Below, one piece after another: positions 1-64,000 of a stretch of DNA of 64,000 nt (the stretch's first letter is position 1; every line of letters starts with the position of its first letter). The DNA comes from Clostridia bacterium (GTDB taxonomy: Bacteria > Bacillota > Clostridia > CAKSNL01 > HGM11501). The stretch is from positions 1-64,000 of the forward strand of contig JAZQAZ010000018.1 of assembly GCA_045545475.1 (NCBI GenBank). The letters run 5' to 3'. Both the position numbers and the translations under genes were made by a program. The notes beneath the pieces were generated by a model. That model was not told where the DNA came from. It did not search any database and saw only the letters and a program-made list of their open reading frames with translations.

Positions 1-1676
1 CAACGCTTGTAAATTCTCTCTATGAAGACACTTCCGTACAGGTCGAAAGCTTTGTCACAAATCAGGACGGTGAATGTGTTGCTAAAGCATCGGCTGACGG
101 TGAAATTGCCTCACGTGAAAAAAACACACTCAAATACAGCTGCAAAGTCACTCATCCCCTTCTCTGGGACTGCGAAAGCCCCAATCTTTACAGCATAAAA
201 ACAGTTGTTATCAGAAACGGTGAAGAAGTTGACGAAAGTCACACTCGAATCGGCTTTCGAACAGTTGAAGTGTCTGTTGAAAAAGGGCTTCTCCTGAACG
301 GCAAAAAAACAATTATAAAGGGAGTCTGCTCTCATCAGGATTTCGGTCTTACAGGTCTTGCAGTACCCGACAATATTGCACGTTACAAAGTAAAGCTCAT
401 AAAGGAAATGGGCGCAAACGGCTACCGCACAAGCCACTATCAGCAGACAGAAAGCTATATGGATGCTTTTGACGAAATGGGTTTTCTTGTAATGGACGAG
501 GCAAGATGGTTCGAAAGCACAAATGAAGCTCTCATGCAGCTTGATAGTCTTGTAAAGCGTGACCGCAACAGACCAAGCGTTATTTTCTGGTCAACAGGCA
601 ACGAAGAACCGACCCAGGTAACAGAAACAGGCAAAAACATTCACAGAGCAATTTACGCCCATATAAGAAAACTTGATAAAACACGTATTATCATGTCCGC
701 ACAGGACAAAAAGCCGGAAAATTCAACAGTGTTTGAATACAGCGATATAATCGGCATAAACTACAATCTTGACTCATACGACAAGGTACACGAAAATCAT
801 CCCGATAAGGCTATAGTTGCCTCGGAATGCTGTGCCGTCGGAAGAACACGCGACTGGAATTTTGACTCAAATTCACTCGGACGGCTGCGTGATATTGACA
901 CAGACGCCAACGAATGGTTCCTCGGCAGAGAAAAAACATGGAAGTTCCTCATGTCAAGACCTTATGTTATCGGTGCGTATCAGTGGGCGGCAGTCGAACA
1001 CAGAGGAGAAGCCGTATGGCCGGCTCTTTGCTCAAAATCAGGTGCACTTGATTTGTTCCTGCAGAAGAAAGGCGCATTCTATCAGAATAAATCCCATTGG
1101 ACAAATGCACCTATGGCACACATAGTTCCTCATTGGAATTTTAGCGGTCTTGAAGGACAGGAAATCCCCGTAACAGTCTACACAAACTGCGATGAGCTTG
1201 AACTTTTCCTCAACGGAAAAAGCCTCGGCAGAAAGCAAATTGAAAAGTACGGACACGGTTTGTGGCTTGTGCCGTATGAAGCAGGCAAATTAGAGGTCAA
1301 TGGGTACATTGGCGGAAAAATATGTGTAACCGATGAAAGACAAACAACAGGAAAACCAGAAAAGCTCCGTCTTACACAGATTAACGAATTTGAATGTAAC
1401 GGAAAAGATATTGCCTTGTTTACCTGCGAATGTCTTGACAGCGAAGGAAGAGCTGTTCCCGATGCATCAGAGCTTGTACGCTTCTCTGTATCCTCCCCTG
1501 CCGTAATTATCGGAACCGGCTCTGACAACTGCGACCCTTTAAATGTGTCAAATCCCGAGCGCAGAATGTACATGGGCAAAATAACCGTTGCCGTAAAGCC
1601 TGCGAAAAATACAGGGTTTACACTCACCGCATACAGCGGAAACTGCAAAAGCGATATTTTAGTTGCAAAAGTATAG
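1..1676 (+). CDS. Glycoside hydrolase family 2 (beta-galactosidase/glucuronidase-like), 5'-truncated by window edge
   Basis: Frame open from nt 3 (..HPLLWDCESPNLY..RIGFRTV); GH2 motifs KGVCSHQD, YRTSHY, RDRNRPSVIFWSTGNEE (acid/base) and ASECC (nucleophile region). Confidence 0.92.
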   Translation, partial: TLVNSLYEDTSVQVESFVTNQDGECVAKASADGEIASREKNTLKYSCKVTHPLLWDCESPNLYSIKTVVIRNGEEVDESHTRIGFRTVEVSVEKGLLLNGKKTIIKGVCSHQDFGLTGLAVPDNIARYKVKLIKEMGANGYRTSHYQQTESYMDAFDEMGFLVMDEARWFESTNEALMQLDSLVKRDRNRPSVIFWSTGNEEPTQVTETGKNIHRAIYAHIRKLDKTRIIMSAQDKKPENSTVFEYSDIIGINYNLDSYDKVHENHPDKAIVASECCAVGRTRDWNFDSNSLGRLRDIDTDANEWFLGREKTWKFLMSRPYVIGAYQWAAVEHRGEAVWPALCSKSGALDLFLQKKGAFYQNKSHWTNAPMAHIVPHWNFSGLEGQEIPVTVYTNCDELELFLNGKSLGRKQIEKYGHGLWLVPYEAGKLEVNGYIGGKICVTDERQTTGKPEKLRLTQINEFECNGKDIALFTCECLDSEGRAVPDASELVRFSVSSPAVIIGTGSDNCDPLNVSNPERRMYMGKITVAVKPAKNTGFTLTAYSGNCKSDILVAKV

Positions 1677-1687
1677 ACCTTGTGTTA

Positions 1688-1716
1688 GAATAGATTTAAC
1701 AAAGTTAAATCTATTC
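1688..1716. repeat. Perfect 13-bp inverted repeat GAATAGATTTAAC-aaa-GTTAAATCTATTC
   Basis: Read directly; lies between the GH2 stop and the first AGCTAAATT unit; no U-tract follows. Confidence 0.85.
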
Positions 1717-1891
1717 AGCTAAATTCGCTTGGCAGCGAGCTAAATGTGCTGACGCACGCTAAATTACTTCGTAGCTAAATTGACCTGCGGTCAGCTATAA
1801 TGCGAATTTAATTTAGCTACTCCGAAGGAGTTATTTAGCTATGGAGCAAAGCGTAATAATTTAGCTTTGCAACTTGTTGCAAAATTTAGCT
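1717..1891. repeat. Structured array: 5 direct AGCTAAATT-type units then 4 inverted AATTTAGCT units, with short hairpin spacers
   Basis: Direct units at 1717, 1738, 1757/8, 1773 and 1793 (variant AGCTATAAT); inverted units at 1810, 1832, 1858 and 1883. Spacer hairpins: TCGCT-tggc-AGCGA, GTGC-tgac-GCAC, TAC-ttc-GTA, TGACC-tgc-GGTCA, ACTCC-gaa-GGAGT, TTTGCAA-cttg-TTGCAAA. Confidence 0.92.
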
Positions 1892-1917
1892 AAAAGAAAT
1901 TGATAGGATGTGAGTAT

Positions 1918-2286
1918 ATGGCAGAAAGCATAATGCTTGATAAAGCAAAAGATTTTGCAGTTGAAATTATAAATATGTGTAAAAATATCAAAGAAGCAAA
2001 AAGAGAAAGTGTTTTAACAAATCAGCTTATGCGTTCAGGTACATCAATTGGTGCAAATATTCACGAATCAAAATATGCTCACGGAACTGCTGATTTTATT
2101 TCAAAAATGCAAATATCTTTGAAAGAATGTTATGAGTCAGAGTATTGGCTGGAGCTTCTTAATAGAACAGGATATATTGATGATGAAAAATATAAAAAGA
2201 TATTAAATGATTGTGGACAAATTCGCAAAATGTTGATTTCATCAATAAATACAGTTAAAGAGAACTCTCAAAAAGGTGGTCTGTAA
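1918..2286 (+). CDS. Four helix bundle protein (TIGR02436 / 23S rRNA IVS-protein family, Avd-like fold)
   Basis: Signature QLMRSGTSIGANIHE...ADFISKMQISLKECYESEYWLELL; ATG at 1918 after AGGATG. Confidence 0.92.
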   Translation: MAESIMLDKAKDFAVEIINMCKNIKEAKRESVLTNQLMRSGTSIGANIHESKYAHGTADFISKMQISLKECYESEYWLELLNRTGYIDDEKYKKILNDCGQIRKMLISSINTVKENSQKGGL

Positions 2287-2609
2287 TGATAGGAAAAATA
2301 GTAAAAGTCATTGTTGATAGACCTAAAGGAAGTTTTCATCCCCAATATAAAGATATAGTTTATCCGCTTAATTATGGGTATGTTGATGGAGTCCTTGCAG
2401 GGGATGGAGAAGAACAAGACGTATATATTATGGGTATAGATTATCCTTTGGAAAAATTTGAAGGCGAGATTATTGCAATTATACATCGCATAAATGATAT
2501 AGAGGACAAATGGGTTGTAGCACCTAAAGGTAATAGATTTACTAAAGAAGAAATTATAGAAGCAACTGAATTTCAAGAAAAGTTTTTTAATATAGATGTT
2601 ATTGTTTAG
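2286..2609 (+). CDS. Small inorganic pyrophosphatase-family protein
   Basis: YPLNYGYVDG..AGDGEEQDVY..EDKWVV motifs; start overlaps upstream stop (TAATG). Confidence 0.8.
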   Translation: MIGKIVKVIVDRPKGSFHPQYKDIVYPLNYGYVDGVLAGDGEEQDVYIMGIDYPLEKFEGEIIAIIHRINDIEDKWVVAPKGNRFTKEEIIEATEFQEKFFNIDVIV

Positions 2610-2724
2610 TGGCATCTAAAACGTTCACTGATTCTAAAATAGATTTAGATTTAGAAAAATTGTGATAGCGTTTTCTGCCTGTATCTACAAAAAATTATAT
2701 TTATTAAAACGGAGCGAATATCCA

Positions 2725-3396
2725 ATGCGAATGGTTGCATTTAATTACGGAACTACTGAAATTACAGAGCAAATGGCTTTTCAAGGTGGAAGGGAAGAAA
2801 TAAAGATTCCTGTATCACTTCTGTTTTTCCTTATTGAATATGAAAACAGAAAAATATTAATCGACGTTGGATGTGACACAATGCCGGGATTTGAGCTGTT
2901 TAAGTTTGAAATGCCGGTAAAGGTTTTGGAAGAATACGGTGTTAAGCGAAATGAAATAACAGATGTGATAATTACCCATTCTCATCATGATCACATAGAT
3001 GCACTTTATAATTACACAGAGGCAACGGTGCATTTGCACGAAAGTGAACTTAAGCCTGCGGGCAGATATATAAAGGATATAAAACAAGTTGAAACTTTTG
3101 GAGATAGCGGGAAAATACTCGATAAAGTTGAAATAAAACATATCGGCGGCCATCTGCATCTGACAGGATCATCGGTTGTTTTGGTTGAATGTGGGAAATA
3201 TACATATGTTTTTTGCGGAGATGAATGCTATACCAAAGAGAATTTGCTGAAATGCAAAGTCACAGGAAGCAGTGTTTGCCCGGAAAAAAGCAAAAAATTC
3301 GTAGAGGAATACAGTAAAGAAAAATATATAACTGTGTTATTCCATGACCCTGATATTTTGCCGGAAATTGGGCATAAGGTGCTGTATGAAGATTGA
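2725..3396 (+). CDS. Metallo-beta-lactamase-fold hydrolase (AHL-lactonase-like)
   Basis: ILIDVG, ITHSHHDHID, GGH, FCGD, terminal FHDP; GGAG RBS at 2711. Confidence 0.82.
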   Translation: MRMVAFNYGTTEITEQMAFQGGREEIKIPVSLLFFLIEYENRKILIDVGCDTMPGFELFKFEMPVKVLEEYGVKRNEITDVIITHSHHDHIDALYNYTEATVHLHESELKPAGRYIKDIKQVETFGDSGKILDKVEIKHIGGHLHLTGSSVVLVECGKYTYVFCGDECYTKENLLKCKVTGSSVCPEKSKKFVEEYSKEKYITVLFHDPDILPEIGHKVLYED

Positions 3397-3448
3397 AATT
3401 TTCTCCTGACTCGACAAAATCATAAATAACAAAAGGAAGCGATAAATT

Positions 3449-4369
3449 ATGCGTATTGAAAGATTTTCCGTATGGGTAAATTGCTTTTTGCCCGATGAAA
3501 CTAAAACAACAGATATGGTGCAGGACGAAGAGAAACTTTACGAGGACAGAGGATTTCTTATGCTTCCCGACAGCTACACCGATGACGGCACTCCCACACG
3601 CCTTGTAATAAACTGCCACGGAGCAGGAGGAACTGTGACCACCGACGATGCCCAGGGAGAACATCAGGCGCTTACTCACTATTTGGTTGCAAACGGCTAT
3701 GCCGTTATGGACGTAAACGGTCTTCCGTATAAATACGCCGAAGAATACGGCATTGATTTAAGAAACAACATCGGAAGTCCTATTGCTGTAAGGTGTTATG
3801 TAAAGGCATACAATTACGTTATGGAGCATTATAACCTGCGGCCCCGTGTGTTTGTTCATGGCGGCTCTATGGGAGGAATATCAAGCACAAATCTTGTTCT
3901 ATCCGGTCAGATTCCGGTTATTGCACAGACGGGATTTTGCCCGGTACTTGATACATACAATGAAATTTTTCTTCATCCTTGGTGTTCCGGACTTCCTAAA
4001 TTCGCACTGGGAATAATTTATGGCCTTGACAAGGACGAAACAGGAGAATATATTTATGATGAAGAAAAGGTTAAAGGCTTTAATCCTGTGGCCAACAAAA
4101 AAACAGAATGCTATCCTGTCCCTGTTAAGTTCTGGCAATGTAAAAACGATGGGACAGTAAGCTTTGCGGTTACAAAAGCTTTTGTTGACCGCATAAAGGA
4201 AAACGGCGGATATGCTGTTTTAAGAGCTTTTGAACAAGGCGGACATGAGCCTCAGCTGGTGGGAGAAATTCTTTCTGAAACCGCAGGAAAAAACATCTTT
4301 AACGGACACAAAATAGAGGTGAGAACAGCCGTTGAAGAAGCCTTTATATGGATAAGAAATTTTGACTGA
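3449..4369 (+). CDS. Alpha/beta-hydrolase (esterase/peptidase-like)
   Basis: CHGAGG oxyanion region, GGSMGG nucleophile elbow, DGTV and GGHE triad positions. Confidence 0.8.
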   Translation: MRIERFSVWVNCFLPDETKTTDMVQDEEKLYEDRGFLMLPDSYTDDGTPTRLVINCHGAGGTVTTDDAQGEHQALTHYLVANGYAVMDVNGLPYKYAEEYGIDLRNNIGSPIAVRCYVKAYNYVMEHYNLRPRVFVHGGSMGGISSTNLVLSGQIPVIAQTGFCPVLDTYNEIFLHPWCSGLPKFALGIIYGLDKDETGEYIYDEEKVKGFNPVANKKTECYPVPVKFWQCKNDGTVSFAVTKAFVDRIKENGGYAVLRAFEQGGHEPQLVGEILSETAGKNIFNGHKIEVRTAVEEAFIWIRNFD

Positions 4370-4382
4370 GCAGAGGTTAAAT

Positions 4383-4985
4383 ATGAGCGAATATGAAAAA
4401 TTGCATTCCGGAGAGTTGTATCTTCCGGGAGACGAGGAAATAATGAATGAGCAGTCAAAGTGCCTTGAAAAGCTCTATGACTTTAACAATACCCGTCCTT
4501 CTGAAATGGATAAAAGATGCACGCTTTTAAGAGAAATGTTTGCCGAAATCGGTAGCGGATGCTATATAGAGCCTCCTTTCCATGCCAACTGGGGAGGACA
4601 TCATGTGCATTTCGGTAAAAATGTGTATGCCAATTTCAACTTGACAATGGTAGACGATACACATATATACGTGGGAGATAATACCATGTTCGGCCCCAAC
4701 GTGACCGTGGCAACGGCTGGACATCCTGTTTTATCTGAGCTTCGCGAAAAAGGATATCAGTATAACGCACCCGTCAGAATCGGAAAAAACTGCTGGATAG
4801 GGGCGGGAGCACTTATTCTTCCTGGTGTAACAATCGGAGCTAACACGGTAATTGGTGCAGGAAGCGTTGTAACAAAAGACATTCCTGAAAATGTGGTTGC
4901 AGTAGGAAATCCCTGCAGAGTACTTCGGGAAATAGGTGAAAAGGATAAAAAGTATTATTTTAAGGACAGAGAAATAAAGCTTTGA
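4383..4985 (+). CDS. Sugar O-acetyltransferase (maltose/galactoside acetyltransferase family)
   Basis: EPPFHANWGG, NFNLTMVDD, hexapeptide repeats, VAVGNPCRV. Confidence 0.93.
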   Translation: MSEYEKLHSGELYLPGDEEIMNEQSKCLEKLYDFNNTRPSEMDKRCTLLREMFAEIGSGCYIEPPFHANWGGHHVHFGKNVYANFNLTMVDDTHIYVGDNTMFGPNVTVATAGHPVLSELREKGYQYNAPVRIGKNCWIGAGALILPGVTIGANTVIGAGSVVTKDIPENVVAVGNPCRVLREIGEKDKKYYFKDREIKL

Positions 4986-5001
4986 GCATTAGGAGGCAGT
5001 T

Positions 5002-5772
5002 ATGGACTTAAAGGAAAAGATAAGGGCGGGTAAAAGCATTTGCGGAACACTTGTTAACATTCCGGCCATGTGCATTGCTGAAATGATGGGGTATTTTGAT
5101 TATGACTATCTCTGGATTGATCTTGAACATTCGGCAATTACCCTTGACGTGTGCTATTCGCAGATAGTTGCGGCAAAGTCTGTCGGAAAGCAGGTCTTGA
5201 TACGAGTTCCTCAAAATGATCTGACATACACCAAAAAGGTTCTTGAGATGGGTCCTGACGGAATTATTTTCCCCATGGTGCGAAGTGCAAAGGAAGCGAA
5301 GGAGCTTCTTTCGTATACCTTGTACCCGCCCTACGGAAACAGGGGATGCGGCCCACAGCGTGCTGTGAGATACGGCGTAGACGATGAAATTCAATTCTTC
5401 AAGGAGGGACACGGCAACCTCTGCAGATTTCTGCAGATTGAATGTAAAACCTTTATTGACGAGATGGAAGAAATTGCGAAAAATCCTTTTGTTGACGGAT
5501 TTATTTTAGGACTTGCGGATTTGTCCGGCTCAATAAACGAAATCGGCGACTTTTTCGGAGAAAATAATCTTGCACTTGCAAAAAAGGCAATTGAAATTGC
5601 AACAAAACACGGTAAAATTGTTGGTTCGGCAACTCTTGCCACAGATGAAGAAACACTTAAAATGCTTCACGATATGGGGATAAAAATGATAACCTGCGGC
5701 TCTGACTTCAATTACATTGTAAATGGTGCAAAAAAGACTTATGAAGCAGTAAGCAGGGTTATAGGTAAATAA
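5002..5772 (+). CDS. HpcH/HpaI class II aldolase (2-keto-3-deoxy-sugar acid aldolase-like)
   Basis: WIDLEHS, LIRVP, LEMGPDGIIFPMV, YPPYGNRG, QIE, GLADLS. Confidence 0.9.
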   Translation: MDLKEKIRAGKSICGTLVNIPAMCIAEMMGYFDYDYLWIDLEHSAITLDVCYSQIVAAKSVGKQVLIRVPQNDLTYTKKVLEMGPDGIIFPMVRSAKEAKELLSYTLYPPYGNRGCGPQRAVRYGVDDEIQFFKEGHGNLCRFLQIECKTFIDEMEEIAKNPFVDGFILGLADLSGSINEIGDFFGENNLALAKKAIEIATKHGKIVGSATLATDEETLKMLHDMGIKMITCGSDFNYIVNGAKKTYEAVSRVIGK

Positions 5773-5786
5773 GGAGGAGTAGAAAA

Positions 5787-6875
5787 ATGGAATATTCCAA
5801 GCAGTTCAAATCTAAAAAAGAACTTATTCAAAGTAAAACGGTTTGTGTGGGTTTTGACGGATTTATAGATTATATTATCCGCCCGGTAGAGTCAAGACAG
5901 GACGAAGACAATTGCACATATTTTCCAACAATAGACAAGTTTGGCGAGAAAATCACAAGCCTTGCGGGAAGAAGCGGAAATGTTGAATTAATCATAACCA
6001 ACACGGATTTTGGCGGATGCGGTCCTCACTATGCCAATGGTCTTGCAAATATGGGCGTTTCGTGCACCTGTATCGGAGCTTTAGGTTATCCTGAAAAGAG
6101 CCCTGTTTTCAACTTAAACGAAAACTGCAAAACCATAACCGTCAGCGAACCGGGCTATTCCTATGTGTTTGAATTCGGCGACGGCAAAATTATAATGAGC
6201 GACATTGAAAAAATCAGCCGCCTTCGCTGGAGCGACCTTATAGAGCGCATCAGCATTGACGAAATGGTTGCATATTTTGAAAAGGCGGACATCATAACGC
6301 TTGTTAACTGGAGCTATCTTGTTCACTTCCACGAGATATACGAAAAGTTTTTAGAAACAGTTATGCCCCGTCTTAAAAAGAAGGATAGAAAGATATATAT
6401 CGATATTGCAGACTGTGCAAAAAGACAGCCTGAGGAGATAAAGGCGGCTCTTAAAATGTTCGGTAAATACTCTGCTTATGCTCCCACATATCTTGGATTA
6501 AATAAGAGCGAAGCAATGGTAATGCACTCTGTTTTATGCGAGGGGGAATACGAAGGCTCACTTACGATAGCAAGAGCGATTAAGGAATATTCCGGAATCG
6601 GCACGGTTATAATTCATCCTGTTGACAGCTCTGCTGCAGTATATGACGGCGGTGAGGTTGAAGTTTCGGGAATCCTTTGCGAAAAACCGAAAAAAACCAC
6701 AGGCGGCGGTGATAACTTCAATTCCGGTTTCTGCGCAGGACTTCTTGGCGAGCTTGATATAAAGAGCTGCCTTGTTTCGGGGATGACAACATCCTATCTC
6801 TATGTTAAAAACGGAAAGTGTAACAGCTTTGACGATATTGCAGAAACAATGAAAATGTACGACACTCAGGCGTAA
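5787..6875 (+). CDS. PfkB-family carbohydrate kinase
   Basis: C-terminal PfkB signature KTTGGGDNFNSGF; GFDGFID N-terminus. Confidence 0.85.
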   Translation: MEYSKQFKSKKELIQSKTVCVGFDGFIDYIIRPVESRQDEDNCTYFPTIDKFGEKITSLAGRSGNVELIITNTDFGGCGPHYANGLANMGVSCTCIGALGYPEKSPVFNLNENCKTITVSEPGYSYVFEFGDGKIIMSDIEKISRLRWSDLIERISIDEMVAYFEKADIITLVNWSYLVHFHEIYEKFLETVMPRLKKKDRKIYIDIADCAKRQPEEIKAALKMFGKYSAYAPTYLGLNKSEAMVMHSVLCEGEYEGSLTIARAIKEYSGIGTVIIHPVDSSAAVYDGGEVEVSGILCEKPKKTTGGGDNFNSGFCAGLLGELDIKSCLVSGMTTSYLYVKNGKCNSFDDIAETMKMYDTQA

Positions 6876-6896
6876 TATAGGACCAAAAATGCATAA

Positions 6897-6934
6897 TATA
6901 GCATCTTGAAAAAAGTTTTTCGGGATGCTATAAT
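6897..6934 (+). promoter_or_regulatory. SigA-type promoter (TTGAAA-17-TATAAT, extended TG) overlapped by inverted repeat
   Basis: TTGAAA 6906-6911, TATAAT 6929-6934; TATAGCATC 6897-6905 / GATGCTATA 6924-6932. Confidence 0.65.
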
Positions 6935-6958
6935 TATTTTAAGAGGAGGGGGATTTAT

Positions 6959-8869
6959 ATGTATAAGATAACAGTTCCCGTAATGAATTCCACGGTTACA
7001 AGAGTCGGAAGAGAAGAAAGCCTTAAGGAAATAGAAAAGTTTAAAGCAGCAAGGGTTCTTCTTGCTTTTGAAGATCTAAATGAAGATAAAGAAAAACGAG
7101 AAAAAGAATTTGACAACCTTAAAGTAAACACGGAGTTTTTTAAATCCTACGGTTATGAGGTTGGAGCTTGGATTGTGCCTCTCAATTCCAAAAACGAAGA
7201 TTATCAGGATATGATAAAGATAAACGGAAATCCCGTAAAAGGTCTTAAGTGTCCTTCCTGCGAAGGCTTCAGAGCTTTTGCGAGAGAATATTATAAGGGG
7301 CTTGCCGCATCGGGCGTTGATATGATTTTAATTGATGACGGCTTCCGCTACAGTATTTTAGGTGACGCTCCTGCTTGCTTGTGCCCATGGCACTTAAAGG
7401 AAATTGAAAGACTGACGGGCGAAGCAAAAACGAGGGAAGAGCTTCGTGAATATATAATAAAGGGCGGAAAGAACAAGTACCGTGATGCCTGGCTTACGGC
7501 TAACGGAAACGCTATGCGCCTATTTGCAAGCGATATGAGAAAAGCTGTAAACGAAGTTAATCCCAATGTGAGAATCGGTCTTTGTGCCTGCATGGGACAG
7601 TGGGATATTGACGGAGTTGATGCCTCCGAGCTTGTAAAGATTTTTGCGGGAGATACAAAGCCTTTCATGCGTTTCATCGGTGCACCTTACTGGGCTATAA
7701 ATAAAAGCTGGGGAAATCAGGTTCAGGATGCAATCGACCTTACAAGGGTTGAAAAATCCTGGATGAAGGATTCGGAAATTGAAGTTATTGCGGAGGGTGA
7801 CGTATGGCCTCGTCCGAGAACAGTCTGTCCCGCAAGCTATGCAGAGTGCTTTGATATGGCAGTTCGTGCATCGGGCTGTGCGGACGGCATGCTTAAATAC
7901 GGAATGGACTATTTTTCAAACACCGATTATGAACAGGGTTACGCTGCGGCATACCTTAGGAATCAACCGATATATGAAGCAATCGAAAAACACTTTGCCG
8001 ATAAGACACCGGTGGGCGTAAAGGTTTATGAGGTTGCCGCGAAGGTTTCTGATATGGTTCACCCCACAAAGGTAAATTCCGGTGCCGATATGACACGGGA
8101 TATGGAAATGATTTTCTTCCCCAAAGCATCAAGAACCTTTGCTTTCAATGCAATACCCACGGTTTATGAGGGAGAGGGCGAAGGAATGGTAACTGCAGTG
8201 TTTGACGAAAATGCAAGACACCTTCCGCTTTCTGAAATAGGAAAAGGCCTTATAATTGACATTGCCGCGGCTGAAATTTTAATGGAGCGCGGAGTAGATG
8301 TGGGAATAGAAGAAATCGGAAAAGCAGAATCGGCCGGCGGCGGAAACCACTATTACGGAACAGAACGCTTCCTTGAAAACAATAACGAAATAAGGGCGGA
8401 TGAAGCAACGGTTTACAACTTAAAGCTTAAAGACGGAGCCATCGTTTTAAGTGATACTGAAGTAATGGAAGGCAGAACACCTGTGTCATTCTTCTATGAA
8501 AATAAAGAAGGTCAAAGATTCCTTGTTCTTAATATAAATACCCGTTCGCCTAGAGATACTCTTCTTAAGCACTATGAAAGAGCAAGACAGTATCAAAAGG
8601 CGGTTAAGTGGATATATGGCGAAAGCCTGCCTGTTGAAATTTCGGGCCATCCCGCAGTTTATATGATTTGCAAAAAGGGAAAAGACGAAAGTCTTGCAAC
8701 CGGTCTTTGCAATCTTCACGCTGACGGAATTTACGATGCAGAAGCAATTCTTTCCGATGATTATAAGGAAATTGAATTTATAAACTGCAAAGGTAAACTT
8801 GAGGGAAGAAAGGTTTACATAGAAAAAATTGAAGCATTCTCCTTTGCGGGATTTGTATTGAAGAAGTAA
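6959..8869 (+). CDS. Hypothetical protein, probable glycoside-hydrolase-like TIM barrel
   Basis: 636-aa ORF with strong RBS; GVDMILIDDGFRY and CLCPWH segments resemble GH-like barrels; sugar locus context; family not recognised. Confidence 0.5.
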   Translation: MYKITVPVMNSTVTRVGREESLKEIEKFKAARVLLAFEDLNEDKEKREKEFDNLKVNTEFFKSYGYEVGAWIVPLNSKNEDYQDMIKINGNPVKGLKCPSCEGFRAFAREYYKGLAASGVDMILIDDGFRYSILGDAPACLCPWHLKEIERLTGEAKTREELREYIIKGGKNKYRDAWLTANGNAMRLFASDMRKAVNEVNPNVRIGLCACMGQWDIDGVDASELVKIFAGDTKPFMRFIGAPYWAINKSWGNQVQDAIDLTRVEKSWMKDSEIEVIAEGDVWPRPRTVCPASYAECFDMAVRASGCADGMLKYGMDYFSNTDYEQGYAAAYLRNQPIYEAIEKHFADKTPVGVKVYEVAAKVSDMVHPTKVNSGADMTRDMEMIFFPKASRTFAFNAIPTVYEGEGEGMVTAVFDENARHLPLSEIGKGLIIDIAAAEILMERGVDVGIEEIGKAESAGGGNHYYGTERFLENNNEIRADEATVYNLKLKDGAIVLSDTEVMEGRTPVSFFYENKEGQRFLVLNINTRSPRDTLLKHYERARQYQKAVKWIYGESLPVEISGHPAVYMICKKGKDESLATGLCNLHADGIYDAEAILSDDYKEIEFINCKGKLEGRKVYIEKIEAFSFAGFVLKK

Positions 8870-8870
8870 A

Positions 8871-8906
8871 AAAAAGGTCTGTTCTCCTTTGAGAACAGAC
8901 CTTTTT
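8871..8906 (+). terminator. Rho-independent terminator
   Basis: AAAAAGGTCTGTTCTC-cttt-GAGAACAGACCTTTTT. Confidence 0.88.
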
Positions 8907-8985
8907 GGTTAAGTTGCATATTTACTTTTTTGGCATAATATGGTATAATCCAAAAAAGATTAAATGACAGCGAGGAGAATGTCTG

Positions 8986-9747
8986 ATGAAAAATAAATTT
9001 GCAATATTTTTAGATATTGACGGAACAATTTTTGACGGAAAAGAAGTTAAAAAAGAGGATGTTGACACTATAAAGATGGCGAGAAAGGCCGGTCATCTCG
9101 TTTTCATAAATACAGGAAGAACTTGCTCCATAATTCAGGATGAGGTGAAAAAACTGGAACTTGATGGGATAATTGCAGGGTTGGGGACGCATCTGGTATA
9201 CAAGGGAGAAACCTTAAGAAGCGTTATTCTTCCAAAGGATGTGCTTGTCGAATTTACGGAATATGCACTTTCTGAAAACCTCAAAATTGAGTTTCAGGGA
9301 GAAAAAGAAAATTTATATTTAAATTGCGGCTCATGTCCTGAAAGAACGGTTAAAGAGTCCTCGGATATAACAGGAAAGTTTAAGAATGAAAGAATATCTA
9401 AGTTTATAATATGGGGAAGATTTTCCGAAAAAGATATAGCTTTTCTTTCAAAGAATTTTGATATATTTCAGTTTGATACTTACGGAGAAGTGGCTCCCAA
9501 GGGTTACAGCAAGGCACGCGGAATGAAGATCATTGAAGATTATTTACATATTTCCCATGAAAATACCATTGCAATAGGCGACAGTGCCAATGATACTGAT
9601 ATGCTAGAGTACGCCGAAACAGGCGTTGCAATGGGAAACGCGGAGGCCTCACTTAAACTTAAGGCAGACTATGTGACGGCGGCAATAAAAGATGCGGGCG
9701 TTTCCAAAGCGATTAAGAAATTTGTTCTTGATGGAGGCGAATGCTGA
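8986..9747 (+). CDS. Cof-type HAD-IIB hydrolase
   Basis: FLDIDGT, INTGR, SKARG, AIGDSANDTDML, VAMGNA. Confidence 0.93.
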   Translation: MKNKFAIFLDIDGTIFDGKEVKKEDVDTIKMARKAGHLVFINTGRTCSIIQDEVKKLELDGIIAGLGTHLVYKGETLRSVILPKDVLVEFTEYALSENLKIEFQGEKENLYLNCGSCPERTVKESSDITGKFKNERISKFIIWGRFSEKDIAFLSKNFDIFQFDTYGEVAPKGYSKARGMKIIEDYLHISHENTIAIGDSANDTDMLEYAETGVAMGNAEASLKLKADYVTAAIKDAGVSKAIKKFVLDGGEC

Positions 9748-10973
9748 TGACATCGACAGGCTTTCTCGGCAGAATCAAAAAAATGCTTTTGTGGATTTTA
9801 CTGTCAGCACTGACAGGTGCTGTTACGGGTTTTGTGGGTGCGGTTTTTCATCATTTTATCTCCGATGTTACAATGCTTCGTGAAAAAAATGATTGGCTGA
9901 TATTTTTTCTTCCGTTAGCGGCAGTGATAATAACATTTATATACAGCTTTTCAAAGGAAAGACTTACAACCGACACGGTTTTTTCAGGAATAAGAGAAAA
10001 GAGAGAAATTTCACCACTTTTGGTGCCTTTTATTTTTGTATCGTCAATTATTTCGCATCTTGTTGGTGCAAGTATGGGACGAGAAGGTGCGGCACTTCAG
10101 ATCGGCGGAGGTATCGGAAGCAGTATTGGCCATATGTTAAAAGTCGGGGAAGATGAACGGGGAAGACTTTTGGTTCTCGGAATGTGCGGTTCCTTTGCGG
10201 CAATATTTATGACTCCGGTTACAGCGGCAATTTTTGCAATTGAAGTGCTCACGGTTGGTCATATGCGCTATTACAGAATTTTTTACTGTATGATCTCATC
10301 CTTGACGGCCTATTCGATAAGTCTTGCCATGGGCAATGTGAAAACGGAGTTTCCGTTTGTTCCTGAAGTGAATTTCAGCTTTGAAATTATATTAAAATGT
10401 GCACTGTTGGCTTTTGCCGCAGGACTTATCGCACATCTTTTCTGCCATACTATTCATATAACGGAAAGGTATTCCGAAAAGATTATGAAAAATGGCTATG
10501 TCCGTGCAGCTGTGATTGGTCTTATAATCCTTGTTTTAACTCTTATACTCGGAACAAGAATGTATAACGGTGCAGGTATGGATGTGATAAATCTTTTACT
10601 TTGCGGAAACGATGCAGCGGTGCGTACAATTATTACGGGAACGGCTCTTTTTGCATTCTTTATTAAAATGGTGCTGACCGCTTTAAGTATATCGGCAGGA
10701 TTCAAGGGCGGAGAAATAGTTCCGTCGTTTTATATAGGAGCAACCTTTGGAGTTCTTTTCGGTATACTGGCAGGACTTAATTTGTCGTTTGCAGCCTCCA
10801 TAGGAATGATTGTTCTTTTCACGGGAATAACCAACTGCCCTGTGGCAACTTTGGTTCTTGCGACAGAGCTTTTTGGTAGCGGAAATATAATCTATTACGC
10901 TCTGGCCGTAGGCATCGGATTTATTGCTTCAGGTAAAAAAGGAATATATATGGAGCAGAAACTGGCATATTGA
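9741..10973 (+). CDS. ClC-family chloride/fluoride channel-transporter
   Basis: GASMGREGAALQIGG and GFKGGEIVPSF signatures, multiple TM helices. Confidence 0.9.
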   Translation: MLMTSTGFLGRIKKMLLWILLSALTGAVTGFVGAVFHHFISDVTMLREKNDWLIFFLPLAAVIITFIYSFSKERLTTDTVFSGIREKREISPLLVPFIFVSSIISHLVGASMGREGAALQIGGGIGSSIGHMLKVGEDERGRLLVLGMCGSFAAIFMTPVTAAIFAIEVLTVGHMRYYRIFYCMISSLTAYSISLAMGNVKTEFPFVPEVNFSFEIILKCALLAFAAGLIAHLFCHTIHITERYSEKIMKNGYVRAAVIGLIILVLTLILGTRMYNGAGMDVINLLLCGNDAAVRTIITGTALFAFFIKMVLTALSISAGFKGGEIVPSFYIGATFGVLFGILAGLNLSFAASIGMIVLFTGITNCPVATLVLATELFGSGNIIYYALAVGIGFIASGKKGIYMEQKLAY

Positions 10974-10983
10974 AAGGGAAAAA

Positions 10984-12171
10984 ATGAAAAAATATAATCT
11001 TACACTTTTTGCAAGTTATATAGGATATGTGATACAGGCATTGGTGATAAATTTCGCCCCACTTCTGTTTGTCACATTTTCAGAGGAATATAGTCTGACT
11101 TTAAGTGAAATAAGCACTTTGGTTGTGGTAAATTTTGCATCTCAGCTTACAATGGATTTTCTGTCATCCTGGTATGTGGATAAGCTGGGATACAGGAAAA
11201 CAGCCTTTGCGGCACACGTTTCTGCAACGCTTGGAATCGGAGCGTTGGCCTTTTTACCTGAAATAATGCCCACGCCTTTTTCAGGACTTTTAGTTTGCAT
11301 GGTGCTTTGCGGAATCGGTGGCGGAGTGATAGAAGTGATTATAAGTCCCATAGTTGAGGCACTTCCCACAAAGTCAAAGTCGGCATCGATGAGCTTGCTT
11401 CATTCCTTTTACAGTTGGGGACAGCTCCTTACGGTGCTTTTGTCAACGGTGTTTTTTGTTGAAGTGGGAATTAATTCATGGAAAATTCTTGCACTTATCT
11501 GGGCACTGGTGCCACTTGTGAACGGAATTCTTTTTGCCTTTGTTCCGATAGTTCCTCTGATAAAAGAGGGAGAAAAGGGACTTACGGTAAAAGAGATTCT
11601 AAATGTGAAAGTATTTTATATATTTGCATTTGCAATGTTGGCTGGAGGTGCCGCAGAGCAGGCAATTATACAGTGGGCATCTGCATATGCAGAAAGCGGA
11701 CTTAAAATATCAAAAACTGCGGGGGATCTTTTGGGCCCTTGCGTATTTGCATTGTTAATGGGACTTGCGAGAGTTTTTTATTCTATGTTCCACGAAAAAA
11801 TAAAGTTGCTTAATTTCATGATGGGAAGCTCTGTATTACTTTTAATAGCTTTTCTTATGACATCACTTTGTCAAAACCCCGTGTTGTCTTTGGCGGGATG
11901 TGCCATTTCGGGATTGGCTGTAGGTATCGCATGGCCGGGAATGCTCAGCTTAACATCAAGATACATCAAAAACGGCGGAACGGCAATGTTTGCAATCCTT
12001 GCTTTTTTCGGAGATGTGGGATGTATAATCGGCCCTGGAGTGACAGGATGGATTTCGGATATGGCAGGGGGCAATATGAGAAGCGGATTTTTGGTTTCAA
12101 CCATTTATCCGATGGTGATGATAGTTATGCTTAGTGTCATTTTTCATTTGAAAAGGAAGAAAAGAATATGA
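10984..12171 (+). CDS. MFS transporter (fucose-permease-like)
   Basis: About 12 hydrophobic helices, VDKLGYR loop, MSLLHSFYSWG. Confidence 0.87.
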   Translation: MKKYNLTLFASYIGYVIQALVINFAPLLFVTFSEEYSLTLSEISTLVVVNFASQLTMDFLSSWYVDKLGYRKTAFAAHVSATLGIGALAFLPEIMPTPFSGLLVCMVLCGIGGGVIEVIISPIVEALPTKSKSASMSLLHSFYSWGQLLTVLLSTVFFVEVGINSWKILALIWALVPLVNGILFAFVPIVPLIKEGEKGLTVKEILNVKVFYIFAFAMLAGGAAEQAIIQWASAYAESGLKISKTAGDLLGPCVFALLMGLARVFYSMFHEKIKLLNFMMGSSVLLLIAFLMTSLCQNPVLSLAGCAISGLAVGIAWPGMLSLTSRYIKNGGTAMFAILAFFGDVGCIIGPGVTGWISDMAGGNMRSGFLVSTIYPMVMIVMLSVIFHLKRKKRI

Positions 12172-13043
12172 AAAAGAAGAAATCGTTTATAATATTAATA
12201 GTTGTACTTGTGCTGCTTTTTGCTAAAATGCTTTCCGGGGATGAGTCTGTTTTTCCCGAAAGAAAAGATGGAAAGCTTTATGTTTACGCAATTGATGTGG
12301 GGCAGGCTGACTCTACACTTATTTTGTTTCCGGACGGAGAAAATATGCTGATTGATGCCGGGAACAGAGAGGATACAAATCTGGTAACGGAATTTATTAA
12401 AAATGCAGGTATTGAAAGGCTTGACTATGTAGTTGCAACTCACCCTCATGAGGACCATATTGGCGGAATGTGCGGTGTAATAGAAAGTTTTGAAATCGGC
12501 AAATTGTATATGCCCGACGCAATAAATACAACTATATACTATGAAGATATGCTTGACTCCATTGAAAAGAAAAACGTGTATCTCGAAATAGCCGAGGAAG
12601 GTGTTGTTATTAAAGATGATGCCTGCAGAGTGGAATTTGTCTCTCCTAAGGATAAAAAATATGACGATTTAAATCATGTGAGTGTTGTTACAAAAATTTC
12701 ATACAACGAAACATCGTTTCTTTTCATGGGAGATGCGGAAAAAATAAATGAATATGATATGATTGAAAGCTATGGAGATGCACTTCAAAGTGATGTGCTG
12801 AAAATAGGGCATCATGGCTCTGATACATCAAGCTCCTATGAATTTCTGGAAACGGTAAACCCTGAAATTGCCTTTATATCTCTGGGAAAGGATAACGATT
12901 ACGGTCATCCCCACAGGGAGGTTAAAGAACGACTGAGCAAACTCGAAATCCCTTATTACAGAACGGATGAAGTCGGTACGATCCTGTTTATAAGCGATGG
13001 TAAAGAAATTAATGTTATAACCGAAAAGGAAGAAGTGGAATAA
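12168..13043 (+). CDS. ComEC/Rec2-like MBL-fold hydrolase with N-terminal anchor
   Basis: IDVGQAD, THPHEDHIGG, FMGDAE, LKIGHHGS, NDYGHPH, YRTD. Confidence 0.9.
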   Translation: MKKKKSFIILIVVLVLLFAKMLSGDESVFPERKDGKLYVYAIDVGQADSTLILFPDGENMLIDAGNREDTNLVTEFIKNAGIERLDYVVATHPHEDHIGGMCGVIESFEIGKLYMPDAINTTIYYEDMLDSIEKKNVYLEIAEEGVVIKDDACRVEFVSPKDKKYDDLNHVSVVTKISYNETSFLFMGDAEKINEYDMIESYGDALQSDVLKIGHHGSDTSSSYEFLETVNPEIAFISLGKDNDYGHPHREVKERLSKLEIPYYRTDEVGTILFISDGKEINVITEKEEVE

Positions 13044-13247
13044 ATGAAGGTTACTGTAGACAGAAAAGAAGGAGATTTACTGGTTCTTTCTTTGCCTGAC
13101 GGTGAATGCATAAATGTAAGTGACAAGCTTTGCCAAGAAGCAAAGGAAGGGGACGTTATAAATATTGAAATTTTGACTGAGGAAACCGAAGATAGAAAAA
13201 ATTCTCTCAAAGAAAAACTAGAAATGCTCAAAAAACGCAATATCTGA
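13044..13247 (+). CDS. DUF3006-like small protein
   Basis: MKVTVDRKEG..AKEGDVI..ETEDRK pattern; usual neighbour of the ComEC-like MBL gene. Confidence 0.75.
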   Translation: MKVTVDRKEGDLLVLSLPDGECINVSDKLCQEAKEGDVINIEILTEETEDRKNSLKEKLEMLKKRNI

Positions 13248-13259
13248 CAAAGATATTGC

Positions 13260-13288
13260 TTGACAAGTATACTGAGATGTGATAATAT
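13260..13288 (+). promoter_or_regulatory. SigA-type promoter TTGACA-17-TAATAT
   Basis: TTGACA 13260-13265, TG, TAATAT 13283-13288. Confidence 0.65.
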
Positions 13289-13331
13289 GGTATTGGATAC
13301 TAGATGATGCATAACGAAAGGGAGAATATAC

Positions 13332-14003
13332 ATGGCATTTGTGAAAAGCTTTAACAATCAGTCTTTAGGGGAAGAGGTTGCCAATGCGGTTTCCCATGGT
13401 ATAGGTGCACTGTTGTCAATTGCGGGTACTGCTGTTTTAATTGTTATGGCGGTACTTAGAAGCAGTGCAATAGGAGTGGTGAGTGCTTCGCTTTACGGTG
13501 CAAGTCTTATTATAATGTACTGTTTTTCAACGCTTTATCATTCGGCAACAAACTTCAGGGTTAAAAAGATTTTTCAAATTTTCGACCACTGCTCCATATA
13601 TCTTCTGATTGTCGGAACGTATATTCCCATAAGCCTCGTTATGCTGGGTAAGCTTCAGGGAATGCCGGCACTTGGCTGGACAATTTTCGGAATAAATTGC
13701 ACCTGTATGCTGATTGGAATAATATTAAATGCCATAAATCTTGAAAAATATAAAAAAGTAACTTTGGCCCTTGACATTATAATGGGATGGCTAATTATCT
13801 TCAGCATCCGCTATGTGTGGAATCAGGTGGGTCTTGACGGAATGGTTTATATGGTTACAGGTGGTCTTGCATATACAATAGGAATTCTTTTTTATAAAAT
13901 GAAAAAAACGAAATATATGCATTTTGTATGGCATCTTTTCGTTTTGCTTGGAAGTATAATGCACTACTTTTTCGTGCTGTTTTACTGTTATCCTGAAATG
14001 TAA
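13332..14003 (+). CDS. Hemolysin III / PAQR family membrane protein
   Basis: EEVANAVSHG, STLYH, FDHCSIYLLIVGTY, HFVWHLFVLLG. Confidence 0.93.
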   Translation: MAFVKSFNNQSLGEEVANAVSHGIGALLSIAGTAVLIVMAVLRSSAIGVVSASLYGASLIIMYCFSTLYHSATNFRVKKIFQIFDHCSIYLLIVGTYIPISLVMLGKLQGMPALGWTIFGINCTCMLIGIILNAINLEKYKKVTLALDIIMGWLIIFSIRYVWNQVGLDGMVYMVTGGLAYTIGILFYKMKKTKYMHFVWHLFVLLGSIMHYFFVLFYCYPEM

Positions 14004-14043
14004 AACAGAAAGACTGATGCATTGCATCAGTCTTTCTGTTTTA
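14001..14043. terminator. Bidirectional terminator between convergent genes
   Basis: Perfect 20-bp arms TAAAACAGAAAGACTGATGC-att-GCATCAGTCTTTCTGTTTTA, containing both stop codons. Confidence 0.88.
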
Positions 14044-15291
14044 TCCTATAAAAGCACCTGCGGCGATGAGTTTTTCCTGTATCAGGGAAACGTCTGCATC
14101 GATGGTGTTGCAATTTTTCTCCTTACATACGGAAACTGCGATACCTGCTGCCTGGCCGAGCGTTGCACAAACAGGCATGATTCTGTAGGATGCCTGTGCT
14201 TCAAAAGTGGAAGATATACATCTTCCTGCCACAAGCAGATTTTTGATTTCCTTCGGAATCAAAGAACGGTAAGGAATGGTGTAATATTCACCCGGGCCGA
14301 AGAAATAGTGGCTTGTTCCGCTTCCGTCAGGCGAATGAACGTCAATTTCGTAGTTACTTGCAGCAATTCTGTCAGGGAATTTTCTGAGAGACTTCAAATC
14401 TTCGGTATTTAAGATATATTCGCCCTGAATCTGTCTGCTCTGGCGTACGCCAATTTCAGGAGCAGTGGAAAGGAGTGTTGCGTTTTCGCATCCTCTGGCA
14501 TTCTCTTTCAGGAACTTAAACATTTCATAAACCTGAAGTCTTGCTTCTCTTTCTGCTTCCGATACATCAAATGCATCAACGGGACATTTTTTTATGACTC
14601 TTGTGGTATTGAAGTGAACAACACCGTCGGATTCATAGGGAAAGAGCAGAATATCCTCTCTGGGATTACGCATCTTACCTTCAGCCAAAAGTTTTTTATA
14701 AAGCTCGTTTGCTTCTTTCTGAGCATCCAGGTTAAATTTTTCTTTATCGATTCCGGCAAGACGGAAACAAAGAGTCATGGGCTGACACTGATGGTCGGTT
14801 TCTCTGCCGATGTTGTAAGCACAGCCGCTTAAAACCGAAAGGTCAGCATCTCCTGTAGCGTCTATAAAATAGGATGCCTCCAATGTTAAAGGACCGCCTT
14901 TAGTGGAAACTGTAACGCTTTTGATTTTTCCGTCCTTTGTTTCGGCGGAAGAAAGATAGGCGTGGAACAGCACCTTTACGCCGGCTTTTTCACACATATC
15001 GTCAAATACAAGCTTTAATATTTCTTCGCTGAAGGTAACACGGTTTTTGGCAAGACCGCCCATATTATCAAGGTTATCTAAAATTTCGGCAAATATACCG
15101 TCGGAAATTTTTCTTACTTCGTCTCCCAGCTTTAATTTGTAGGGCATGAAGGGATTAACATAAGCGTTACATGCCGCACCGCCAAGTGAACCGCCTTTTT
15201 CTATAAGAAGAACCGAAAGACCGCATCTCGATGCACTTATTGCAGCAGAAACACCTGCAAATCCGCCGCCGGCTACTATTAAATCATACAT
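14041..15291 (-). CDS. FAD-dependent oxidoreductase
   Basis: YDLIVAGGGFAG Rossmann motif, FIDATGDADL, IPYRSLIP, LLVAGRCIS. Confidence 0.9.
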   Translation of the reverse strand: MYDLIVAGGGFAGVSAAISASRCGLSVLLIEKGGSLGGAACNAYVNPFMPYKLKLGDEVRKISDGIFAEILDNLDNMGGLAKNRVTFSEEILKLVFDDMCEKAGVKVLFHAYLSSAETKDGKIKSVTVSTKGGPLTLEASYFIDATGDADLSVLSGCAYNIGRETDHQCQPMTLCFRLAGIDKEKFNLDAQKEANELYKKLLAEGKMRNPREDILLFPYESDGVVHFNTTRVIKKCPVDAFDVSEAEREARLQVYEMFKFLKENARGCENATLLSTAPEIGVRQSRQIQGEYILNTEDLKSLRKFPDRIAASNYEIDVHSPDGSGTSHYFFGPGEYYTIPYRSLIPKEIKNLLVAGRCISSTFEAQASYRIMPVCATLGQAAGIAVSVCKEKNCNTIDADVSLIQEKLIAAGAFIG

Positions 15292-15363
15292 AATAACACC
15301 CCTATATTTAATTAAATTAAATATAGCAAAAAAAGGGGAAAAAGTCAATGCGGAAATGCAGAA

Positions 15364-17193
15364 TTATAAGGAAAATCTGACGTTATAATAGTCGTACCAA
15401 TAGTCAAACTGTATAAGCCAGGCGATAAGCTGAGGTTTTCCCATTAGCTGTCCGAACCAGGTAATGTTTTCTTCCAGCATCAATTCTTTGAGCATATTAT
15501 CACTAAGTACTTCCGTCAGAATTCCGCCTTTTTTGAGGCGATAACGGAGCATGGAGGTTACAATTTTTTCATAAAGCGGATTGTGAGTTTTGGGATAAGG
15601 ACTCTTTTTGCGTTCGTAAATTTCCAAGGGGAGATAATCTTTCATGGCGTTTCGGAGTAAGGCTTTTTCCACATTGTTTTCGAATTTTATTTTCCACGGG
15701 ACGTTATATACATATTGAAGTATTCTGTGATCGGCGAAAGGTACCCTTACTTCAAGGCCACTGGCCATGCTCATTCTGTCTTTACGCTCTAAAAGTGATG
15801 TCATGAAATATCCTGTGCTTAAAACAGTGGCGATTCGTGCGGTTTTATCATCTTCTGAATCAGAATCAAGCATGGGAACATTGCATACGGAATTTTTATA
15901 TACATCTTTCATGAAAGTGAATCCGTCGTCCTTTTGAGAGAATGAGTCTTTGAAAAGATTTATCCTTGCAAAAGGAGAGTGAATCCAGGGGAAAAAGTCT
16001 GATTCCAGCATCTCTTTTCTGTAAAACCAGGGATATCCACCGAAAATTTCATCGCTACACTCACCGCTGAGAGCAACGGTATGTTTCTTCTTTACCTGGC
16101 GGCAAAAATAGTACAAGGATGAATCAATATCAGCTTGACCGGGAATGTCTCTTGCTACTGTGGCATTTAACAGGGAAGATGCCACAAGGCCGGTGGGAGC
16201 GGTCAAAACAGTGTGGTCTGTTCCTAAAAATTCTGCCATAAATATGGCGTATTCATCATCCGACTGCGGTTGAAACAGGCTTTTTTCAAAGTTCTCCTTG
16301 TTGTCCTCGTATTCAAAGGAATACGTTGAAAGCTTTTCTGAATTTACGGCATATTCTTTTGCCGCAACTGCACTTATGACAGAGGAATCCAAACCTCCAG
16401 ATAAAAAGGTGGAAAGCGGGACATCGCTTTTCAACTGTCTTTTTATGGCATCCTCCAAAAGATAACGTGTATGGGCAATTGCTTCATCACGACTTTCTGT
16501 AAAAGGTTCGGCAGTGAGATGCCAGTAGGGTTTTATTTTAAGCCCGTTTTCGGAAAAACTGCCAAAGTGAGCAGGCATAAGCTCTTTTATGTCCCTGAAA
16601 ATTCCGCTTCCGGATATTTTGCAGGGAGAAAGAAATAAAAGTTGCCACAGTCCTTCTCTGTCTACTACAGGGGATAAAGAAGGATTACTGAGCAGACCCT
16701 TTATTTCCGATGCAAATAAGAAAGAAGAACCTGCCATGGCATAAAAAAACGGTTTTATGCCGAATCGGTCTCTTGCAAAAAACAGTTTACGTTCTTTTTC
16801 GTCTGTTACGGCAAAGGCGAAAATACCATTAAGATATTTGGGAGCGTCTTCTCCGTATACTATGTAGGCTGTAAGTACCACTTCGGTGTCACAATTTGTG
16901 GCAAATGTATGGCCCAGTCTTTCAAATTTATTCTTAAGTTCGTCGGCATTATAAATTTCTCCGTTATAAACTATTTTGTAAGTATTGCCCATGAAGGTTT
17001 TTACCATAGGCTGGTGTCCGTTTTCCACATCGATAACTGCGAGGCGGTTATGATGCAACATGGAAAAAGAGCTTTCTTCCACGCCGGAGTCGTCAGGGCC
17101 CCTCATTTTCATGGCGTTTCCCATTTTTAATACCGTATCTTTTCTGAGATTATCAGGATTATGAAAATCTGCAATTCCTGCAATTGAACACAT
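15364..17193 (-). CDS. asnB: Asparagine synthase (glutamine-hydrolysing)
   Basis: N-terminal Cys (MCSIAG), RGPD, YNGEIYN, RDRFGIKP, LSGGLDSS, KDRMSMASGLEVRVPF. Confidence 0.93.
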   Translation of the reverse strand: MCSIAGIADFHNPDNLRKDTVLKMGNAMKMRGPDDSGVEESSFSMLHHNRLAVIDVENGHQPMVKTFMGNTYKIVYNGEIYNADELKNKFERLGHTFATNCDTEVVLTAYIVYGEDAPKYLNGIFAFAVTDEKERKLFFARDRFGIKPFFYAMAGSSFLFASEIKGLLSNPSLSPVVDREGLWQLLFLSPCKISGSGIFRDIKELMPAHFGSFSENGLKIKPYWHLTAEPFTESRDEAIAHTRYLLEDAIKRQLKSDVPLSTFLSGGLDSSVISAVAAKEYAVNSEKLSTYSFEYEDNKENFEKSLFQPQSDDEYAIFMAEFLGTDHTVLTAPTGLVASSLLNATVARDIPGQADIDSSLYYFCRQVKKKHTVALSGECSDEIFGGYPWFYRKEMLESDFFPWIHSPFARINLFKDSFSQKDDGFTFMKDVYKNSVCNVPMLDSDSEDDKTARIATVLSTGYFMTSLLERKDRMSMASGLEVRVPFADHRILQYVYNVPWKIKFENNVEKALLRNAMKDYLPLEIYERKKSPYPKTHNPLYEKIVTSMLRYRLKKGGILTEVLSDNMLKELMLEENITWFGQLMGKPQLIAWLIQFDYWYDYYNVRFSL

Positions 17194-17249
17194 AATAAAT
17201 CCTCCTTTAAGTTAAGTTTATGCAAATGAGCGTAAAAATGTTAAAACCC

Positions 17250-17278
17250 TTGACTTTAGCTGATTAAAGTGCTAATAT
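17250..17278 (+). promoter_or_regulatory. SigA-type promoter TTGACT-17-TAATAT
   Basis: Direct motif match with extended TG. Confidence 0.6.
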
Positions 17279-17309
17279 TAATGGCGACAGATGAGAGAGG
17301 ATGAATTAA

Positions 17310-18569
17310 ATGAAAAAAATATTTTATTTATTTTTGGCGGTTTTGGTGCTTTTTGGGAGCATAACCGTTTTAGCAGAAGAAAGCGGTTTGGCTGTTGAAA
17401 ATCTTCAGGCAGAAGAAAAGGGAGTAGAAAAAGTTGCTCCTTTGGTTTATGAAACCCAAAATGAATTAACTTTTCACGCAGAAATTATAAGCGAAAAAAA
17501 CGAAGAAAGACATTTTGCTTTTCTTCTTTATGCCTGCGACGGACAAACTGTTCTGGGAAGAAGATATGTAAATACTGCCTCGTGGGAAACCAGCTTTAAT
17601 ATGGTGTTCTCCGTTCCGGAATATAATATCGGAGAAAAATTTATTGTTAAGCTTTTTTCCGATAATGCCGATTTGGTCTATAACGGCATCACAGGAAATG
17701 AGACTGTGATTGAAACATATGTATACTCAAACGAAGCAGGAGAAGTTGTTTATCAGACGGCCTTTTTCGGAGAGATAATTCCGAAGGAAACAAAGCCTGT
17801 TAAATTAAAGGTTGAGGACAATATAATAAATGCAGATGTAAGAATTTTCGGAAACGAAATATATGTCAGCGAAGATATGGCAGAAGAACTTAATATTCTT
17901 TTGACAAAAAACGAAGATTCGTGGACAATGAAGTCGCAGACGGAAGACTTTTTCATGAATTTCTATAAAGACAACATTTACGCTACTAAAAACTATGAAG
18001 GCTACAACCTTAATTATCCTGTGTTTGAGGATGGCGGAAAGGCATATTTCCCGCTTTACGATATAGCGGTATATTTTGCTTGCTCCTATGAAGAGGAAAC
18101 CGGCGAAGAAAGAATTGTTTCCATGAAAAAATCCTATTATAGTATAGGTCCTGAAAAGGAAAAGTTTGTAAATAACAGTCTTGTGGACAGTAAAACAGAA
18201 TATCTGATATGGATTTCAAAAAGTACATATACGGTAAATGTATTTACCGGTGAAAAGGGAAACTGGCATTTAATAAAGGAATATCCTTGTGCACTCGGAG
18301 CGAAAAACAGCCCTACCATCGAAGGACAGTTTGAGTATATAGAACGTCTTAACAGATGGTCATATGCCTATTATTACTGCGGACCTGTTATGAGGTTCCA
18401 TAACGGTTATGCACTTCATTCAACGCTTATACGATATGACGGAACGGCTTATGACGACAGAGTAGGGGTTAATATTTCTCATGGATGTATAAGGCTTCAT
18501 CCTGCAGATATAGAGGAACTTATAGAGTTTATTCCCTTTAAGACAAGAATTTATATAACAGCTGAATAA
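17310..18569 (+). CDS. Secreted L,D-transpeptidase (C-terminal YkuD domain) with copper-amine-oxidase-N-like domain
   Basis: Signal peptide; PTIEGQF, YALHST..SHGCIRL catalytic motif. Confidence 0.85.
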   Translation: MKKIFYLFLAVLVLFGSITVLAEESGLAVENLQAEEKGVEKVAPLVYETQNELTFHAEIISEKNEERHFAFLLYACDGQTVLGRRYVNTASWETSFNMVFSVPEYNIGEKFIVKLFSDNADLVYNGITGNETVIETYVYSNEAGEVVYQTAFFGEIIPKETKPVKLKVEDNIINADVRIFGNEIYVSEDMAEELNILLTKNEDSWTMKSQTEDFFMNFYKDNIYATKNYEGYNLNYPVFEDGGKAYFPLYDIAVYFACSYEEETGEERIVSMKKSYYSIGPEKEKFVNNSLVDSKTEYLIWISKSTYTVNVFTGEKGNWHLIKEYPCALGAKNSPTIEGQFEYIERLNRWSYAYYYCGPVMRFHNGYALHSTLIRYDGTAYDDRVGVNISHGCIRLHPADIEELIEFIPFKTRIYITAE

Positions 18570-18606
18570 TAAAAAAGTTGCGGAAAAAGTTTCCGCAACT
18601 TTTTTA
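18570..18606 (+). terminator. Rho-independent terminator
   Basis: TAAAAAAGTTGCGGAAA-aag-TTTCCGCAACTTTTTTA. Confidence 0.88.
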
Positions 18607-18626
18607 CTGTTTTTTTCAAAAAATGC

Positions 18627-18679
18627 TTGACAAACAAAAGACTATCTGTTATACTCTGTAAAGTAAAAATGCTTTACAG
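18627..18679 (+). promoter_or_regulatory. ylxM-ffh promoter TTGACA-17-TATACT followed by palindrome CTGTAAAG..CTTTACAG
   Basis: TTGACA 18627-18632, TG-t-TATACT 18650-18655; palindrome arms 18656-18663 and 18672-18679. Confidence 0.75.
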
Positions 18680-18697
18680 GTAAAAAGGGTGGGAAAA

Positions 18698-19021
18698 ATG
18701 GAGAAAAAGGTGGAAGTTTCACTGCTTCTTGATTTCTATAAAGGCCTTCTTACCGAAAGGCAATCAGAAATGATGGAGCTTTACTACAACGAGGATTTGT
18801 CACTTTCCGAAATTGCGGAAAATACCGGCATTACAAGGCAGGGAGTAAGAGACGCTCTGGTAAAGGCGGAAAAAGTGTTGCTTGATGCCGAAGATAAGCT
18901 GGGCTTATGCGACAGAATAAGAAAACTTGAAGCAAGGCTTAAGACGATACATATCCTTGTTAAGAAATGGGATTCTATGGATGCACAGGTTGTATCAGAC
19001 TTGTCGGAAATCGGAGAATAA
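18698..19021 (+). CDS. ylxM: YlxM family HTH protein (SRP-associated)
   Basis: LLDFYKGLLTERQ..YYNEDLSLSEIAE..ITRQGV; directly upstream of ffh. Confidence 0.93.
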   Translation: MEKKVEVSLLLDFYKGLLTERQSEMMELYYNEDLSLSEIAENTGITRQGVRDALVKAEKVLLDAEDKLGLCDRIRKLEARLKTIHILVKKWDSMDAQVVSDLSEIGE

Positions 19022-19024
19022 AAA

Positions 19025-20356
19025 ATGGCATTTGAAAGTTTAGGCGAAAAGCTGCAGGAAACCTTCAGAAAGTTAAGAGGTCACGGAAAGGTATCCGAAA
19101 AGGATATTAAAGAGGCCATGCGCGAAATAAAAATGGCTCTTTTGGAAGCGGACGTTAACTTTAAGGTTGTTAAAAATTTTGAAAATTCAGTAAAAGAAAA
19201 GGCCATGGGAAGCGAGGTAATGGAAAGCCTTACACCGGGTCAGCAAATTATAAAAATCGTAAGGGATGAGCTTACTGCTCTTATGGGAGGAGAAGCCGAG
19301 AAGCTTCAGGTTTCCTCAAAGCCTCCCACGGTTATTATGATGGCAGGTCTCCAAGGTGCAGGTAAAACCACTACCACGGGAAAAATTGCCAAAATGCTTA
19401 AAAAGCAAGGTAAACGCCCCATGCTCGTAGCTTGTGACGTTTATCGTCCGGCAGCAAGAAAACAGCTTGAAGTTGTGGCTTCTCAGGTAGAAGCAGGATT
19501 TTTCTCAATGCCTGAGTCAAACAATCCTGTTGAAATTGCAAAAACAGCAGTTTCAAAATGTGACCTTTCTTTATATGATACGGTGATAATCGACACTGCG
19601 GGCCGTCTTCACATAGATGAAGAGCTTATGCAGGAATTGGTTTCCATAAAAGAGGCGGTTAATCCCGCTGAAATACTTTTGGTTGTTGATGCGATGACCG
19701 GTCAGGACGCAGTAAATGTTGCCGAGAGCTTTAATAATCAGCTTGATATAACAGGTGTTGTTTTATCAAAGCTTGACTCAGATACAAGAGGCGGTGCTGC
19801 ACTTTCCGTAAGAGCCGTAACGGGTAAACCCATAAAGTTTGCGGCATCCGGCGAGAAAATGGATGATATAGAAGCCTTTCATCCTGACAGAATGGCATCG
19901 AGAATCCTGGGTATGGGCGATGTTTTAACCCTTATAGACAAGGCACAGGAGGCATTTGACGAAAAAAAAGCAGCCGAGCTTGAGAAGAAAATGCGTGAAG
20001 CAAGCTTTGACTTAAATGACTTTTTGGACCAGATGGAACAAATGAAAAACATGGGTCCGATGGAAAACATACTTGGTATGCTTCCGGGAGTTAATACAAA
20101 GGCATTAAAGGGCGTAAATGTGGACGAAAGACAGATGGAGCGTACAGCGGCAATAATTAAGTCCATGACAAAGAAGGAAAGGGAAAATCCTTCGATAATT
20201 AATGCAAGCCGCAAAAAAAGAATTGCCATGGGCAGCGGCACAGAGGTTCGTGAAGTTAATGTTCTGCTTAACAACTTTGAAAATATGCAAAAAATGATGA
20301 AGCAGATGACAAACGGAAAGTTTATGAAAAAATTCGGCAAAAGATTCGGTATGTAA
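19025..20356 (+). CDS. ffh: Signal recognition particle protein
   Basis: GLQGAGKTTT, DTAGR, KLDSDTRGG, RILGMGD, Met-rich M domain. Confidence 0.98.
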   Translation: MAFESLGEKLQETFRKLRGHGKVSEKDIKEAMREIKMALLEADVNFKVVKNFENSVKEKAMGSEVMESLTPGQQIIKIVRDELTALMGGEAEKLQVSSKPPTVIMMAGLQGAGKTTTTGKIAKMLKKQGKRPMLVACDVYRPAARKQLEVVASQVEAGFFSMPESNNPVEIAKTAVSKCDLSLYDTVIIDTAGRLHIDEELMQELVSIKEAVNPAEILLVVDAMTGQDAVNVAESFNNQLDITGVVLSKLDSDTRGGAALSVRAVTGKPIKFAASGEKMDDIEAFHPDRMASRILGMGDVLTLIDKAQEAFDEKKAAELEKKMREASFDLNDFLDQMEQMKNMGPMENILGMLPGVNTKALKGVNVDERQMERTAAIIKSMTKKERENPSIINASRKKRIAMGSGTEVREVNVLLNNFENMQKMMKQMTNGKFMKKFGKRFGM

Positions 20357-20412
20357 CAGTATAAAAATTCCAAAAGAATTTTAATATAAGAAAATTTACG
20401 GAGGTGAACAAG

Positions 20413-20658
20413 ATGGCAGTAAAAATGAGACTTAGAAGAATGGGTGCTAAGAAGAACCCCTTTTACCGTGTAGTAGTAGCTGATTCCAGATTTCCCCGTG
20501 ACGGTCGTTTCATAGAGGAAATCGGTACTTATAATCCTATGGTAGAGCCTTCTGAAATCAAGATCGATGCAGAAAAGGCAAAGGCATGGATTGCAAACGG
20601 TGCACAGCCTACAGAAAGCGTTAAGAGTCTTCTTAAAAGAGCAAAGATTGTTGACTGA
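20413..20658 (+). CDS. rpsP: 30S ribosomal protein S16
   Basis: [26 protein letters not shown]. Confidence 0.98.
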
Positions 20659-20673
20659 TAAGGAGAGCACAAA

Positions 20674-20904
20674 ATGAAAGAGTTACTTGAGTACGTTGTG
20701 AAATCCCTGGTTAACAATCCTGAAAACGTTCGAATCGAAGAAGAGGAAAACGGCGACGAGGTTGTTTTTTCCGTATACGTTGATCCGAGCGATATGGGCA
20801 GAATAATCGGTAAGGGTGGAAGAATAGCCAAGGCTGTCAGAGCTCTTATGAAGGCTGCTTCATTTAAGGAAAATAAGAGAGTCATCGTTGACATCGTTGA
20901 CTGA
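20674..20904 (+). CDS. khpA: KH-domain RNA-binding protein KhpA
   Basis: DMGRIIGKGGRIAKAVR; position between rpsP and rimM. Confidence 0.93.
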   Translation: MKELLEYVVKSLVNNPENVRIEEEENGDEVVFSVYVDPSDMGRIIGKGGRIAKAVRALMKAASFKENKRVIVDIVD

Positions 20905-20924
20905 CAGGGCACAAGGTAAAAAAT

Positions 20925-20969
20925 AAACGGCGGCCGAAAGCGGGAAATTCCGCTGAATGCCGCCGTTTT
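20925..20969 (+). other. Stem-loop between khpA and rimM (terminator/attenuator or processing site)
   Basis: AAACGGCGGC..GCCGCCGTTT enclosing AGCGG-gaaatt-CCGCT. Confidence 0.5.
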
Positions 20970-20989
20970 GCTCTACGAAAGGAAAAATT

Positions 20990-21493
20990 ATGGAAAAAGA
21001 ATTATTTGCAGCTGAAATTGTAAATACTCATGGCGTGAGAGGCGAGGTGAAGGCGATTTATCACACTGATTCACCTGAGTTTTTTGACGATATAAAAAAT
21101 ATAAGACTTGAGCCTTCAGGGGTATCTTATAAGCTTACGGCAACACGTCCTCACAAGGGTTCGGTGCTTTTAAAGCTTTCGGGTATCGATACTATTGAAG
21201 ATGCCGAGAAATTGATAGGCCAGAAAATTTATGTGCAGAGAAAAGAGGCAAAGCTTCCCGAAGGAAAGTTTTATATTGTAGATATAATTGGACTTAAGGT
21301 ATTTTCCGAAAACGGAGAAGAAATAGGCGAAGTAACCGATGTTTTCAGAACCGGAAGCAATGACGTTTTTGAGGTTAAGAGAAAGGGTATGAAAAATGCT
21401 TATATACCTCATATAGACGATGTAGTTAAGAATATTGACTTGGAGGCAGGAATCAAAATCCATGTTATGGAGGGGCTTCTTGATGAAGATTGA
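20990..21493 (+). CDS. rimM: Ribosome maturation factor RimM
   Basis: IVNTHGVRGEVK, TGSNDVFEV; synteny. Confidence 0.95.
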   Translation: MEKELFAAEIVNTHGVRGEVKAIYHTDSPEFFDDIKNIRLEPSGVSYKLTATRPHKGSVLLKLSGIDTIEDAEKLIGQKIYVQRKEAKLPEGKFYIVDIIGLKVFSENGEEIGEVTDVFRTGSNDVFEVKRKGMKNAYIPHIDDVVKNIDLEAGIKIHVMEGLLDED

Positions 21494-22214
21494 TGTTCTT
21501 ACATTGTTTCCTGAAATGTTTGAGTCGGTTTTCGGTGTAAGTATAATAAAAAGAGCACTGGACAACAATCTGCTTTCTTTAAGATTTGTAAACATCAGGG
21601 ATTTTTCAGAGGACAAGCACAAAAGGGTAGACGATTATCCTTACGGTGCAGGCGGTGGCCTTGTAATGCAGCCTATGCCTATATATGCAGCTTATAAGCA
21701 TCTTTCAGAGGAAAGCGAAGATAAACCTTATGTGATATATATGTCTCCTCAGGGAAAGACCTTTACGCAGAAAAAGGCAATAGAGCTTAAGGAACATAAG
21801 CATCTTATACTTTTGTGCGGACACTACGAAGGCGTTGACCAAAGAGTGCTTGACGAAATTGTGGATGAGGAAATTTCTATAGGAGATTATGTTCTGACAG
21901 GTGGGGAAATTGCAGCCATGGCCGTAATCGATGCAACGGCCAGAATGATTCCGGGTGTGCTTGATTCCGAAGATACTTTTTCTCACGAATCACATTTTGA
22001 CGGCCTTTTGGAATATCCGCAGTATACAAGGCCTCCGGTGTGGAACGGAAAAGAGATTCCGGAAATTCTGGTTTCAGGACATCATGCAAGAATCGAGAAG
22101 TGGAGAAGAGAGAAATCCATTGAAATAACGGCAAAAAAACGTCCTGAATTACTGGATGGAGCAGAACTTTCGGAAAAAGAAAAAGAATTTGCGAAAAAGT
22201 TTCTTGGAAAATAA
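21483..22214 (+). CDS. trmD: tRNA (guanine37-N1)-methyltransferase
   Basis: MKIDVLTLFPEMF, CGHYEGVDQR, SIGDYVLTGGE, LEYPQYTRP. Confidence 0.98.
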   Translation: MKIDVLTLFPEMFESVFGVSIIKRALDNNLLSLRFVNIRDFSEDKHKRVDDYPYGAGGGLVMQPMPIYAAYKHLSEESEDKPYVIYMSPQGKTFTQKKAIELKEHKHLILLCGHYEGVDQRVLDEIVDEEISIGDYVLTGGEIAAMAVIDATARMIPGVLDSEDTFSHESHFDGLLEYPQYTRPPVWNGKEIPEILVSGHHARIEKWRREKSIEITAKKRPELLDGAELSEKEKEFAKKFLGK

Positions 22215-22222
22215 AAAAAAGC

Positions 22223-22251
22223 TTGCATTTATGGAAAATATGTGATATAAT
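22223..22251 (+). promoter_or_regulatory. rplS promoter TTGCAT-17-TATAAT
   Basis: Direct motif match with extended TG. Confidence 0.7.
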
Positions 22252-22263
22252 GTCTTAGAATTC

Positions 22264-22300
22264 GAGCGGTCCTCTGTAAACGTGATTTGCACGAACGCTT
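22264..22300 (+). promoter_or_regulatory. Probable L19 ribosomal protein leader RNA
   Basis: GAGCGGTCCTCTG..GAACGCTT hairpin with internal loop in the rplS 5' UTR, resembling the Firmicutes L19 leader. Confidence 0.6.
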
Positions 22301-22322
22301 AGTAAGAAGGGAGGCTACATTC

Positions 22323-22685
22323 ATGGATCAGCTTATGAAGGCTATTACAGCAGAACAGATCAGAACAGATTTACCCGAAATTAAAGTAGGTGATACTCTT
22401 AAAGTTTACCTTAAGATTAAGGAAGGCGAAAAAGAGAGAGTTCAGATGTTCGACGGTACTGTAATTGCAAAGAAGCACGGCGGCATCAATGAAACCTTTA
22501 CCATCAGAAAGATTTCTTACGGCGTAGGTGTAGAAAGAGTTATTCCCGTAAATTCACCCAACATTGACCGTATTGAGGTTGTAAGAACAGGTAAGGTTCG
22601 CAGAGCTAAGCTTTATTATCTCCGCGACAGAGTTGGTAAGGCTGCTAAGGTTAAGGAAAAGATTGTAAGCGCTAACGAACAGTAA
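22323..22685 (+). CDS. rplS: 50S ribosomal protein L19
   Basis: [34 protein letters not shown]. Confidence 0.98.
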
Positions 22686-22689
22686 TATG

Positions 22690-22730
22690 AATGTAGTGAC
22701 GGATTGTTTATGACAATCCGTTTTACATTT
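22690..22730 (+). terminator. Terminator after rplS
   Basis: ACGGATTGT-ttatg-ACAATCCGT followed by TTT. Confidence 0.65.
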
Positions 22731-22748
22731 TATAAAGGAGTTGACTAT

Positions 22749-23597
22749 ATGAACATACAGTGGTTTCCGGGGCATATGGCGAAAACCAGAAGACTTATAA
22801 GTGACAACTTAAAATTTGTTGATGTAGTTTTAGAACTGCTTGATGCAAGAATTCCCGCATCGAGCCGCAATCCTGAAATAGCAAAGCTTTGTGAGGGGAA
22901 AAAAATCCTTACGCTGTTAAATAAGGCGGATATGGCAGATCCTGAAGCTAAAAAGAAATGGAAAGATGCATTGGGAGATGATGCTTTATTTATAAGTGCA
23001 TCAAGCGGCGAGGGAATGAAGGCTATTTATCCTAAAATAAAGGAAATGATGAAAGAAAAAACAGAACGTGACCTCGCAAAAGGAATTAAAAACCGTTCGG
23101 TAAAGCTTATGATTGTGGGCGTTCCTAATGTGGGAAAATCATCTTTTATAAATCGATTTACAAAAAAGGCAGCAACAGAAGTTGCAGACCGTCCGGGTGT
23201 CACAAGGCAGAAGCAGTGGGTGAGAATTGCAGAAGGTTTTGAGCTTCTTGACACACCGGGTGTACTTTGGCCTAAGTTTGAGGATGAAGAGGTTGCAAAA
23301 CGTCTTGCCTATACAGGGGCAATTAAGGACGATATATTGGATGTTGAAGAATTGTGCCATTTTTTCCTTGCCTTTATGAGGGATAATTATCCGGAAAACC
23401 TACGGGCACGATATAAAATTGATAATTTTTCTGATTTAGAAGGCTATGAGATAACCGAGCTTATCGGCCGAAAGAGAGGATTCGTGGTTTCCGGCGGAGA
23501 GATAAATACAGAGCGTGCTGCAAATGTAATTCTTGACGAATTCAGAGGTGGTCTGCTTGGAAAAATCACGTTGGAATTGCCCAAGGAGGAATTTTGA
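22749..23597 (+). CDS. rbgA: Ribosome biogenesis GTPase RbgA (YlqF)
   Basis: IQWFPGHM, NKAD, GVPNVGKSS, LDTPGVLWP. Confidence 0.96.
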   Translation: MNIQWFPGHMAKTRRLISDNLKFVDVVLELLDARIPASSRNPEIAKLCEGKKILTLLNKADMADPEAKKKWKDALGDDALFISASSGEGMKAIYPKIKEMMKEKTERDLAKGIKNRSVKLMIVGVPNVGKSSFINRFTKKAATEVADRPGVTRQKQWVRIAEGFELLDTPGVLWPKFEDEEVAKRLAYTGAIKDDILDVEELCHFFLAFMRDNYPENLRARYKIDNFSDLEGYEITELIGRKRGFVVSGGEINTERAANVILDEFRGGLLGKITLELPKEEF

Positions 23598-24226
23598 TGA
23601 AGGAAAAAGAACTTGAGCGTCTTAACTCCATGGTGGAGTTTGAAAAAAACTTCTACAACAGAGGATATAAAATAATTGCCGGGGTTGATGAGGCAGGACG
23701 TGGCCCGCTGGCAGGCGATGTTTATGCGGCGGCGGTAATTTTCGAGCCCGGAACAATAATAGAAGGACTTAATGACTCTAAAAAAATATCTCCTAAAAAA
23801 CGTGATATGCTTTTTGAAGAAATAAAGGAAAAGGCGAAAAGCTATGCTGTTGGCGTTGCAACTGTTGCAGAAATTGAAGAACTTGATATATTAAATGCTA
23901 CTTTTCTTGCTATGAGAAGAGCGATAGAAAGCCTTTCCGTAACACCGGATTTTGTGATGGTTGACGGAAATCAGCACATACGCAAACTGGAAATTGAAAA
24001 TGAGCCGGTAATAAAAGGAGATTCTTTATCCATGTCCATTGCGGCGGCGTCAATTCTCGCCAAGGTTTCAAGAGACAGATATATGGAAGAAATGGCAGAA
24101 AAATATCCGGAATATGAATTCGACGGACATAAAGGATATGGAACAAAGCGTCATTCGGAGCTTATAAGAGAATTCGGCCCCTGCCCGATACACCGTTTAT
24201 CCTTTTTAAAGAACATATTAAAATGA
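23597..24226 (+). CDS. rnhB: Ribonuclease HII
   Basis: GVDEAGRGPLAG, LNDSKK, VDGN, KGDSLS, HKGYGT. Confidence 0.97.
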   Translation: MKEKELERLNSMVEFEKNFYNRGYKIIAGVDEAGRGPLAGDVYAAAVIFEPGTIIEGLNDSKKISPKKRDMLFEEIKEKAKSYAVGVATVAEIEELDILNATFLAMRRAIESLSVTPDFVMVDGNQHIRKLEIENEPVIKGDSLSMSIAAASILAKVSRDRYMEEMAEKYPEYEFDGHKGYGTKRHSELIREFGPCPIHRLSFLKNILK

Positions 24227-24582
24227 GAGCAATAGGTAATATTGGCGAAGACTACGCCGTAAAGATACTTAAGAAAAACAAATATAAAGTTCTGGAAAGA
24301 AATTTCACAGTCAGAGGCGGAGAAATAGATATAATTGCAAAGGACGGAGAATATCTTGTATTTGCAGAGGTAAAACTTCGGAAAAGTGCAGAATTCGGAA
24401 GGCCGTCTGAATATGTGGGAGCAAAAAAACAGGAAAACTTAAGGATTGCCGCCATGCTTTATATGAAAAAAATGGAATATAACGGTCTCTGTCGCTTTGA
24501 TGTGGTGGAGATAATCGGAGAAATAGATGGAAAAGGAAAACTTAAGGCAAGCGAGGTAAATATTATAAAAAACGCATTTTGA
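24223..24582 (+). CDS. yraN: YraN family (UPF0102) nuclease-like protein
   Basis: GEDYA..ERNF..GEIDIIA..FAEVK..RFDVVEI. Confidence 0.92.
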   Translation: MRAIGNIGEDYAVKILKKNKYKVLERNFTVRGGEIDIIAKDGEYLVFAEVKLRKSAEFGRPSEYVGAKKQENLRIAAMLYMKKMEYNGLCRFDVVEIIGEIDGKGKLKASEVNIIKNAF

Positions 24583-24611
24583 TTGACGAGCGTAAGAAAA
24601 AATGCTATACT
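24583..24611 (+). promoter_or_regulatory. SigA-type promoter TTGACG-17-TATACT
   Basis: Direct motif match with extended TG. Confidence 0.65.
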
Positions 24612-24646
24612 GTAAAAGACAGATTACATAAACGGAGGAATAAAAA

Positions 24647-26062
24647 TTGCGTAATAAATTAAAAGTACTGGTTATTACAGTTTTGCTGGTATTTTCGTTT
24701 TTTGTCCCGGTTAATTCTGCGGAAATTGACGACTTTACAATTGTAAATCAGGTATCACTTTATATTGAACAGAATTATAAGTTCGGAATAACATCTGTTC
24801 AGCTTAAAAATAAAGCTCTTGAGTATATGCTGTCTACGGGAGATACAAATCTTGACAATGTGCTTGACGCCATGTTCAGCCTGCTGGATGACTACTCGGT
24901 TTATTTTACAGAAGAGGAATATGCCGATTTTTTAGGCGAAGTAAACGCCAGCCTTTGCGGAATTGGTGCAAGCGTTGTTGCAACCAAAGGCGGAGTGGCA
25001 GTTCTTGAAGTTATACCGTATTCTCCCGCAGAAAAGGCCGGAATTAAAAAGTATGATATAATTGTTTCTGTGGACGGAACAAGTTTTGACGGAATGTCAA
25101 TTTCCGAAGCGACTACATATATGAAGGGCAAAGCGGGAACGAGCGTTAAAGTTGGCGTAAAACGTTATGGAGTTGAAGAAATTATTTATTTTGATATAGT
25201 GCGGGCAAATGTCGAAATGAGTCCTGTTTCGTGGAAAAAGCTTGATGACGAAACGGCTTATGTATATATTTCTTCTCTTACAATAAATGCCGATGTCTTT
25301 ATGAAAGAGGCACTTAAAGAAATTGATAAGCTTGGAATTACGAAAATTGTGCTGGATTTGAGAGACAATCCCGGCGGACATATAACATCCACCGTGAATA
25401 TATGCGAAATGTTTATGCCCGAAGGTCCTGTAGGATATGTGGATTATAAGGACGAAACGAAGATGGAAACCTATTATTCTGAAAATAAGAATCCCAAATA
25501 TAAGCTTGCGGTTTTGATTAACGGCAATACAGCCAGCGGAGCTGAATTTTTATCCGGTGGTCTTCAGGATACAAAGGTCGGTGTTCTTTTCGGAGAAACA
25601 AGCTTTGGAAAAGGTACTGTTCAGACCACTAAACAGCTTGTTAACGGCGGAGCGATAAAGCTTACTGTTGCTAAATATTATACTGCAGGAAAGCAGGACG
25701 TGGCATCTAATAAAATAGTACCTGATTATGAAGTAAAAAACTCATACCGACAGCTTAGGGAAGAATCTTTTGCACCCATTGATTTTGATGCTGAGCTTAA
25801 GGTTGGCTCAGAAGGTGAGGGGGTTCTTGCGATAGAACAGAGACTCAGCGTTTTAGGATATATGGACGAAGCTGACGAAAACTTTACCGAAGAAACAATG
25901 GATGCCGTAAGAATATTTAAGGCATATAACGGAATGGGTACTGATCCTTTGGTAAACTTTGATTTTATTGCTTATCTTAATAACATAGAGTACGACAAGC
26001 AGTACGAAGAAGTTGACAAACAGCTTGAGGCGGCACATAACTATCTGAAAGGAATAGAATAA
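24647..26062 (+). CDS. S41 carboxy-terminal processing protease (PDZ + peptidoglycan-binding domain)
   Basis: GIGA PDZ, LDLRDNPGG, TASGAE (Ser), GETSFGKG (Lys), C-terminal LKVGSEGEGV..QRL..LGY; TTG start. Confidence 0.9.
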   Translation: MRNKLKVLVITVLLVFSFFVPVNSAEIDDFTIVNQVSLYIEQNYKFGITSVQLKNKALEYMLSTGDTNLDNVLDAMFSLLDDYSVYFTEEEYADFLGEVNASLCGIGASVVATKGGVAVLEVIPYSPAEKAGIKKYDIIVSVDGTSFDGMSISEATTYMKGKAGTSVKVGVKRYGVEEIIYFDIVRANVEMSPVSWKKLDDETAYVYISSLTINADVFMKEALKEIDKLGITKIVLDLRDNPGGHITSTVNICEMFMPEGPVGYVDYKDETKMETYYSENKNPKYKLAVLINGNTASGAEFLSGGLQDTKVGVLFGETSFGKGTVQTTKQLVNGGAIKLTVAKYYTAGKQDVASNKIVPDYEVKNSYRQLREESFAPIDFDAELKVGSEGEGVLAIEQRLSVLGYMDEADENFTEETMDAVRIFKAYNGMGTDPLVNFDFIAYLNNIEYDKQYEEVDKQLEAAHNYLKGIE

Positions 26063-26634
26063 TGGGAGTTTTTGAACTTATATCGGTGGCTTTCGCACTT
26101 GCGATAGATGCCATGACGGTATCTGTTACAAACGGAATAAAGCTTCGTAACTGCACCTTTAAGGATGCTGTGTTAATGGCGGTATTTTTTGGAGGATTTC
26201 AGTTTTTAATGCCGCTCTTAGGCTATGCGGTAGGAGAGAAGGTGGCGTCTTTTGTGGGCGTAATGGCTCCTTTTCTTGCCTGCGGTATTCTTTCTTATCT
26301 TGGCATCAGAATGATAATTGAAGCCTTGAAGAAGGATGAAGAGGAAAATAAAGAGGTAAAGGAAAAGCTCGGATTTTCTGAGCTTACACTCCAGGCTATT
26401 GCCACAAGTATTGACGCTCTTGCGGTCGGACTTAGCTTTTGCATAATGTCTGACGGCGGTTGCGGAAAGCTTTTATCTTCAGCTGTTATAGGTATAGTTG
26501 CTTTTGTTTGCTCGCTTTTTGGTGCACTTTTAGGTAAAAAAGTAGGCAAGCTTTTTGAAAAGAGAGCAGAGCTTGCAGGCGGAATAATCCTTATTGCTGT
26601 GGGAGCGAAAATGCTTATTGAAAGCTTTTTATAA
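26062..26634 (+). CDS. mntP: MntP-family manganese efflux pump
   Basis: ALAIDAMTVS, FQFLMPLLGY, IATSIDALAVG. Confidence 0.88.
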   Translation: MGVFELISVAFALAIDAMTVSVTNGIKLRNCTFKDAVLMAVFFGGFQFLMPLLGYAVGEKVASFVGVMAPFLACGILSYLGIRMIIEALKKDEEENKEVKEKLGFSELTLQAIATSIDALAVGLSFCIMSDGGCGKLLSSAVIGIVAFVCSLFGALLGKKVGKLFEKRAELAGGIILIAVGAKMLIESFL

Positions 26635-26639
26635 TAACT

Positions 26640-26668
26640 ACTGCTGTACAAAAGTACAGCAGTTTTTT
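26640..26668 (+). terminator. Rho-independent terminator
   Basis: ACTGCTGTAC-aaaa-GTACAGCAGT-TTTTT. Confidence 0.75.
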
Positions 26669-26683
26669 GAAAGAGTGATTAAA

Positions 26684-27079
26684 ATGTTACAACATGGAAA
26701 AATTATAGAATTGAAAGGCAAATACGCCGTAGCGGTGATAAAAAAAGAAAGCTCTTGCGGAGAAAATTGTGCATCCTGCGGAATGTGTGATACAAGCAAA
26801 TTACGCAAGGTGCTTGTGTTAAACGAGTGCGGTGCAAAGGTAGGAGAGGAGATAGAAATATTTTTAGAATCCTATAAAACCGTTATTTTAGCACTTATAA
26901 CATACCTTCTGCCGCTTATTATATTTTTTGTTTCTGCTGCATTTGTAAGGCATGAGCTTATATCGGCACTGATTCTTATTGCATCGTTTGTACTCTGTGC
27001 ATTTGCAGCCAACTTCCTGGCAAAGAGAAAAAACTTTACGAGCAAGATTAAAAGAAAGGAAACGGAAAATGATAATTGA
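26684..27079 (+). CDS. RseC/MucC (SoxR-reducing system) family membrane protein
   Basis: SSCGENCASCGMC, N.CGAKVGE, YLLPL, two TM helices. Confidence 0.85.
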   Translation: MLQHGKIIELKGKYAVAVIKKESSCGENCASCGMCDTSKLRKVLVLNECGAKVGEEIEIFLESYKTVILALITYLLPLIIFFVSAAFVRHELISALILIASFVLCAFAANFLAKRKNFTSKIKRKETENDN

Positions 27080-27929
27080 CGCTCACTGTGACACTCTTGC
27101 AAAATGGACTGACGGAATAAGCGACACTCATGTTTCACCTGAGGTAATGAAGGATGACTTTTTACAGATTTTTGCAGCTTTTTCAGGGAGTGATATGAGT
27201 TTTAGCCGGATAGAAACATTGATCGATACTTACGATAAAATGATGGGTTTTTCTAAGATTTTAAAATTGAAAGATTTGGAAAAAAGCGGGAGAAAAGCAC
27301 TTTTGTCCGTTGAGGATGCAGGTGCCATTGATTCTGTTGAAAAAGTATATTACCTCTATGGTCGTGGAGTAAGAATGATTGGCATGACCTGGAATTATAA
27401 CAACCATCTGGCGGGAAGTGCCATGGAGGAAGATACGGGGCTTACCGAACTTGGAAAAGAAGTTCTTTCAAAAATGGAGCACCTTGGTATAACAGCAGAC
27501 CTTTCTCATATGGGCGAAAAAAGCTTTTACGATGTTATGGAATTTGCAAAAAAGCCTGTGGTGCTGTCCCATAGTTGCTATAAAGGACTGTGTAATCACC
27601 CGAGGAATATAACCAAAGAGCAGTTTCTTGCATTAAAGGAAAATAGCGGTGTTGTGGGTGTGAATTTTTATCCGCCGTTTCTAAAAGGTGAAGATGCACA
27701 TATGGATGATATTATAAGACATATTGATGCCTTCTTGTCTCTCGGCGGAGAGGATAATGTGGGATTAGGATCTGACTTTGACGGAATAGAAAAAATGCCT
27801 TCGGGAATGAAAGGAACTGAGTCTGTTTATGCACTTTGCGAAAAGCTTTATGCTCTTTATGGGCCGGTGATAGCAAAAAAGATTACAGGGGAAAATTTTT
27901 TGCGTGTTTTAAAAGGAAATTTAATGTAA
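27069..27929 (+). CDS. Membrane dipeptidase (peptidase M19)
   Basis: IDAHCDT, TWNYNN, DLSH, SHS, HPRN, GLGSDFDG. Confidence 0.92.
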   Translation: MIIDAHCDTLAKWTDGISDTHVSPEVMKDDFLQIFAAFSGSDMSFSRIETLIDTYDKMMGFSKILKLKDLEKSGRKALLSVEDAGAIDSVEKVYYLYGRGVRMIGMTWNYNNHLAGSAMEEDTGLTELGKEVLSKMEHLGITADLSHMGEKSFYDVMEFAKKPVVLSHSCYKGLCNHPRNITKEQFLALKENSGVVGVNFYPPFLKGEDAHMDDIIRHIDAFLSLGGEDNVGLGSDFDGIEKMPSGMKGTESVYALCEKLYALYGPVIAKKITGENFLRVLKGNLM

Positions 27930-27934
27930 AAAGC

Positions 27935-27963
27935 TTGCAAAAATGAAGGAATTATTGTATAAT
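27935..27963 (+). promoter_or_regulatory. SigA-type promoter TTGCAA-17-TATAAT
   Basis: Direct motif match. Confidence 0.65.
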
Positions 27964-27995
27964 AGATGTTTAGAATAAAGACCGGAGGTTACATT

Positions 27996-29189
27996 ATGGA
28001 ACTCAGCAGAAAATATAAATCAATAAGCCCGTCATCAACATTGATGATAGACTCAAAATATAAGGCTATGAAGGCTTCAGGAGAAGATGTTGTCGGCTTC
28101 GGAGCAGGTGAGCCTGATTTTGATACCCCTGACCATATCAAGGAAGCTGCAATCAAAGCAATTAAAGATGGCGTTACAAAATATACTCCCGCTTCGGGAA
28201 CTCTTGAACTTAAAAAAGCAATTTGCAATAAGTTCAAAGAAGAAAACGGCCTTGATTATGAAGTTTCAAACATCGTTGTTTCAAACGGTGCAAAGCACTC
28301 TCTCTTAAATGCAATAGGTGCTCTTGTAAATCCAGGAGACGAGGTTATTTTCTCAGCTCCCTACTGGGTAAGTTACAAGGAAATGGTTTTAATCCAGGAC
28401 GGTGTGCCGGTTATTATACAGACTACGGAAGAAAACGGCTTTAAGTTTACCGCAAAAGAGCTCGAGGAGGCTATAACAGATAAAACAAAGGCCATTATCT
28501 TAAATACGCCTTCAAACCCCACAGGTATGGTTTATTCTGAAAAGGAACTTCGTGAAATTGCAGAGGTTGTAAAGAAGCATGACCTTTATGTAATATCTGA
28601 CGAAATATATGAAAAACTTGTTTATGATTTTGAAACGCCTATATCTATTGCAGCTATAGATGAAGATATGAAAAACAGAACAATCATCGTAAACGGCGTA
28701 TCAAAGACCTATGCTATGACAGGATGGAGAATAGGTTATACTGCGGCAAATGCGGAAATCACAAAGATTATGGCAAATGTTCAGAGTCATTATACTTCAA
28801 ACCCCAATTCAATTGCCCAGGCGGCGACAGTTGCGGCATTGAACGGTCCCAAGGACAGTGTTGAGATTATGAAAAAGGCATTCTGCTCACGCCGTAACCA
28901 TATGGTAGAACGTATGAATAAAATCGAAGGCGTTTCTGCTCTGATGCCTGAAGGTGCCTTTTATGTGATGATGAATATTTCAAAAATAAAGGGCAAGAGC
29001 ATAGATGGAACTGTTATTAAAACCTCCGACGATTTTGCAAACCTTTTCCTCGAAAAGAAGCTGGTTGCGGTGGTTCCCTGTTCGGGATTCGGAAACGATG
29101 ACTATGTACGCTGGTCCTATGCCACAAGCATGGAAAACATCGATAAGGGACTTGACAGACTGGCTGAATTTGTATCAGCTTTAAAATAA
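27996..29189 (+). CDS. PLP-dependent aspartate aminotransferase (class I)
   Basis: GAGEPDFDTP, NTPSNPTG, SDEIYE, SKTYAMTGWRIGY. Confidence 0.93.
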   Translation: MELSRKYKSISPSSTLMIDSKYKAMKASGEDVVGFGAGEPDFDTPDHIKEAAIKAIKDGVTKYTPASGTLELKKAICNKFKEENGLDYEVSNIVVSNGAKHSLLNAIGALVNPGDEVIFSAPYWVSYKEMVLIQDGVPVIIQTTEENGFKFTAKELEEAITDKTKAIILNTPSNPTGMVYSEKELREIAEVVKKHDLYVISDEIYEKLVYDFETPISIAAIDEDMKNRTIIVNGVSKTYAMTGWRIGYTAANAEITKIMANVQSHYTSNPNSIAQAATVAALNGPKDSVEIMKKAFCSRRNHMVERMNKIEGVSALMPEGAFYVMMNISKIKGKSIDGTVIKTSDDFANLFLEKKLVAVVPCSGFGNDDYVRWSYATSMENIDKGLDRLAEFVSALK

Positions 29190-29210
29190 GCCATAGAAAG
29201 GAATTTTCAA

Positions 29211-30860
29211 ATGGACTATATGAAACTTGCCGAGCTTTTATTCGGCGATATTAAAACTACCCCTGAAGACATTTACGCTATGTTTCCCGAAAGAAATCTT
29301 CCCGAGGGAGCTATGGTAACAAGAATTGCACCCAGTCCCACAGGATTTGTACATTTCGGAAATCTTTTCCCCGCCATCACCTGCGAAAGAATGGCACATC
29401 AGTCGAACGGTATTTTCTATCTCCGTATTGAAGACACTGATGCCAAGCGTGAGGTTGAAGGTGCGGTTGAAGTAATTTTAAAGGCATTTAAGACCTTCCA
29501 GCTTAACTTTGATGAAGGTGCCACAATTGACGGCGATAACGGTGCTTATGGCCCTTACCGTCAGAGACAGAGAGAAACTATTTATAAAACCTTTGCAAAA
29601 ATGCTTGTTGAAAAGGGAATGGCTTATCCCTGCTTCTGCACAGAAGAGGATTTAGAGGCTACACATAAAGCTCAGGAAGAAGAAAAGAGCAACTTCGGCT
29701 ACTTCGGTAAATGGGCAAAGTGCCGTGACCTTTCCTTTGAGGAGATAAAGGCCAATATTGATGCAGGAAAGAGCTTTGTGCTCCGTTTTAAGAGTATGGG
29801 TAACTGCAACAATAAGATTAAGTTTAAGGACCTTGTAAAGGGCGATATCGACGTTTCAGAAAACGATATCGACCATGTATTATTAAAGTCCGACGGAATT
29901 CCCACATATCACTTTGCACACGTTGTTGACGATCATCTGATGGGAACAACTCACGTTGTAAGAGGTGACGAGTGGTTATCCACACTTCCTTTCCACCTTC
30001 AGCTTTTCAGGGCACTTGAATGGAAAACTCCCAAATATCTCCACATTGCTCCTCTTATGAAGATGGACGGAGAGTCAAAGAGAAAGCTTTCCAAGAGAAA
30101 AGACCCCGAAGCAGCACTTACTTTCTACGCAAAGGAAGGTTATGCAGCTGATGCGGTTTATGAATATATCTTAACTCTTCTCAATTCAAGCTTTGAACAG
30201 TGGAGAATGACAAATCCCGACAAGAACGCAAGGGAATATCCCTTCCAGTATAAGAAGATGAGCGTATCAGGATCACTTTTTGATATCGTTAAGTTAAACG
30301 ACGTAAGTAAAAATTATGTTTCCCGTCTTACAGCGGATGAGGTATATGACTATGTTGCCCAGTGGGCAAAGGAATATGATGAGGAATTTTACAAGCTCTT
30401 TACCCGTGATGAAGCTTATTCCAAGGCAATTCTTGCAATCGGCAGAGGCGGCAAGAAGCCCAGAAAGGACTTCGGTATCTGGAGCGAGGTTAAGGGATAT
30501 ATGGACTTCTTCTTTGACGAACTCTTTACGCCTGATTATACCTATGACGAAAAGCTTAAGAAGGAAGATATCTTAGCTATCCTTTCGGAATATATGAGCG
30601 TTTATGATGAAAATGACGATAACTCCGCTTGGTTTGAAAAAATCCGTGCACTTTCCGAAAAGCACGGATTCTGCGGAGATATGAAGGCGTACAAGGAAAA
30701 TCCCGATGCTTATAAGGGTAACGTCGGCGACGTTTCGATGATTCTTCGTATTGCAGTTTGCGGCAGAACAAATTCTCCCGATATGTACTGCATATTCAAC
30801 ATCCTTGGTAAGGACAAGCTTGAAGAGCGAATCAACAAGGCAATCGCAGCCTTAAATTAA
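29211..30860 (+). CDS. gltX: Glutamate--tRNA ligase
   Basis: TRIAPSPTGFVHFGN, LRIEDTD, HVVRGDEW, KLSKR. Confidence 0.95.
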   Translation: MDYMKLAELLFGDIKTTPEDIYAMFPERNLPEGAMVTRIAPSPTGFVHFGNLFPAITCERMAHQSNGIFYLRIEDTDAKREVEGAVEVILKAFKTFQLNFDEGATIDGDNGAYGPYRQRQRETIYKTFAKMLVEKGMAYPCFCTEEDLEATHKAQEEEKSNFGYFGKWAKCRDLSFEEIKANIDAGKSFVLRFKSMGNCNNKIKFKDLVKGDIDVSENDIDHVLLKSDGIPTYHFAHVVDDHLMGTTHVVRGDEWLSTLPFHLQLFRALEWKTPKYLHIAPLMKMDGESKRKLSKRKDPEAALTFYAKEGYAADAVYEYILTLLNSSFEQWRMTNPDKNAREYPFQYKKMSVSGSLFDIVKLNDVSKNYVSRLTADEVYDYVAQWAKEYDEEFYKLFTRDEAYSKAILAIGRGGKKPRKDFGIWSEVKGYMDFFFDELFTPDYTYDEKLKKEDILAILSEYMSVYDENDDNSAWFEKIRALSEKHGFCGDMKAYKENPDAYKGNVGDVSMILRIAVCGRTNSPDMYCIFNILGKDKLEERINKAIAALN

Positions 30861-30872
30861 GGAGGCATATGT

Positions 30873-32534
30873 ATGTCAGAAGAATATACAAACTTTATAC
30901 ACGAGTTTATCGATGAGGACTTAGAAAAGGGACATGTAAATAAAATACATACCCGTTTCCCTCCGGAACCCAACGGCTATCTTCATATCGGAAGTGCCAA
31001 GGCTATATGGATAAACTCCTCCACAGCCAAAAAATACGGCGGACTTTTCAATCTTCGTTATGACGATACAAACCCCGCAAGGGAGGATAATGAATACGTT
31101 GAGTCCATCGAAGAGGATTTACGCTGGCTTGGTGCTGAGCCCACAGGCGGAATTTTCTATGGCTCCGACTATTTCGATAAGTGCTATGAATATGCCGTAA
31201 AGCTTATAAAGGATGGCAAGGCATATGTCTGCGACCTTACTCAGGAAGAAATGAGAGAGTACCGCGGAACGCTTACAGAGCCGGGCAAAAACAGCCCCTA
31301 CCGTGACAGAAGCGTAGAAGAAAATTTAGAGCTTTTTGAGAAAATGAAAAACGGCGAATTCCCTGAAGGCTCAAAGACCCTCCGTGCAAAAATTGATATG
31401 GCATCTCCAAATATGAATATGCGTGATCCTGCGATTTACAGAATCGTATACGTTGAGCATCACAGACAGGGTAAAAAATGGTGCATTTATCCTCTTTACG
31501 ACTATGCTCATCCCATTCAGGATGCCCTGGAAGGAATAACCCATTCTCTTTGCTCCATCGAGTTTGAAAACCACAGACCTTTGTATAACTGGGTGGTTGA
31601 CAATATAGGCTTTGAAGCAAAACCCCGTCAGATTGAATTTGCGAGAATCAACATAACACATACTGTTTTAAGTAAGCGTTATCTTCGTGAACTTGTTGAA
31701 AAAGGCAAGGTTGATGGTTGGGACGATCCCAGAATGCCCACCTTATCGGGACTTCGCAGAAGAGGATATACTCCAGAGGCAATTATGGAATTCGTAAAGA
31801 GAGCCGGCGTTGCAAAAACTGACAGCGTTGTGGATATCGGACTTTTGGAGTACTGTGTAAGAAATGAGCTTAACAAGAAAGCACTTCGTAAAATGGCAGT
31901 GCTTGACCCCGTTAAGGTTAAGATTACAAACTATCCCGAGGGAAAGACAGAATATTTCGATATCCCCAATAACCCCGAGGATGAAAATGCAGGAACAAGA
32001 AAGGTTGCCTTCTCCGGTGAAGTTTATATCGAGAGAGACGATTTTGCCTTGGTACCTCCTCCCAAGTTCCACCGCTTAAAGCCCGATGGGGAAGTGAGAC
32101 TTATGGGTGCATACATAATTAAGTGCAACGAAGTAAAAACGGACGCAGACGGAAACGTAACGGAAATCCTTTGTACTGCGGACCTTGAGACAGCAAACGG
32201 AAATCCCGTTGACGGAAGAAAGATAAAAGGTACAGTTCACTGGGTATCTGCTTTTCACGCAGTTGATGCCAAGGTAAATCTTTATGAGCATCTTTTCTTA
32301 AAGGAAAATGTGGGAGATTTAGAGGAAGGCGAAAATTATCTTGATTACCTTAATCCCGATTCCTTAAAGACTTACGAAAACTGTAAGCTTGAAGAAAGCC
32401 TCGGAGAAGCCCAAAAGGGCGACAAGTTCCAGTTTGTTCGTCTCGGTTATTTCTGCCGTGATTCCAAAGCTGACGGCATGGTATTTAACCGTGCGGTAAC
32501 CTTAAAGGATACCTGGTCAAAACAGAATAAATAA
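30873..32534 (+). CDS. glnS: Glutamine--tRNA ligase
   Basis: TRFPPEPNGYLHIG, RYDDTNP, ITHSLCSIEFE, VLSKR, GWDDPRMPT. Confidence 0.96.
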   Translation: MSEEYTNFIHEFIDEDLEKGHVNKIHTRFPPEPNGYLHIGSAKAIWINSSTAKKYGGLFNLRYDDTNPAREDNEYVESIEEDLRWLGAEPTGGIFYGSDYFDKCYEYAVKLIKDGKAYVCDLTQEEMREYRGTLTEPGKNSPYRDRSVEENLELFEKMKNGEFPEGSKTLRAKIDMASPNMNMRDPAIYRIVYVEHHRQGKKWCIYPLYDYAHPIQDALEGITHSLCSIEFENHRPLYNWVVDNIGFEAKPRQIEFARINITHTVLSKRYLRELVEKGKVDGWDDPRMPTLSGLRRRGYTPEAIMEFVKRAGVAKTDSVVDIGLLEYCVRNELNKKALRKMAVLDPVKVKITNYPEGKTEYFDIPNNPEDENAGTRKVAFSGEVYIERDDFALVPPPKFHRLKPDGEVRLMGAYIIKCNEVKTDADGNVTEILCTADLETANGNPVDGRKIKGTVHWVSAFHAVDAKVNLYEHLFLKENVGDLEEGENYLDYLNPDSLKTYENCKLEESLGEAQKGDKFQFVRLGYFCRDSKADGMVFNRAVTLKDTWSKQNK

Positions 32535-32537
32535 TTG

Positions 32538-32564
32538 AAAGCGGCTTTTTTAAAGCCGCTTTTT
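32538..32564 (+). terminator. Rho-independent terminator
   Basis: AAAGCGGCTTT-ttt-AAAGCCGCTTT-TT. Confidence 0.8.
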
Positions 32565-32614
32565 GCAACCTTTTTGCTTTCTTGTTTGTATTAATAGTAA
32601 AAGGAGGTATTTTT

Positions 32615-34357
32615 ATGAAAAAAGTATTGACATTAATTCTGGTATTTATTATGGTTCTTACCATGCTTACAGCTTTGGCGGAAGAGAAAAATATGCTTTC
32701 CCGCGAAGATATTCCGCTATATAACGGCGGCGGACTTGACAGAATCGGAATATTAAAAGGAACGGAAAATGGCTTTGAGCTTGAAAGAGAAGTTACAAGG
32801 GCCGAGGCAATAACTTTTATCAAGCGTACGCTTGCCATGGATGATGAAGCTTTTATGGCCTCTCCTTTTACAGATATAAAAGGTCATTGGGCGGAAAAAA
32901 CAGTGGATATGTTTTACGATAAAGGCTATGTCGATGGCGTTTCGGATACTCAATTTGCTCCCGACAGAACCGTTACGGGACAGGAGTTTACAAAAATCCT
33001 TTTATCTGCAATGGGATATTCAGGCATATCTCTTGAAAATGCCCTGGAAAAGGGAGATAAGTACGACGTTTTATCAAATAACTTTACCAAAAGCGTGGTT
33101 AAGCAGAACTTTACACTTCTTCGAAGTGATGTTTTAAGAATAATCCACTCAGCCTTAAGTGCAAAATGTGCCGACGGGGTTATGACTTACGAAAAGCATA
33201 TTGAAAAAGGGCTTCTTGAAAGAGAAGATTTTAATGGCGTACTCTGGTGCGGAACTCCCGCAGCAAAACCTTTAAGCTTTGCCGATAAATTCTATAACAA
33301 AATTGAATCTGAGGAAAGCTATATGGTTTCGCCTTTTTCCGTCAAAATTGCATTGCTGCTCCTTGCAAACGGTGCGGAAGGGGAAACAAAAGAGGAAATA
33401 TTGTCATTGCTCGGAGTTGAAAATCTTACGGAATACAACGAAGAGATGAAAATTCTGACTGAGAAATATGCAAAGAGTAGAAGCTTTACCTTAAACAGTG
33501 CAAATTCTGTGTGGATGAATAAAGATAATACTAAACAGAATTTTTCGGATACATATAAAGAAACTGTAAGCAATTATTACGGTGCCGAAGTCATGGAAAC
33601 AGATAACAAAACGGCGGTAAAAACGATAAATGATTGGGTATCGGAAAAAACCAACGGTAAAATTAAAAGCCTTATCCAGAAGCCTGATTTTTACGCACTT
33701 TTGGTTAATGCCGTATACTTTAAAGCTTCCTGGCAGAATGAGTTTAATAAAGGTGCAACCTATAAAGATACTTTCCACGGAAAAGCGGGAGACAGAGAAG
33801 AAGATTTCATGCGAAGAACCGGTTATATGAATGTATTTTACAATGACGGTCTTAAAATTTTAGAGCTTCCTTATAAAAACCGCGTAGAGGAAACCGACGA
33901 AAACGGAATGTTTATGGGTGCTTACAGTGAGGACATCAACATAAGCATGTACATCCTTATGGGTGATGACAGAGTATCGGATGCAGATGCCCTGATTTCG
34001 GAAGAAGAACTTAAAAGCACCTACGTTTCACTTTATCTTCCGAAGTTTGAAACTGAAACCACATTAAATCTTACAGACGTTCTTAAAAGCCTGGGAATGA
34101 AGGTATCCTTCACAGAGGCAGCAGACCTTACGAAGATGTGCGACAGCGGAAATATGCAAGTTACCGACGGAATTCATAAAACCTATATAAAGGTGGATGA
34201 AAAAGGGACGGAAGCCGCGGCAGTTACCGGTATGATGGCGGGAGCTACCTCTGCAAAGCCTCCCGAGCCTGTAGAATTTAAATTCGATAAGCCTTTTACC
34301 TATGTGATAAAGGATAAAACATCGGGAGAAGTTCTTTTTATCGGCGAATATAAGTAA
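32615..34357 (+). CDS. Secreted SLH-domain serpin (serine protease inhibitor)
   Basis: Signal peptide; SLH motifs (ILKGTENG..VTRAE, FTDIKGHWA, FAPDRTVT); serpin motifs VSPFSV, INDWVSEKTNGKI, LVNAVYFKASW, LPKF, DEKGTEAAAVT, FDKPF. Confidence 0.93.
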   Translation: MKKVLTLILVFIMVLTMLTALAEEKNMLSREDIPLYNGGGLDRIGILKGTENGFELEREVTRAEAITFIKRTLAMDDEAFMASPFTDIKGHWAEKTVDMFYDKGYVDGVSDTQFAPDRTVTGQEFTKILLSAMGYSGISLENALEKGDKYDVLSNNFTKSVVKQNFTLLRSDVLRIIHSALSAKCADGVMTYEKHIEKGLLEREDFNGVLWCGTPAAKPLSFADKFYNKIESEESYMVSPFSVKIALLLLANGAEGETKEEILSLLGVENLTEYNEEMKILTEKYAKSRSFTLNSANSVWMNKDNTKQNFSDTYKETVSNYYGAEVMETDNKTAVKTINDWVSEKTNGKIKSLIQKPDFYALLVNAVYFKASWQNEFNKGATYKDTFHGKAGDREEDFMRRTGYMNVFYNDGLKILELPYKNRVEETDENGMFMGAYSEDINISMYILMGDDRVSDADALISEEELKSTYVSLYLPKFETETTLNLTDVLKSLGMKVSFTEAADLTKMCDSGNMQVTDGIHKTYIKVDEKGTEAAAVTGMMAGATSAKPPEPVEFKFDKPFTYVIKDKTSGEVLFIGEYK

Positions 34358-34358
34358 G

Positions 34359-34386
34359 AAAAAGCTGGGCTATGCCCGGCTTTTTT
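34359..34386 (+). terminator. Rho-independent terminator
   Basis: AAAAAGCTGGGC-tat-GCCCGGCTTTTTT. Confidence 0.82.
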
Positions 34387-34388
34387 AG

Positions 34389-34428
34389 TTGAATTACCAT
34401 ATAATGTATGTTATAATACATTATATGG
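34389..34428 (+). promoter_or_regulatory. Promoter TTGAAT-17-TATAAT overlapped by perfect 13-bp palindromic operator
   Basis: CCATATAATGTAT (34397-34409)-gttata-ATACATTATATGG (34416-34428); -10 at 34412-34417. Confidence 0.72.
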
Positions 34429-34456
34429 ATTTTGCCTGAGGTTAAGGGGTGATTTT

Positions 34457-35302
34457 ATGAAAGATAGCATCTGGAACGTTGGTGCATCAAGCTGTATACT
34501 TACGCCGGAGGAACATACGGAAGACGGATTTTTTAAATACAAAGAAGCGGGAATAAGGTTTGCCGAGCTTTCCTGCTGTCATAATCTATCGCAGATTGAT
34601 TTTTACAATAATCCCGAAAGAATCTTAAAAGCAGCAGAGGCAAACGGCGTTAAATTTACATCCTTTCATCTGCCATTTTCAAAAACCATCAGCTTTTCAA
34701 ATCCCGATAAAGAAGTAAGAGAAAAGGCTGTATTAAAGCTTAAAGAAACGGTGGATGCGGCATCTTCAATCGGAATAAATCTTATGGTTATGCACCCGTC
34801 CTGCTCAAATTACGAGTTTTATCCAGAGAGGGAACCGCTTATAGTACAGTGCCTTTATCACATCGGTGAGGTGTACGAATACTGTGAAAAGAAAAACATA
34901 ACCCTTGCCGTTGAAAATATGACAGGGAAGGGACTTTTGGGAACGCCTTTTGAAATGATAAGATGCCTCAAAGAATTCCCGGATATAAAAATCTGCTTTG
35001 ATGTAAATCATTGCTTTCACCTTACACCGGAGGACTACCTTGATGAGCTTATAAAAGCGGGATTTAAGGGAAGAATAGCAACGATTCACGCCTCGGACTA
35101 TTTTCTTAAAGAGGAAAAGCATCTTATGCCCGGAGAGGGAACTGCCGATTTTGCCGCAGTTACAAAAAAGCTTCGGGAAATGGAATATAAAGGTGTATTT
35201 ATGTATGAGGTATCGGGTGATAGAGAAAAAGGTGTAAGATACAGTCCGAAAGACGTAAAAGAAAATTTTGATACGGTCATTAAATCCGCCCTTTTGCATT
35301 GA
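34457..35302 (+). CDS. Sugar-phosphate isomerase/epimerase (xylose-isomerase-like TIM barrel)
   Basis: SFHLPF, VMHP, LAVEN, CFDVNH, IHASD, HLMPGEG, MYE. Confidence 0.87.
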   Translation: MKDSIWNVGASSCILTPEEHTEDGFFKYKEAGIRFAELSCCHNLSQIDFYNNPERILKAAEANGVKFTSFHLPFSKTISFSNPDKEVREKAVLKLKETVDAASSIGINLMVMHPSCSNYEFYPEREPLIVQCLYHIGEVYEYCEKKNITLAVENMTGKGLLGTPFEMIRCLKEFPDIKICFDVNHCFHLTPEDYLDELIKAGFKGRIATIHASDYFLKEEKHLMPGEGTADFAAVTKKLREMEYKGVFMYEVSGDREKGVRYSPKDVKENFDTVIKSALLH

Positions 35303-35327
35303 CAAAAAGGCGGAAAAGTTGTATATT
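35299..35327 (+). promoter_or_regulatory. SigA-type promoter TTGACA-17-TATATT
   Basis: Direct motif match. Confidence 0.6.
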
Positions 35328-35360
35328 ATAAGTTGATTTAAATGACGAGGAGACAGTGCT

Positions 35361-35915
35361 ATGAAAAAACTTTTGAACCTTTTTTGGGTGTTTTTCAAGA
35401 TAGGTGCATTCACCTTTGGCGGCGGATATGCAATGATACCGATTATTCAGAAGGAAGTTGTTGAAAATAAAAAATGGGTAACCGATGACGATATATTGAA
35501 TGTCATAGCAATTGCGGAATCTACCCCCGGACCCATTGCAATAAATTCAGCCACATTTATTGGCTACAAGGTGGCAGGAATCCTTGGTGCGGCGTGTGCA
35601 ACCTTGGGAGTTGTTATCCCTTCCTTTGTAATAATTACCATTATCGCATTTTTCTTAAATAAATTCAGTGAATATAAGGCTGTGCAGTATGCCTTTTACG
35701 GAATAAGAGCAGGGGTTTTGGCACTCGTTATAAAGGCTCTTATCACAATGTATAAGAAAATGCCGAAAACAGCCATTGCCTACGGAATTGCCGTTTTTGC
35801 ATTTGTTGCATCGCTTGTATTTGATATAATAAATATAAGCATTATATATGTAATTTTGGCCTGTGCCGTAATAGGGCTTGTTTCGTCCTTGATTAAGGTT
35901 AAGGAGGTAGAGTGA
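35361..35915 (+). CDS. Chromate transporter, short-chain half 1
   Basis: FKIGAFTFGGGYAM, AESTPGPIAIN. Confidence 0.92.
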   Translation: MKKLLNLFWVFFKIGAFTFGGGYAMIPIIQKEVVENKKWVTDDDILNVIAIAESTPGPIAINSATFIGYKVAGILGAACATLGVVIPSFVIITIIAFFLNKFSEYKAVQYAFYGIRAGVLALVIKALITMYKKMPKTAIAYGIAVFAFVASLVFDIINISIIYVILACAVIGLVSSLIKVKEVE

Positions 35916-35916
35916 A

Positions 35917-36498
35917 ATGGAACTTTTCGAGCTTTTTTACACCTTCTTTTATATAGGTATCGTAACCTTCGGAGGCGGCTATGCAATGCTTCCCCTTATC
36001 CAGAGTACAGTGCTCAGCAATGCTTGGATGCCACATGAACAGCTTGTTGACTTTGTGGCAATTTCTGAATCTACACCCGGTCCCTTCGCAATAAATATTG
36101 CAACCTATATCGGGGCGGAAAGATGTGGCATCCTTGGCTCTGTATGTGCAACACTTGGTGTTGTACTGCCGTCTTTTATAATAATATTGCTTGTTGCAAG
36201 AGTTTACGAAAAGTTTAACTCCAACAAAATTGTAAAGGGCGTTATGACAGGTCTTAAGCCTGCTGTAATAGGATTAATTGCATCGGCAGTTTTAACAATC
36301 GGAAAAACAGTTTTAATCCCCGATGTGACAACCTTTATGGGAGTATTTTCAAAGGATGTATTAAGCCTTGAGCTTTTGTGTTCACTCATAATTTTTGCTC
36401 TTGGACTTTTCCTTATCCTTAAAAAGAAAGCACATCCGATTTTGGTAATTGCGCTTTCTGCAACACTTGGAATTTTAGCCGGATATTTCATACTGTAA
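35917..36498 (+). CDS. Chromate transporter, short-chain half 2
   Basis: IGIVTFGGGYAM, SESTPGPFAIN. Confidence 0.92.
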   Translation: MELFELFYTFFYIGIVTFGGGYAMLPLIQSTVLSNAWMPHEQLVDFVAISESTPGPFAINIATYIGAERCGILGSVCATLGVVLPSFIIILLVARVYEKFNSNKIVKGVMTGLKPAVIGLIASAVLTIGKTVLIPDVTTFMGVFSKDVLSLELLCSLIIFALGLFLILKKKAHPILVIALSATLGILAGYFIL

Positions 36499-36509
36499 GG
36501 AACTTTTTT

Positions 36510-37505
36510 ATGATAACTGAGTATTTTGATATAAAACCTTTGGGAATTGAATACGGAAAGATAGATGAAGCGGCAAGAATTTTGCTCTCAGGCGGTCTTG
36601 TTGCTTTTCCTACGGAGACGGTATACGGGCTTGGAGCAGACTGCGAAAATAAAGATGCCGTAAAAAGCATATTTACAGCAAAAGGCCGCCCGATGGACAA
36701 CCCTTTGATAGTACACGTTTCTGATATGGCAATGTGCGAGAAATATGTTTCATATATCCCAAAAAAAGCGGAACTTTTAATGAACAAATTCTGGGGAGGT
36801 CCTCTCACCATCGTTATGAAAAGAAGCAAATATGCCATAGATGAAGTTACTGCAGGGGGAGACACCGTTGCAATACGTCTTCCTTCACATCCTGTGGCAC
36901 ACGCTCTTATAAAGGCTGCAGGAAAGGGGATTGCCGCACCCAGTGCAAATCTTTCAGGTAAGCCAAGTCCCACAACAGCAGAGCACGTGAAAGAGGATTT
37001 TGACGGTAAAATTCCCTGCATAATCGCAGGAGGAAAGGCAGAGCACGGTCTTGAATCCACCGTTATAGATTTAAGCGGAGAAAGACCAATGGTGCTTCGA
37101 CCCGGCGTTATAAGCCTTGATATGATTAAGGAGCTGCTTCCCGATGCCGTATACGGCGGAGGCGGGGAAGGAATCCCCAAAAGCCCCGGTATGAAATATA
37201 AGCACTATGCTCCTGATGCCAAGGTTATAGTTGTAAAAGGCGATATGAAAAAGGAAGCAGAAAACTGTTCCGGCAAGGTACTTTTTATGGACTATGAAGA
37301 TATGCGAGGCGAATACGAAGAAGATAGCTTCCTTTCTGTCGGAAATGATGACACGTCCTATGCGGCATCGCTTTTCTGGCTTTTAAGACTTGCTGATGAA
37401 AAGAAAGCAAAATTCGTTTTAGCAAAGGATCCTAGAGGCGGCGAGCCCGTTTCCGATGCTCTTTGTAACAGACTTTATAAGTCCGCAGGAGGCGATATTA
37501 TATGA
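36510..37505 (+). CDS. sua5: Threonylcarbamoyl-AMP synthase (Sua5/TsaC2)
   Basis: VAFPTETVYGLGA, KGRPMDNPLIVH, APSANLSG, SPGMKYKHYAP. Confidence 0.95.
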   Translation: MITEYFDIKPLGIEYGKIDEAARILLSGGLVAFPTETVYGLGADCENKDAVKSIFTAKGRPMDNPLIVHVSDMAMCEKYVSYIPKKAELLMNKFWGGPLTIVMKRSKYAIDEVTAGGDTVAIRLPSHPVAHALIKAAGKGIAAPSANLSGKPSPTTAEHVKEDFDGKIPCIIAGGKAEHGLESTVIDLSGERPMVLRPGVISLDMIKELLPDAVYGGGGEGIPKSPGMKYKHYAPDAKVIVVKGDMKKEAENCSGKVLFMDYEDMRGEYEEDSFLSVGNDDTSYAASLFWLLRLADEKKAKFVLAKDPRGGEPVSDALCNRLYKSAGGDII

Positions 37506-37933
37506 TTTTATTCGTATGCACGGGGAACACCTGCAGAAGCCCTATGGCGGAAGCTCTCTATAAAAGCATAACCGGAAAAAATGCAGAATCTGCAGGCTTA
37601 AGTGCGGCGCATAACGGAAAAGCAAGTGAGCATTCGGTTTCGGTTATGGCAAAGCGTGGTATTGATATAAGTAATCACATATCAAAACAGCTGGATTTTT
37701 CCATGTTGGAAGAAGCTGATACCATCATTACTATGACTGAAACACAAAGAACAATGCTTCTTTATTCCGCTCCGGAGTTTGCAAGAAAAATTTTTACAAT
37801 TAAAGAATGGGCAGGGAAATCGGGAGATGTATCCGATCCTTTCGGAAGAAGTGAAGAAGTTTACGAAGAATGTGCAAAAGAACTGGAGGAGCTTATCCGT
37901 GAAGGTGAAAAGCTACACCAAGAATTATTTTGA
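37502..37933 (+). CDS. Low-molecular-weight protein phosphatase (YwlE-like arginine phosphatase)
   Basis: CTGNTCRSPMAE and DPFG motifs. Confidence 0.88.
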   Translation: MILFVCTGNTCRSPMAEALYKSITGKNAESAGLSAAHNGKASEHSVSVMAKRGIDISNHISKQLDFSMLEEADTIITMTETQRTMLLYSAPEFARKIFTIKEWAGKSGDVSDPFGRSEEVYEECAKELEELIREGEKLHQELF

Positions 37934-38330
37934 TGCTCTTTATGAAATAGAGAAAGAAGCCTTTTCCGATTTCTGGAGTGAAAAAGGGATGAGAGAGGAA
38001 CTCTCGCTTTCTCAGGCACACTATTATGTGGCGGAGGAAGATGGGGAGATACTGGGCTTTGCGGGATTCTGGCTAATAATTGATGAGGCGGAAATAATGA
38101 AAGTTGCGGTAAAAAAGTCGCATCGGGGAAAAGGCATCGGAGATGCACTTCTTAAAGCGATAATTGAGGATTCTATATCCCTTGGTGCAAAAAAAATCCT
38201 TCTTGAAGTAAGGGAAGAAAACACCCCCGCCCGTAAGCTCTATGAAAAAAACGGCTTTATCTCTTATGCGGTGCGGGAGAAATATTACCAAGGCAAAGAA
38301 AATGCAGTTTTGTATAAAAAGAATTTGTAA
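37899..38330 (+). CDS. rimI: Ribosomal-protein-alanine N-acetyltransferase RimI
   Basis: GTG start after GGAGGA; RGKGIG, LLEVREEN, LYEKNGF..REKYY; upstream of tsaD. Confidence 0.88.
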   Translation: MKVKSYTKNYFDALYEIEKEAFSDFWSEKGMREELSLSQAHYYVAEEDGEILGFAGFWLIIDEAEIMKVAVKKSHRGKGIGDALLKAIIEDSISLGAKKILLEVREENTPARKLYEKNGFISYAVREKYYQGKENAVLYKKNL

Positions 38331-38342
38331 AGGAAAGTTTGT

Positions 38343-39341
38343 ATGTTGATTTTAGGAATAGAAAGCTCTTGCGATGAAACTGCGGCAGCGGTTGTTAAGG
38401 ACGGTCGTGAGGTTTTATCGGATGTTATATATTCTCAGGCGGAAATTCATTCCAGATACGGAGGAGTTGTACCTGAAATTGCATCGAGAAGGCATATTGA
38501 AAAGGTGCTTTATGTGATAGATAAAGCACTTAACGATGCCAATGTGACGAAGGAGGATATTGATGCAATTGCTGTTACATGCGGCCCCGGGTTGGTGGGA
38601 GCACTCCTTGTGGGAGTTTCTGCGGCAAAATCCCTGGCAGTTGCATGGGGTAAGCCTCTTATTCCTGTGAATCATATAAAGGGGCATATTTCGGCTAATT
38701 ATGTGGCGTTTTCAAATCTTGAACCTCCGTTCATATGTCTTGTGGCATCAGGAGGACACAGCCATATCGTTCATGTAAAGGACTATACAGAAATGGAAGT
38801 TTTAGGTGCAACAAGAGACGATGCGGCAGGTGAAGCTTTTGATAAAGTTGCAAGGGTAATCGGACTGGGTTATCCCGGAGGACCAAAGGTGGATGCTGCA
38901 GCTAAAAAAGGAAACCCGGAAGCCTTTTCGTTTCCCAGAGCTAAAACGGGAGATGATTTCTCTTTCAGCGGACTTAAAACTGCAGTAATAAACACCGTAC
39001 ATAAAATGGAGCAAAAGGGAGAAGAAATTCCTGTTTTTGATATAGCCGCAAGCTTTCAACAGGCTGTAGTGGAGGTTTTGGTGGCAAATACGGTTCATCA
39101 GGCAGAAAAAGTGGGAACCGGAAAAATATGCCTTGCGGGCGGAGTTGCTTCAAATTCACTCCTTCGCAGTGAATTTGAGAAGGCGGCAAAGGAGAAAAAA
39201 CTGACGCTTTATTATCCTCCGCTCAGGTTTTGCACAGACAATGCAGTAATGATTGCTTCGGCAGGATTCTTTGCATATAATGCAGGAAATGTGGCATCAT
39301 CAGATCTTAATGCATATCCGGCGTTGAGCCTTGAAGAATAA
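38343..39341 (+). CDS. tsaD: tRNA N6-adenosine threonylcarbamoyltransferase
   Basis: [48 protein letters not shown]. Confidence 0.97.
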
Positions 39342-39379
39342 AAAAATCCGAAAGCCATTGGCTTTCGGATTTTTTTATT
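39337..39379. terminator. Bidirectional terminator
   Basis: AATAAAAAAATCCGAAAGCC-att-GGCTTTCGGATTTTTTTATT. Confidence 0.9.
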
Positions 39380-39381
39380 TA

Positions 39382-40317
39382 TTAAAGAGCTGTTTTTTCC
39401 AGCATTGCGGCACCTACTATGCCAGCATCATTGCCGAGCTTTGCGGCAACAATTTCTGTTTCATAATCAAAGGCAACTTCTTCACGAAGCTTTTTACGAA
39501 GGGGGATAAGGAGGTTATCTCCTTCCTTACTGATACCGCCGCCTATTACAATAACGTCGGGGTATAAAATTCTTAAAAGGTCGCCGATGCCTATTGCCAG
39601 ATAGTTTATATATTCATCAACAACTTCCTGAGATGCATGGTCGCCCTGTTTTGCAAAATCAAATGCTGTTTTTCCGTTGATGTCGTTTATCGGAATGGAG
39701 TTAAGCAAAGAATCCGGGTGATTTATTGCTTTATGCTTGGTCATGTTGATAAGTCCGGATGCAGAGGCATAAGCTTCAAAACATCCGCGTCTTCCGCATC
39801 CGCAACGCTTTCCGCCTGCGGCAATAATTAAGTGACCGATTTCTCCGGCACCGAATCTATGACCGGTATAAACTTTGTTTTTAAGAATAATGCCGCCGCC
39901 TATTCCGGTTCCAAGGGTTACCATAACAGAGAAGTTTGCTCCGCTTGATGCACCGTATAAATGTTCAGCGTATGCTGCACAGTTGGCATCATTACCAACA
40001 AAGGTTTTAACTCCGGTGAGTTTTTCCATTTCTGAAGATAGATTAACTCCTGCAAGATTAAGGTTTGCAATCTGGAGAACAATACCGTTATCTGAGTCGA
40101 TAAGACCGGGGCTTCCGATACCGATGGATGAAAGCTCGCTCATTTCGATTCCATACTCGGCAACAAGCTTTTTCACAAGATTTGCCATATCGGCAATAAT
40201 TTCTTCTGAAGGTCTTTTCGCTCCTGCTGGAACAGAGTCTTTTATTAAAATTTTACCGTTTTCATCAACTAATCCTGCGGCAATATTGGTACCGCCTAAA
40301 TCAATCCCTGCATACAT
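39382..40317 (-). CDS. ROK family sugar kinase
   Basis: GIDLGGT, NDANCAA, TLGTGIGGG, EIGH, CGCGRRGCFE. Confidence 0.93.
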   Translation of the reverse strand: MYAGIDLGGTNIAAGLVDENGKILIKDSVPAGAKRPSEEIIADMANLVKKLVAEYGIEMSELSSIGIGSPGLIDSDNGIVLQIANLNLAGVNLSSEMEKLTGVKTFVGNDANCAAYAEHLYGASSGANFSVMVTLGTGIGGGIILKNKVYTGHRFGAGEIGHLIIAAGGKRCGCGRRGCFEAYASASGLINMTKHKAINHPDSLLNSIPINDINGKTAFDFAKQGDHASQEVVDEYINYLAIGIGDLLRILYPDVIVIGGGISKEGDNLLIPLRKKLREEVAFDYETEIVAAKLGNDAGIVGAAMLEKTAL

Positions 40318-41380
40318 AGTCTGTCAATCCTCCTATAATAGTTTCTTTCAAGTTAAGTTCACTGTCAAGCAGTATGATATCTGCGTCAAAGCCTTCCTTA
40401 AGCTCTCCTTTTTCATTGAGTCCTGCGTAAATTGCAGGAGCTTTTGTTGCGGCGTAGAAGGCGTCTTTTTCGGGAATACCCCAGCTTATAAGCTTTTTAA
40501 CACCGTATAGTGCTGAGTGAGAGCTTCCCGCAATGGTTCCGTCGGTAAGGCGGCATTCTCCGTCCTTCATGATTACGGCATGTCCGTCATAATCGTATTC
40601 TCCGTCGGGAAGATAAGCGGGATTTACCGAGTCGCTTATTACTATCATTTTTTTTCCGAAAGTTCTGTGAAGCATTTTAATTACTGATTTATGAACGTGA
40701 AGGCCGTCGCATATAATCTGAACCCAGGCATCAGCTTCGATTGCCGCACCGATTACACCGGGATTTCTGTGGTGTAGGGGAGGCATTGCATTAAAAGTGT
40801 GAGTAAGGCAATCGGCACCTTTTTCGATTGCATGGAGTGCTGTTTCATAGTCAGCGTCTGTGTGGCCGATTATAACCTTGCATCCGCAATTTTCTATGAA
40901 TTCATATGCACCGGGAAGCTCGGGGGCAATTGTAATCATCTTAACATTTTTGAATTTTTTAAGTTCTTCCAAAGAAGGATTTTTTATAAAATCTTCATTT
41001 TGGGCACCCTTATATTTTTTGTTTATGTAAGGACCTTCAAGATGAAATCCCATTATTCTTGCACCTTCATTAAAATCGGTTTTTTCATGGGTTACGTTTA
41101 TAAGGTCTTCTGTGGAAATTGTTGTGGTGGTGGGAAACCAGGCAGTAACACCGTGGGAGCTTTGATATTTCGAAAGCTCTAAAAGATGACCGCCGTTGGA
41201 TACGCTTGTCCCGAGTGCACCGTGAGTATGGATATCTATAAGACCGGGATAAGCTTTTTCTCCTTTTTTGTCTTCTCCGGGAAGATCGATTTTTCCGATT
41301 GACTCTATTTTACCGTCGGCAATCACTATATCCGTAAGCTTTTCATCTATCAAGACGTTTTTTAAAATTCGTTTTGTCAC
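40301..41380 (-). CDS. nagA: N-acetylglucosamine-6-phosphate deacetylase
   Basis: PGLIDIHTHG, HLEGPY, TIAPE, THTFNAM, DGLHV, IAGS. Confidence 0.93.
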   Translation of the reverse strand: MTKRILKNVLIDEKLTDIVIADGKIESIGKIDLPGEDKKGEKAYPGLIDIHTHGALGTSVSNGGHLLELSKYQSSHGVTAWFPTTTTISTEDLINVTHEKTDFNEGARIMGFHLEGPYINKKYKGAQNEDFIKNPSLEELKKFKNVKMITIAPELPGAYEFIENCGCKVIIGHTDADYETALHAIEKGADCLTHTFNAMPPLHHRNPGVIGAAIEADAWVQIICDGLHVHKSVIKMLHRTFGKKMIVISDSVNPAYLPDGEYDYDGHAVIMKDGECRLTDGTIAGSSHSALYGVKKLISWGIPEKDAFYAATKAPAIYAGLNEKGELKEGFDADIILLDSELNLKETIIGGLTDYVCRD

Positions 41381-41509
41381 TAAAAGACCTCCTTCGTTGA
41401 AAATGGGTATTGCCTTTAATGTAATTATATGTTAAAATAATGCTATAATCAAGGAAAAATATTGCTGTTTTATGCAAATATATTGCTGTTTTGTAAAAAA
41501 GGTGGTTTT

Positions 41510-42379
41510 ATGAATCTTGTAGTTTACGAACCTCATGGCCTTAAAGAAAAAAGGCTTCCGTTTATTTTTCACTTTGATACTATATCTCCGGGATTTTATT
41601 CCGATGTAACCGATGGAAAAACGGAACATAAGCATTTTAAAAAGCACTGTATGCAAAATTGGCATGAAAACACGGAGTTTCTTTATGTCACAAGTGGAGA
41701 AGGGATGCTTTACAAAAATAGCGAAAAAATAAAAATTTCTGCCAATTCATTGGTTGTAATAAATTCCTTTGACTTGCATTACACTGAAACAGATAATACG
41801 CTTGAATATTATTGCCTTATTCCTGACAGAGGCTATCTTCAGCAGAACGGACTTAATACCTCGCTTATAAATTTTGAAACACTAATTGATGACAGCGAAG
41901 CCATAAGGCTTTTTGAAAATATAATAACAGAATACGGCAAAGACGAAAAATACAGGGAAGCGGGAATAAAATCTGCGGTAATTGAGTTTGTTCTTTATCT
42001 TGCCCGCAGCCATACATCCTTGAAAGGAAATGAAAAGGATTCTAAGGCACTTCATTATATGAGAATGGCAATAGGGTATATAAATTCTCATATTTCGGAG
42101 AAAATTACAGCAGATGAACTGGCAAGGGAGATTGGCTTGAGCAAATATCATTTCTTAAGGGAATTTAAAAAAATAACAAACATGACACTTATTGAATTTA
42201 TAAACGGGTTAAGATGTGAAAAGGCACGCTCGATGCTGCGTGAAGAAAATATTCCTATTTCGGAAGTATCTGCACTTTGCGGATTTGAAAACGGCTCATA
42301 TTTTAATAAAATATTCCGTCGTGAAACGGGACTTTCTATGTCCGAATACAGAAAGAATGCACGAAAAGAAAGCGAATAA
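41510..42379 (+). CDS. AraC family transcriptional regulator (cupin + HTH)
   Basis: NWHENTEFL cupin; LSKYHFLREFKK, CGFENGSYFNKIFRRETG; divergent from nagA. Confidence 0.92.
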   Translation: MNLVVYEPHGLKEKRLPFIFHFDTISPGFYSDVTDGKTEHKHFKKHCMQNWHENTEFLYVTSGEGMLYKNSEKIKISANSLVVINSFDLHYTETDNTLEYYCLIPDRGYLQQNGLNTSLINFETLIDDSEAIRLFENIITEYGKDEKYREAGIKSAVIEFVLYLARSHTSLKGNEKDSKALHYMRMAIGYINSHISEKITADELAREIGLSKYHFLREFKKITNMTLIEFINGLRCEKARSMLREENIPISEVSALCGFENGSYFNKIFRRETGLSMSEYRKNARKESE

Positions 42380-42411
42380 AAAACGCCCTTCGGGCGTTTT
42401 TTATTCGCTTT
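42369..42411. terminator. Bidirectional terminator
   Basis: AAAGCGAATAAAAAACGCCC-ttc-GGGCGTTTTTTATTCGCTTT. Confidence 0.9.
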
Positions 42412-42961
42412 TTCTGTTTAGTTTTATGTACTCGTTAATGTAGAGTATAAATGCAAGAAGCATAAATACCGAACAAAGGGTTAAAAGAAAATTGACGGTT
42501 GAAAGAGACATTTCGAATGCAAAAAGTGCCGTCATTGAAACAAACTGTACAACGGTTGAAACTTTTCCGAACCATTTTGCACCGTCGAGTTTCTTGTTGT
42601 TTTTACAAACAGAGAATAGCCCTAAAAGTCCCATAGTAATTTCCTTGATAAAGAAAATTACTACAAGAATCCACATTATTTCATATCTTGAAAGCAGGCA
42701 TAGTATCAAAGTACATTGTGTAAGTTTGTCAGCCACAGGATCAATAAACTTTCCAAACTCTGTTATCATATTGAATTTACGGGCGATAACTCCGTCGGCA
42801 AGATCGGTAAATCCCGAAATTGCAGCAATAATTGCAGCCAGTTGGTAATTTTCTGCTACAAGATAAAAATATACGATTAAAGGGATTAGCAGAATTCTGA
42901 CATAACTTAATATATTTGGGATGGAGAGAAGCTCCTTTTTATAATTAACCATTACAGTCAT
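42401..42961 (-). CDS. CDP-alcohol phosphatidyltransferase (PgsA-like)
   Basis: IPNILSYVRI, TDLADGVIARKFN..FGKFIDPVADK. Confidence 0.92.
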   Translation of the reverse strand: MTVMVNYKKELLSIPNILSYVRILLIPLIVYFYLVAENYQLAAIIAAISGFTDLADGVIARKFNMITEFGKFIDPVADKLTQCTLILCLLSRYEIMWILVVIFFIKEITMGLLGLFSVCKNNKKLDGAKWFGKVSTVVQFVSMTALFAFEMSLSTVNFLLTLCSVFMLLAFILYINEYIKLNRKSE

Positions 42962-43971
42962 GCCTCCTCAGAAGGACTGTAATGAGACTCAAAAGGCTGC
43001 TCGGAATTTATAACGGCTTTGTCAGATTCATTTTCGCATTCAGCTTCTGCAGCTTCTTCGATGTTTATGGGCTCATCTTTTTTTTCTGTGGCATCCGAAG
43101 AAGAAATGGTTTCGGATAACCTATTTAAGTCTCGTTGCAAAATGCAAAGGGCCATGGGGAAAAGAAGGAAGAGGGTTAAAACCATACATAATATGCCGCG
43201 GTTTTTAACGGTTTCGTCCTTTTCACTGAGCTCTTCATAGCGGGTGTAATACCAGTATGCGGTGTAAGGATAAAATAAAGAGAAAAGCCAAAGCTCGGAA
43301 AAAGAGGCTTTTTTGCCGATAAACATTTCTGTTTTCTTTGCGGCAAATATACTCCATAAAATGTAGTATATTCCAAAGGTCACAATAGAGAGTATAAAAA
43401 CTTCTCCCATTTTAACAGAGGATGAGGCCTTTGTTATATCAACATATTTTGTAAGCAAAATGAGCGAAGATAAAATTAAAAGCTCAGGAGTTATGGATGA
43501 AGATGTAAAGAGTACCACAAGCCATGCAACAAAAAGTGCTGAAAAAAGCATGCGGCTGTTCTTAATCTGCTCCTGTGCATATAAAATTAATAAAAGGTAT
43601 GCCGCAATAGGCAATAGAAGCAATATAAAGTTAAGTACTTCAAGGAAAATATTTGGACGATAGTAGTGGTTATACATACCGGAAAATACATACGAGTAAA
43701 TGTAATGAATTATAAATACTACAGATTGAAGAAAAAGAAAAACTCCGCTGAGAGAAATGAGGGTTTTTCCGGATGTAAACACTCCTGCAAGCAATAAAAG
43801 AATTGAAAACAGGATAAGCAGTGCCGATATAAACAGCAAAAGACCATTTGCGGAGATGGGGTATCTGTCAGCTATATAAAATACATTATACAAGCTTACA
43901 GGAAGTGCGATAATAGATAGAATAACAGATAAAAGTATGTTGCAGTTTTTTAATTTAGACACAAAAACCAT
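42958..43971 (-). CDS. Multi-pass membrane protein with DUF4234-like C-terminal segment
   Basis: Hydrophobic helices; ILSIVTFGIYYILW motif; acidic tail. Confidence 0.6.
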   Translation of the reverse strand: MVFVSKLKNCNILLSVILSIIALPVSLYNVFYIADRYPISANGLLLFISALLILFSILLLLAGVFTSGKTLISLSGVFLFLQSVVFIIHYIYSYVFSGMYNHYYRPNIFLEVLNFILLLLPIAAYLLLILYAQEQIKNSRMLFSALFVAWLVVLFTSSSITPELLILSSLILLTKYVDITKASSSVKMGEVFILSIVTFGIYYILWSIFAAKKTEMFIGKKASFSELWLFSLFYPYTAYWYYTRYEELSEKDETVKNRGILCMVLTLFLLFPMALCILQRDLNRLSETISSSDATEKKDEPINIEEAAEAECENESDKAVINSEQPFESHYSPSEEA

Positions 43972-43993
43972 CCTTTCTGAAGAAATTTCTTTA

Positions 43994-45088
43994 TTATATA
44001 CGGGTGTCGCATTTTATGTATTTTCTGTTCCAGCCTTCATTAAAATCTATGTCATCGGGGCAGCCTGTGAACAGGTCAGAAGCAAGCTCCTCAATTTCTG
44101 CACGAAGTTCCAAATTTTCAAGATAATAGTCGGGGATTGCGTCGACTCCGAGGTATGCACCGATTATACTTCCCGTTATAAGGCCTGTGGAGTTACTGTC
44201 TCCGCTGTGGTTAACTGCGGCAACTATTGCTTTTTCAAAGCTGTTCTGATACTTTAAGCTGCAGTAAATACCGATTGCAAGTGCTTCCTCTGCCAAAAGA
44301 CCGGAATTTCCGAGACGGCGTATTGCATCGGTATCGTCGATTTCTCTTCCGGCAAGCTTTATGGCACGTTCTATAAGGTCTATCAGATTTTGTGTTTCCG
44401 GATAAGTCTCCTTTGTGCCGTCCAAAGTATCAAGACAGTCATATACAATAGTATATAAATTCTCATCGGTGTGAGCTGCATTGTTTATTATATGAACCAT
44501 TGCGGCAGCACTTACGAATCCCAGAGGATGGCCGTGAGTTATTGCGGCGGACTTTGCACCGATTAAGTCTATTCTCTCTGTTCCGTATTCTTCTTTGTCA
44601 AAGTAAAGTCCGATAGGGGCAACCCTCATCATTCCTCCGCATCCCTTGCTTGAGTTGAGCCTGCCTTCAAGCGTCCCCATAACTCCGCTGGATAATGCAT
44701 ATAAGTTGGTGTTTCCGGGGGCTCTTTTTGACTGTAATGCTTTCAAATGATAAATCCAGCTTATTATGTCTTCATCCTTGAAAAGGGAAGGCATCTGGGT
44801 GCGAAGCCAATCCTTATACGCCTTGTGTATGTAGTGACAAACGGGAGCCATTACGCCTTTAACTTTTTCGCGTGTAGCACCGAAAAGAATACCGTTTGCG
44901 GTAAACATAGTCATCTGAGTTCCGTCGGAAATTAATGCTTTCCCATCTTTAAACTCATAGCGGGTTATACCGTTTTCACCGTATTTTTTTCTGATTTCGT
45001 CTAAACTTTTGAACTCGACGGCATAACCTAATGCGTCACCTGCCGCTCCGCCCAAAAGACAGCCCTTAAATTTTCTCAATTCCCTCAT
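43994..45088 (-). CDS. ADP-ribosylglycohydrolase family protein (metal motifs altered)
   Basis: GCLLGGAAGDALGYAVEF, SKGCGGMMRVAP, ITHGHP, VNHSGDSNSTG. Confidence 0.9.
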   Translation of the reverse strand: MRELRKFKGCLLGGAAGDALGYAVEFKSLDEIRKKYGENGITRYEFKDGKALISDGTQMTMFTANGILFGATREKVKGVMAPVCHYIHKAYKDWLRTQMPSLFKDEDIISWIYHLKALQSKRAPGNTNLYALSSGVMGTLEGRLNSSKGCGGMMRVAPIGLYFDKEEYGTERIDLIGAKSAAITHGHPLGFVSAAAMVHIINNAAHTDENLYTIVYDCLDTLDGTKETYPETQNLIDLIERAIKLAGREIDDTDAIRRLGNSGLLAEEALAIGIYCSLKYQNSFEKAIVAAVNHSGDSNSTGLITGSIIGAYLGVDAIPDYYLENLELRAEIEELASDLFTGCPDDIDFNEGWNRKYIKCDTRI

Positions 45089-45228
45089 TTATATCTCTGC
45101 CTTTCTGTGGGTAACAGAATTATTCTATCAAAAATATCTGATTTTTACAAGGGGAAATTTCGAGTTTTTTTTCGTTATTGCGATTTTTTTGACAAAAAAA
45201 TATATTTTATACTAATTGTAGTGTTTTT

Positions 45229-46431
45229 TTATTCCCCTAAATTTTTTTTCTTTTCTGAAAACATATTTCCTGCACGGAAAACTGCTCCGCTCCCGAATTT
45301 TTGCTTTAATGCATCAATTGCAGCATCCACCTTTTCATGCTTTTCGCATTTCTGTTCTTCATCAAATAGCGAAAGCTGAGTGGGAGAATCGGCTTTAGAT
45401 AAAGATAAAGCTGTAACGGTAAGCATTCTAACCGGTTTTCCGGATTCCCAGCGTGCTTCAAAGAGTAAAAAGCATTCGGTTGCTATGTTGTGAAGAGAGT
45501 TTGTGGGACTTATGGCCTTTTGTCTTGTAATTGTGGTGAAATCTTTATCCCTTATAGTAAGCTGAACGGACGAACATTTAAGATTTCCTTGACGGAGTTT
45601 TTCGGCAACGGTATCGGAAAGGGAATAAATTGCAGATTTTATTTCTTCCGTGGTTGTAAGGTCATGCGGAAATGTCATGCCGTTACCGATTGATTTAACC
45701 TCTCGCTTATCAAGGTAAGATTTTACAGGGTCATCGTCAAGGCCTTTGGCGTAAATGGAAAGCATTTTGCCGTGCTTTCCGAAGCGTTCCGACAACAGTC
45801 TTTCATCAGCCGAGGCAATGTCTCCGATTGTATTTATTCCAAGAGCCTTGAGGCCCAAAGCAGTATTTCGTCCCACATATAAAAGCATATCACAGGGAAG
45901 ATTATAAATTTTTTCTTTATAGTTTTCCTCTGATAAAACTGTGACGGCATCCGGCTTTTTCAAATCGCTTCCGAGCTTTGCGAAAATCTTGTTAAAGGAA
46001 ACGCCGACGGAAATGGTAATTCCGATTTCCTTTTTCACACGTTCCCTTATCATGTGGGCAATTTCTTCTCCGCTTCCGAAAAGCTTTAAGCTTCCCGTAA
46101 CATCCAGCCAGGACTCGTCAATTCCGAATTTTTCCACCTGCTCCGTATAGTCGCAGTAAATGGCGTTTACCCTCTCAGAATACTCCTCATAGATGTCGTG
46201 ATGGGGAGGAACGATTGTAAGGTTCGGACATTTTTTCAATGCCGATCCTATGGTTTCGGCTGTTACTATTCCGTAGCGTTTTGCAAGTTCATTTTTGGCG
46301 AGGATTATTCCGTGGCGGTTTTCCCTGTTTCCGCCAACAGCCATGGGAATATCTTTGAGGGATGGATTAAGTGCACATTCAACAGATGCATAAAAGCCGT
46401 TACAATCGCAGTGCAGTATTGTTCTTGCCAC
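45229..46431 (-). CDS. dinB: DNA polymerase IV (Y family)
   Basis: LHCDCNGFYASVE, GIDESWLD, NKIFAKLGSDLKKP, QLSLF clamp motif; GTG start after GGAGG. Confidence 0.93.
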   Translation of the reverse strand: MARTILHCDCNGFYASVECALNPSLKDIPMAVGGNRENRHGIILAKNELAKRYGIVTAETIGSALKKCPNLTIVPPHHDIYEEYSERVNAIYCDYTEQVEKFGIDESWLDVTGSLKLFGSGEEIAHMIRERVKKEIGITISVGVSFNKIFAKLGSDLKKPDAVTVLSEENYKEKIYNLPCDMLLYVGRNTALGLKALGINTIGDIASADERLLSERFGKHGKMLSIYAKGLDDDPVKSYLDKREVKSIGNGMTFPHDLTTTEEIKSAIYSLSDTVAEKLRQGNLKCSSVQLTIRDKDFTTITRQKAISPTNSLHNIATECFLLFEARWESGKPVRMLTVTALSLSKADSPTQLSLFDEEQKCEKHEKVDAAIDALKQKFGSGAVFRAGNMFSEKKKNLGE

Positions 46432-46457
46432 GAAAATCACCTCCTTGTTATTTTAAT

Positions 46458-46486
46458 ATTATATCAGTTTTTTATCCTGTTTTCAA
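46458..46486 (-). promoter_or_regulatory. dinB promoter TTGAAA-17-TATAAT
   Basis: Reverse-strand motif match with extended TG. Confidence 0.6.
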
Positions 46487-46534
46487 GTGTTATAAAAATG
46501 TTGTTTTTTTGAAAGTTTATATTGAATTTTTATA

Positions 46535-46563
46535 TTGACAGTTTTTATCCGGAATGTTAATAT
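46535..46563 (+). promoter_or_regulatory. Promoter of cobalamin operon TTGACA-17-TAATAT
   Basis: Direct motif match upstream of the riboswitch. Confidence 0.7.
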
Positions 46564-46579
46564 AAGTAAAAATAAATAT

Positions 46580-46762
46580 TGCACATAGTGTGTCCGTTAT
46601 ACCGTATGGGTATGATGGGTGAAAAGGGAATCCGGTCAGACTCCGGAACGATACCAGTCGCTGTAACTACCCGTATAATCCGTCGGCGAAAGCCGGTCAT
46701 TGGGAAACTGAGAAGGCAGGGTTATACGTAAAGAGGTGGAAAGTCAGAAGACCTGCACTAAT
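46580..46762 (+). ncRNA. Cobalamin (B12) riboswitch aptamer
   Basis: AAAAGGGAA-tCCGG..CCGG..GCTGTAA, CATTGGGAAACTGAGAAGGC, B12 box AAGTCAGAAGACCTGC, closing TAGTG/CACTA. Confidence 0.92.
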
Positions 46763-46869
46763 GCTGCTCCGTACTTGCTTTGCATAGGGGCGGCAGTTTT
46801 GTCGGCATTTTCCGTTTATGGAAAAGGCTTTGCTTTACGTTGGACAAAATGTGCAGACACAGAAACGCT

Positions 46870-46903
46870 GCTGTGGTAATTTTTTAATTACCACGGCTTT
46901 TTT
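46870..46903 (+). terminator. Riboswitch expression-platform terminator
   Basis: GCTGTGGTAATT-tttt-AATTACCACGGC-TTTTTT in the leader before the first ORF. Confidence 0.8.
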
Positions 46904-46987
46904 GTTTTCTGTTATAAAAGGAGGTGTAAAAGAAAAAATAGCGACGCTTTAATAAAGACAATTTAACAAAAAGAAAGGATAGTAAAA

Positions 46988-49900
46988 ATGAAAATTAAAA
47001 AAGCGTTATGCCTGCTTTTATCACTGGTTATGATATTCGGCATGGCACCTTCGGCAATAATTTCAGCTGAAGAAAATGAAACAACTGATGAAATTAAGGT
47101 TTATATGACAGTAGTAAATAAGGGTGTTATTGCTTCGGACAATGAAGGAGACATAATGGCAAACCGTGAACTTACGGTTTCGGATATTGACGAAGACGGA
47201 AAATTCACCTTCCACGAAGCGTTAATCGCTGCACATAAGGAATATAACAGCGAAGATGGCTACGATGCAGGAAGCGGAAATGGAGTAAGCGTTGTAAAGC
47301 TCTGGGGAATTGATTCGTATAACAACCTGTTTTTTATAAATGATGTGGGAATTCCCGATGGAGTTGGAATTAATGAGGTAAAAGACGGGAATTTCCTTAC
47401 AACATCAATATGTCAGGATAGCAAATACTACTGTGACCGCTATACCTTCTTTGATAAAAAGGAAGTTACTGCTATCGAAAATGAGGAATTTACTCTTAAC
47501 TTAAAGGGGTTCTGGGGGATGGCTTCTGAAGGAGACGACCTTTTGCCAAAGCCTTTTGAAGGACTTGCTATCTGTACCTGGGAAGATGGCGAACTTAAAG
47601 AGATTGAAGGAAAAGCGACAGACGAAGACGGTAATGTAAATCTTTCCTTTTCCGAAGCGGGAACTTATTATGTGACGGCAAAAGGTACGGTAAAGGCAAT
47701 GGTTACCGACTGGTGGACAATGAAGGAGGTTGAGGCAGACTGCCCCATAATCGCACCGCTTTGTATCGTAACAGTAGAAGAGATTGCTCCTCCCGAATCC
47801 ATTAAGATAGAACACGATGCAAAAAATGTTATTGACGGAGTTATCATAGCTAAAAAGGGCGATAAATTCAATCTCCTTGCCTTTGACGAAAATGGCGAAG
47901 AAACTCCCGTTACATGGAAGAACGAAAGCTACGGCAATACAGTTACAATAGATGAGGTTACAGGCGAAGTAGAGGTTACGGGTGATATTTACGGCGGCAC
48001 ATCCTACCTTTATTTTGAGGCCACATCCACGATTGACGAGACTGTGAAAAAAGAAGTCACCGTTCTTATGACCGGCTTTATCTTAAGCCAGTATCAGAAG
48101 GAGCAGACCGTAACACTTTCTGAGGATGGACAGACGGCAAAGACAGCATCTCTTAATGCCGGTAAAAAAGGACATAATATCTGGAATTATAACATTCCCG
48201 ATGGTGTTGCAGAACTTACTGCAGACCCCGGAAACGGCGGAGAAATAAAGTTCAACGTATATAGACCGGGTGTAATTGAGGTGGGCTTTGCCCTTGACAT
48301 AAATGAGGAGCTTTCCGACAGCGGAATAATTAAAGTAGAGGGCGTTGCCGTTGAAACTTTGAATGGAGAAAGAGGAAAGGTTTATCTTGAGATAGGGAAC
48401 GAGGAAGATGCACCCACAACGGAGCTTACTGCCTATGTTGCGGAGGGCAGAGAGGTTTCCTCGTGGATAAGCCTTGATGAGGATATTGCCACAGTTTCGG
48501 AAAACGGCGTGGTAACGGCTGTGGGTGTCGGAAGCGTAATTATTCAGGCCGTGGACAATGAAGGCGCGAAGGGCGGAATAAAGGTAGTTGTTGAAAGCAG
48601 GGAAATACCTTATTTTGAAAGCATCGAATTTCAGACAAGCTACCTTGCATCGGGTTCCTGGGTAAAGGGCGAAACATTTAATCCCACGGTAACGGAGTAC
48701 GATCTTACTGTTTCACGTTATTCCTTAAGCAATCTTGTTTTTCTTAAGGATACCTTGTATGACGATGTGAAATACTCGGCGAAAGCTTTGTACGAAGATG
48801 TATACGGCGAAGAAAAAGAGGTTTACATACATAGCGGAGCAGCAACAACTCTTTCCGATATACCCTTCGGTACTTCCGCTGTTACGGTAACGCTTTATGA
48901 AAAGGAAAACGAAAAAAATAAAACCGTTTATACCTTTAATGTAACACGTCCGAGAGATAAAACAAAAGCTTTAAAGACGGTTACTGTAAATCCTGAAGGA
49001 AGAACGCTTTCAAATACCTTGTATGAGGGCTATAAAGAAGGAACGATGCTGAGGTGTGACGAAGAAGGAACCCTCACTTCGGTAACAGGAATATACGGCT
49101 CGCATTATTATTACAGAACATATGTATACGGCGAAACCGACTTTACCTTATCCTTTGCCGCATCCACTGCCTATGCTCATATAAGATACAGCGTTGACGG
49201 CGAGGAGTGGACAGAGCTTGATTCTTTATTGAAATCGGAAAAACTTTCCTTTGACGAGGATGGTGTTATTGAGCTTTATATAGAAATTGCAGACGACGAT
49301 AGTTATACCTCTGACAAAGAAGCAGAGGGTGACGGATTTTCGGAGGGAAATACGGTAAGCTACAAGCTCACATTGATGAATGTTTCCGCAGAAGCTCCGA
49401 AAATGCTTACGGCTGAGGCAGAAGGGGACTGGTATCCTGCTTTTTCTCCTGACTTTTATACCTATCGCATAATGACAGAAAGTGATGCAAAAGCTCCCGT
49501 GCTTACCTTTACGGCAGAAGAAGGAGCAATTGTAAAAGATGAAAAAGAAATTATTGAGCCTGACGAGAACGGAATATATTCCGTAACCCTTAAAAACACA
49601 CAAAAGAGCATTACCCTTTCAGACAGCGAAGAAAAGTGCGTTAATACATATAAGTTCCAGTACACGAGAAAGTCATCCTCTGCTGTGCCCGATAAAGTGG
49701 TTGAGGCGGTATATATCGGCGGTCAGTATTCGGGAAGCTATGACGTTTATCCCGAACTTACGCTGACAGGCTCTATGCGTTCTCTCGGTAACTTCGGAGG
49801 ATATATCACATACTATTTTGAAGAAGCACTAAAAGATAACCCAAACAATATGTACGGTATGGAGTTTTACATCTTCGGAAACAGTATGGAGATGAATATT

Positions 49901-52141
49901 GATTCCATGGCGGAGCTTGGTCAGGTATACGTTTCCGAGGATGGAGAAACCTGGTATGCCCTTGCGGGAAGTGAGCATTATGAGGATAAGGCTTTATGGG
50001 ACTATGAAATAACCTATAAAAAGGGCGAGGATGGAAAGGCTTACTGGACGGATAATTACGGCAATGAAATGCTTACATCTGCCGCAAAGGCGTGGCCTGC
50101 AAAGGAAAAGTACCCCTTAAATCCCTATACGGAGGATGATGAATATACCTTCTCGGGAATTCTTTTCAAATGCCAGGAAGGCACTGTTATGGGTGATTCC
50201 ACCAACGGAAGCTTTGCATCAAAGGCATCCTTCGGCTATGTAGACTATTATAAGAACGGAAGCATAGTTGACGGAATGGTGGAGGATGTAAATTCCTATG
50301 TTGAAAATCCCACAATGGCAAACGGCTTTGACCTTCTCTGGGCGGTTGATGCTGAGGGAAACCCCGTGGATGTAAGTGATAAGGAATTCCATTATGTAAA
50401 GGTTGCAACTGCATCAAACATATGGGCGGGAAGCTTTTTTGAAAAATCCACTGAGGTAAGCAGCATAATTAGGACAACTCCTAAAGAAAACGAAGTTGGT
50501 AAAACCGAGGCCCCGGAAAGCATTGTGTTCACCGACGGTATCAGTGAGGTGAAAGTAAATATTTCGGAGGAAAAAAATATTTACGATATTGACCTTGGGG
50601 ATATGAAGTATATTTCCGTGAAGCTTAACGGTGCCAAGGAAGATGACAACATTTATATAAATAATCAGAGAATTGAAAGTGACGGAGCCGGAGAAGGCTT
50701 TAAGGTAACAAAGAAAAAAGAAACCCTTGTAAGATTAATTGTACAGAATGGAGACAGGGAGCCTTATCTTGCTCTTTTCCGTCTTTCGGGAACTGCAAAA
50801 GAAACTGACGAGCTTATTGAAGGCGTAAAGATAAATGTAGGAGGAGACATAAGAGAAGCTTGGACAAAGAATAAAAAGACCTATTCTGCTGAAGTGGGAA
50901 GCAAAATCGACAGCGTGAAAATTTTCCCTGTTGTAAAAAGCGGTGTTTCCGTTTTAATAAACGGACAGGAGCTTCTTTCCGAGTATGAACTTTCTTACGG
51001 TAAAAATTCCTTTGAAATAAATGTGGCGGATAAAGATGAAGAAAAAACAGTTACGCTGAATATAACAAGGAATAAAGAAACGGTTTCATCAGACAGTGAA
51101 ATTTCCGTAAGTTTCACCCTTTACGGAGATGATTTTCACGATGAAGATACCGTGCATACATTTAAAAACGATAAAAAGGATTTGCCGGTATGGATTACGA
51201 AAACAACATACAAGGTTGAAAAAGGTTCAACGGTTCTTGATGTATTTGAAATGGCTCTTTCGGATGCGGACATCACCTTTACAAATGCCGATGGGAATTA
51301 TATCTCCGAGATAAACGGACTTTCGGAGTTTGATAATGGTGCATTGTCAGGCTGGATGTACACCGTCAATGGAAAATATTCAAATCTTGGCTTATCGGAG
51401 CAAAAAGTGAAAAACGGAGATAAAATAGTGTTCCATTATACCGATGACTATACAAAAGAGAGCAGATCAGGTTCTTCGCAATCGGTGTCTTCGTCAGTGA
51501 AAGATGATGAAAAAGACGAAGAAAAGGAAGATGAAGAAAAGGAAGAAACAAAGCCCTCTGAAGAAAAGAAAGAAAATAAGAAGGAGTTTACGGACAGCAC
51601 TTTCAAGGATGTGAAAAAGGATAGTTGGTACTACGGAGCGGTAGAGTATTGCTATGAAAATACACTCATGGAAGGAACCGGGGAAAACTTTGAACCCGAT
51701 GCCCCGATGACAAGAGCTATGCTTGTAACAGTGCTTTTCAGATTATCGGGAGAAGAAGCGGGAAAAGAGAATCCTTTTGTCGATGTAGTTGATGGATTGT
51801 GGTATTCTGATGCGGTAATGTGGGCAAGTGAAAACGGTATTGTAACGGGAGTTACGGAAAAGAAATTTGCACCCGATGAGAATATAACAAGAGAGCAGGC
51901 AGTGACAGTTATTATAAGATACTTAGAGCATATAGACAAAGGCGTGGCAAAAAAAGCCGAACTTTCAGGATATACCGATGCTGAGGAAATAAGTCCATGG
52001 GCACTTGACGCTTTTTCTCTTGCCGTGGAAGGCGGAATAATTACCGGAACAGAGGATAAAAAGCTTTCGCCTAAAGAGGGTGCGACCAGGGCAGAAATAG
52101 CGACGATTATAATGAGGGTGTATGAAACTATTCTGAAATAA
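46988..52141 (+). CDS. Large SLH-anchored surface protein, probable cobalamin-binding (Ig-like, cadherin-like and DUF4430 domains)
   Basis: Signal peptide; Big_2-like (IATVSENGVVTAVGVG); SLGNFGGYITYYF domain; DUF4430-like (LSEFDNGALSGWMYTVNG); three C-terminal SLH repeats; first gene after the riboswitch. Confidence 0.8.
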   Translation: MKIKKALCLLLSLVMIFGMAPSAIISAEENETTDEIKVYMTVVNKGVIASDNEGDIMANRELTVSDIDEDGKFTFHEALIAAHKEYNSEDGYDAGSGNGVSVVKLWGIDSYNNLFFINDVGIPDGVGINEVKDGNFLTTSICQDSKYYCDRYTFFDKKEVTAIENEEFTLNLKGFWGMASEGDDLLPKPFEGLAICTWEDGELKEIEGKATDEDGNVNLSFSEAGTYYVTAKGTVKAMVTDWWTMKEVEADCPIIAPLCIVTVEEIAPPESIKIEHDAKNVIDGVIIAKKGDKFNLLAFDENGEETPVTWKNESYGNTVTIDEVTGEVEVTGDIYGGTSYLYFEATSTIDETVKKEVTVLMTGFILSQYQKEQTVTLSEDGQTAKTASLNAGKKGHNIWNYNIPDGVAELTADPGNGGEIKFNVYRPGVIEVGFALDINEELSDSGIIKVEGVAVETLNGERGKVYLEIGNEEDAPTTELTAYVAEGREVSSWISLDEDIATVSENGVVTAVGVGSVIIQAVDNEGAKGGIKVVVESREIPYFESIEFQTSYLASGSWVKGETFNPTVTEYDLTVSRYSLSNLVFLKDTLYDDVKYSAKALYEDVYGEEKEVYIHSGAATTLSDIPFGTSAVTVTLYEKENEKNKTVYTFNVTRPRDKTKALKTVTVNPEGRTLSNTLYEGYKEGTMLRCDEEGTLTSVTGIYGSHYYYRTYVYGETDFTLSFAASTAYAHIRYSVDGEEWTELDSLLKSEKLSFDEDGVIELYIEIADDDSYTSDKEAEGDGFSEGNTVSYKLTLMNVSAEAPKMLTAEAEGDWYPAFSPDFYTYRIMTESDAKAPVLTFTAEEGAIVKDEKEIIEPDENGIYSVTLKNTQKSITLSDSEEKCVNTYKFQYTRKSSSAVPDKVVEAVYIGGQYSGSYDVYPELTLTGSMRSLGNFGGYITYYFEEALKDNPNNMYGMEFYIFGNSMEMNIDSMAELGQVYVSEDGETWYALAGSEHYEDKALWDYEITYKKGEDGKAYWTDNYGNEMLTSAAKAWPAKEKYPLNPYTEDDEYTFSGILFKCQEGTVMGDSTNGSFASKASFGYVDYYKNGSIVDGMVEDVNSYVENPTMANGFDLLWAVDAEGNPVDVSDKEFHYVKVATASNIWAGSFFEKSTEVSSIIRTTPKENEVGKTEAPESIVFTDGISEVKVNISEEKNIYDIDLGDMKYISVKLNGAKEDDNIYINNQRIESDGAGEGFKVTKKKETLVRLIVQNGDREPYLALFRLSGTAKETDELIEGVKINVGGDIREAWTKNKKTYSAEVGSKIDSVKIFPVVKSGVSVLINGQELLSEYELSYGKNSFEINVADKDEEKTVTLNITRNKETVSSDSEISVSFTLYGDDFHDEDTVHTFKNDKKDLPVWITKTTYKVEKGSTVLDVFEMALSDADITFTNADGNYISEINGLSEFDNGALSGWMYTVNGKYSNLGLSEQKVKNGDKIVFHYTDDYTKESRSGSSQSVSSSVKDDEKDEEKEDEEKEETKPSEEKKENKKEFTDSTFKDVKKDSWYYGAVEYCYENTLMEGTGENFEPDAPMTRAMLVTVLFRLSGEEAGKENPFVDVVDGLWYSDAVMWASENGIVTGVTEKKFAPDENITREQAVTVIIRYLEHIDKGVAKKAELSGYTDAEEISPWALDAFSLAVEGGIITGTEDKKLSPKEGATRAEIATIIMRVYETILK

Positions 52142-52150
52142 GGTGAAAAA

Positions 52151-53209
52151 GTGAAAAAAACGATAGCTTTTATATTGATTATAATAATGAGCTTTCAGGC
52201 TACAAGTGTATTTTCTGAAGACACGGAAATAAACAGTGTGCTCTATAAATGTTCTGAATATATTCTTAATACTGTAAAAAATCCCACTTGTTCCTCGGTG
52301 GGAGGGGAATGGACTGTCTTAGGTCTTGCGAGAAGCGGTATCAAAATATCCGATGGATATTTTGATACCTATTACTCAAATCTCTGTGATTATTTAAATT
52401 CATGTGGCGGCGTAATGCACAGGGTTAAATATACAGAATATTCAAGGGCGATAATCGCTGTTACGGCAATTGGCAAAAATCCCTCGGATGTTTCGGGATA
52501 CAATCTTCTTTTGCCGCTTTCTGATTTTGATAAAACGGTAAAGCAGGGAATAAACGGCCCTATATGGGCATTGATAGCACTGGATTCGGGAAATTATGCG
52601 ATTGATGAAAATGTAAACGCTGTAAATCCCGCAACAAGAGAAAAATATGTTGACTATATACTTTCTAAGCAAACCTCCGAAGGAACATGGTCTTTATCCG
52701 GGGAAGGGACGGATCCGGATATTACGGCAATGGCACTTGTGGCTTTGTCAAAATATAAAGAGCGACAGGACGTTAAAGATGCTTTGACAAAAGCAATAAC
52801 TAAGATGTCAGAATTACAGACTTCATCCGGAGGATATATTACTGAAGGAACAGAAAGCTCAGAGAGTTCTGCCCAAATGCTGGTAGCACTTTCTGAGCTT
52901 GGAATAAGCTATACGGATTCCCGGTTTACAAAAAACGGCAACAATCTTCTTACAAATCTTTTGTCTTTTATGTTGCCGGAAGGAAGCTTTTGCCATACAA
53001 AGGCGAAAAAAGAGGCAAATCTTATGGCGACAGAGCAAGCATTTTACGCTGTTGTTTCAGTAAATCGGACGACAAAAGGAGAAAATACGCTTTATAATAT
53101 GTCGGATATTGCAAAAAAAGATAATTTGAGCTATAATGAATCATACATATCGGTTGTTATAGAGAAATTAAAGCTGATTACAGAAGCACTGGATAGGGCA
53201 AAGGGGTAA
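52151..53209 (+). CDS. Secreted alpha/alpha-barrel (prenyltransferase/squalene-oxidase repeat) protein
   Basis: GGEWTVLGLARSG, QGINGPIWALIALDS, DPDITAMALVAL, NLMATEQAFYA. Confidence 0.8.
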   Translation: MKKTIAFILIIIMSFQATSVFSEDTEINSVLYKCSEYILNTVKNPTCSSVGGEWTVLGLARSGIKISDGYFDTYYSNLCDYLNSCGGVMHRVKYTEYSRAIIAVTAIGKNPSDVSGYNLLLPLSDFDKTVKQGINGPIWALIALDSGNYAIDENVNAVNPATREKYVDYILSKQTSEGTWSLSGEGTDPDITAMALVALSKYKERQDVKDALTKAITKMSELQTSSGGYITEGTESSESSAQMLVALSELGISYTDSRFTKNGNNLLTNLLSFMLPEGSFCHTKAKKEANLMATEQAFYAVVSVNRTTKGENTLYNMSDIAKKDNLSYNESYISVVIEKLKLITEALDRAKG

Positions 53210-53212
53210 GGT

Positions 53213-53968
53213 ATGAAAAAAATAAAAGTTACTATATTATTGCTTTTTGTAATAGCACTGCTTACGTTTACTTTCTGGTGGGGCGGAAACGCTCCCGGAC
53301 TAAGAGGAGTAAATTTTGAAAAGAAAAATACCGAAAATGAAGTTACAGATACGATAAAAAGTACTGAAAGTGTTGAGCTGACAAAAGAAAGTGAAAAAGA
53401 GCCTGAAAAAGAGCCTGAAAAAGACGAAGAAGTAACAATCCTTCCGGAAGTCGAATCTGCTGAGGAAAAAGAAGAAGTTGTTTTACAATCGGAAGAAACA
53501 GAAACTTTGGAGGATTGCATCGTTGATACTGTTTCGGAAACGGTGGAAGAATCAAAAGAAAAGGAAATGTTTTGCACAATTTCGGTAAGGTGTGATACTG
53601 TGTTTGAAAACGAAAATCTTTTGGATGATTTCCTTCTCGGATGTTTACCTTCTGACGGAATTATTCTTGGCACACAGCAGGTATGCTTTACAGCAGGCGA
53701 CAGTGTTTTTGATATACTTGAAAGAACCTTGAAAGAAAAAAACATCCATATGGAATTTACGGCTACGCCCATGTATGAAAGTGTTTATATAGAGGGAATA
53801 GCAAACCTTTATGAATTTGATTGCGGGGAACTTTCGGGCTGGATGTATAAGGTGAACGGAAGCTTTCCGGATTACGGCTCGTCACTTTACGAGGTAAAAG
53901 AAGGCGATGTAATAGAATGGGTTTATACCTGCGACAGAGGAAAAGACGTGGGAGATACTGTAAATTAA
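53213..53968 (+). CDS. Membrane-anchored DUF4430 (transcobalamin C-terminal-like) protein
   Basis: N-terminal TM, acidic linker, YIEGIANLYEFDCGELSGWMYKVNG..GDVIEWVYTCDRG. Confidence 0.85.
   Translation: MKKIKVTILLLFVIALLTFTFWWGGNAPGLRGVNFEKKNTENEVTDTIKSTESVELTKESEKEPEKEPEKDEEVTILPEVESAEEKEEVVLQSEETETLEDCIVDTVSETVEESKEKEMFCTISVRCDTVFENENLLDDFLLGCLPSDGIILGTQQVCFTAGDSVFDILERTLKEKNIHMEFTATPMYESVYIEGIANLYEFDCGELSGWMYKVNGSFPDYGSSLYEVKEGDVIEWVYTCDRGKDVGDTVN
53392..53424 (+). repeat. 12-bp tandem repeat TGAAAAAGAGCC (about 2.75 copies, encodes EKEP)
   Basis: Read directly in the acidic linker. Confidence 0.7.
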
Positions 53969-53986
53969 ACGAAAGAAGGGATTAAT

Positions 53987-54868
53987 GTGAACGAATTTAA
54001 GAGATTTCATCCTTTGGTAAATATGGTTTACTTCGTTTTTGCCATAGGCTTTTCGTGCGTGCTTTTAAATCCCTTTTGCCTGATATTCTCTTTAATCGGA
54101 AGTATCGCATTTATGCTTATGTGTGACAGCAAAGGCAAAAAGCAAATAGTTTATTTTGTGCCGGTGTTCATATTTGCCGCACTTTTTAATCCGCTTTTCA
54201 ATCACAGAGGACTTACGATAATAACATATTTCCCGGGCGGAAATCCTTTGACGGAAGAATCCATCGTCTACGGCCTCGCATCAGGTGCCATGCTTGTTGC
54301 GGTAATTGCATGGTTTTCCTGTTTTAACATGGTAATGACCAGCGATAAATTTATCTATCTTTTTGGAAAAGTTGCCCCATCGCTTTCGCTGATTTTATCA
54401 ATGACGTTAAGATTTGTCCCGAGGTTTATCTCGGAACTTAAAAAAGTGGCTGTTGCACAAAAAGGAATCGGAAACGGCATAGGAAACGGGAATATAAAGG
54501 ACAGAATTAAAAACGGATTATCAGTGCTTTCGGTAACGGTTACATGGGCACTTGAAAACGCTGTGGAAACATCTGACAGCATGAAGGCAAGGGGCTATGG
54601 TCTACCGGGCAGAAGTGCATTTTCTCTATTCAAATTTACGAAAAAGGACGCATTAGCTTTAATGTCCGTATTGTTTTTCGGTATATATTCGCTTGTGGGA
54701 GGATTCCTCGGGAAAATAAGCTTTGAATATTTTCCGACATATAAAATGGCACCACTTACAACATACAGCATAAGCGTTTATGCATCATATTTGATTTTTA
54801 TGTTGCTGCCTGCAATTATTGAACTTACGGAGGTGATAAAATGGAATGCTTTAAAATCGAAAATCTGA
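53987..54868 (+). CDS. ECF transporter transmembrane component T
   Basis: MTLRFVP, SMKARGY motif, TM helices; GTG start. Confidence 0.9.
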   Translation: MNEFKRFHPLVNMVYFVFAIGFSCVLLNPFCLIFSLIGSIAFMLMCDSKGKKQIVYFVPVFIFAALFNPLFNHRGLTIITYFPGGNPLTEESIVYGLASGAMLVAVIAWFSCFNMVMTSDKFIYLFGKVAPSLSLILSMTLRFVPRFISELKKVAVAQKGIGNGIGNGNIKDRIKNGLSVLSVTVTWALENAVETSDSMKARGYGLPGRSAFSLFKFTKKDALALMSVLFFGIYSLVGGFLGKISFEYFPTYKMAPLTTYSISVYASYLIFMLLPAIIELTEVIKWNALKSKI

Positions 54869-57462
54869 CATTCGGTTATCCGGACTGCAAAAAAGCTGCA
54901 CTTGAAGAAATAAGTTTTACAGTCAAAAAAGGAGAATTTATAACCTTAATCGGTAAATCGGGATGCGGCAAGACCACACTTTTAAGACTGTTAAAGCCTT
55001 CCGTTTCGCCTTTTGGAGAAGAATCCGGAAATATATTTTTTATGGGCGAAAATATAAAAACGCTGGAAAAGGAAAAAGAGGCGGCAAAAATCGGCTTCGT
55101 AATGCAAAGTCCCGACAATCAGATAGTAACAGATAAGGTGTGGCATGAACTTGCTTTTGGTCTTGAAAGCCTTGGAATGAAAAGGGAAGAAATAAGGCTG
55201 CGTGTTGCGGAAATGGCATCTTTCTTCGGAATTCAGAATTGGTTCCATAAGAATGTTTCTGAATTATCCGGCGGACAAAAACAGATACTTAATCTTGCGT
55301 CGGTTATGGTTATGCAACCGGAATGTCTTATTCTGGACGAGCCCACAAGCCAGCTTGATCCCATAGCGGCATCGGAATTTTTAAAAACGCTGGAAAAAAT
55401 AAATAAAGAGCTTGGAACAACCGTAATTTTGTCGGAGCATCGTCTTGAAGAAGCGATAGCTTTGTCTGACAGAATCATCGTTTTAGATAACGGAAAACTG
55501 ATGGCAGACGGAACGGCAGACTGTATTTGCGGTGTACTGAAAGAAAAAAAGCACGGCATGTATCTTTCGCTTCCCACACCTGCGAAAATAGCCACGGCAC
55601 TTTCGGAGAAGGTCGAAAACATTCCGCTTAATATAAGGGACGGGGTTTCCTGGCTTAGTGAATATTCTGAAAATCATCCTTACGATGACTCGGTTACAGG
55701 AACGGATAAAAAGCGGGAAATAACCGATGTCTCCATAGAATTAAAGGATGTATATTTCAGGTATAAAAGAGAGCTTCCGGATGTGCTTTCGGCACTTTCA
55801 CTTAAAGTATACAAAGGAGAAATATATTCTATTCTTGGCGGTAACGGAACAGGAAAAACTACAACCATGTCTGTTATGGGAGGAATATTAAAGCCTTACA
55901 GCGGCAAAGTTCTGATTGACGGAAAAGAAATAGAAAAAACTGAAAATTTATATGGAAAAATCGGATTTCTGACACAAAACCCCGAACTGCTTTTCACGGA
56001 AAAAACAGTTATGGAAGATTTATTGGCGGCGGTAAAAGGGGAAGATGCGGAAAATATTGTTATTGACATGGCAAGACTCTTGAAAATTGACGGTCTTCTT
56101 AGGATGCACCCTTATGATTTATCCGGAGGCGAAAAGCAAAGGGCGGCACTTTGTAAAATACTTCTTAAAAATCCGTCAATTCTTCTTCTTGATGAACCGA
56201 CAAAGGGAATGGATGGAGAGTTTAAAAAGATTTTTTCGGGTATTCTTTCAAAGCTTAAAAAAATGGGGAAAACCATTGTTATTGTTTCTCACGACATAGA
56301 GTTTTGCGCGGAAAATTCCGATTACTGTACAATGTTTTTTGATGGCGGAATAGTCAGCGGAGATACTCCCGGAAAGTTTTTCTCCGGTAAGAACTTCTAC
56401 ACCACGGAAGCAAATAAAATGGGCAGAGGAATACTTCCGAAGGCTTATCTTACAGAGGAAATAGTAAAGGCTTTCGGAGGAGAAATGCCTGTGATATGCA
56501 ATGATGACACAGATGTTTTCAAAGCTATAAAAAGAGAAAAGGATGTACATGAAAAGAAAAAAATAAAAATCGGTAAGAATATATTTATAGGAAGCTTATT
56601 TGCAATAATTTTTCTTTTGCTTCAGATATTACTGGGAGATTATTTTGTCGGATGGAAAAATCATGCCGTGCAAATACTCTCATTAGTCTTCCTTGCTTTG
56701 TCTCTTTCGGCTTTTTTTCCTCAGAAAGAATTTGATGTTTCTAAAGTAGAAAAGGGAGAAAGAAGCAGAAAAAGTTTAGTGGCCGTGATTATTGTTTCAC
56801 TTATTATTATTCCGCTTACCCTGTGGCTGGGAACAGAGTTTCTTCAAAATAAAAAATATTATTTTACGAGCCTTATAATAATAGCAGAAACGATATTGCC
56901 TTTTCTGTTTTTATTTGAGAAAAGAAAGCCGAAGGCAAGGGAGCTTGTTGTAATAAGTACACTTGCGGCACTTGCTGTAGCGGGAAGGTCGGCGTTTTTT
57001 ATGGTGGCGAGCTTCAAACCTGTGCTGGCACTTATTATAATTACAGGGGTTACTTTGGGTGGAGAAACAGGATTTTTGGTTGGTGCAATAACGGCATTTG
57101 TTTCGAATTTCTTTTTCGGTCAGGGACCGTGGACTCCGTGGCAGATGGCTGCTTTTGCCGTAATAGGTTGCCTTGCCGGAATAATTTTCAGCTCCGGAAT
57201 GATAAAAAGATCGAGGCTTTCGCTATGTATATTCGGAGCGTTTGCGGCACTTTTTATCTACGGAGGAATCATGAATCCGGCTTCCGTTCTTACAATTTCG
57301 GCAGAGACTAGTAAAGATGCGATTCTTTCATCTTTCGTTTTGGGACTTCCGCATGATATAATCCATGCGGCATCTACCTTTATTTTCCTCTGGTTTATCT
57401 CCGGAGCGATGATAGAAAAAATTGAACGTATTAAGAAAAAATACGGTCTTATAAAAATGTAA
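54841..57462 (+). CDS. ECF transporter: tandem ABC ATPases fused to a C-terminal S component
   Basis: Two Walker A motifs (GKSGCGKT, GGNGTGKT), two LSGG and two LDEPT motifs, then TM region with SNFFFGQGPWTPWQM typical of ECF S components. Confidence 0.88.
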   Translation: MECFKIENLTFGYPDCKKAALEEISFTVKKGEFITLIGKSGCGKTTLLRLLKPSVSPFGEESGNIFFMGENIKTLEKEKEAAKIGFVMQSPDNQIVTDKVWHELAFGLESLGMKREEIRLRVAEMASFFGIQNWFHKNVSELSGGQKQILNLASVMVMQPECLILDEPTSQLDPIAASEFLKTLEKINKELGTTVILSEHRLEEAIALSDRIIVLDNGKLMADGTADCICGVLKEKKHGMYLSLPTPAKIATALSEKVENIPLNIRDGVSWLSEYSENHPYDDSVTGTDKKREITDVSIELKDVYFRYKRELPDVLSALSLKVYKGEIYSILGGNGTGKTTTMSVMGGILKPYSGKVLIDGKEIEKTENLYGKIGFLTQNPELLFTEKTVMEDLLAAVKGEDAENIVIDMARLLKIDGLLRMHPYDLSGGEKQRAALCKILLKNPSILLLDEPTKGMDGEFKKIFSGILSKLKKMGKTIVIVSHDIEFCAENSDYCTMFFDGGIVSGDTPGKFFSGKNFYTTEANKMGRGILPKAYLTEEIVKAFGGEMPVICNDDTDVFKAIKREKDVHEKKKIKIGKNIFIGSLFAIIFLLLQILLGDYFVGWKNHAVQILSLVFLALSLSAFFPQKEFDVSKVEKGERSRKSLVAVIIVSLIIIPLTLWLGTEFLQNKKYYFTSLIIIAETILPFLFLFEKRKPKARELVVISTLAALAVAGRSAFFMVASFKPVLALIIITGVTLGGETGFLVGAITAFVSNFFFGQGPWTPWQMAAFAVIGCLAGIIFSSGMIKRSRLSLCIFGAFAALFIYGGIMNPASVLTISAETSKDAILSSFVLGLPHDIIHAASTFIFLWFISGAMIEKIERIKKKYGLIKM

Positions 57463-57520
57463 ATTTAATTGAAATAGTATGCCTTTTTTGGGGAATAATA
57501 AATAAAAAAGGAGGCATATT

Positions 57521-57643
57521 ATGAAGATAGAAAGATACGTCGGAGGAAAGAAATTAACCTTTGATCAGATTAAAAAATACACCATTAAAAACAAAGCCGT
57601 AGACATGGCTGTTGAACGTGTTATAAGACGTGAGGGCAGATGA
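57521..57643 (+). CDS. Unannotated 40-aa basic protein translationally coupled to the recombinase
   Basis: AGGAGG RBS at 57509-57514; MKIERYVGGKKLTFDQIKKYTIKNKAVDMAVERVIRREGR*; ATGA overlap with the next ORF. Confidence 0.7.
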   Translation: MKIERYVGGKKLTFDQIKKYTIKNKAVDMAVERVIRREGR

Positions 57644-58989
57644 AAAAAGCGGCGTTATATATCCGTGTTTCAACGGATGCTCAAAGAGAGGAAGGCTATT
57701 CCATCGAAGCACAGAAGGAAATGCTTTCCGCTTTTTGCGTTACAAAGAAAATTGAAAATTATGAGTTTTTCATAGACGGAGGATATTCGGGAAGCAACTT
57801 GGAGCGTCCGGAAATGCAAAGACTCATAAAAGAGGTTTTTGAAAATAAAATAAGTGCGGTTATAGTTTATAAACTTGACCGACTTTCCCGTAGTCAAAAG
57901 GACACATTGTATTTGATAGAAGAAGTTTTAAACCCCAAGGGTGTTGATTTTATATCCATGAATGAAAGCATGGATACATCAACACCCTTGGGGCGTTTGA
58001 TGCTTGGAATACTATCTGCCTTTGCACAGCTTGAAAGGGAAAATATAAAAGAGAGAACCAGGATGGGGATGAAGGAGAGAGTAAAGGATGGCTACTGGCC
58101 CGGAGGAGGCAGAGTTCCGTTTGGCTATGATTATGACAGCGAAAAGGGGATTTTGGTCCCCAATGAAGATGCAAAAACCGTAAAACTTATATACAGCCTT
58201 TATTTAGATGGTTATCCCATGTATAAGGTGGCTAAAATGGCGGGACTAAAATATGAGCGTCTTGCTGTTCAGATACTTAAAAGAAAGTCCAATGCCGGAT
58301 ATATAATCTATAACGGTGAGGAATATAAAGGTCGTCACGAGCCTTTAATAAGTGAGGAAATTTACAACGCCGCAATGAAAATGATGGAGGAGCGAAGCAC
58401 GAAAAAATTTACCGATTCGGAATATCTTTTATCGGGAATGGTTTACTGCGGAGTGTGCGGGGCAAAAATGCGTTATCAGAAATGGGGAAAGCGTGGATGC
58501 AAACTCTGTTGCTATTCTCTGGAAAAGAACAAGCCTTATCTTGTGAAGGATGAAAATTGCACCAATGAAAAGATATGGGCAGATGAGGTGGAAGAGGCGG
58601 TGACAAAAGATTTACTGGGCCTTTCTTTTGAAATAAACTCGGGAGAATTCAATGAGCCGGATATTAAAGGTGTACTCGAATCAAAAAAAGAGCAGTGCGA
58701 AAAAAAGCTCAAAAGGTTATATAAGCTTTATGCTGAGGGTGAGGATGATGCCTTAATTGATTCCATAAATGAAGCTAAAAAGGAGCTTGGCAAAGCGGAA
58801 AAAGCATTAAACGATGAAAGAGCGAAGCTGTCCGAAAAAAAGCACATGAAGGAAAAAAGAAACTCTCTTAAAACACTTCCCGATACATGGCCGTATATGA
58901 CGAATGCGGAAAAACGCAATATAGTAAGAAGCCTGATAGACAAAGTTACGGTTACCGGGGATAATGTGAAAATTGATTATCTTCTATAA
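57640..58989 (+). CDS. Large serine recombinase (resolvase + recombinase + zinc-ribbon domains)
   Basis: YIRVST catalytic Ser, YKLDRLSR, FAQLERE, PFGY, HEPLIS, LLSGMVYCGVCG, coiled coil. Confidence 0.95.
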   Translation: MKKAALYIRVSTDAQREEGYSIEAQKEMLSAFCVTKKIENYEFFIDGGYSGSNLERPEMQRLIKEVFENKISAVIVYKLDRLSRSQKDTLYLIEEVLNPKGVDFISMNESMDTSTPLGRLMLGILSAFAQLERENIKERTRMGMKERVKDGYWPGGGRVPFGYDYDSEKGILVPNEDAKTVKLIYSLYLDGYPMYKVAKMAGLKYERLAVQILKRKSNAGYIIYNGEEYKGRHEPLISEEIYNAAMKMMEERSTKKFTDSEYLLSGMVYCGVCGAKMRYQKWGKRGCKLCCYSLEKNKPYLVKDENCTNEKIWADEVEEAVTKDLLGLSFEINSGEFNEPDIKGVLESKKEQCEKKLKRLYKLYAEGEDDALIDSINEAKKELGKAEKALNDERAKLSEKKHMKEKRNSLKTLPDTWPYMTNAEKRNIVRSLIDKVTVTGDNVKIDYLL

Positions 58990-59000
58990 ATAAAAAAACA

Positions 59001-59029
59001 TAGACAAGTATAGATTTTTATGTTATAAT
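59001..59029 (+). promoter_or_regulatory. SigA-type promoter TAGACA-17-TATAAT
   Basis: Direct motif match with extended TG. Confidence 0.65.
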
Positions 59030-59070
59030 GCATATAATTGGAATAGTTGTATCCAAAAAGGAGTGGTTCT

Positions 59071-61920
59071 ATGAAAAAAATATGTACACTTATGATTGTG
59101 CTCATGCTCATCCTGCCGTGTTTTTCTGTATTGCCGGCAAGTGCTGAGGTTGTTGAGCTCACTGCCAGGGGAGATTATCTTACAAACCCCAATGATAAGA
59201 TAGTGGTAAATTCTGCTTATGAGATTTATCCCTGGAACAGAAATAAGTATATCGGATTTTCAGATGTTGATATGACGGGAATAAAGTCTATTACAGCATC
59301 CGTAAAATGTATGCTTCCGGGAAACTCAAACGGTGATACCATAGCGATTATGCTTGATACGCCTTACGGAACGGAAAGCTCCGTTAACTGCGTGGGTTAC
59401 ATTGTGTTAAACAAGGAAAGCCCCAACGGCGGAGCAGATTATGCAAATTACACTGCGAATATAAAAGAAACCACGGGAACACATGATATATATTTTGTTT
59501 CCTGCTTAGGTTCCAACAATTCGAACTATATAAGGGTAAAGTCCTTTACTCTTAATGAAACAACCGTGACCAAAGAAGACGAAACCGTTTCGGATTCTTA
59601 TACTTACAGCGTAAATCACGACACATGGGCACTTACGGACGAGCTTGGCAGAAAAGCGGCGGATTATTCTGAAGCAGGTCCTGTGAAAAGCGGCAAACAC
59701 GATGTGGGTATTCTCTATTGGAACTGGTTTGTTTCTCCTGAATATTCGAGAGCCTATATTCCCAGCGAGGTTATAAGAAAATATCCTGATCAAAAGGATA
59801 ATTATCTTTCTCCCGTATGGGATAATATGGGTGATTTCTGGTGGGCAGAGCCCCTTTTCGGATTTTACGACAGTTATGACTATTGGGTGTACCGCCGTCA
59901 CGCCGAAATGCTTGCAAATGCAGGTGTTGACTTCATAGCTTTTGACTATTCCAACGGAGGTCTCGGATTCATAGAACCCCTTACAATTCTTGTTGATGCC
60001 TTTAGGGATGCAAAGAAGGACGGCATAGTTGCACCTAAAATTACAGCTATGACAGACCTTGGAGGAAGGGAAGAAAATTCTGTAAGACTCCTTCAGTCTA
60101 TGTACTTTAACTGCTTTGTGGGAGAAGACTATACAGATGTATGGTATTATCTTGACGGAAAGCCGCTTCTTTTCGGTAACTCACTTCCCAATGTTACAAC
60201 TAAAGTACAGTCCGTTACATATGATGACGGAACAACCGATACTTTCTACAGACAGATTGCTGACATGGCAACAATTGAAGAATTTTTTACATACAGAAAC
60301 AGCGGATCAAGAACAGGTCCCTTTGCTAAGGTTGATGACAGATGGATTTGGCTTGAAGATTTCCCGATTCACGGCTGGAACTGGCAGGAAGATACGGAAA
60401 GATATGAATTTTGTGCAGTTGGCACGGGTATAAATGAATCTTACATATACAAGCTTGCTGCAACCGGAGTATTCTCTGACGAGTATACAAAGGGCAGAGG
60501 CTATTCGGAAGCTTTTGGTGAGGACAGAACAGGTGACGGTATGTATATGGCATACTTCTTCCGTGACCAGTCTTCTTTGGCTCTTGAAATTGATCCTGAA
60601 ATTATTATGATTGACGGATGGAACGAATGGACTGCAGTAAGAAACGGCGTATATAACGGCTTTACAAACTCCTTCGTTGATACCTTTGACGATGATAACA
60701 GCCGAGACTTCGAGCCATCGGCAGGTGCTTTAAGAGACCATTATTACTGTCTGATGATTGACTTTATCAGAAAGTATAAGGGCGTTGCAAAAGCACCCGT
60801 TGCAGGAAGTGTCTTTACCGTAGAAGACTTTTCGGATTGGGAAAATGTGACATATAAGTACCTTAATTATCCTTCCGAGGAAAGATGTGACGAAGGCTAT
60901 CTTATAGCTCCTGCAACTCCTGAGGAAGAATCTACTGCTTATCACAGCTTTGTATATGAGGTATATAACAGCATAATAACAGCAAAGGTAAGCCATGATG
61001 ATGACAATTTATACTTCCTGGCTGAAACCGAAGCGGAAATGACATTAAATACTCCTTTTGCAATGCAGCTTTATCTTGATACCGACAGAAATAAAGCGAC
61101 CGGATGGAACGGCTATGATTATGCGGTAAATGTTACAGAAGCAGGAAAAATAGCAAAAAATCTGGATAATGCGTATTTATGGGAAACTCTTTCAGATGTT
61201 GAATGGGTAAGTGAAGGAACAAAGCTTATGATTACTGTTCCCAGAACACTTGTAAAAGAAACATCTTCCGTTGATTTTGAATTCAAGTGGACAGACGCTA
61301 TCGACCTGGAAAGTGAGTTTTTAAATGTTTATAAGGGCGGATCAAGTGCACCCTTTGGAAGATATAACTACATATATTCCGAAGACACCCAGGTTTATCC
61401 CGGAGAGGAAATAAATGCTGATTTAAGCAATAACTCCGTTGTAAAAGCAGGCGTTAATAAGATGACGGTAGGGGACGCCATGATAACTGTTTATGAGCCT
61501 GATACAAGGGTTACTCCTTATTTAATTGATGGAACAATCTACGTTCCCGAAGATGCACTGCATGAGATTATCGGCTACGGCAAATCAAAGTCATGGTACG
61601 ATGCCGCAACCAACACATTCAGACTTATGAGATATGAGCTTGAGCCTTATGAAGATGCCAACGGTGTTACAAAGCGCAATATAAATACTACGTGGCTTTA
61701 TACAAAAATCAATTCAACTTCTATGAATTTTGGCGGAAATGAGCAAACGCTTAGCCATCCTGTAAAAGTAATAGACGGTATATTCTTCGTTCCGCTTTCG
61801 CTTCTTTCTGATGCATACGGATATACTGTAAGTATAACAGACGGCGTTGCGGTGGTAACAGATCCCGGTGAAACGGCTCTTTCAGCAGCTACTGTAGCTT
61901 CGGTTACAGAACTTTTCTGA
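59071..61920 (+). CDS. Secreted multidomain glycoside-hydrolase-like protein (CBM-like + GH71/GH99-like barrel + copper-amine-oxidase-N-like)
   Basis: Signal peptide; TGTHDIYFV (CBM6-like end); VGILYWNW, RRHAEMLANAGVDFIAFD, IDGWNEW; YLDTDRNKATGW; DGTIYVP/DGIFFVPL. Confidence 0.65.
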   Translation: MKKICTLMIVLMLILPCFSVLPASAEVVELTARGDYLTNPNDKIVVNSAYEIYPWNRNKYIGFSDVDMTGIKSITASVKCMLPGNSNGDTIAIMLDTPYGTESSVNCVGYIVLNKESPNGGADYANYTANIKETTGTHDIYFVSCLGSNNSNYIRVKSFTLNETTVTKEDETVSDSYTYSVNHDTWALTDELGRKAADYSEAGPVKSGKHDVGILYWNWFVSPEYSRAYIPSEVIRKYPDQKDNYLSPVWDNMGDFWWAEPLFGFYDSYDYWVYRRHAEMLANAGVDFIAFDYSNGGLGFIEPLTILVDAFRDAKKDGIVAPKITAMTDLGGREENSVRLLQSMYFNCFVGEDYTDVWYYLDGKPLLFGNSLPNVTTKVQSVTYDDGTTDTFYRQIADMATIEEFFTYRNSGSRTGPFAKVDDRWIWLEDFPIHGWNWQEDTERYEFCAVGTGINESYIYKLAATGVFSDEYTKGRGYSEAFGEDRTGDGMYMAYFFRDQSSLALEIDPEIIMIDGWNEWTAVRNGVYNGFTNSFVDTFDDDNSRDFEPSAGALRDHYYCLMIDFIRKYKGVAKAPVAGSVFTVEDFSDWENVTYKYLNYPSEERCDEGYLIAPATPEEESTAYHSFVYEVYNSIITAKVSHDDDNLYFLAETEAEMTLNTPFAMQLYLDTDRNKATGWNGYDYAVNVTEAGKIAKNLDNAYLWETLSDVEWVSEGTKLMITVPRTLVKETSSVDFEFKWTDAIDLESEFLNVYKGGSSAPFGRYNYIYSEDTQVYPGEEINADLSNNSVVKAGVNKMTVGDAMITVYEPDTRVTPYLIDGTIYVPEDALHEIIGYGKSKSWYDAATNTFRLMRYELEPYEDANGVTKRNINTTWLYTKINSTSMNFGGNEQTLSHPVKVIDGIFFVPLSLLSDAYGYTVSITDGVAVVTDPGETALSAATVASVTELF

Positions 61921-61937
61921 TAAGGAGGGGATAAAAA

Positions 61938-64000
61938 ATGAAAACAGTTAAGAATGTTTTATCTTTAATATTGTTAGTGGCGGTTTTATTGTCCTCTCTG
62001 TCCCTTTCCGTTTTTGCGGAAAACGGAGAAATTCCTGCAAAGTCCACATGGACAATTGCGGCAAGTTCTTATGTCGGCGGTTGCGATCCTATAAAGGCTA
62101 TAGACGGAAATGTCGGCACCTACTGGCATTCATATTATGAGGTGGAAGGTGGCGTTGCCGTAAATCCTGATTTAGCACCTTACTATCTTTATGTTACCCT
62201 TCCTTCGGTAACGGAGTTTTCAGGAATAAATTTAACTCCGAGAGCGTCTTCCGGTGCTCAGATAAATGAAATAAGTGTATATGTTTCGGATACTGCGGCT
62301 GACAGTAATACCGATACATCCTGGGCACTTGTGGCCGATAAAGTAGCGTTTGCAACTCCCACGGTGGGAGATCAGACACCTCTTAATATTGATTTCGGAA
62401 TGAATGTTAAAGCAAAGAGATTTATGCTTGCTATAACAAAGACGAGCAATAACTACGGAACAATTGCCGAAATTGACCTTGCGGAGAAAAATGACAGATA
62501 TACTGTTGCGTCCTCTGCGGAGCTTTTGGAATATCACGCTATTAAAAGTAACACAGCTCTTTCAGATAAGAGTAAGTGGGGAATCTCCGTCAACTCCGGC
62601 GAGGGAAGTATCAGAAAGGCAATTGACGGAATAGTTGACGAAGATAACTACTGGCATTCATTCTTCAAGGCAGACGGTGCAAACATAACTTATCACGACA
62701 TACCGCCTTATGACATATATATAACATTTCCTGAAAAAACCGTAATATCTCATCTTGATGTTATACCGAGGCAGGATATAAAAAACGGTTGTCCGCTTGA
62801 GATGAACTTTTATGCTGCAGACAGCGACGACGGAGAAATGTACCTTCTTGAAGAAAAGCTTACCTATGAATCGGGATTTGCGGGAAGAGCAATTGACCTT
62901 GCTTCTAATGTTGCAGCAAAGAAAATTCTCATAAACATAACAGGCGGTAACGGAGGTTACGGATGTATCTCGGAAATCAATATTACCGGTAACGATGCGG
63001 AAAAACCTTTCTCCGCCCTTGACACTTATATTAATACGGCAAAATATGCAAGAAAATATGAAATAAGCAAAAACTACTTTGAAATTTCGTGTGACCATAC
63101 AGGAAACTGGAGCGGTAATGTTATCAATAATATGATTGACGGTTCTGAATCAACCATATGGCAGACAGATAATCTCAATAAATTGGGGATTAAGCCCACC
63201 GTTACTGTGGATATGCTGGATGATTATACTATAAGCGAAATAACATATTTCCCGAGACAGTCTGATGATCATCACGGACACTGGACAAAGTTTACCTTGC
63301 AGACAAGCAGTGACGATTCAACCTATACTGATGTTGGCGATTACACATTTACGGCAGGTTATGATCTTCAGGTAATTAAGCTTGATAATCCCATAAAATG
63401 CAGGTATATAAGATTTAAGAGCATAACAGGTACCGGTGGCTATGTAGGAGGCGGAGAGCTTTACTTCTATCAGACATATGACGGCTTGCAGGAGTATAAC
63501 GAGCGTTACGGCGGAACATTCCACCTTGAGTACGGCTCTGCCGACGTTTACTGTGAAAAGGGAGCTGCCCCCGGTGACTATACACTTGTCGGTCCCATTG
63601 AAACGATGAACGGATGCACATATGTTCCTCTTTTAAGCTTTGTAAATGAGCTTATTTATAAGGGTAGTGCGGAAGAAGATAAAACAAGCGATTTAAGAAA
63701 AATTACCGTTTCTCTTAACGGCGGACTTAAAACATTCACTCTACAGGAAAATAACTATATTGTATATTCTCTGGATAATAAATACGGAGATGTTCGCTAT
63801 ACGCTTTATAATCTTCCTTTTGTGAAAAATGACATCTTCTATGCACCGCTTCATTTCCTTTGTGAGCTTATCGGATACGAGGAATCCTTCGACGGTGAAA
63901 CTCTTACCCTTGTGAAAATTGACTTTAATATGTATGACACGGTTGAATGGATTGATCCCGCTAAGTCTTTTGCAACCTACAAGGTAAATTATGATCTTGG
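61938..64000 (+). CDS. Secreted protein with three F5/8 type C (CBM32-like) domains, 3'-truncated
   Basis: AGGAGG RBS, ATG 61938, signal peptide MKTVKNVLSLILLVAVLL; repeats AIDGNVGTYWHS, AIDGIVDEDNYWHS, MIDGSESTIWQT; appears open to the window end (absent from the ORF track, consistent with no stop). Confidence 0.78.
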   Translation, partial: MKTVKNVLSLILLVAVLLSSLSLSVFAENGEIPAKSTWTIAASSYVGGCDPIKAIDGNVGTYWHSYYEVEGGVAVNPDLAPYYLYVTLPSVTEFSGINLTPRASSGAQINEISVYVSDTAADSNTDTSWALVADKVAFATPTVGDQTPLNIDFGMNVKAKRFMLAITKTSNNYGTIAEIDLAEKNDRYTVASSAELLEYHAIKSNTALSDKSKWGISVNSGEGSIRKAIDGIVDEDNYWHSFFKADGANITYHDIPPYDIYITFPEKTVISHLDVIPRQDIKNGCPLEMNFYAADSDDGEMYLLEEKLTYESGFAGRAIDLASNVAAKKILINITGGNGGYGCISEINITGNDAEKPFSALDTYINTAKYARKYEISKNYFEISCDHTGNWSGNVINNMIDGSESTIWQTDNLNKLGIKPTVTVDMLDDYTISEITYFPRQSDDHHGHWTKFTLQTSSDDSTYTDVGDYTFTAGYDLQVIKLDNPIKCRYIRFKSITGTGGYVGGGELYFYQTYDGLQEYNERYGGTFHLEYGSADVYCEKGAAPGDYTLVGPIETMNGCTYVPLLSFVNELIYKGSAEEDKTSDLRKITVSLNGGLKTFTLQENNYIVYSLDNKYGDVRYTLYNLPFVKNDIFYAPLHFLCELIGYEESFDGETLTLVKIDFNMYDTVEWIDPAKSFATYKVNYDL

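What the first reader, a model, noticed from the sequence alone, without database searches (positions are those of the whole stretch)
1688..2286. Mirror-symmetric repeat-and-hairpin array directly upstream of an Avd-like four-helix-bundle gene: candidate undescribed RNA/protein system
Seen: about 175 nt hold five direct copies of AGCTAAAT(T) (1717, 1738, 1757/8, 1773, variant 1793), then four reverse-complement copies (1810, 1832, 1858, 1883). Six of the seven spacers between same-orientation copies are small hairpins, each with a different sequence; 1841-1857 is degenerate. Direct and inverted units can pair in nested fashion (e.g. 1717:1883, 1738:1858, 1758:1832, 1773:1810), giving a long trunk with side hairpins, a ladder of multiway junctions. 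A perfect 13-bp hairpin caps the 5' side, and the array ends 26 nt before the ATG. Established: the gene belongs to the TIGR02436/23S-IVS family, structurally related to bAvd, a homopentameric nucleic-acid-binding accessory protein of diversity-generating retroelements; some members sit inside excised structured rRNA segments. Inference: constant repeats with variable self-complementary spacers indicate selection on folded structure. The array may be the cognate RNA/ssDNA ligand of the protein (five repeats and a pentameric ring is a speculative match), an autoregulatory leader, or the end of a small mobile/excised unit. No RT, cas or transposase gene is nearby.
Basis: partly seen in the sequence, partly recalled or inferred. 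Interest (0 to 1): 0.88.

Follow-up and report, generated by a model that had tools for sequence, protein, structure and literature searches.

The report
Word-and-hairpin array beside Avd-like gene
The odd repeat-and-hairpin stretch is real and is one copy of a widespread, portable repeat element of gut Clostridia that travels with a small ring-forming protein of unknown function; one version of it is already listed as the orphan "Gut-1" RNA motif.

Summary
Window 1717-1891 holds four GCTAAAT words plus one variant, then four inverted copies. Small hairpins lie between them, and a perfect 13-bp hairpin (1688-1716) comes first.

1. Each half-array is built like the Rfam motif Gut-1 (RF01706). 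Paralogous arrays in this genome score above its threshold. The window's own array, with a different word, is not detected.
2. Arrays also occur without the gene. This genome has at least 7 gene-less against 5 gene-linked, as with REP/RAYT or MITEs. Even so, 22 of 24 Gut-1-positive genomes also carry PF05635.
3. The nested "ladder" has no register-specific support. Instead, the first unit pairs with the array centre (44 of 70 arrays), and loop types are mirrored between the two halves.

My best reading (about 0.4): the words are class-specific binding sites for the ring protein on a folded single strand, within a selfish portable cassette (window 1681-2660, 31% GC). RNA versus DNA, the strand and any mobility mechanism remain open. 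This scan has noted the same element before on other DNA.

The parts
1663..1691 (+). Promoter-like site: TTGCAA, 17 nt, TAGAAT preceded by TG (extended -10). It would start transcription near 1698, inside the 5' arm or loop of the hairpin.
   Evidence: The same arrangement lies just upstream of the hairpin in 7 of 17 GCTAAAT-class arrays. This is a consensus match only.
1681..2660 (+). Insertion-like low-GC unit: extended -10, hairpin, array, PF05635 gene, small diphosphatase-like gene, end motif and the stub of a next unit.
   Evidence: The left border comes from identity to two other copies with unrelated flanks: 1681-1990 is 99% identical to C41:310-1, and 1683-1779 is 93% identical to C41:51500-51405. 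GC is 31.2%, against 44.5% for the gene upstream and 40.3% for the window. The right border is inferred from the motif at 2611 and the repeat at 2638.
1688..1716 (.). H0: a perfect 13-bp hairpin with a 3-nt loop, directly before the first word.
   Evidence: I3. A hairpin in this position precedes the arrays that I read; it is often the terminator of a tRNA operon.
1717..1801 (+). Left half-array: words at 1717, 1738, 1758 and 1773 plus the variant at 1793. The four hairpin spacers have loops TGGC, TGAC, TTC and TGC.
   Evidence: The build matches Gut-1 (words plus hairpins), but RF01706 does not detect it.
1802..1810 (+). Centre GCGAATTTA, exactly complementary to 1720-1728 (tail of the first word plus the 5' arm of the first spacer).
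   Evidence: I19, I1. The same relation, with other letters, holds in 44 of 70 arrays, against 2 of 70, 0 of 61 and 0 of 9 for later words.
1811..1891 (+). Right half-array: inverted words at 1811, 1833, 1859 and 1884. Hairpin spacers have loops GAA and CTTG. The spacer 1841-1858 carries the conserved GAGCAAAGCG-type motif.
1918..2286 (+). PF05635 (23S rRNA IVS protein / Avd-like) gene, 122 aa, a four-helix bundle.
   Evidence: Pfam E 3.5e-29. AlphaFold model pLDDT 94.7 with four helices. 50% identity to 2RLD, which has five chains in the entry. Avd 4DWL: TM 0.77, rmsd 1.9.
2286..2609 (+). Small inorganic-diphosphatase-like gene, 107 aa. Its start overlaps the stop of the PF05635 gene.
   Evidence: Pfam PF00719 at E 2.3e-4, below the curated cut-off. 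blastn matches genes annotated 'inorganic diphosphatase' on Listeria and Clostridium plasmid records.
2611..2620 (+). GGCATCTAAA motif at the downstream end of the unit.
   Evidence: The same motif follows cassettes or gene-less arrays at C47:57836, C9:1820, C3:988, C42:2475 and L019 and, as GCATCTA(A), in L025-L027 and at C20. RNA-library contigs join 1895 to 2610 and skip both genes.
2638..2647 (+). AATAGATTTA, a direct repeat of 1690-1699 (the 5' arm of H0). Together with the preceding TAAAAT it looks like the stub of a following unit.
   Evidence: Tandem units, with a second hairpin plus array after the motif, are seen in L025 and L026.

Best explanation
Window 1681-2660 is one copy of a portable, selfish cassette. 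Its non-coding head (1688-1891) is a two-fold symmetric 'word-and-hairpin' element: two inverted half-arrays, each built like the orphan Rfam motif Gut-1 but using the word GCTAAAT. I propose that the words are the sequence-specific binding sites of the cassette's own ring-shaped PF05635 protein on a folded single strand. In this copy that strand would most simply be the roughly 220-nt RNA leader made from the element's own extended -10 promoter. The variable hairpins would be fold-out spacers that hold the words apart and exposed. The protein-array pair would then behave like RAYT/REP or a transposon and its MITEs: gene-bearing copies supply the protein, and gene-less arrays persist and multiply wherever a protein of that family is present.

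Shown: the anatomy; its recurrence with other words; selection for hairpins; the pairing of the first unit with the centre; several copies with unrelated flanks; gene-less copies; and the genome-level co-occurrence of Gut-1 and PF05635.

Inferred: that the protein binds the words; that the fold forms in RNA rather than ssDNA; and that binding serves regulation or spread.
For: (1) 94 of 96 PF05635 upstream regions of at least 200 nt carry a word-built array: 75 by regex, 4 more by eye, 4 with direct words only, and 11 with tandem heptamers.
(2) The word class follows the protein clade: 5 label changes on the tree where the minimum is 4, against a shuffled mean of 28.9, reached in 0 of 200 shuffles. 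Words stay fixed while spacers turn over between proteins that are 92-97% identical.
(3) Spacers are hairpins far more often than shuffled controls.
(4) In 120 genomes of the class, 22 of 24 Gut-1-positive genomes also have PF05635, against 19 of 96 Gut-1-negative genomes (Fisher 7e-11; related genomes are not independent).
(5) Most gene-less arrays in this genome (TGAAAT and GCTAAAT words) share their word with a resident PF05635 gene's array; the exception is given under evidence against.
(6) Multi-copy and foreign-looking: three copies with different flanks, 31% GC, pile-ups behind tRNA genes, and tandem units.
(7) The protein is a close relative of a solved protein with five chains in its entry (2RLD). 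It has the fold of Avd, which sits in a ribonucleoprotein with RNA (8UB7 title).
(8) Class-discriminating residues cluster in the alpha1-alpha2 loop (26-29), the alpha3-alpha4 loop (82-89) and at 51-52. This is weak evidence, confounded by phylogeny.
Against: There are no binding data. Co-variation of word and protein is expected from physical linkage alone. One gene-less array in this genome (C20:73841-73990) uses a word for which I found no resident PF05635 gene. Two Gut-1-positive genomes showed no PF05635 (G045 and G068, 96% and 92% complete). G002 has three arrays and no PF05635 hit, but is only 75% complete. In a metagenome sample, 0 of 5 evaluable GCTAAAT arrays had the gene within 0.7-1.4 kb downstream.

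The position of the promoter differs between classes. It lies before the hairpin in 7 of 17 GCTAAAT arrays, and there are 41 promoter-like hits between array and gene among the 43 arrays of another class. The array is therefore not always part of the gene's mRNA.

The folding strand is unresolved. GNA/GNRA-type loops and internal G.T pairs favour the outward-reading strand of each half. The Rfam model and the T.G pairs at hairpin bases favour the inward-reading strand.
Confidence: 0.4

Rival explanations
1. A structured RNA that works without the PF05635 protein. The half-arrays would be Gut-1-type non-coding RNAs or leaders. Alternatively the whole palindrome folds in read-through transcripts into a compact stem-and-junction body that acts as a processing, stabilising or insulating signal, as the stems of rRNA intervening sequences are cut by RNase III. 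That would let the cassette sit harmlessly between host genes.
For: Gut-1 was rated a certain RNA by its authors (PMC2864571, table in the main text). TGAAAT half-arrays pass its gathering score. Stems show compensatory change and G.T pairs. Arrays stay intact without the gene. ORF-bearing IVS of the same gene family are excised by RNase III (PMC4990558, passages read). RNA-library contigs cover array sequence, although DNA carry-over cannot be excluded.
Against: Many arrays lie behind a terminator and before the gene's own promoter, where little transcription is expected. The loop types are mirrored between the halves, which a single transcript does not explain. Helices of 7-9 bp interrupted by junctions are poor RNase III substrates (my own knowledge). 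The strong genome-level tie to PF05635 is left unexplained.
Confidence: 0.22
2. A selfish DNA repeat of the REP/BIME or MITE kind with no function of its own. It would be spread or reshuffled by host recombination or replication slippage at the identical words. The PF05635 gene would be only a frequent passenger or neighbour, because both settle in the same safe sites behind terminators and tRNA genes.
For: Gene-less arrays outnumber gene-linked ones: at least 7 against 5 in this genome; G001 has 7 loci of one class against 2 genes of that class, and G008 has 4 against 1. Arrays pile up and truncate one another. Close relatives differ by whole word-plus-hairpin units. At one shared site the gene was deleted and the array kept.
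Against: Neutral repeats would not keep hairpin spacers, the strand-specific loop types and the first-unit/centre pairing across word classes. Words are held constant within a protein clade. 94 of 96 genes have an array at a fixed position and orientation.
Confidence: 0.18
3. A duplex-DNA operator or iteron array. The words would be binding sites on double-stranded DNA for a regulator (the PF05635 protein or a host factor) that controls the adjacent promoter, as iterons and centromere-like repeats do on plasmids.
For: In the largest class the last word abuts the -35 of the gene's promoter (sequences; 41 promoter-like hits between array and gene). Words occur in both orientations, as for dimeric DNA binders. 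H0 in the window overlaps the -10 and the predicted start like an operator.
Against: Word spacing is irregular, 14-37 nt with medians of 20 and 24, so sites do not fall on one face of the helix. Duplex binding gives no reason for hairpin spacers, G.T pairs or the loop bias. Arrays persist far from any such gene.
Confidence: 0.08
4. A single-stranded-DNA device. Small hairpins with very stable loops would extrude under supercoiling or form on the lagging-strand template. The mirror design would make one half active whichever way the fork passes, and the structure would be used by a host or element enzyme for recombination, priming or insertion.
For: The commonest loops on the outward strands are GAA, GTA, GCA and GNRA-type, and triloops are closed by C-G in 126 of 150 cases. 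I recall these as the most stable DNA mini-hairpin loops. The two-fold symmetry is independent of where the promoter lies. Arrays sit next to terminator hairpins and tRNA or tmRNA 3' ends, with short repeats of those ends further downstream.
Against: No nuclease, recombinase or HUH enzyme is linked to the arrays in what I examined. The one RT in the genome is elsewhere. Stems of 3-6 bp are short for extrusion. I could find no empty site or target duplication.
Confidence: 0.12

Closest known systems
Gut-1 RNA motif (Rfam RF01706; Weinberg et al. 2010, PMC2864571)
   Same: The same build: four copies of a short word separated by three small variable hairpins (consensus). Paralogous arrays in this genome and its relatives score above the gathering threshold.
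   Different: The window's array uses another word and is not detected by the model. Here two such units stand inverted, head to head, with a centre that pairs with the first unit, and they are tied to PF05635 genes.
ORF-bearing intervening sequences of 23S rRNA (Leptospira, Coxiella; S23p ORF; PMC4990558)
   Same: The same gene family (PF05635, a homopentameric four-helix-bundle ring per the passage read). It is carried by a low-GC selfish insert with complementary repeat arms.
   Different: The window's unit is not in an rRNA gene. Both arms lie upstream of the gene rather than around it, and the arms are word arrays with hairpin spacers, not a plain 28-bp stem. RNase III excision is not shown here.
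REP/BIME elements and their RAYT genes
   Same: Short structured extragenic repeats in inverted pairs, many per genome, with class-specific pairing to a single protein family and with gene-linked and orphan copies (recalled; the analogy was also drawn in earlier scan notes).
   Different: The protein is a four-helix bundle, not an HUH/Y1 transposase. The unit is a word plus variable hairpins, not one conserved palindrome. No catalytic activity is evident.
Avd of diversity-generating retroelements
   Same: Similar fold (TM 0.77 to 4DWL). Avd forms part of an RNA-protein complex (8UB7 and related entries).
   Different: Sequence identity is only about 10%. No reverse transcriptase is adjacent; the only RT found in this genome is on another contig. 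Template and variable repeats were not looked for.
TRAP and the trp leader of Bacillus (recalled, as a 'works like' analogy only)
   Same: A ring-shaped oligomer that binds a series of short repeated words in a single-stranded RNA leader.
   Different: Unrelated protein fold. TRAP spacers are 2-3 nt, not hairpins. No attenuator is evident here.

Membership tests
Gut-1 RNA motif (RF01706) | Score at or above the Rfam gathering threshold (50 bits) | tested here: not met
   No Gut-1 hit for window 1500-2800 or 1680-1920 even at E up to 10. Sister arrays in the same genome do pass: C48 74.9 bits, C47 66.3 and 50.3 bits, and 9 hits over the cut-off in all.
Gut-1 RNA motif (RF01706) | Architecture: a repeated short word separated by three small hairpins | tested here: met
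   The window's left half has words at 1717, 1738, 1758 and 1773 with hairpin spacers. Compare the model consensus.
Gut-1 RNA motif (RF01706) | Acts as an RNA, on the strand of the model | not testable with these tools
   Only contigs of RNA libraries were available. Strand indicators conflict.
PF05635 / TIGR02436-type four-helix-bundle protein | Profile match above the curated cut-off, and a four-helix-bundle fold | tested here: met
   101.6 bits against a cut-off of 33.8. The model has four helices at pLDDT 94.7. 2RLD: TM 0.90, 50% identity. TIGR02436 itself was not scanned.
PF05635 / TIGR02436-type four-helix-bundle protein | Homopentameric ring | not tested
   The 2RLD and 2GSC entries each hold five chains, and a passage in PMC4990558 calls the Xanthomonas protein a homopentamer.
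ORF-bearing 23S rRNA intervening sequence | Inserted in a 23S rRNA gene (helix 25 or 45) | tested here: not met
   The unit lies between a GH2 glycosidase gene and a metallo-beta-lactamase-fold gene. No rRNA hit in 1500-2800.
ORF-bearing 23S rRNA intervening sequence | Gene enclosed by terminal complementary arms | tested here: not met
   Both word sets lie upstream of the gene. Downstream there is only a 10-nt repeat of the hairpin's 5' arm.
Diversity-generating retroelement | Reverse transcriptase next to the Avd-like gene | tested here: not met
   One RVT_1 match in the genome, on contig C10, with no PF05635 neighbour among the five ORFs scanned there.
REP/BIME with RAYT | Associated protein is an HUH/Y1 (IS200-like) transposase | tested here: not met
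   The associated protein is PF05635, an all-helical bundle.
REP/BIME with RAYT | Many dispersed copies, in inverted pairs, both gene-linked and orphan | tested here: met

The most novel reading that the evidence does not exclude
PF05635 rings are word-specific binders of single-stranded nucleic acid. Together with their word arrays they would form a new class of mobile or self-propagating element that has no enzyme of its own. That class would unite the orphan Gut-1 RNA, the ORF-bearing rRNA intervening sequences and the heptamer-repeat hairpins seen around this gene family in other phyla. The word would be a programmable address that co-evolves with the protein.
Probability: 0.2. Interest if true: 0.9.

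Novelty: new variant of a known kind. Interest (0 to 1): 0.72.

Why it matters
PF05635 is a very large protein family with solved structures and no known function. Gut-1 has been an orphan motif since 2010, and rRNA intervening sequences are still unexplained selfish inserts. The data here tie the three together and make the question testable. Each protein clade comes with its own 7-9-nt word, presented four plus four times on a defined scaffold, so binding, specificity swaps and expression effects can be assayed directly. If the protein does read the word, this would be a compact, naturally re-addressable protein-nucleic acid recognition system. If it does not, the arrays remain a widespread family of structured repeats in gut and rumen Clostridia. 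They mark insertion hot spots behind tRNA genes and, as in this assembly, can break contigs.

Tried and rejected
- Rfam on the window itself: only chance-level hits.
- Register-specific covariation between direct and inverted words in 22 distinct 4+4 arrays: enrichment is not specific to the nested register. For example R4:R'2 is the strongest and R2:R'3 shows none. The ladder is therefore neither shown nor excluded.
- Kissing between left and right loops of the same array: 33 observed against 27.3 expected; 47 of 1000 permutations reach the observed value. Not convincing.
- Strand of folding: internal G.T against A.C pairs give 11:2 in right halves and 0:3 in left halves (Fisher 0.018). When two word letters per side are included the signal reverses, because word ends form T.G pairs. 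Left open.
- Promoter scans: in the largest class there are 32 leftward promoter-like hits at array centres among 43 arrays (hits were counted, not arrays). These may simply be AT-rich words mimicking a -10.
- Empty-site search in the genus with the upstream gene: relatives are only 66-72% identical over most of the matches, so no orthologous junction could be compared.
- RNA-library contigs: they cannot give strand, ends or level, and uncovered parts mean nothing. I used only the joined form 1895-2610.
- Link to a reverse transcriptase: none found.
- Genes downstream of PF05635 in 22 loci are of unrelated families, such as methyltransferases, HAD hydrolases, an ion channel and NUDIX. They look like ordinary neighbours, not a fixed partner.
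- Metagenome pattern scan: most of the 109 pattern hits were other repeats; 8 loci were true arrays by eye.
- The careful tree did not finish, so the quick tree was used.
- Literature searches found no paper that links PF05635 to word arrays or to Gut-1. Supplements were closed.
Full report
WHAT IS THERE. Window 1688-1891 reads as follows. First comes a perfect 13-bp hairpin, H0 (1688-1716). Then come four copies of (A)GCTAAAT, at 1717, 1738, 1758 and 1773, and a variant, GCTATAAT, at 1794. Next is a 9-nt centre (1802-1810). Last come four inverted copies, ATTTAGCT, at 1811, 1833, 1859 and 1884. All seven exact 8-mers of the 64-kb window lie in this stretch. Six spacers are hairpins of 3-6 bp. 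The region folds far better than shuffled sequence on both strands, with z of -5.0 and -7.2. The gene at 1918-2286 is a PF05635 four-helix-bundle protein. Its model has pLDDT 94.7. It is 50% identical to B. thetaiotaomicron BT_0352 (2RLD, five chains in the entry) and has the fold of Avd (TM 0.77). A small diphosphatase-like gene follows, and its start overlaps the stop of the first gene.

IT IS A REPEATED, INSERTION-LIKE UNIT. In the 2.74-Mb assembly, window 1681-1990 recurs at 99% identity at the end of contig C41, where the contig breaks inside the gene. Window 1683-1779, which covers H0 and three words, recurs at 93% at C41:51405-51500. Both copies have unrelated flanks. The shared part starts at the TG of an extended -10 (TGnTAGAAT). 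With a TTGCAA 17 nt upstream, this makes a promoter-like site at 1663-1691. The unit 1681-2660 has 31% GC, against 44.5% for the gene upstream and 40% for the window. It ends with the motif GGCATCTAAA (2611) and with a 10-nt repeat of H0's 5' arm (2638). Contigs from RNA libraries of other samples join 1895 directly to 2610, so a gene-less form made of the array plus the end motif exists. Such contigs say nothing about strand or expression.

The three other PF05635 genes of this genome each have an upstream array of the same build with a different word: GTGAAAT at C47 and C48, and ATGATG at C24. I examined 24 loci from the 14 genomes of the family and 80 loci from named Clostridia MAGs of Oscillospiraceae, Acutalibacteraceae, Christensenellaceae and Lachnospiraceae. 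Of these, 96 had at least 200 nt upstream. Five word regexes found arrays in 75 of them: 43 AGTnnTATT, 17 GCTAAAT, 13 TGAAAT, 1 CGATAT and 1 ATGATG. Of the other 21, I judged by eye that 4 are further arrays of this kind, 4 have direct words only, 11 have a hairpin made of tandem heptamers behind a tRNA terminator, and 2 have nothing or a misplaced gene start. The modal form is 4+4 words (40 of 74 distinct arrays), and the median span is 171 nt. On a quick tree of 72 proteins the word class needs 5 changes, where the minimum is 4 and the shuffled mean is 28.9. Each protein clade thus has its own word, and these clades cross host families.

WHAT SELECTION ACTS ON. Spacers are hairpins: 90 of 124 unique left spacers and 120 of 149 right spacers have at least 4 Watson-Crick pairs, against shuffle means of 5.3 and 18.6. 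Spacer sequences turn over, and whole units come and go, between proteins that are 92-97% identical, while the words stay fixed. Loop types are mirrored between the halves. On the + strand the left halves favour TTC, TAC, TTGC and TTAC, and the right halves favour GAA, GTAA, GCAA, GCA and GTA. Triloops are closed by C-G in 126 of 150 cases. In the window this is 1720-1728 with 1802-1810. At least 8 exact nt pair in 44 of 70 arrays, against 2 of 70, 0 of 61 and 0 of 9 for later words, and nine different spacer starts are involved, so the pairing co-varies. By contrast, the two variable word positions co-vary between the halves only array-wide, not in the nested register. Complementarity between loops of the same array is marginal. 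The 'degenerate' spacer of the window belongs to a GAGCAAAGCG-type spacer that I saw only in right halves, across word classes.

THE LINK TO GUT-1. Left halves of TGAAAT-class arrays match RF01706 above its gathering score (74.9 and 66.3 bits). Right halves match on the opposite strand (50.3 and 42.7 bits). The model consensus is literally word-hairpin-word-hairpin-word-hairpin-word. This genome has 14 hits at E up to 0.01, 9 of them over the cut-off. The window's own array is not detected. The main text of the Gut-1 paper calls the motif a likely non-coding RNA found only in human gut samples (passages read). My four literature searches found nothing that connects Gut-1 or word arrays with PF05635.

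ARRAYS WITHOUT THE GENE. An architecture scan of this genome gave 12 hits, 9 of them true arrays. With the later finds, I count 5 arrays gene-linked and at least 7 gene-less or partial. The gene-less ones are at C31 start, C4, C8, C9, C20 (two), C41:51405 and the fragment pile at C42. At C8 the last 13 nt of the ORF survive, and a relative has the full gene at the same site, so there the gene was lost and the array kept. For the AGTnnTATT word, G001 has 7 array loci against 2 genes of that class. G008 has 4 against 1. G002 has 3 and no PF05635 hit, at 75% completeness. The reversed-pattern control gave 0 hits in all 14 genomes. In a metagenome sample, 8 loci were true GCTAAAT arrays by eye, and 0 of the 5 with at least 700 nt of room downstream had the gene. 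At genome level, however, the tie is tight. Among 120 genomes of the class, 24 have Gut-1 (E up to 1e-4) and 41 have PF05635. Twenty-two have both and 2 have Gut-1 only. The odds ratio is 45 and Fisher's test gives 7e-11, although related genomes are not independent.

CONTEXT. Arrays sit directly behind a hairpin that is often the terminator of a tRNA operon, or in one locus of tmRNA. Short repeats of the tRNA or tmRNA 3' end are sometimes found beyond the cassette. Units occur in tandem and pile into one another. Genes downstream of PF05635 are of unrelated families. Promoter-like sites lie before H0 in 7 of 17 GCTAAAT arrays, including the window. In the AGTnnTATT class they lie between array and gene: 41 hits among 43 arrays. 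The array is therefore a leader in some cassettes and lies upstream of the promoter in others. Two fecal-virome scaffolds labelled as bacteriophage, marked unverified and unannotated, carry tRNA, terminator, array and gene in the same order.

READING. The constant words, the fold-out spacers, the fixed position next to nearly every gene of the family, the word-clade match and the genome-level co-occurrence are best explained by a protein-array pair in which the ring protein reads the word on a folded single strand. The pair would behave as a selfish cassette with orphan arrays, as RAYT and REP do. I put this at about 0.4. None of its key steps has been tested: binding, the type of nucleic acid, or the purpose. 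The main rivals are an RNA element that needs no protein (0.22), a functionless repeat spread by recombination (0.18), an ssDNA device (0.12) and a duplex operator array (0.08). The strand question is open. Loop types and internal G.T pairs point to the outward strand of each half. The Rfam orientation, the T.G pairs formed by word ends, and the four genes with only direct words upstream point to the inward, gene-sense strand for the left half.

STANDING. This is a real, widespread and, as far as I could search, unpublished association. It is built on a motif that is already in Rfam in one of its word classes. This scan has noted the same element before on other DNA. I re-tested the recurrence with other words, the gene-less copies and the Gut-1 link on my own data.

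Noticed in passing
window 2611-2620; also G000 C47:57836, C9:1820(-), C3:988, C42:2475, C20 about 74000; loci L019, L025-L027, L029: The motif GGCATCTAAA (or GCATCTA) marks the downstream end of cassettes and follows gene-less arrays by about 10 nt. In several loci a -10-like box lies 17 nt after GCATCT. Elsewhere the motif is followed by a tRNA-3'-end-like stretch and a terminator. It also follows two non-PF05635 genes, a GGDEF gene at C3 and a creatininase-like gene at C42. Its function is unknown.
   Followed up: partly
G000 C42:2650-3020: A pile-up of array fragments behind a duplicated tRNA 3' end. It holds a heptamer-word hairpin, a 6-codon stub of a PF05635 gene, half a TGAAAT array, and TTCAT heptamers.
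   Followed up: partly
loci L011, L018, L076, L078, L085, L090, L091, L096, L098-L100: A second array type upstream of PF05635 genes. Tandem 7-mers without hairpin spacers form an imperfect hairpin directly behind a tRNA terminator. By eye, the middle of the hairpin repeats the complement of the terminator's 5' arm together with the tRNA CCA and A-run. This parallels the first-unit/centre pairing of the word-and-hairpin arrays.
   Followed up: partly
locus L037 934-1280 and 2744: Here the array and cassette follow a tmRNA gene (152.7 bits). The last 12 nt of the tmRNA are repeated about 1.46 kb downstream, as at the borders of elements integrated at ssrA.
   Followed up: no
G000 C47:57210-57875: The 3' end of tRNA-Cys and the start of its terminator are repeated after the cassette, just behind the end motif.
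   Followed up: no
loci L039, L042, L065, L068: Four PF05635 genes have only direct words with hairpin spacers upstream and no inverted half. The array runs straight into the ribosome-binding site.
   Followed up: no
G000 C10:141725-142681 (L105 2226-3182): The only reverse transcriptase found in the genome: 318 aa, RVT_1, next to a 398-aa ORF with no Pfam match. Its size suggests a retron or defence-type RT. It is not near any PF05635 gene.
   Followed up: partly
G000 C12:23919-24184 and C20:201-459: Unrelated repeats picked up by the architecture scan: a tandem array of roughly 47-nt units at C12, and a collagen-like GXY-coding repeat at C20.
   Followed up: no
L235 (MT835815) 360-660; L236 (MT835590) 330-570: Two unverified 'Bacteriophage sp.' fecal-virome scaffolds carry tRNA or terminator, word-and-hairpin array and PF05635 gene. 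They may be phage-borne or bacterial DNA in a virome.
   Followed up: partly
loci L070, L081, L083, L084, L086, L102, L104: A conserved two-hairpin stretch directly after the stop codon of AGTnnTATT-class PF05635 genes, ending in GATGCTGGTTCT. It may be a 3' element of those cassettes.
   Followed up: no
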